Below the pieces are notes generated by a model. It saw only the letters and a program-made list of their open reading frames with translations. It had not been told where the DNA came from and made no database searches. Positions 1 to 12,584 of a DNA stretch of 12,584 nt are shown piece after piece (positions within the stretch are counted from its first letter, which is position 1; each line of letters starts with the position of its first letter). The DNA is from Okeania sp. GTDB lineage: Bacteria; Cyanobacteriota; Cyanobacteriia; Cyanobacteriales; Microcoleaceae. The DNA is taken from positions 1 through 12,584 of the forward strand of contig NZ_JAYKGW010000126.1 in the NCBI RefSeq assembly GCF_035285525.1, read 5' to 3'. Made by a program: the position numbers and the translations under genes.

Positions 1-158
1 GTTGCTCCTAATTTAGCAAATTGAAATTGTTTAATAACTACGTTTTTGTTGGTGTTGATATTTTCAGCTAAATAAGTGACTCTTCCGCCAATATTATTGT
101 GACCAAGTTCTCTAATTATTTGATAGCTTTGGGGATAAAAATTGGGGTGATTATTCAT
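1..158 (-). CDS. Ser/Thr protein kinase-like protein, first 52 codons only (gene runs off the left edge)
   Basis: Minus-strand ATG at 158..156. My translation is MNNHPNFYPQSYQIIRELGHNNIGGRVTYLAENINTNKNVVIKQFQFAKLGA. This has the layout of Hanks kinase subdomains I-II (Y-x-I-I-R-E-L-G ... G-G-x-V-Y-L-A ... V-V-I-K). The glycine loop is atypical (GHNNIGG). It is absent from the ORF track because the window edge truncates it. Confidence 0.5.
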   Translation of the reverse strand, partial: MNNHPNFYPQSYQIIRELGHNNIGGRVTYLAENINTNKNVVIKQFQFAKLGA

Positions 159-489
159 GGGTTTTTAGTAAATATTAAAGAATAGCAAATAGTGCAATTA
201 TTCGATATAGTCTTGATGCTGATATTTTGATCATTCCTTAATTTATTTTAGCTTATATTTTTTTATTTAGCTATGATTTTAACATTTTTAATCTTACATT
301 AATAAGGGTGTTATAGTGATATAAAAAAGCAGTCTTTACCATCAATAAGAGTTATTTAAAAAAATAAAAGTATGGTTTATCAATTGTTACTTAAACATCA
401 TTTATTTTGACTCCTAATAATGTAATGCAATTGATAATTTTTTCAAAGTTGCTACTGTAAGAAATTTGCTGAGAGATAATCATCCAATA

Positions 490-849
490 TTAAGAAAAAG
501 CAGGTCTACTTAAAGTTGCTTTTATACCTGATTCCCAGATTTTCCATAGTTTTTTATCAATCAATTTTAAGTCATGGTACAAAGAATATTCTTCAAAACA
601 TAAATCGAAATACAGTTCCATATAACGGAGAATTTTAATTTTTTCTGCTCTATCAAGATGATTTATATTGAAATGAGAATATAAAATACTTTCAGGTAAA
701 TTTATAATTATCTCTTGATATCTTCTTGTATATTCCCCAATATTTGCGACTAAAAGTTGTTTCTTAACACCTTTATTCTGCGACAAAATACTGAATAAAG
801 ATATAACTAGAGCGATAGTTGCAATAACCTCACTTGGATTGATTTTCAT
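490..849 (-). CDS. hypothetical small membrane-anchored protein (119 aa), AT-rich orphan
   Basis: ATG 849..847, TAA 492..490. One N-terminal hydrophobic helix (VIATIALVISLFSILS) is followed by a charged soluble part. A 119-codon open frame is non-trivial in DNA this AT-rich. There is no clear Shine-Dalgarno sequence and I recognise no family. Confidence 0.4.
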   Translation of the reverse strand: MKINPSEVIATIALVISLFSILSQNKGVKKQLLVANIGEYTRRYQEIIINLPESILYSHFNINHLDRAEKIKILRYMELYFDLCFEEYSLYHDLKLIDKKLWKIWESGIKATLSRPAFS

Positions 850-1222
850 AACTTAATTTATGGAGTAATAAAGTACAATTTTAACTAAAAATTGGTCTGA
901 TTTTCTCTTACGCAGAAAGCATAAGTTTGAATAATTTTGGTCAGTCATAAAAAATTACAAAATTAGCATTGTTTGACCTGAAGCACCCGATCTTCACTTA
1001 AATTCGACTTGAAAAGTTTCAAACAACACAAAAAGCTTAAAAAAAACTTACTACAACTTTTCCTAATTGCTGAACTCGCCAATAAGATTCCCACAACTAA
1101 CAAAATTAATAACTTTTCAACCAACAAAATATTACACTAAGTATTATAATGTAACCATCAATCGAATATGTCAAAATAATCAAGCAAACAACATTACTGA
1201 ACACAATTACGGAGAAAAAACA

Positions 1223-4012
1223 GTGGACTCCAAATATAACCCTGTATCCATTGAACAAAAGTGGCAAAAAAACTGGGCTGAACAAAACCAATATCAAACC
1301 CCCAAAAACAATACCCAACCGAAATTCTACGCTCTATCCATGTTCCCCTACCCATCCGGTAACTTACACATGGGTCATGTTCGTAATTACACCATCACCG
1401 ACGTTATTGCCCGACTCAAACGGATGCAAGGTTATCGTGTCCTGCACCCCATGGGTTGGGACGCTTTTGGACTCCCCGCAGAAAATGCAGCTATTGACCG
1501 GGGTATCCCACCCGCAAAATGGACCCTTCAAAATATTGCCCAAATGAAAGAACAACTAAGACGTTTGGGTTTCTCCATCGACTGGGATAAAGAAGTCGCT
1601 ACCTGCACCCCCGAATACTACCGTTGGACTCAATGGATATTCCTCCAATTTTTCCAAGCTGGTTTGGCCTATCAAAAAGAATCCGCCGTTAACTGGGACC
1701 CCATCGACCAAACCGTATTAGCCAACGAACAAGTAGATGGAGAAGGTCGTTCCTGGCGTTCGGGGGCAAAAGTAGAACGTAAATTGTTGCGTCAGTGGTT
1801 CTTCAAAATTACTGACTATGCCGAACAACTCCTCAATGATTTGGATAAGTTGTCTGGTTGGCCGGAACGAGTTAAACTAATGCAGGCAAACTGGATTGGC
1901 AAATCTGTCGGAGCTTATCTAGAATTTCCTATCGTCGGAATGGATGAAAAAATCGGAGTTTTCACCACCAGACCTGATACTGTCTACGGCGTTAGTTACG
2001 TTGTCTTAGCTCCCGAACATCCTTTGACGGCAAAAGTTACAACCCCCGAACAACAAGTCACTGTCGAAACTTTTATTCAAGAAGTCGCTGCCGAAAGTGA
2101 ACTAGAACGTACTGCCGAAGATAAACCAAAACGTGGCGTTCCCACTGGTGGCAAAGCTATCAATCCATTTAATAACAAAGAAGTTCCTATCTGGATCGCC
2201 GACTATGTACTTTATGAATATGGAACAGGTGCGGTTATGGGAGTACCTGCTCACGATGTTCGGGATTTCCAGTTTGCTAAACAATACGATTTACCCATTA
2301 AAACTGTAATAGTACCTGATGATTCTGATAATGATGACTATGAACTAACAGAAGCATATACCGAAGTTGGGGTGATGGTTAACTCTAGTTCTTTTAATGG
2401 GGAAAAATCTACCTTTGCCAAAAAAGCAATTATTGAACTTGCTGAAGAGGAAGGTTATGGAAAAGGTCGCGTACAATATCGTTTGCGAGATTGGTTGATT
2501 TCTAGACAACGTTATTGGGGCGCACCAATACCTATTATTCACTGTCCGAACTGTGGTGCTGTACCTGTACCGGATGCAGATTTGCCTGTGAAGTTGCCGG
2601 AAGATGTAGAATTTTCTGGTCGCGGCCCCTCACCGTTGGCAAAATTAGAAGATTGGGTGAATGTTCCTTGTCCGAGTTGTGGTACGACCGCAAAACGGGA
2701 GACTGATACGATGGATACTTTTATTGATTCGTCTTGGTATTATTTGCGTTATCCGGATGCGACAAATGAGGAGCAAGTGTTTGATTCGGAAATTGTAAAT
2801 GACTGGTTGCCTGTAGATCAATATGTGGGTGGTATCGAACACGCAATTTTGCATTTATTGTATTCCCGATTTTTTACTAAAGTTTTGCGCGATCGCGGCT
2901 TGTGTAATTTTGATGAACCTTTCGAGCGTTTATTAACTCAGGGAATGGTGCAAGGTATTACTTATAAAAATCCGGTGACTAATAAGTACATTCCGTTTAC
3001 AGATGTGAATCCGGAAGAACCGAAAGATCCGAAAACTGGGGATAAGTTGGAAGTTTTCTTTGAGAAAATGTCTAAATCTAAATATAACGGTGTCGATCCT
3101 TTGGAGGTAATGGCAAAATATGGTGCAGACACGGCGCGGATGTTTATTTTGTTTAAAGCACCACCGGAAAAAGATTTAGAGTGGGATGATGCTGATGTAC
3201 AAGGACAGTTTCGTTTTCTGAACCGAGTTTGGACTTTGGTAACGGAGTTTGCTGCCAATCATAGTTTGAGTCAGTTGAAGGTAAAAAATAATGGTATTAC
3301 TCAAGCAGAGTTGAAAGATTTAGGTTGGTCTCGGTATTTGATTACTGAAATCACGAAAAATCTTTCTGCATTTAAGTTGAGAAATGTGGTAAAGGTTTAT
3401 GCTATTAGTGATGTCAAAATGGCAATAGAAGCGAAATTTAATAATCCCGAAACTCAGCAAGAAACTAAGGATGATTTGCATAAAGGTTTAACTTTGATAG
3501 AAAGTAACTCTGATGGAGAGTTAAATAAAGCAGAGAAAGATGTCCGACGTGCGGTGCATACTGCTATCAAGGAAGTAACAGAAGATTTAGATGGAGATTA
3601 TCAATTTAATACTGCTGTTTCAGAGTTAATGAAATTGAGTAATGCTCTCAGTGATGCTAGTTGCAAAAATTCTCCTATTTACGCTGAAGGTTTGGAAACT
3701 TTGCTCTTGTTGTTAGCACCGTTTGCACCACATCTGACTGAGGAGTTGTGGGAACTTGCTGGTAATATTGGTTCCGTGCATATTCATCCTTGGCCGAAAT
3801 TTGACCCAGAAGCATTAGTGGTAGATGAGATCACATTGGTGATTCAGATTAAAGGTAAAACTAGAGGAACTATTCAGGTACCAGCAAAAGCAGATAAAGA
3901 AACTTTGGAAAAGTTGGCACGAGAGTCAGATGTTGGAAAGCGTAACTTGGAGGGTAAAGAGATTAAGAAAGTGATTGTGGTTCCTGGAAAGTTGGTTAAT
4001 TTTGTAGTTTGA
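1223..4012 (+). CDS. leuS: leucine--tRNA ligase (LeuRS)
   Basis: Class I HIGH motif (HMGHVRNY), KMSKS motif ([10 protein letters not shown]), a CP1 editing region and a LeuRS-type C-terminus ([10 protein letters not shown]). The conserved N-terminus [16 protein letters not shown] starts just after an in-frame GTG at 1223, which is preceded by GGAG at 1211-1214. The ORF-track start (TTG 1067) adds 52 low-complexity residues with no internal ATG. The product call is very confident; the start is about 0.6. Confidence 0.93.
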
Positions 4013-4067
4013 TAAAATAGGGAGATGGGAGATTTTTCAGTTATCAGTTAAGTAGGTTAAGTGTTTC

Positions 4068-4100
4068 AGAAACCCGGTTTTTCTAAAAAACCGGGTTTCT
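4068..4100 (+). terminator. near-perfect 33-nt palindrome AGAAACCCGGTTTTT-CTA-AAAAACCGGGTTTCT 56 nt after the leuS stop; candidate terminator or dispersed palindromic repeat
   Basis: A 15-bp stem (4068-4082 with 4086-4100) and a 3-nt loop. A third half-copy AAAAACCGGGTTTCT lies at 4108-4122. There is no clean U-tract after the full stem, so terminator function is uncertain. Confidence 0.4.
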
Positions 4101-4173
4101 AACTGGGAAAAACCGGGTTTCTAATTGTAAATTTTTTCACCTACCTATTTACTCATCTCAGTATTAACAAAAT

Positions 4174-4201
4174 GTTGGGTTTCGGAGTCCCTCAACCCAA
4201 C
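4174..4201. repeat. small GC-rich palindromic element GTTGGGTT-N12-AACCCAAC
   Basis: An 8-bp inverted repeat read directly from the sequence. It has the same style as the elements at 6311-6387 and 7696-7751. Confidence 0.55.
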
Positions 4202-4333
4202 CTACCCCTGCTTTTTCTTAGCTTTGACTTTTTTCTAAGGAAGGCAACTTTTGTAGTAAGTAAAACAGTTAATAAAGCTTTGATTCTAAACTAAAAGCAA
4301 TAGCTGTTAACACAGTTACGATCCAGGAGGCTA

Positions 4334-4357
4334 GCTGATGGCTGATGGCTGACGGCT
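4334..4357. repeat. STRR-type heptamer array (GCTGATG GCTGATG GCTGACG GCT)
   Basis: Three and a half 7-nt units, embedded in a copy (reverse orientation) of the GTAAGCAT-CAGC element family seen at 10652-11410. Confidence 0.6.
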
Positions 4358-4613
4358 AAATGCTCACATATTAACAAATAAATTTGAAGAAACAATTATT
4401 TGACATTTTTATAGATATAATTTTAGACTCTATCCTAACCACTCTTCAACTTAAAAAAATATCTGAAGATAACACAATCTTTCACTTATAACGGCAATTA
4501 TAAACCATAGTTAGTCCAGAATATACAAAAGTAATTAAGCAACTAAGTCAAATTTGTGATAAAACGATAGAATTATAAGCCATAGTATCTGACCACATAA
4601 TCTGAAAATTACC

Positions 4614-4854
4614 ATGAGTGAAACAAACAACGAATTAGTCGAAAATATGCCCAGGGAACAAAGAGTTGGACAACTACGCAACTTAATTGAAACCTTGCAT
4701 ATAGCTGATGAAGTGGCCAGCAAAGGCTATCTAATCACTAGCTCTGAACTGGCAGACTTAATGGACATCAATGCTAGTGCAGTTACTAGCCGTGGAGACC
4801 ATTGGGTATGGCGCAACTGGGTTGTGTCTAGAGTTCGTCGTGAAGGAAACCAAA
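4614..4854 (+). CDS. exon 1 of a small (89 aa when spliced) HTH-like conserved hypothetical protein interrupted by a group II intron
   Basis: ATG at 4614. Translation is MSETNNELVENMPREQRVGQLRNLIETLHIADEVASKGYLITSSELADLMDINASAVTSRGDHWVWRNWVVSRVRREGNQ. The stretch ITSSELADLMDINASAVTSRG looks like a helix-turn-helix. The ORF-track tail SAIRFC-stop (to 4874) is read-through into the intron, which starts with GTGCG at 4855. Confidence 0.7.
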
Positions 4855-4918
4855 GTGCGATTCGTTTCTGCTAAAAATTATGGTCATGTAGCACTACGTA
4901 AATAGGTTAGGACATTTA

Positions 4919-5278
4919 TAAATGCTCAAACTAAGTCAGGAATTATTTTTGACTTTTGACTTTTAACTTGCCCGTAGGAAATAGTTGAAGACATTTATCA
5001 ATCAGGATTTACCCATAGACCACATATATAGTGTCAAAAACTATAACGTTATAGTTTTTAAACTCCACATATAGTAGCTTTGCGTAAGTTCTGTAAATGC
5101 TCAAACTAAGTCAGGAATTATTTTTGACTTTTGACTTTTAACTTGCCCGTAGGAAATAGTTGAGGACATTTATAAATCAGGATTTACCCATAGACCTATA
5201 TATATAGTAGCTTTGCGTAAGTTCTGTAAATGCTCAAACTAAGTCAGAGATTAATGCATGACTTTTGAATTTTAACTT
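4919..5278 (+). repeat. degenerate tandem array (units start at 4919, 5094 and 5227; periods 175 and 133 nt) inside the intron 5' region
   Basis: Each unit starts TAAATGCTCAAACTAAGTCAG and ends GACTTTTGA(C/A)TTTTAACTT. That end is followed by GCCCGTAGGAAATAGT (4970, 5145) or by GTGCGTAGCGCTATAGT (5279). Unit 1 carries an extra 24-nt perfect palindrome AAAAACTATAACGTTATAGTTTTT (5036-5059) flanked by CCACATATA(TA)GT direct repeats. Confidence 0.85.
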
Positions 5279-5355
5279 GTGCGTAGCGCTATAGTACCAA
5301 AATGTGAGCAGAGTAAGGCCATTAGCCTTATAACTAAATGACCTTGGAGGTGAGA

Positions 5356-5362
5356 TTCCTTC
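5356..5362 (+). other. candidate EBS2 (TTCCTTC)
   Basis: Exact reverse complement of exon-1 nucleotides 4842-4848 (GAAGGAA). It lies in the loop of an imperfect hairpin (ACCTTGGAGG ... CCGCCCAGGT). Its distance to EBS1 (about 230 nt) is larger than usual, so this call is tentative. Confidence 0.45.
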
Positions 5363-5590
5363 CGCCCAGGTGCAGGGTTGACAGCATCACCCCTACGGTA
5401 GCGACTAGCCATCAATCCGTAAAGCGGGGTGAAAAGGTGGTAAAGCTAACAGCTTAAGTTGGTTCCCATCAAGCAAAATACCCATTGGATAGCTATAGTG
5501 CGAAGATGTGAGAGAAGCGTCGTCACGTTCAACCAGTGAAATAAGCTGTGGCACTGGAGCCAAAAGGCAAAGGATAGGGAGTTAGCGAGA

Positions 5591-5597
5591 TTTGGTT
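5591..5597 (+). other. candidate EBS1 (TTTGGTT) in a hairpin loop
   Basis: Exact reverse complement of the last 7 nt of exon 1 (AACCAAA, 4848-4854). It is presented in a 15-nt loop closed by GTTAG (5581-5585) and CTAAC (5601-5605). Confidence 0.7.
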
Positions 5598-5701
5598 CGA
5601 CTAACCAGCACTTCCCCTAAACCCGGCGCAAAGCATCATCCTAAAGGTATATAAATAAGGTCATTTGGAACGAAGTAACCCATGAAAAACTCTTTTTTTG
5701 A

Positions 5702-5764
5702 GCTTTCAGCAATCAGCTTTCAGCAGAAGAAGTCAGAAGTCATAAGTCAGAAGTCAGAAGTTAA
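5702..5764. repeat. in-phase heptamer (STRR) array: GCTTTCA GCAATCA GCTTTCA GCAGAAG AAGTCAG AAGTCAT AAGTCAG AAGTCAG AAGTTAA
   Basis: Nine consecutive 7-nt units read directly from the sequence, located within the intron upstream of the IEP ORF. Confidence 0.8.
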
Positions 5765-5784
5765 ATTCTTGCTGTGACTATACC

Positions 5785-5843
5785 TGATTGCTGATAACTA
5801 AAAAAGCTGTTAACTAAAAAAGCTGATAACTGATAACTGAATC
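5785..5843. repeat. CTGATAA-type heptamer repeats interleaved with CTAAAAAAG
   Basis: The sequence reads CTGATTG CTGATAA CTAAAAAAG CTGTTAA CTAAAAAAG CTGATAA CTGATAA CTGAATC. Confidence 0.7.
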
Positions 5844-5900
5844 AAGTAGGTGCTAACCGTATGTTTGATTGGGAGGGATTGTGTCAGAAGCAAAAGCACT

Positions 5901-5949
5901 TAATGGATAATGAGTAATGAATAATGAATAATGAATAATGAATAATGAG
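5901..5949. repeat. heptamer array TAATGAA x7 (with variants TAATGGA and TAATGAG)
   Basis: Seven in-phase 7-nt units. Confidence 0.85.
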
Positions 5950-5992
5950 TAGTTTTCACTACTCTAATTATAAATTAGACAACCTCTGGGTG

Positions 5993-6034
5993 TTAATTAT
6001 TAATTATTAATTATTAATTATTAATTATCAATTT
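5993..6034. repeat. heptamer array TTAATTA x5 plus a degenerate sixth unit
   Basis: Units fall at 5993, 6000, 6007, 6014 and 6021, then TCAATTT. The array ends about 60 nt before the IEP start codon. Confidence 0.85.
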
Positions 6035-6092
6035 AGGGTATGCAGACGGACACACGGTGATTAGGAATGTAGAGTTTGAGTAAGTAATATAT

Positions 6093-7586
6093 ATGTCTAA
6101 TACGAGTTTAAAGACTACGGGGGAATGGAAGGAATGGCGCAATATTAACTGGTTAAAGGTTGAGCGTCGAGTCTTCAAGTTACAAAAAAGAATCTACAAT
6201 GCCTCTCAACGTGGTGATGTTATTGCAGTTCGTAAACTCCAAAAAATGTTGCTCAAATCCTGGTATGGCAAGTTGTTAGCCGTGCGCAGTAGTTTATCTA
6301 GATTAAAACCTAACCCCCCAACCCCCTTAAGTGATACCGTTGGGGGAGAAAGGCTCCCCTCTCCTTGCAGGAAAGGGGTTGGGGAAGAAGTATTCATTTC
6401 TGAAACTTACCCACAAAATAAATCTAGACATCCTAGTAGGGTTAATCAAAGTAGCCAGGGTGAAAAAATAGCTGCAGTTGGTAGTATGAAATCATTGTCT
6501 CCAGAAAAATGTTTTGCCTTGGCGAAAAGATTGAAACTAAATAAGAAAGTTAAACCTGTAACCAGCACTGTTGAAGACTTTGCCAGGCAAATACTTGTCA
6601 AGATAGCTCTAGAAAAACAATGGGAACCCAAGTTTCATATTGATTCTCATGGGTTGATGCTAGGGAAATCATGTCAGGATACTATAGAAGCAATTGTTAA
6701 TTGTGTCAAGTTTCAGCCTAAATATGTACTTAAAGCTGATATCACTAACTGTTTTGACTGTCTTGACAATGAACAACTTTTACAAAAATTAGATACCTAT
6801 CCGACTTTACGCAAACAAATTAGGGTTTGGTTAAAAGATAGGAAAAAGTTGTTTTTAACAGATGAAGTTATTTCTCCACTACTGGTAAATATAGTTTTCT
6901 TTGGTATAGAAAAACAAATCAAATATTATGCTGAAACACTTAATAATAAATGTGAAAGTTTAAGTTTGATTCGTTATGGAAATAGCTTGGCGATCGCTCA
7001 CAAAAATATTGAGGTAATTCAAAAGTGCCAAGATATAATTACAGAATATTTATCTGAATTATTTGGGGAATTAAAGCCAAGTCAAATCAGAATTTATCAC
7101 ACACTAAATAAGTGTGGTGAAGAAAAAGCTGGATTTGAGTTTTTAGGATTTAATATCAGACAATATCAGGTGAGTAAAAACCAAAGTAAGCTAGGTTTTC
7201 AAACCAAAATTAAACCAAGTAAGGAAAGTATCAAAATTCATTATTGTCAAATTGCTGAGGTGATAGATAAACATAAATCTGCACCACAAATTGCCTTAAT
7301 CAGAAAACTCAATCCTCTTGTAAAAAATTGGGTAAATTATTACTCAAAATTTGTGAGTAAGAAAACTTTCCACGATGTGGATAGTTTAATATTCCAAAAA
7401 CTTTGGGTTTGGGCAAAAAGAAGACATTCTAATAAAAATAACCATTGGATTTGTCAAAAATATTGGCAAACTATTGAGGGGAAAAATAGGGAATTTTCTG
7501 GTAGTAGCAAGAATGGCAATCAAGTTAGATTATTGAGACACGGAGACTGGATTTATTGGAGCAAAAAAAAGGCACTGAATATTTAA
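6093..7586 (+). CDS. group II intron-encoded protein with a degenerate RT domain (maturase-like, probably RT-inactive, no En domain)
   Basis: RT-0-like N-terminus: WKEWRNINWLKVERRVFKLQKRIYNASQRGDVIAVRKLQKMLLKSWYGKLLAVR. Remnants of RT2-RT7: ILVKIALEKQWEPKF, KYVLKADITNCFD, VISPLLVNI, SLIRYGNSLAIAH, FEFLGFNIRQY. Well-kept domain X: LIRKLNPLVKNWVNYYS ... LWVWAKRRH. The ORF sits in the intron between domains I-III and V. Confidence 0.85.
   Translation: MSNTSLKTTGEWKEWRNINWLKVERRVFKLQKRIYNASQRGDVIAVRKLQKMLLKSWYGKLLAVRSSLSRLKPNPPTPLSDTVGGERLPSPCRKGVGEEVFISETYPQNKSRHPSRVNQSSQGEKIAAVGSMKSLSPEKCFALAKRLKLNKKVKPVTSTVEDFARQILVKIALEKQWEPKFHIDSHGLMLGKSCQDTIEAIVNCVKFQPKYVLKADITNCFDCLDNEQLLQKLDTYPTLRKQIRVWLKDRKKLFLTDEVISPLLVNIVFFGIEKQIKYYAETLNNKCESLSLIRYGNSLAIAHKNIEVIQKCQDIITEYLSELFGELKPSQIRIYHTLNKCGEEKAGFEFLGFNIRQYQVSKNQSKLGFQTKIKPSKESIKIHYCQIAEVIDKHKSAPQIALIRKLNPLVKNWVNYYSKFVSKKTFHDVDSLIFQKLWVWAKRRHSNKNNHWICQKYWQTIEGKNREFSGSSKNGNQVRLLRHGDWIYWSKKKALNI
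6297..6428. repeat. 126-nt in-frame insertion in the IEP gene, bounded by TCTAGA direct repeats and containing a GC-rich palindromic element
   Basis: TCTAGA occurs at 6297-6302 and 6423-6428, which is 126 nt or 42 codons apart. Inside, CCCCAACCCCCTT (about 6316-6328) pairs with AAGGGGTTGGGG (6373-6384), and there is an inner hairpin GGGGAG-AAAGG-CTCCCC. The insertion splits the conserved ...LLAVR | RVNQ... junction of RT-0. Confidence 0.6.
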
Positions 7587-7695
7587 TTCAAAAGATAAAA
7601 ATAGGACTTAAACAACTAAATAATAAATGGAGTTTATTCTCCTAATTATTATTTTTCTAGTTATAGTAATCCTAAATAGGTTGTAAGATTTTATC

Positions 7696-7751
7696 GTAGG
7701 GGTTTGGAGACCAAACCCAAGCGCCAATGGATTTGGAAACCAAACCCCTAC
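7696..7751. repeat. GC-rich multi-hairpin palindromic element GTAGGGGTTTGG ... CCAAACCCCTAC in the intron 3' of the IEP ORF
   Basis: A 12-bp terminal inverted repeat (7696-7707 with 7740-7751). Inner hairpins are GGTTTGG-AGA-CCAAACC and TTTGG-AAA-CCAAA. Confidence 0.65.
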
Positions 7752-7915
7752 AGTTTTTTCTCACAAATTATTTGAGATTGCTATACTAAATTTAGTTTTT
7801 ACTTAAGTCCTAAAAAAGACAAAGTGCTAACTGTAATTCATCAACATTACTACAATGTCAAAACTGTTAATAACGACAGTAGAGGTACTCTGTTAATTAG
7901 AGTTTAATCACTGAG

Positions 7916-7949
7916 GAGCCGGATGAGGTGAAAGTCTCACGTCCGGTTT
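7916..7949 (+). ncRNA. group II intron domain V
   Basis: The 34-nt sequence GAGCCGGAU-GAGGU-GAAA-GUCUC-AC-GUCCGGUUU has the AGC catalytic triad at positions 2-4, a GAAA tetraloop and a 2-nt AC bulge on the 3' strand. This matches the canonical domain V architecture. Confidence 0.9.
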
Positions 7950-7950
7950 T

Positions 7951-7990
7951 GAAGACGAGCAGTTCTGGTGATGGAATTGCTTAGTTTAAC
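7951..7990 (+). ncRNA. group II intron domain VI with candidate branch-point A at 7983
   Basis: The helix pairs 7953-7965 with 7974-7987, around an 8-nt loop TGGTGATG. A7983 is the single bulged base, 7 nt upstream of the proposed 3' splice site (...AAC | TTCTC). Confidence 0.7.
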
Positions 7991-8019
7991 TTCTCTGGCA
8001 ATTAGAAAGAGTAGATTAA
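7991..8019 (+). CDS. exon 2 of the intron-interrupted small HTH-like protein (completes codon A|TT, then LWQLERVD, stop)
   Basis: Joining 4854 to 7991 gives AAC CAA ATT CTC TGG CAA TTA GAA AGA GTA GAT TAA. Total length is 270 nt (89 aa plus stop). The boundary rests on domain VI geometry and on the frame. Confidence 0.65.
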
Positions 8020-8060
8020 ATTTACTCATAATTTTCTGTTGAATTAGGAAATTAAAGATT

Positions 8061-8108
8061 AGCGATCGCTTACTTTTTTAGTTGAGGAGCGATCGCTTAC
8101 TTTTTTTA
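8061..8108. repeat. two copies of AGCGATCGCTTACTTTTTT(T) (HIP1 palindrome plus T-run)
   Basis: Copies at 8061-8080 and 8088-8108, about 40 nt after the exon 2 stop. The palindrome is too short for a convincing terminator stem. Confidence 0.7.
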
Positions 8109-8241
8109 GGAACCTAGAAGAATCTATAGAAGCCTAACCGTATACTTGCTTCCAGGAGGGGCTAACTAGGGCTTGCTGATTAAATCTAAAAGTCTTTATA
8201 GATAGGACTTACTGAAAAAGTCTTTTAGTAGTGGGTAGGAG

Positions 8242-8269
8242 CCAGAATCCAGAATTCAGAACTCAGGAG
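8242..8269. repeat. STRR heptamer array CCAGAAT CCAGAAT TCAGAAC TCAGGAG
   Basis: Four 7-nt units read directly from the sequence. Confidence 0.6.
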
Positions 8270-8478
8270 GAATAAGAATAATAGAAGAGGCAGCCAGAAG
8301 AATCTTCCCTTAATTTTTTGCCTCTCGAAATGCCCAAAATCCTACCTAGATTTTTGAGCTGGAATCACCTAAAAGCTGGTACTTTATTAGGGTCTATAAA
8401 TGCTGAAAGCAATGCCCATAAACACTTTGATAAATAATTTAGCCAGCCCTAGATAGAGGTAAGTGCCTTTTTTAGTCG

Positions 8479-8594
8479 TGATTGATCGGGAACCGTAAAA
8501 GTACCAGATTTTTGCCCCTTTTGGGTAAAAAAGTGAGTATTTTGGTGATAGCAACCAAGTCAAGGAATAATTTTTCTGATTGATCGGGAACCGT
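8479..8594. repeat. 18-nt perfect direct repeat TGATTGATCGGGAACCGT (8479-8496 and 8577-8594) flanking 80 nt of unrelated sequence
   Basis: Read directly from the sequence. The flanks outside the repeats are unrelated to each other. Confidence 0.75.
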
Positions 8595-8746
8595 GTACGC
8601 CTCCTACAACTCCTTATTCCTCTTGACTCTTCACTACTCCCTCCCAAGCGGAAAAAGATAGAAATATATTCCAGAACAGAGCTACTCCAGGAGATACTGA
8701 TAACCATTAGCGCATATCCGACCTAGGAGGCTAACTGATAACTGAA

Positions 8747-10408
8747 TTATGCTGGTTTAGCATAGACTCCCATCAATTCTAGAGTATCCTTAATGTTGAG
8801 AAGCAATTCTTGTTCAATGTTGAGGTATTCAAGTGAATCTATGGTTAGAACATAGGCAAACAACTCAAGCTCGATTGTCTCATTGTTCAAGTTAGTGAGA
8901 CTGACTTTTTCCTCATTAAGTTTTGGATGCTTCGTGAACATACTTCGTAGATTTTCCATAATTTCTGGTAAACTATTATGGGCAATCTCGTAGTTTAAAA
9001 CAACAGTATGCTTGAAAACATACTTATCGCGCCTACTATGATTAACAATCTGAGATGTCGAAACTACCGTATTGGGGACAGTAATAAGGGTGCGATCTTC
9101 CCTCCGAATTAAAGTTCCCTGTAAACCGATATCCTCTATTGTTCCTGTCACACCACCTAGCTCACAAAAATCCCCGATCTGCACCGAACGATTAATAAAT
9201 AAAGTCAAACCACCCACCATATTTTCTATATATGGTCTCACTCCTAAACCAATAGCAATGCCACCAACTCCCAAGCTCGCTAAAATTGGGCCTACAGCTA
9301 TACCAATTTCTGCACTACCATAATAAAAGACTATTAATGCTGCCAAAATTCCTAGCAGATCAAATCCATGACGAGCAATAATTGCTTGAAGTGACTTTTC
9401 TTCAACATGAGACGTATTAGCGATGACATAGCTACCAATGCCATTGAACACCATAAAAACTAACCAACCTAAAACCAAAGCTTCTAAAATAGTTGCTATT
9501 ATCAATAGATTCTCTAAAATTTTACCCGTAATGTTTAATAGTTCATTAACCAGGAACTGCCAAAAGATAATCATCCCCAGAGCTAAAAGCGGTAGCAATA
9601 ATCCTAACCATGCCTTTTGCTTGCGATCAATAGCAGTATAATAACGTTTCACAAAAAGTCGCATTGCCAAAATTTTAGCAATCAGCAATAAAGTGATTGT
9701 CACTAGGCTAAACCATTGCCAGAGAGTCTGTCCATACACCAGTATAGTTGTCCACTTTGGCAGCCAATTACTCCATTTAGGGGGTAGGAGGCTGCCAGGG
9801 GTACTAATATAAAAGGAGTAGAAATTAGGTGAAGTTTTCCATATATTTGATTGATTGTAGGGTAAATTTTTGATCTCTTGATAAAATGTTTTGAGGCGTT
9901 CGACTGTGTCAGTGGAGAAGAGAAATTCTCCTTCATTATAACCTTCTTTAACCAACTCAATGGTAATCTTGCTCTTGGGAACATTCCAACGAGTTATGGA
10001 TTTTGCTGCAACAGTTTGTTCGTTAGGAATTTGGCTGACTGGAGGAAGGCCAACGCGGTCTAACACCTCTTTGAGTAATAATGCAGATTCTATACCAACA
10101 TCTTTACGATCAATAGGGGCAACTTTTTCAAGATTTAAGGTTTGAAGAGCCCTATTAAAAGCCAAATCTGCATCATAGCCTTTTTTTCGCACCTCTGGTG
10201 AGTTCCTGAAACCGCTTTCCTGCTTTGTCTGTTTTTCGGCTTCCTTGAGCAGGACATAAGCCTTATTCATATTTACAATAAATTCCCTGAGAGTGTTATA
10301 TGGACTGGTGGTAATAGGTGGTGCGAGGGGAGTATCGCTTGTATTATTGCCAATAACAGCATACTGACTTAGGAGAATGATAGCAAAAACAACTATCCCT
10401 TGTAACAA
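8747..10408 (-). CDS. MscS-family mechanosensitive ion channel protein with a large N-terminal extracytoplasmic domain
   Basis: 553-aa ORF with several TM helices at about residues 225-390. The Gly/Ala-rich pore-helix-like segment IGIAVGPILASLGVGGIAIGLG is followed by ENMVGGLTLFINRSVQIGDFCELGGVTGTIEDIGLQGTLIRREDRTLITVPNTVVSTSQIVNHS, which is the MscS beta-domain signature. The only in-frame start after the upstream TAA (10417..10415) is TTG at 10408, so the start is uncertain. Confidence 0.85.
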   Translation of the reverse strand: MLQGIVVFAIILLSQYAVIGNNTSDTPLAPPITTSPYNTLREFIVNMNKAYVLLKEAEKQTKQESGFRNSPEVRKKGYDADLAFNRALQTLNLEKVAPIDRKDVGIESALLLKEVLDRVGLPPVSQIPNEQTVAAKSITRWNVPKSKITIELVKEGYNEGEFLFSTDTVERLKTFYQEIKNLPYNQSNIWKTSPNFYSFYISTPGSLLPPKWSNWLPKWTTILVYGQTLWQWFSLVTITLLLIAKILAMRLFVKRYYTAIDRKQKAWLGLLLPLLALGMIIFWQFLVNELLNITGKILENLLIIATILEALVLGWLVFMVFNGIGSYVIANTSHVEEKSLQAIIARHGFDLLGILAALIVFYYGSAEIGIAVGPILASLGVGGIAIGLGVRPYIENMVGGLTLFINRSVQIGDFCELGGVTGTIEDIGLQGTLIRREDRTLITVPNTVVSTSQIVNHSRRDKYVFKHTVVLNYEIAHNSLPEIMENLRSMFTKHPKLNEEKVSLTNLNNETIELELFAYVLTIDSLEYLNIEQELLLNIKDTLELMGVYAKPA

Positions 10409-10651
10409 GAGTTTTTAATTAATCTCATATTCTGATAATAATCTCAACCAAACAATTTTAGAGACACTTTGTTTATAGAAAATAGGAAACACTGAATCTC
10501 AAATTTGTAGTAAATATTTATTCAGGTGATATAATATCGTATTTAGGGTTTCTCTGTAAATATATAGATAAGAATATTGAATAAAGATTTAAAAAATTAG
10601 AAATAAACTTCAAAATTATTGTCGATTGTTTAATGTATAGCAATTCTATTT

Positions 10652-11410
10652 GATTCCTGGTAAGCATTCAGTAGTCAGCCATCAGCTATCAGCTCTTTAA
10701 TAAATAGTGCTAAATCTAGTAATATCAGTTAAATAAAGCATATTATTCCGGTAAGCATTCAGCACTCAGCTATTGATTTTATTTTGAGAAAAAAGCTTGA
10801 TGATACGTTTCCCGATAAATCAGAAATTTTATCTGACTACAAAATTCAGTTCTCACTTTCTTTATTCCTTTAAATATATTTGTTAAAATTGAGGTTTTTA
10901 TTGCTGATGGCTGACAGTTAATAGCTGAATGCTTACGATTCCTGTAAAAGATTTTATTGCTTTTAGGGAATAGGAAACAGGTAGGAGTTTGAGTTTTTTA
11001 TTTACTTTTTTTATTGATCGCAACCTATTTAGGATTGCTATATAATGCACTAGGCTATTTAAGATGAAGTATAAATCTTAATTTTTAATGTAAAATTAAG
11101 CTAAATTTCACAACTTATTCATGCTGTTAGTTTTTCATAAATAAATAATAAAGTAAGCATTTAGCTGTTAGATATTAGCTATCAGTTAGGGTTTTGGGTC
11201 GGAACTGCCTCTTACAGAGGAGCTTTCCTACGGAATGCTTTGTATTCATGTGGTGCAGCGTTATTATTAATGAATATATATCCGACTTTTCTACTTTTGT
11301 AGTAATATTTAATTTTAGCTTAATAGTATGGTTTTTATCACAAATAAAAATCATAGCTGATAGTTTTTAGCTGAGGGCTGTTTGCACAGCATTCTCCAGG
11401 AAATGCTTAC
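10652..11410. repeat. cluster of at least 5 copies, in both orientations, of a roughly 35-45-nt element (ATTCC(T)GGTAAGCATTCAGC + CAGCNAT heptamers)
   Basis: Forward copies at 10652-10695, 10745-10775 and 11153-11189. Inverted copies at 10901-10944 and 11354-11410. Related copies occur at 4321-4367 and 8721-8746. Confidence 0.6.
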
Positions 11411-11445
11411 ATAATAAAACTACTATGTAATGACAGATAAGGTTT

Positions 11446-12297
11446 ATGAAATATCAACTTAAGCAGTTATTATTTTTATTTCCCATACTTCTAATATTAG
11501 TTAGTTGTAGTGGATTTAATAATTCTACAAATACAGGAGAACAGACTCAACCAACACAAACATCTACTACGCCAGCTAAACCATTAGATTATCAAAACTA
11601 CACCTCAATTTTAAAGGAATATGTCAACGACCAAGGATTAGTTGACTACGAAAAATTAAAAGAAAATAGACAACCACTTGATGAGTTTAATGCTGCTATT
11701 GGAGCTGTCACTCCCAGCACTTATAATTCTTGGAATGATTCAGAAAAAATTGCTTTTTTAATTAATTCTTATAACTCTTTAACTTTAGAATCTATTATTG
11801 ATAATTACCCCACTAAAAGTATTAGAAGAATCCCTGGTGTTTGGAAGATTAGAAAATTTGATGTTGCTGGGGAAAAAATGACATTAGACCATATTGAACA
11901 TCAGGTTTTACGGAAAGAATTTAATGAACCAGGTATTCATGTTGCCTTAGTTTGTGCAGCAATAAGTTGTCCTCCACTTAGACGGGAAGCTTACACTGGT
12001 GAACTACTAGAAAAACAATTAGAAGATCAAGCTAGACAATTTTTAGGAGGTAGTCAAGGCTTCAGAATAGACAGTGAAAATAATACTGTTTATTTATCTT
12101 CAATTTTTAAATGGTTTGGTGAAGATTATGAAAAAACTTATGGTCAAGGTGAGAATATTGAAGGTTTAAATAAAACAGAAAGTTCTATTATAAATTATGC
12201 TCGTCAATATGTAAGTTCTGATGCTCAAAACTTTTTAGCAAAAGCTGGTTATAAAGTTAAATATTCTAACTATGATTGGTCTTTGAATGTTCAATAA
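11446..12297 (+). CDS. DUF547 domain-containing lipoprotein
   Basis: Signal peptide with a lipobox (LLILVSCSG). The core AFLINSYNSLTLESII ... GEKMTLDHIEHQVLRKEFNEPGIHVALVCAAISCPPLRREAY matches the DUF547 motif pattern as I remember it (NAYN ... LDxIEHxILR ... RIHFALVCAS.SCPxL). Confidence 0.85.
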   Translation: MKYQLKQLLFLFPILLILVSCSGFNNSTNTGEQTQPTQTSTTPAKPLDYQNYTSILKEYVNDQGLVDYEKLKENRQPLDEFNAAIGAVTPSTYNSWNDSEKIAFLINSYNSLTLESIIDNYPTKSIRRIPGVWKIRKFDVAGEKMTLDHIEHQVLRKEFNEPGIHVALVCAAISCPPLRREAYTGELLEKQLEDQARQFLGGSQGFRIDSENNTVYLSSIFKWFGEDYEKTYGQGENIEGLNKTESSIINYARQYVSSDAQNFLAKAGYKVKYSNYDWSLNVQ

Positions 12298-12319
12298 TAG
12301 TATGGGTATTTTAGTCGAT

Positions 12320-12341
12320 GTAACACAGGCATCTTGCCTGT
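12320..12341. repeat. inverted copy of the downstream repeat core that forms a 7-bp hairpin (ACAGGCA-TCT-TGCCTGT)
   Basis: GTAACACAGGCATCTTGCC (12320-12338) is the reverse complement of GGCAAGATGACTGTGTTAC with one mismatch. The hairpin spans 12325-12341, about 20 nt after the DUF547 stop. Confidence 0.65.
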
Positions 12342-12420
12342 AATAATAGAAATCTGGTTTGTATAAAATGCCTTACTGAAAAACTAGGTTTTTTTGCTCT
12401 GAAGACGGGTTTATTTAATC

Positions 12421-12584
12421 TTACTAACTGGCAAGATGACTGTGTTACTAAACTATTAACTGGCAAGATGACTGTGTTACTAAACTATTAATTGGCAAGA
12501 TGACTGTGTTACTAAACTATTAATTGGCAAGATGACTGTGTTACTAAACTATTAATTGGCAAGATGACTGTGTTACTAAACTAT
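12421..12584 (+). repeat. 32-nt head-to-tail tandem repeat, at least 5 copies, truncated by the window edge
   Basis: The unit is TTGGCAAGATGACTGTGTTACTAAACTATTAA. GGCAAGATGAC starts at 12430, 12462, 12494, 12526 and 12558. Copies are nearly identical and there are no spacers. Confidence 0.9.

Follow-up and report, generated by a model that had tools for sequence, protein, structure and literature searches.

A stretch of 12,584 nt of Okeania sp. DNA (hereafter, the window) contains a group II intron in which the 5' splice site is separated from most of the ribozyme by an array of repeats. The question raised by this locus is whether the array represents a novel intron architecture, as held in a preliminary description that took the repeats for diverged copies of the intron 5' end and knew of no intron so organized, or whether a familiar intron was invaded by other elements. 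The evidence argues for the latter: the repeats are nested MITEs that occupy a dispensable loop in a hairpin of an already known intron, and therefore the architecture is ordinary. In its complete form, we consider the following explanation highly probable: the intron is an orthologue of Tr.e.I7 that carries a nest of MITEs in a hairpin loop, and this nest grew stepwise to 405 nt while splicing was retained. The exons, intron segments and elements described below are all on the + strand of the window.

On the strength of its sequence, the intron (4855-7990) can be confidently identified as the Okeania orthologue of the group IIB intron Tr.e.I7, located at the same site of the Tery_4732 orthologue. 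In Trichodesmium erythraeum, Tr.e.I7 is the host intron of the published group II twintron of Tery_4732 (Pfreundt & Hess 2015, PMC4649490). The host gene, the SAIRFC read-through, the GUGCGAUUC 5' end and the ILWQLERVD second exon all match those of the experimentally spliced Tery_4732/Tr.e.I7 (PMC4649490). The two introns share the host gene and the splice junctions ...GNQ|GUGCGAUUC and ...UUUAAC|UUCUCUGG, have the same IIB ribozyme with 83-96% nucleotide identity (BLAST), encode a maturase-type protein, and contain a lineage-specific insertion of ~62 nt ahead of the basal helix of domain I. The window intron differs in that it lacks the inner intron Tr.e.I8 that is present in the Trichodesmium Tery_4732 intron, contains the 405-nt MITE nest at nt 33/34 which is missing in T. 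erythraeum, encodes a protein with an extra in-frame repeat insertion, and comes from Okeania, whereas the twintron arrangement was reported within Trichodesmium only (PMC4649490).

Exon 1 of the host gene (4614..4854), recognized from the protein match and the reading of the junction, is orthologous to that of Trichodesmium Tery_4732, and exon 2 (7991..8019) encodes (I)LWQLERVD followed by the stop codon, that is, the conserved C-terminus of the protein (PMC4649490). The annotated ORF of 86 aa (4614-4874) runs on into the intron and ends with ...SAIRFC, a mis-annotation that has been described for Tery_4732 as well (PMC4649490). Joining 4854 to 7991 yields ...REGNQILWQLERVD* and restores the conserved C-terminus; this junction is identical to the one mapped in T. 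erythraeum, where the 5' splice site of the orthologue was determined by RT-PCR and splicing was demonstrated in vivo (PMC4649490), so that the original placement of the 5' splice site at 4854|4855 stands. The same is true of the pairing of EBS1 with the host exon: TTTGGTT (5592-5598) is perfectly complementary to AACCAAA, the last seven exon bases (4848-4854), and the EBS1 region is retained in nearly all orthologues. The inner GTGCG junction is, as previously stated, not a copy of the homing site. The motif TTCCTTC at ~5350 was rejected as a candidate EBS2 because it forms a local hairpin and, by inspection, shows no covariation with the exon of T. erythraeum.

Downstream of the repeats, the rest of the group IIB intron (5294..7990) is recognized by Rfam, Pfam and BLAST comparison with Tr.e.I7. 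The D5-D6 region (7913-7990) scores 57.6 bits with RF00029 (threshold 40) and 62.4 bits with RF04357 (threshold 53), and the intron-encoded protein (6093-7586) is an intact ORF of 497 aa that contains the RVT_N, RVT_1 and GIIM domains (Pfam). In this protein, YGNS replaces YADD (YGxx in all orthologues), and an HNH domain is found neither here nor in the orthologues; such an RT-dead, maturase-type protein implies vertical inheritance. The source genome is not among the species representatives, which is why a scan of the genome collection with peptides of the protein gave no relative. Searches at both gathering and permissive Rfam thresholds revealed no second D5/D6 in the window, where a second intron-encoded protein is missing as well, and the models for domains I-IV produced no match at either threshold, so that domain I is not locatable by Rfam.

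The boundaries of the insertion are defined by comparison with orthologues. In the BLAST alignment with Tr.e.I7, nt 1-36 and 437-840 of the window intron match nt 1-37 and 32-436 of the T. erythraeum intron. The insert comprises 405 nt (4889-5293), with the intron resuming at 5294, and when it is removed, the 5' region becomes colinear, base for base, with 14 orthologues, the first 91 nt being exactly colinear in 15 loci. Therefore, nt 1-33 (4855..4887; GTGCGATTCGTTTCTGCTAAAAATTATGGTCAT), with near-identical counterparts in 14 orthologues, T. erythraeum among them, are genuine intron sequence, and 5279, where domain I had been thought to start, is not the beginning of the ribozyme body. The right TA target-site duplication is at 5292..5293, followed by GTACCAAAATGTGAGCAGAG at 5294, and the left one, at 4887..4888, reads TG in the window and in locus L018, and TA in L011. 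Empty sites in orthologous introns have a single TA (GGTCA-TA-GTRCC), and filled sites have the form GGTCA-TA-element-TA-GTRCC.

The site is empty in T. erythraeum, L009, L012, L005, L013, L016, L017 and L074, and also in L078 and L079, the near-identical alleles that are closest to the window. A single element of 103-112 nt is present in the forward orientation in L018 and L011 and in the reverse orientation in L006-8, and L076 has a nest of 303 nt, so that the insert lengths in the orthologues are 0, 103-112 or 303 nt, and the 405 nt of the window are the largest seen. In three more loci (L010, L014 and L015), a related element occupies another TA, 5 nt away. Given that the same TA was hit in both orientations, independent insertions and inversion are both possible. 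The inner intron of Trichodesmium is located 120 nt further downstream; the corresponding site of the window, 5412|5413, is empty, and BLAST of the window found no sequence matching Tr.e.I8. Folding could be delayed or blocked by an insert of 405 nt that is only 33 nt away from the 5' splice site.

In the predicted structure, the insert occupies the apical loop of a domain I hairpin that is specific to this lineage and is found between the 5' GUGCG and the basal helix of domain I. RNAalifold assigns intron nt 31-36 to the loop of this hairpin, and two pairs of the stem show compensatory changes; the strands of this peripheral hairpin are UCUGCU (4867-4872) and AGCAGA (5307-5312, within the resumed intron). 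The minimum-energy fold of 4855-5350 preserves the stem, with 4867-72 paired with 5307-12, and also pairs the MITE ends, 4887-99 with 5281-93 (z = -4.7). Splicing in this strain probably still occurs at 4854|4855 and 7990|7991, the hairpin being lengthened by the folded nest, considering that the ORF of the intron-encoded protein is intact and that the core motifs, the EBS1-IBS1 pairing and exon 2 are in place.

The insert is built from elements of two families, MITE-A and MITE-B. MITE-A has the inverted ends TAGCRCTACGC/GCGTAGCGCTA, duplicates a TA target and contains in its interior a (TTTTGAC)n array, the heptamer unit of which varies among subfamilies (TTTTGAC, TTCTGAC, CTATTCC, TTCTAAA). 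Of the 54 matches to a strict 26-base MITE-A pattern in 185,579 species genomes, 52 fall outside this intron, and all 54 are confined to Okeania, Dapis, Oscillatoria SIO1A7 and Microcoleaceae-type genomes. The 42 full copies are 84-218 nt long, mostly 101-102 nt, and in ~40 of the 42, TA is found on each side, with no conservation of the flanks beyond it; the end consensus CTTGCGCGTAGCGCTA is present in 16 of the 42, and seven copies belong to the AATGCATGA subfamily. An nhmmer search with MITE-A gave 74 matches in the 0.66 Mb of fetched loci, most of which were fetched because they contain the element. These elements are short and non-coding, have terminal inverted repeats and a target duplication, and exist as many dispersed copies, all of which are the hallmarks of MITEs. 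A TA target duplication is typical of IS630/Tc1-mariner-type transposases. Within the fetched loci, a search for paired ends 300-4000 nt apart gave two pairings only, and no autonomous transposase with matching ends was found. MITE-B is characterized by CAGGAYTTACSCA ends, the terminal inverted repeats CAGGACTTACGCA ... TGCGTAAGTCCTG, and a TAAAT duplication. In 0.66 Mb of related loci, MITE-B ends delimit 20 further elements, mostly with flanking duplications of 4-6 bp; the copies are 49-131 nt long, and the closest relatives of the window element are in L012 and L005.

The nest consists of two or three fused MITE-A copies, two of which carry MITE-B, and of a local duplication of a 175-nt unit. 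MITE-A copy 1 (4889..4979; profile positions 1-96, E=1.4e-20 with nhmmer) combines an intact 5' inverted repeat, TAGCACTACG, and the (TTTTGAC)n array with a degenerate 3' end, and contains no nested element. Its end overlaps the junction GCCCGTAGGAAATAG (4970..4985, repeated at 5145-5160) that, when compared with the consensus ends ...CTTGCGCGTAGCGCTA and TAGCACTACGCAAATAGGTTAGGAC, looks like a remnant of the MITE-A 3' inverted repeat fused to the subterminal 5' region of the next MITE-A. Nested in MITE-A copy 2 is MITE-B copy 1 (5003..5093; 91 nt), with CAGGATTTACCCA...TGCGTAAGTTCTG ends, a central palindrome and TCAAT/TAAAT flanks. The 3' part of MITE-A copy 2 (5094..5152; positions 30-96, E=8e-7) opens with the TAAAT duplication of MITE-B, and its first position, 5094, is also the start of the second 175-nt unit. 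MITE-B copy 2 (5178..5226; 49 nt) has TAAAT on both sides and is a derivative of copy 1 that lacks 42 nt; the long form is probably ancestral because it matches an independent copy in L012. The 3' part of MITE-A copy 3 (5227..5291; positions 30-101, E=6e-7) belongs to the AATGCATGA subfamily and retains an intact 3' inverted repeat, GTGCGTAGCGCTA. The motif TGACTTTTGA(C/A)TTTTAACTTG(CC/TG)CGTAG occurs at 4950, 5125 and 5259. Promoter-like sites are not enriched in the insert (8 vs 6.5 +/- 2.8) and its + strand contains no terminator, so the possibility of an outward promoter or terminator within the MITEs was rejected.

This anatomy accounts for the features on which the preliminary description was based. 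GTGCG is indeed present on the + strand at 4855, 5279 and 5498, and the three repeat units are real, with 98% identity between 4919-5021 and 5094-5196 and a third, partial unit from 5227. Across the window, GTGCG occurs eight times on this strand vs ~4.3 expected, and therefore a single occurrence carries no weight. The second GTGCG lies within the 3' inverted repeat of MITE-A copy 3 and differs by one base from GCGCG, the consensus of the MITE ends, so that, judging by this comparison, it represents a single-base variant of the MITE terminal repeat. The unit is thus a dispersed repeat of common occurrence, and GTGCG is found at that position in only two of the 42 other copies (variants in the non-intron copies L054 and L060), an outcome that the preliminary description itself had named as refuting its reading; the orthologous single copies have GCAGG or AACG. 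The supposed diverged intron 5' ends, GCCCGTAGGAAATAGT and GTGCGTAGCGCTATAGT, turn out to be MITE terminal-repeat sequence, the real intron end being GTGCGATTCGTTTCTGC, and what was called a pseudo-exon is the MITE-A heptamer array. The suggestion of slippage or unequal recombination of the intron 5' end was right about a local tandem duplication and wrong about the duplicated sequence, which is a MITE. The additional duplicate within domain I (5289-5313 vs 5493-5519) amounts to 15/21 when GCTAT, which derives from the MITE, is left out. The part of domain I that is free of MITE sequence contains one match of at least 16/21, against 0.05 per shuffle; this internal duplicate is absent in the second orthologue clade, as is the third GTGCG (AAGCG instead), and because of this lack of conservation it is treated as weak.

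A plausible order of events involves four steps that, in this strain, would follow the initial insertion of a TA-targeting MITE-A (~100 nt, with the heptamer microsatellite) into the TA of intron nt 33/34. First, a MITE-A belonging to a different subfamily would have joined the resident copy head-to-tail, with subsequent degeneration of the palindromic junction between the copies; MITE-B would then have inserted into the second MITE-A, generating the TAAAT duplication; the 175-nt unit would have been tandemly duplicated by unequal recombination or slippage; and finally, one MITE-B copy would have lost 42 nt.

Among the alternatives, the one that survives best is that the nest inactivated the intron, so that the ribozyme cannot fold or splice, the host protein is truncated at ...GNQSAIRFC, and the locus is a young pseudogene. 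The preliminary description included a version of this scenario and correctly recognized the intervening DNA as an insertion. Inactivation is compatible with the size of the insert, the largest at this site and only 33 nt from the 5' splice site, with the existence of near-identical alleles without the insert, and with the dispensability of the host protein in some cyanobacteria (PMC4649490). Nevertheless, we consider it unlikely, if by no means far-fetched, because the 497-aa ORF is intact and exon 2 unchanged, D5/D6 score well above the Rfam thresholds, the EBS1-IBS1 pairing is perfect, the predicted fold leaves the host hairpin closed, the + strand of the insert has no terminator-like site, and versions with a single MITE or 303 nt persist in several lineages, including those that bear the twintron. 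Far less probable is an artefact of MAG assembly, with a single MITE or none at the real locus. The array is known from a single MAG contig, a scan of the metagenome collection yielded no match to its junction AACTTGCCCGTAGGAAATAGTTGA, and short contigs of related samples have an empty site, but the units differ by point changes, the 42-nt indel and the 3' subfamily, which is not the pattern expected of collapsed or expanded repeats, and L076 contains an independent 303-nt nest. There is next to no chance that the units are nested twintron-like remnants or arose by repeated duplication of the 5' end of this very intron, as might be suggested by the GTGCG at 5279, the loose likeness of GCCCGTAGGAAATAGT to GTGCGTAGCGCTATAGT and the real twintron of the Trichodesmium orthologue (PMC4649490), given that the dispersed copies already refute this view, with both motifs belonging to the termini of MITE-A, which recur at 52 places outside the intron, that the true 5' end, GTGCGATTCG..., is unlike either motif, that the insert contains no second D5/D6 or intron-encoded protein and no similarity to Tr.e.I8, and that removal of the nest restores the outer intron, with the Tr.e.I8 site empty.

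A Tr.e.I7 orthologue with a nest of MITEs in a hairpin loop thus remains the favored reading. The window MITEs resemble TA-duplicating bacterial MITEs and Nezha, a cyanobacterial MITE (Zhou et al. 2008, as cited in PMC10969869), in their size of ~100 nt, lack of coding capacity, terminal inverted repeats, TA flanks, many dispersed copies, presence/absence polymorphism and nesting. MITE-A is unlike these MITEs in its variable heptamer microsatellite; the sequence family appears to be undescribed in the literature searched, which covered MITEs in Trichodesmium, Okeania or group II introns. Vioque reportedly found, in 1997, that in heterocyst-forming cyanobacteria the gene for RNase P RNA contains STRR heptamer repeats, and tested their function. 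In both cases, heptamer-containing repeats would be tolerated in a peripheral helix of a catalytic RNA of filamentous cyanobacteria; the STRR case involves RNase P and plain tandem heptamers without an inverted-repeat/target-duplication element, in contrast to the MITE-bearing intron of the window.

These findings remove a false lead, in that the locus represents neither a new intron architecture nor a duplicated 5' splice site, and widen the range of the Tery_4732 intron, which now includes Okeania, Dapis and Hydrocoleum-type genomes. As the Tr.e.I8 sites are empty in many orthologues, the inner intron of the Trichodesmium twintron appears to be younger than its host. In the orthologues that lack the inner intron, D5 starts 2191 to 3134 nt from the 5' splice site, a spread that fits the large non-coding fraction of these genomes. 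It is conceivable, although we would not give this idea much of a chance, that the apical loop of the hairpin does more than tolerate insertions and is a recurrent MITE landing pad (two TA sites 5 nt apart, hit by related MITEs in both orientations in several lineages, with subsequent expansion), and that strain-specific differences in length (0 to 405 nt) so close to the 5' splice site, at 33 nt, might tune the kinetics of folding or splicing of an immobile, maturase-dependent intron and so alter the expression of a conserved RNase HI-associated host protein; if true, this would be a bacterial counterpart of the transposon-driven intron growth and splicing modulation of eukaryotes. In MITE-A, heptamer (STRR-like) arrays are part of a mobile element that targets TA, a connection that may be of interest to researchers of cyanobacterial repeats, and the locus is a case of an immobile bacterial intron gaining bulk through nested MITEs and heptamer arrays.

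The group II intron in the window (4855-7990) is the known intron Tr.e.I7, the host intron of the Trichodesmium erythraeum Tery_4732 twintron, here without the inner intron, Tr.e.I8, and outside Trichodesmium. The interrupted gene has an 86-amino acid ORF (4614-4874), and the nearest relatives of its product, likewise 86 amino acids long, come from Okeania, Dapis and Trichodesmium and include T. erythraeum IMS101 Tery_4732; homologs without the interruption in other cyanobacteria mostly have 90-104 amino acids. The intron ORF (6093-7586) encodes a 497-amino acid protein with RVT_N, RVT_1 and maturase domains, and the window contains a single group II domain V/VI (7913-7990, Rfam). The products of both ORFs are identical (100%) to Okeania sp. 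proteins. The twintron interrupting Tery_4732 was demonstrated by RT-PCR (Pfreundt & Hess 2015, PMC4649490); its IIB2 host intron, Tr.e.I7, starts with GUGCGAUUC, and the annotated C-terminus of Tery_4732, SAIRFC, results from read-through into the intron, with ILWQLERVD regained on splicing (PMC4649490). The window shows the same organization: joining 4854 to 7991 yields ...REGNQILWQLERVD*, and EBS1 (TTTGGTT, 5592-5598) complements the final seven bases of exon 1. The 5' splice site 4854|4855 proposed in the preliminary description is therefore correct, in agreement with the junction mapped experimentally in the T. erythraeum ortholog.

The start of the ribozyme, placed at 5279 in the same description, is contradicted by comparison with relatives. 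In a BLAST search with Tr.e.I7 from which the inner intron had been removed beforehand, nucleotides 1-36 of the window intron align with nucleotides 1-37 of the T. erythraeum intron, and nucleotides 437-840 with 32-436 (96% identity). The intron starts with GTGCGATTCGTTTCTGCTAAAA in all 20 further orthologous loci, which were retrieved via the host protein and the intron-encoded protein, and once the variable insert is removed, nucleotides 1-91 are exactly colinear across 15 loci. Thus, 4855-4887 is 33 nt of genuine intron, followed by a 405-nt insertion, with the intron continuing from 5294. The Tr.e.I8 site is unoccupied (GCGACTAGCCAT|CAATCCG, 5412|5413), and no Tr.e.I8-like sequence is found in the window. 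The same site (window 5401-5425) is unoccupied in many Okeania and Dapis orthologs (L005, L009-L018 and L076); L006-8 and L074 carry the complete twintron. The 2015 paper (PMC4649490) reported this arrangement within Trichodesmium only. Evidently, the host intron predates the inner intron and occurs widely across the Okeania/Dapis/Trichodesmium group.

The insert (4889-5293) is a nest of two families of small mobile elements, MITE-A and MITE-B. Single elements in the orthologs, with TA on either side, have inverted ends TAGCRCTACG...CGTAGYGCTA and enclose a (TTTTGAM)n heptamer array. With a 26-base pattern derived from the 5' part of MITE-A, 54 matches were obtained in a collection of genomes from 185,579 species, exclusively in Okeania, Dapis, Oscillatoria sp. 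SIO1A7, Microcoleaceae and similar cyanobacterial MAGs, and only two of these matches belong to this intron. The consensus is TAGCACTACGCAAATAGGTTAGGACATTTATAAATGCTC...(TTTTGAC)n...TTGCGCGTAGCGCTA; the 42 complete copies span 84-218 nt, most commonly 101-102 nt, and about 40 have TA on each side, with no conservation outside the TA, that is, MITE-A is a MITE with TA target duplication. A profile made from copies located outside this intron matches the window at 4889-4977 (profile positions 1-96, E=1.4e-20), 5093-5152 (positions 30-96) and 5226-5291 (positions 30-101). A limited literature search found no published description of the MITE-A family or of MITEs in domain I of group II introns, which is a weak sign of real absence.

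The repeats noted previously are real (4919-5021 and 5094-5196 are 98% identical, a third, partial unit starts at 5227, and there are three occurrences of a 28-nt motif), and GTGCG is indeed present at 4855, 5279 and 5498, but the pentamer alone carries little meaning because it occurs eight times on the forward strand of the window, compared with about 4.3 expected. The units are not copies of the intron 5' end, and none of the motifs described next resembles the true end, GTGCGATTCGTTTCTGC. The supposed pseudo-exon, GACTTTTGACTTTTAACTT, is the heptamer array of MITE-A, and GTGCGTAGCGCTATAGT is a fusion of the MITE-A 3' inverted repeat, the TA duplication and intron nucleotides 35-36. As the commonest MITE-A 3' end is CTTGCGCGTAGCGCTA (16 of 42 copies), GTGCG at 5279 is a one-base variant of this end; L054 and L060, which are unrelated genomic copies, share this variant, and orthologous single copies read GCAGG or AACG at this position. 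The motif GCCCGTAGGAAATAGT corresponds to a degenerate junction: the initial part matches the MITE-A 3' inverted repeat (GCNCGTAG), and the remainder matches the subterminal 5' region of the following copy (AAATAGGTTAGGAC). For the duplicate proposed at the third GTGCG, exclusion of the MITE-derived GCTAT leaves 15 of 21 matching positions between 5294-5313 and 5499-5519. The MITE-free region of domain I contains one match of at least 16/21, versus 0.05 per shuffle; the similarity is better in some orthologs (17/18 in L009 and L012), and in a second clade of orthologs the duplicate is missing, the site reading AAAGCGAAGATGTAATTGAAG, with no GTGCG. It is best regarded as a weak similarity limited to some clades.

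Copies 2 and 3 of MITE-A are each broken after ...CATTTAT(C/A)AAT by MITE-B. The first MITE-B copy (5003-5093, 91 nt) has the ends CAGGATTTACCCA...TGCGTAAGTTCTG, and the second (5178-5226, 49 nt) derives from the 91-nt copy by a 42-nt deletion; the TAAAT that follows each of them duplicates 5 bp of MITE-A target sequence. Across the 0.66 Mb of retrieved loci, 20 further elements have the MITE-B ends, most of them flanked by short (4-6 bp) duplications, and the closest relatives are in L012 and L005; L005 also contains, at 71-1620, a long tandem array of units related to the MITE-B palindromic core (AAAACTATAACGTTATAGTTTTT). The 98% identity runs through four consecutive pieces, namely, the MITE-A 3' part, the junction, the 5' part of the next MITE-A and the MITE-B start, so that the 175-nt unit was duplicated locally and recently. 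The final 3' part (5227-5291) represents another MITE-A subfamily, which carries AATGCATGA and is seen in seven other copies. This implies that MITE-A inserted twice, independently, before the duplication. The inferred order is that MITE-A entered the TA at nucleotides 33/34, a second MITE-A was added head-to-tail and the junction degenerated, MITE-B was inserted, the 175-nt unit was duplicated in tandem and, finally, one MITE-B copy lost 42 nt.

Among the orthologs, the site at intron nucleotides 33/34 is empty (GGTCA-TA-GTRCC) in T. erythraeum, L074, L009, L012, L005, L013, L016 and L017, and is occupied by one 103-112-nt element in forward (L018 and L011) or reverse (L006-8) orientation. 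L076 contains a 303-nt nest in reverse orientation (2852-3154, intron nucleotides 34-336), which is independent, built upon a reverse-oriented MITE-A at the same TA, and includes a partial internal duplication, TTCTAAA and CTTCTGA heptamers and a nested palindromic element. In L010, L014 and L015, a related but different element (for example, L010 7280-7385), with ends TAGCA...TGCTA, flanked by TA and containing a (GCAGAAG)n array, lies 5 nt downstream at a second TA of the same hairpin (nucleotides 38-39); in L015, an extra palindromic element (CCCCCCTTACCCCCCTTTGAAAGGGGGG) is nested in it, and a further copy is located at 10175-10242. The empty site GGTCATAGTACC is present in two short metagenome contigs that share the private 5' variant of the window (AAAAATTATGG) and whose host protein is 99% identical. 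In L078 (566-598), the empty site is directly joined to a Nextera adapter (CTGTCTCTTATACACATCT), which was left untrimmed in a public metagenome assembly, and L079, from a different sample, stops at the same base.

RNAalifold analysis of the 91-nt cores predicts a hairpin (stems 13-18/48-53, 23-25/42-44 and 28-30/37-39, loop 31-36) with compensatory changes at two pairs, followed by another hairpin (54-72). Downstream, AAAUGACCUU complements AAGGUCAUUU, located where domain I ends, and all five substitutions in this helix among the orthologs retain the pair as G-U; this complementarity places both hairpins, together about 62 nt, between GUGCG and the basal helix of domain I. By this model, the MITE lies at the tip of a lineage-specific hairpin in the periphery of the ribozyme. 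In the minimum-energy fold of 4855-5350 (-132 kcal/mol, z = -4.7), base pairs form between 4867-4872 and 5307-5312 and between the two MITE ends (4887-4899 and 5281-5293), so that the nest can fold as an extension of the hairpin. In the insert, there are no terminator-like sites on the forward strand and no excess of promoter-like sites. Inactivation of the intron by the insert, which is the largest seen at this site and is missing from the two contigs with the private 5' variant, is nevertheless unlikely: the ORF of the intron-encoded protein is undamaged, D5/D6 scores are strong, EBS1-IBS1 pairing is perfect, exon 2 is intact in sequence, and several lineages retain MITE-bearing versions. 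The intron is probably still functional.

Unlike P0149, a typical cyanobacterial relative with both YADD and an HNH domain, the intron-encoded protein of the window has neither. Where the catalytic YADD motif of the RT would be, the window (RYGNSLAIAH, about 6970-6990) and all aligned orthologs including Tr.e.I7 have YG(N/G/D/S)(S/N) (alignment A1), and none of these proteins has an HNH domain. Probably, the protein is a maturase only and the intron is immobile. The ORF also contains an in-frame insertion of about 150 nt (6285-6436; about 50 amino acids, SSLSRLKPNPP...RHPS) past LLAVR, between RVT_N and the RT domain, which forms a G/C-rich palindrome whose inverted ends contain TCTAGA, is shared with P0123, an ortholog, and is missing in the others; it looks like a small repeat element translated within the maturase. 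Immediately past the ORF stop codon, the closest relatives have an element of 102 nt whose ends are of the MITE-B type (CAGGACTTACGCA...TTAAGTCCTA; L075 1693-1794, L076 5331-5432, L077 1672-1773), of which the window retains a degenerate form (7590-7700, TAGGACTTAAACAAC...GTAATCCTAAA). A long imperfect palindrome in the intron 3' region (7696-7752, GTAGGGGTTTGGAGACCAAACCC...GGAAACCAAACCCCTAC) also looks like a small repeat element. Between domain I and the ORF, 5697-6033 contains TTTCAGC, AGAAGTC, CTGATAA, TAATGAA and TTAATTA heptamer arrays and a 16-mer array, with other heptamers at the matching position in the orthologs; these are STRR-like microsatellites that evolve fast inside the intron. 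At the contig end, five copies of a 32-nt unit (TAATTGGCAAGATGACTGTGTTACTAAACTAT) with 99% identity form an array (12425-12584) that extends off the contig.

MITEs, their nesting and tandem duplication are known kinds of events, and the architecture of this intron as such appears to be of little note. Repeats are reportedly tolerated in the peripheral helices of cyanobacterial RNase P RNA, as described by Vioque in 1997, a precedent for repeats in such helices of a ribozyme. The locus is of modest value as an example of an immobile bacterial intron growing through transposons.

What the first reader, a model, noticed from the sequence alone, without database searches (positions are those of the whole stretch)
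6093..7586. Intron-encoded protein has lost the RT active site and En domain but stays open for 497 codons: a MatK-like maturase-only IEP in a cyanobacterium?
I compared the ORF with the consensus of bacterial and chloroplast-like group II IEPs as I remember it. The RT1 motif (RPLGIPT) is missing; the text runs KPVTSTVEDFARQILVKIALE. SYGFRPGRS has become SHGLMLGKS. The GTPQGG that precedes VISPLL is deleted (LFLTDEVISPLLVNI). The catalytic YADD box reads YGNS (SLIRYGNSLAIAH). The protein also ends shortly after domain X, with no DNA-binding or HNH endonuclease domain. In contrast, RT-0 and domain X (LIRKLNPLVKNWVNYYS ... WAKRRH) are well kept. The ribozyme domain V and domain VI are canonical. 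The frame is uninterrupted for 1.5 kb of very AT-rich DNA, even across a 126-nt repeat insertion. That pattern fits selection for maturase (splicing) function after loss of mobility, which is the path taken by plastid MatK. It fits simple decay less well.
Basis: partly seen in the sequence, partly recalled or inferred. Interest (0 to 1): 0.7.

Follow-up and report, generated by a model that had tools for sequence, protein, structure and literature searches.

The report
RT-dead maturase in fixed cyanobacterial intron
This Okeania gene sits inside a self-splicing group II intron and encodes a protein that has lost its reverse-transcriptase active site and DNA-cutting domain, yet selection has kept it across at least four cyanobacterial genera, most likely as a splicing helper, which is rare in bacteria and parallels chloroplast MatK.

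Summary
ORF 6093-7586 (497 aa) is a group II intron-encoded protein. It has a 17-aa deletion of RT1, a 6-aa deletion of GTPQGG, YGNS in place of YADD, and no HNH domain. RT0 and thumb/X are intact.

The intron spans 4855-7990, not from 5279. It interrupts a conserved 89-aa gene nine codons before the stop. It is the orthologue of Tr.e.I7, the outer intron of the published Trichodesmium twintron, which splices in vivo.

All clade members found (Okeania, Trichodesmium, Dapis, Hydrocoleum) share the lesions. Wherever the contig reaches the intron's 5' end, the host gene and insertion site are the same.

Selection is clear. dN/dS is 0.24 in RT0, 0.24 in X and 0.51 in RT1-7, against 0.13-0.21 in intact relatives. 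Nine of 10 ORF indels preserve the frame, against 23 of 71 in non-coding intron. Ribozyme and exon 2 are conserved, and IEP dS roughly tracks host-gene dS.

Best reading: an immobile, vertically inherited intron whose protein survives as a maturase. Maturase activity itself is inferred, not shown. A 2015 review lists one bacterial precedent (O.i.I2). This is a new member of a known kind.

The parts
4614..4854 (+). Exon 1 of the host gene, a Tery_4732+ homologue (80 codons plus the first base of an Ile codon). The last six codons of the mechanical ORF 4614-4874 (SAIRFC) are intron read-through.
   Evidence: Exon 1 is 94-97% aa identical upstream of the IEP in all 10 genome loci. The in-silico spliced product is an 89-aa homologue of the RT-PCR-verified T. 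erythraeum product, with the same junction and an identical C-terminus REGNQ|ILWQLERVD. Host-gene omega is 0.01-0.04.
4855..7990 (+). Group II intron (3136 nt, IIB/chloroplast-like), orthologue of Tr.e.I7. It starts with GUGCGAUUC and ends with ...UUUAAC.
   Evidence: The 5' and 3' junction contexts are identical in 11 orthologues. GUGCGAUUC and the splice sites are described for Tr.e.I7 in PMC4649490. Ribozyme core distance is 0.03-0.14, against synonymous 0.10-0.89.
4888..5290 (+). Window-specific insertion of tandem repeats 33 nt into the intron, at the base of domain I.
   Evidence: Orthologues L001, L003 and L005 join window 4887 directly to 5291; L002 and L004 have one repeat unit. Repeat families with 175- and 133-nt spacing.
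5356..5362 (+). EBS2 candidate UUCCUUC, complementary to exon positions -13 to -7 (GAAGGAA).
   Evidence: Sequence inspection and the orthologue alignment. The pairing is inferred.
5412..5413 (+). Unoccupied twintron site. Orthologues L001, L083 and L123 carry a 2.4-2.5 kb inner intron exactly here.
   Evidence: The inner introns are 82-83% identical to one another.
5591..5597 (+). EBS1 UUUGGUU in a stem-loop, complementary to the last 7 nt of exon 1 (AACCAAA).
   Evidence: Invariant in all 11 orthologues. The pairing is inferred.
6093..7586 (+). Intron-encoded protein ORF, 497 aa, in domain IV. It is RT-degenerate and lacks En.
6093..6287 (+). RT0 / RVT_N region (aa 1-65), well conserved.
   Evidence: Pfam RVT_N 69.9 bits. 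Omega 0.24 over aa 1-66. 86% retention of residues invariant in intact IEPs. pLDDT 75-88.
6288..6437 (+). 150-nt MITE-like palindromic insertion, in frame and stop-free (aa 66-115), between RT0 and the RT1 remnant.
   Evidence: Absent from 9 of 11 orthologues, present in L001. Terminal inverted repeats at 6290-6304 and 6421-6435, inner hairpin at 6316-6328 and 6372-6384. RNA MFE -46 kcal/mol. Predicted disordered.
6566..6567 (+). Site of the 17-aa RT1 deletion (after aa 158).
   Evidence: Shared by all 23 clade proteins and absent from all intact relatives aligned.
6866..6867 (+). Site of the GTPQGG (RT4) deletion (after aa 258).
   Evidence: Subclade B keeps a degenerate QMARGG at this position.
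6975..6986 (+). Former RT active site: YGNS in place of YADD.
   Evidence: The clade variants are YGNS, YGGN, YAGN, YADN, YAGD, YGDS, YGSS, YASN and SAGN. None has both aspartates.
7158..7466 (+). Thumb / domain X (maturase domain), aa 356-458.
   Evidence: Pfam GIIM 72.9 bits. Omega 0.24. 86% retention. pLDDT 92-95.
7467..7586 (+). Short C-terminal tail (remnant of the start of the D domain) and the stop codon. The HNH domain is absent.
   Evidence: Retention of D/En invariant residues is 0.14.
7602..7812 (+). Window-specific insertion in the 3' flank of domain IV, with a palindrome at 7697-7708 and 7740-7751.
   Evidence: L003 and L005 join window about 7601 to about 7813. Sequence.
7913..7990 (+). 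Domains V and VI of the ribozyme, ending one base before exon 2.
   Evidence: Rfam RF04357 and RF00029. The same hits occur in all 10 orthologues. DV is nearly invariant.
7991..8019 (+). Exon 2: TT CTC TGG CAA TTA GAA AGA GTA GAT TAA, giving (I)LWQLERVD and the stop.
   Evidence: The amino-acid sequence is identical in all 11 orthologues, with synonymous changes only. It matches the published spliced mRNA.

Best explanation
ORF 6093-7586 encodes a catalytically dead derivative of a chloroplast-like-class group II intron reverse transcriptase. It is retained as a splicing cofactor (maturase) for its own intron.

The intron (4855-7990) interrupts a small, highly conserved cyanobacterial gene nine codons before its stop.

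Proposed mechanism:
1. The gene is transcribed with the intron.
2. The protein is translated from domain IV.
3. Through its preserved RT0 and thumb/X surfaces, and what remains of the palm, it binds the intron RNA and stabilises the active ribozyme fold.
4. The ribozyme, whose DV, DVI, EBS1 and EBS2 are intact, ligates exon 1 to exon 2. This restores an Ile codon and the C-terminus ILWQLERVD.

Without RT1, the RT4 PQG loop, both YADD aspartates and the HNH nuclease, the protein cannot carry out target-primed reverse transcription. The intron is therefore immobile and is inherited vertically. It has stayed at this one site in every clade locus where the site could be checked (Okeania, Trichodesmium, Dapis and unnamed MAGs); no Hydrocoleum locus was fetched.

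Shown: the lesions, purifying selection on the protein, the fixed site, co-divergence, ribozyme and exon conservation, and (published) in vivo splicing of the Trichodesmium orthologue.
Inferred: that the selected function is maturase activity, and that RT activity is zero.
For: - Lesions shared by all 23 clade proteins.
- Ancestry: the nearest relatives are intact cyanobacterial RT/maturase/HNH proteins of about 590 aa at 43-47% identity.
- Fold: best sequence match is 6me0_C (E 5.6e-47), and best fold matches are 8fli_B and 6me0_C, the intron-bound T. elongatus maturase.
- Selection on the protein: omega is 0.24 in RT0, 0.51 in RT1-7 and 0.24 in X, with every CI below 1. Intact relatives give 0.21, 0.13 and 0.14. 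Omega(RT) minus omega(X) has CI 0.11-0.45.
- Residue retention is 0.86 in RT0 and X, against 0.46-0.54 in RT1/2, RT4 and RT5.
- Frame preservation: 9 of 10 ORF indels against 23 of 71 in non-coding intron, p=7.7e-4. A 150-nt mobile-element insertion is tolerated only in frame.
- Neutral simulation: P of staying stop-free is at most 0.01.
- Same host gene and junctions in 10 genome loci, L081/L082, L116 and L123. One locus per genome.
- IEP dS (0.30 within A, 0.10 within B, 0.89 between) roughly tracks host-gene dS (0.33, 0.18, 0.64).
- Exon 2 is conserved at the protein level with synonymous changes, so splicing must work in each lineage.
- The ribozyme core evolves 3-6 times more slowly than synonymous sites. 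DV/DVI are intact everywhere.
- The T. erythraeum orthologue (449 aa, cluster of P0014, YGGN) lies in an intron shown to splice in vivo.
- Literature on active-site changes: YAGD in place of YADD cut TeI4h mobility about 10^5-fold at 37 C (PMC2882425). A YAHH mutant cannot perform TPRT (PMC12584367).
Against: - No experiment shows that this protein promotes splicing, or that the ribozyme needs it. The intron might self-splice in vivo.
- Pfreundt & Hess could not detect a lariat or circle for the host intron, so its splicing pathway is unclear.
- Omega of 0.24 in X is about twice that of intact relatives, so constraint is somewhat relaxed everywhere.
- Two clade entries are truncated (P0017 lacks RT0, P0021 lacks X). 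Retention is therefore not universal, or those assemblies are imperfect.
- The RT3 aspartate is conserved, and three members keep one aspartate at RT5 (YAGD, YADN, YGDS).
- NG86 on AT-rich DNA is approximate.
- Immobility is inferred from distribution in draft genomes and MAGs, not from complete genomes.
Confidence: 0.75

Rival explanations
1. Trans-acting general maturase. The RT-dead protein is kept mainly because it also splices other, ORF-less group II introns in these intron-rich genomes, as MatK does in plastids. Its own intron is only one client.
For: T. erythraeum has 17 splicing group II introns, 10 of them without an ORF. Another Trichodesmium IEP (RIR-3) acts in trans on dnaN introns (Meng et al. 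2005, as cited). Persistence of the ORF across genera would be easier to explain with several clients.
Against: The known general maturase of Trichodesmium is a different protein, described as the RT of a full-length intron. Among 80 metagenome loci sharing this DV, only three were clade-type. Two of them carry the same host exon 1 and the third begins inside the intron. No ORF-less relatives were seen.
Confidence: 0.15
2. Plain decay. The ORF is a pseudogene of a once-mobile IEP that happens still to be open.
For: The RT1-7 region is about four-fold relaxed relative to intact IEPs. Small repeats are inserted throughout the intron, one of them inside the ORF. Two truncated clade members exist.
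Against: Omega is significantly below 1 in every region. Nine of 10 indels preserve the frame, against one third in non-coding intron. The probability of staying stop-free under neutrality is at most 0.01 per lineage, yet all 11 CDSs extracted are intact. RT0 and X retain 86% of invariant residues.
Confidence: 0.03
3. Still a working reverse transcriptase, or a mobile element using non-canonical catalytic residues or an RT supplied in trans (for example by the inner intron of the twintron).
For: The RT3 aspartate is retained. RVT_1 still scores above Pfam's threshold. A mobile inner intron with an HNH-bearing IEP coexists in some lineages. TeI4h with YAGD keeps trace mobility at high temperature.
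Against: Both RT5 aspartates are gone in the window. The RT1 and PQG segments that hold the dNTP and template (established RT biochemistry) are deleted. There is no En domain. The intron is found only at one orthologous site, one copy per genome, and IEP dS roughly tracks the host gene. The window has no inner intron.
Confidence: 0.04
4. The reading frame is kept for translation as such (ribosome transit through domain IV to assist folding or protect the RNA), or for overlapping RNA structure, and not for the protein product.
For: Synonymous divergence is low in the first 66 codons in both the clade and intact relatives, which suggests RNA-level constraint there.
Against: Selection acts on amino-acid identity. 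It follows a domain-specific pattern that matches the known RNA-binding modules RT0 and X. Those domains are predicted to fold with high confidence.
Confidence: 0.03

Closest known systems
Tr.e.I7, the host (outer) intron of the Tr.e.I7/Tr.e.I8 twintron in Tery_4732+ of Trichodesmium erythraeum IMS101 (Pfreundt & Hess 2015, PMC4649490)
   Same: Orthologous. It has the same host gene, the same insertion point (between the first and second base of the Ile codon), the same 5' GUGCGAUUC and the same exon 2 (ILWQLERVD). The IEP belongs to the same clade (IMS101 protein ABG53691.1, 449 aa, clusters with P0014 at 66% identity to the window protein). Splicing was demonstrated in vivo.
   Different: The window (Okeania) has no inner intron, so it is a single intron, whereas the paper reported no intron in this gene outside Trichodesmium. 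The window copy carries extra repeat insertions, including one inside the ORF. The paper does not discuss loss of the RT active site or selection on the IEP.
O.i.I2 of Oceanobacillus iheyensis (ML-class intron in radC), described in Zimmerly & Semper 2015 (PMC4424553) as the only known bacterial intron with a degenerate IEP
   Same: A bacterial group II intron in a conserved protein-coding gene. Its IEP lacks YADD and other RT motifs but remains an open frame, and it is inferred to be maturase-only.
   Different: It belongs to a different IEP/ribozyme class (ML, not chloroplast-like/IIB) and a different phylum. It is a single reported instance. Here a whole clade spanning at least four genera shares the lesions, with measured purifying selection. 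O.i.I2 itself was not examined here.
MatK (trnK intron, land-plant and charophyte plastids); also MatR and nMAT of plant mitochondria
   Same: The same evolutionary trajectory and proposed mode of action. It is an IEP that lost RT catalysis and En, keeps domain X, sits in a fixed, vertically inherited intron of a needed gene, and is under purifying selection as a splicing factor.
   Different: It is not a close relative: no MatK_N Pfam hit, and the intron is IIB/chloroplast-like in a protein-coding gene rather than IIA in tRNA-Lys. MatK is unalignable across RT0-4, whereas this protein keeps RT0, RT2-3 remnants and RT6-7. MatK serves several introns in trans, which is untested here.
T. elongatus TeI4h IEP (PDB 6ME0, 8FLI) and intact cyanobacterial chloroplast-like-class RT/maturase/HNH proteins
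   Same: These are the closest solved structure and the closest intact sequence relatives (43-47% identity). They have the same domain order, RT0-RT-X-D.
   Different: They keep RT1, PQG, YADD (YAGD in native TeI4h) and D/En, and they are mobile.
RIR-3 intron-encoded general maturase of T. erythraeum (Meng, Wang & Liu 2005)
   Same: The same group of organisms. It is an IEP whose maturase function matters for host-gene expression.
   Different: It is described as the RT of a full-length intron acting on related ORF-less introns. It lies in a different intron and host gene. The primary paper was not available to me, so the state of its RT motifs was not checked.

Membership tests
Group II intron-encoded RT/maturase (Pfam RVT_N + RVT_1 + GIIM; NCBIfam TIGR04416) | RVT_N, RVT_1 and GIIM domains in this order | tested here: met
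   RVT_N 69.9 bits, RVT_1 46.1 bits (cut-off 29.6), GIIM 72.9 bits. RVT_1 and GIIM hit all 22 clade members and RVT_N hits 21.
Group II intron-encoded RT/maturase (Pfam RVT_N + RVT_1 + GIIM; NCBIfam TIGR04416) | Reaches the equivalog cut-off of TIGR04416 | tested here: not met
   145.6 bits against a cut-off of 300.
Group II intron-encoded RT/maturase (Pfam RVT_N + RVT_1 + GIIM; NCBIfam TIGR04416) | Catalytic YxDD in RT5, together with the RT1 and RT4 (PQG) motifs | tested here: not met
   YGNS at RT5, RT1 block deleted, GTPQGG deleted.
Group II intron-encoded RT/maturase (Pfam RVT_N + RVT_1 + GIIM; NCBIfam TIGR04416) | Encoded in domain IV of a group II intron with canonical DV/DVI | tested here: met
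   The ORF lies between the DI-DIII homology and DV/DVI. DIV boundaries were not folded here.
Group II intron-encoded RT/maturase (Pfam RVT_N + RVT_1 + GIIM; NCBIfam TIGR04416) | RT activity and retrohoming | not testable with these tools
   Requires biochemical and mobility assays. The distribution argues against mobility.
Tr.e.I7 orthologous intron (Tery_4732+ host intron) | Same host gene and identical insertion point | tested here: met
   The spliced product is an 89-aa homologue of the published Tery_4732+ product, with the junction at the same codon position and the same C-terminus ...REGNQ|ILWQLERVD.
Tr.e.I7 orthologous intron (Tery_4732+ host intron) | 5' GUGCGAUUC, IIB features, and an IEP of the same clade as the IMS101 protein | tested here: met
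   P0014/P0121 cluster at 66% identity to the window protein.
Tr.e.I7 orthologous intron (Tery_4732+ host intron) | Twintron arrangement (inner intron Tr.e.I8 in domain I) | tested here: not met
   The window is contiguous across 5412/5413. L001, L083 and L123 are occupied at that site.
MatK (Pfam MatK_N PF01824; trnK IIA intron) | Sequence membership (MatK_N domain) | tested here: not met
   No MatK hit at E<=1 for the window protein, or at E<=0.001 for the 22 clade members.
MatK (Pfam MatK_N PF01824; trnK IIA intron) | Located in a IIA intron of tRNA-Lys | tested here: not met
   The host is a protein-coding gene. DV matches a chloroplast-like IIB-type family, and Tr.e.I7 is classified IIB2.
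MatK (Pfam MatK_N PF01824; trnK IIA intron) | RT catalysis lost, domain X kept, under purifying selection, fixed intron (functional analogy) | tested here: met
MatK (Pfam MatK_N PF01824; trnK IIA intron) | Acts in trans on several introns | not tested
   No genome-wide intron census or assay was possible. A limited metagenome screen found no extra copies.
Bacterial degenerate-IEP introns (O.i.I2 type, Zimmerly & Semper 2015) | Bacterial intron in a conserved gene; IEP lacks YADD and other RT motifs but stays an open frame | tested here: met
Bacterial degenerate-IEP introns (O.i.I2 type, Zimmerly & Semper 2015) | Common descent with O.i.I2 (ML class) | tested here: not met
   The nearest relatives are cyanobacterial chloroplast-like-class IEPs. 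This is an independent origin. O.i.I2 itself was not aligned.

The most novel reading that the evidence does not exclude
The RT-dead protein may be more than a private cofactor. It could be a trans-acting general maturase for the many ORF-less group II introns of Trichodesmium, Okeania and related genomes. That would be a free-living bacterial counterpart of MatK or nMAT: a retroelement protein domesticated into a shared splicing factor. It would be an experimentally accessible intermediate on the proposed route from mobile group II introns to a common splicing machinery.
Probability: 0.15. Interest if true: 0.8.

Novelty: new member of a known kind. Interest (0 to 1): 0.55.

Why it matters
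Group II introns whose protein has lost RT activity but survives as a maturase are the rule in organelles. They are considered almost absent from bacteria. [quoted passage not shown]

Here the same degenerate protein, in the same fixed intron, has been kept by purifying selection across at least four genera of marine filamentous cyanobacteria. Synonymous divergence between the two main lineages is up to about 0.9. The organelle-type trajectory (loss of mobility, retention of splicing function, residence in a conserved gene) therefore does occur and persist in free-living bacteria, and in the phylum and intron class that gave rise to plastid introns.

One orthologue lies in a culturable strain, T. 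erythraeum IMS101, where splicing is already documented. The step from retroelement protein to dedicated splicing factor can therefore be tested directly.

The result also extends the published host intron beyond Trichodesmium. It suggests the outer intron may have been immobile when the mobile inner intron invaded it, although an ancestral twintron followed by inner-intron losses is not excluded.

Tried and rejected
1. I first took GTGCG at 5279 as the intron's 5' end. This was rejected: orthologues join window 4887 directly to 5291, and the conserved 5' end is GTGCGATTC at 4855. The 5279 motif lies in a degenerate copy of a tandem repeat.
2. A sequencing frameshift hiding YADD was rejected. 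The alignment is continuous in frame on both sides, and the lesions recur in independent assemblies.
3. My early rough estimate (84% nt against 70% aa identity) suggested omega near 1. A proper NG86 calculation gave 0.39.
4. The first AlphaFold run, with 22 sequences, was poor (pLDDT 56.6). I repeated it with 89 sequences (pLDDT 70.2).
5. The metagenome scan with the exact DV sequence was not lineage-specific. This DV is a generic chloroplast-like-class consensus, and only 3 of 80 loci were clade-type. It therefore says little about ORF-less relatives.
6. An exact search for the core of the in-ORF insertion in the fetched loci found nothing. The family of that element remains unidentified.
7. 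Meng et al. 2005 and Liu et al. 2003 are not held in the library. What I say about RIR-3 rests on later papers that cite them.
8. The possible EBS2/IBS2 covariation at exon position -8 did not hold up.
9. Membership of the groEL-type specialised IIB1 lineage (5'-subterminal insertion, insertion near stop codons) was considered. I did not adopt it. The basal DI insertion here is variable and absent in some orthologues, and the intron is classified IIB2.
Full report
**1. The observation**

ORF 6093..7586 (+, 497 aa) is present. It is identical to a deposited Okeania sp. protein annotated "group II intron maturase-specific domain-containing protein" (P0001). Pfam finds RVT_N (69.9 bits), GIIM (72.9 bits) and only a weak RVT_1 (46.1 bits), with no HNH. 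The NCBIfam equivalog for group II RT/maturases scores 145.6 bits against a cut-off of 300.

I aligned the protein to the T. elongatus IEP of PDB 6ME0 (E 5.6e-47) and to seven intact relatives.
- A 17-aa block containing RPLGIPT (RT1) is deleted after residue 158.
- SYGFRPGRS reads SHGLMLGKS.
- GTPQGG (RT4) is deleted after residue 258.
- YADD reads YGNS (nt 6975-6986).
- The protein stops about 40 residues after domain X.

Rfam finds canonical domains V and VI at 7913-7990. The corrections are minor. The in-ORF insertion is 150 nt rather than 126. A stub of the D domain remains. The RT3 aspartate is retained.

**2. What the element is**

A protein search returns a tight clade of 23 proteins (P0001-P0023) from Okeania, Trichodesmium, Dapis, Hydrocoleum and unnamed marine cyanobacterial MAGs. 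Excluding two truncated entries (P0017, P0021), they are 438-520 aa long. All named genera belong to the family Microcoleaceae. After this clade come hundreds of intact RT/maturase/HNH proteins of about 590 aa at 43-47% identity.

All 23 clade members share three lesions:
- the RT1 deletion
- loss of both YADD aspartates (variants YGNS, YGGN, YAGN, YADN, YAGD, YGDS, YGSS, YASN and SAGN)
- loss of HNH

One subclade (B) still has a degenerate QMARGG where GTPQGG was, and a longer D remnant. The subclade containing the window (A) has deleted these. Degeneration was therefore stepwise.

Ten genome loci were fetched and compared with the window. In every one, the 86-aa ORF 4614-4874 lies just upstream at 94-97% aa identity. 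Nucleotide homology runs from window 4378 to 4887 and then jumps directly to 5291. The intron therefore begins at GTGCGATTC (4855), not at the GTGCG at 5279, and 4888-5290 is a window-specific repeat insertion.

The intron ends at 7990. Exon 2 (7991-8019) supplies TT CTC TGG CAA TTA GAA AGA GTA GAT TAA.

This is the arrangement Pfreundt & Hess (2015, PMC4649490) verified by RT-PCR for Tery_4732+ of T. erythraeum. It has the same junction inside an Ile codon, the same C-terminus (I)LWQLERVD, the same mis-annotated SAIRFC tail and the same 5' GUGCGAUUC. The window's intron is thus the orthologue of Tr.e.I7, the outer ("host") intron of their twintron.

The IMS101 protein ABG53691.1 (449 aa, the length given in the paper) clusters with P0014, a clade member reading YGGN.

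L001 (Trichodesmium), L083 and L123 carry the inner intron exactly at window 5412/5413. The window does not.

**3. Is the ORF under selection?**

All 11 orthologous CDSs are intact. Nei-Gojobori dN/dS for pairs within subclades, with bootstrap 95% CIs:

| Region | Clade omega (95% CI) | 21 pairs of intact relatives |
|---|---|---|
| RT0 | 0.24 (0.14-0.44) | 0.21 |
| RT1-7 | 0.51 (0.39-0.64) | 0.13 |
| thumb/X | 0.24 (0.15-0.36) | 0.14 |
| overall | 0.39 (0.32-0.49) | 0.15 |

The catalytic core is about four-fold relaxed. RT0 is unchanged, and X is only mildly relaxed. The RT-versus-X difference has a CI of 0.11-0.45.

Retention of residues that are at least 95% invariant in 67 intact IEPs:

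| Region | Fraction retained |
|---|---|
| RT0 | 0.86 |
| thumb/X | 0.86 |
| RT6-7 | 0.77 |
| RT3 | 0.66 |
| RT4 | 0.54 |
| RT5 | 0.53 |
| RT1/2 | 0.46 |
| D/En | 0.14 |

In an unguided nucleotide alignment, 9 of 10 gap runs in the ORF are multiples of three. The exception lies in the variable 3' tail. In the non-coding intron the figure is 23 of 71 (Fisher p=7.7e-4).

A neutral simulation gives a probability of 0.01 that the frame stays stop-free at 5% divergence, and 0.001 at 10%.

The 150-nt insertion at 6288-6437 has terminal inverted repeats, an internal G/C hairpin and a short target duplication, so it is MITE-like. It lies between RT0 and the RT1 remnant in a segment predicted to be disordered. 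It has been tolerated only as an in-frame, stop-free insertion. Plain decay is excluded.

**4. Is the intron functional and immobile?**

- DV/DVI are intact and end exactly at exon 2 in all orthologues.
- EBS1 (UUUGGUU, 5591-5597) is invariant and complementary to the end of exon 1. EBS2 (5356-5362) matches exon positions -13 to -7.
- Ribozyme-core distances (0.03-0.14) are several-fold below synonymous distances.
- Exon 2 is translated only after splicing. It is identical at the protein level in 11 lineages while carrying synonymous changes. The host gene has omega 0.01-0.04. Splicing must therefore work in each lineage.
- IEP dS (0.30 within A, 0.10 within B, 0.89 between) roughly tracks host-gene dS (0.33, 0.18, 0.64).
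- Every clade locus that reaches the intron's 5' end has the same host gene: 10 genome loci, L081/L082, L116 and L123. L087 and L083 begin inside the intron.
- Each genome contributed one locus.

This is the signature of a fixed, vertically inherited intron.

**5. Mechanism**

The AlphaFold model built on 89 sequences is confident for RT0 (pLDDT 75-88), most of the palm, and thumb/X (92-95). The insertion and the RT1/RT2 fingers remnant fall below 50. Its best structural matches are the intron-bound T. elongatus maturase complexes 8FLI and 6ME0.

From established knowledge of group II RNPs, RT0 and the thumb/X are major contact surfaces for the intron RNA. RT1, the PQG loop and YADD form the dNTP and template site.

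The most likely reading is a protein that still binds and folds its intron but cannot polymerise DNA or nick a target. Published mutants support the second part. YAGD lowered TeI4h mobility about 10^5-fold at 37 C (PMC2882425). A YAHH mutant cannot perform TPRT (PMC12584367).

Maturase activity of this protein is inferred, not demonstrated.

**6. Comparison with what is known**

Degenerate, maturase-only IEPs are a known kind (MatK, MatR and Euglena examples). [quoted passage not shown] I found no paper describing the RT degeneration of Tr.e.I7 or its relatives. The library does not hold subscription journals.

The twintron paper stated that no intron occurs in this gene outside Trichodesmium. 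Newer genomes show the single intron in Okeania, Dapis and related genomes.

The protein is not a MatK family member: it has no MatK_N hit, and the intron class and host differ. It works like MatK but arose independently.

I rate this a new member of a known kind. It is of moderate-to-good interest because it is clade-wide, measurably selected, in the plastid-ancestral phylum, and testable in a culturable strain.

**7. Open points**

Whether the protein also serves ORF-less introns in trans could not be tested. A metagenome scan with the DV sequence proved non-specific.

The insertion's distribution (window, L001, P0002-P0004) does not follow pairwise dS and is unexplained.

Two clade entries (P0017, P0021) are truncated. 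This may be real decay or an assembly artefact.

Noticed in passing
window 4888-5290: About 400 nt of tandem repeats (units spaced 175 and 133 nt) are inserted 33 nt into the intron, at the base of domain I. They are absent in L001, L003 and L005, and L002 and L004 have one unit. T. erythraeum has a 62-nt insertion there. The position recalls 'subdomain Ia' of the groEL-type IIB1 introns (PMC12584367). The third copy mimics a 5' splice site (GTGCG at 5279).
   Followed up: partly
window 5412/5413; L001 909-3410; L083 1-2453; L123 2715-5154 (-): The window has an empty twintron site. Three orthologous loci carry the same inner intron here, 82-83% nt identical over 2.5 kb, after ...GACTAGCCAT|GTGCGATGTG. 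In L083 the inner IEP is called as 583 aa with HNH. L083's outer IEP is of the divergent subclade-B type, so either the twintron is old or the mobile inner intron re-homes into this site.
   Followed up: partly
window 4614-8019 and loci L002-L009, L053, L081, L116: The single (non-twintron) form of this intron occurs in Okeania, Dapis and unnamed marine cyanobacterial MAGs, and a Hydrocoleum clade protein (P0017) exists. The 2015 twintron paper stated that no intron occurs in this gene outside Trichodesmium.
   Followed up: yes
window 6288-6437: A MITE-like 150-nt element (TIRs at 6290-6304 and 6421-6435, target duplication of about GTAG) is inserted in frame in the IEP. It is shared with L001 and P0002-P0004, but those sequences do not group together by pairwise dS. 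The alternatives are precise losses, repeated insertion at one site, or recombination. No other copy was found in the fetched loci.
   Followed up: partly
window 4855-4874: The last six codons (SAIRFC) and the stop of the mechanical ORF 4614-4874 are intron sequence. The same mis-annotation was noted for Tery_4732 in GenBank.
   Followed up: yes
window 7602-7812 (palindrome 7697-7708 / 7740-7751): A window-specific insertion of about 210 nt lies in the 3' flank of domain IV and contains a perfect-looking GGGGTTTGG...CCAAACCCC palindrome. It is probably another small mobile repeat.
   Followed up: no
window 5690-5850 and 5903-6035: Short tandem repeats (AGTCAGA-type heptamers, AATAATG and TTAATTA runs) lie inside the intron upstream of the ORF. 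The second block is absent from all orthologues.
   Followed up: no
window 6093-6290 and the same region of intact relatives: Synonymous divergence in the first 66 codons is about half that of the rest of the ORF, in both the degenerate clade and intact IEPs. This is consistent with an overlapping RNA constraint such as the DIVa protein-binding and translation-control site.
   Followed up: no
window 6990-6997, 8062-8069, 8089-8096: HIP1 palindromes (GCGATCGC) occur immediately after the former YADD codons (LAIAH) and twice in a repeated unit just downstream of exon 2.
   Followed up: no
window 4060-4130: Three copies of an AAACCGGGTTT-type hairpin lie downstream of leuS, probably terminator-like or dispersed repeats.
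   Followed up: no
window 8747-10408 (-); L005 6780-7014: An MscS-like channel gene lies between the intron and the DUF547 gene only in the window. Dapis (L005) has just a short remnant, and in L002 DUF547 lies about 0.75 kb downstream with no MscS match between. DUF547 is a conserved downstream neighbour.
   Followed up: no
L001 5380-5541 (C-terminus of the IEP): The Trichodesmium MAG_R02 IEP tail (..NYRNVKTANNGTGGT..) still resembles the very end of the HNH domain of intact IEPs (..HDTKTANDGSxGT..). The En domain was therefore lost by internal deletion.
   Followed up: no
P0017 (Hydrocoleum, 342 aa), P0021 (Okeania SIO1H6, 346 aa): Two clade members are truncated: one lacks RT0 and the other lacks domain X. 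This is either real pseudogenisation in some lineages or an assembly or frameshift artefact.
   Followed up: no
L006 788-953, L007 1042-1205, L009 1630-1795 (-): Cobalamin riboswitches lie upstream of the host gene region in subclade-B Okeania loci, and CbiX is a neighbour in L081.
   Followed up: no
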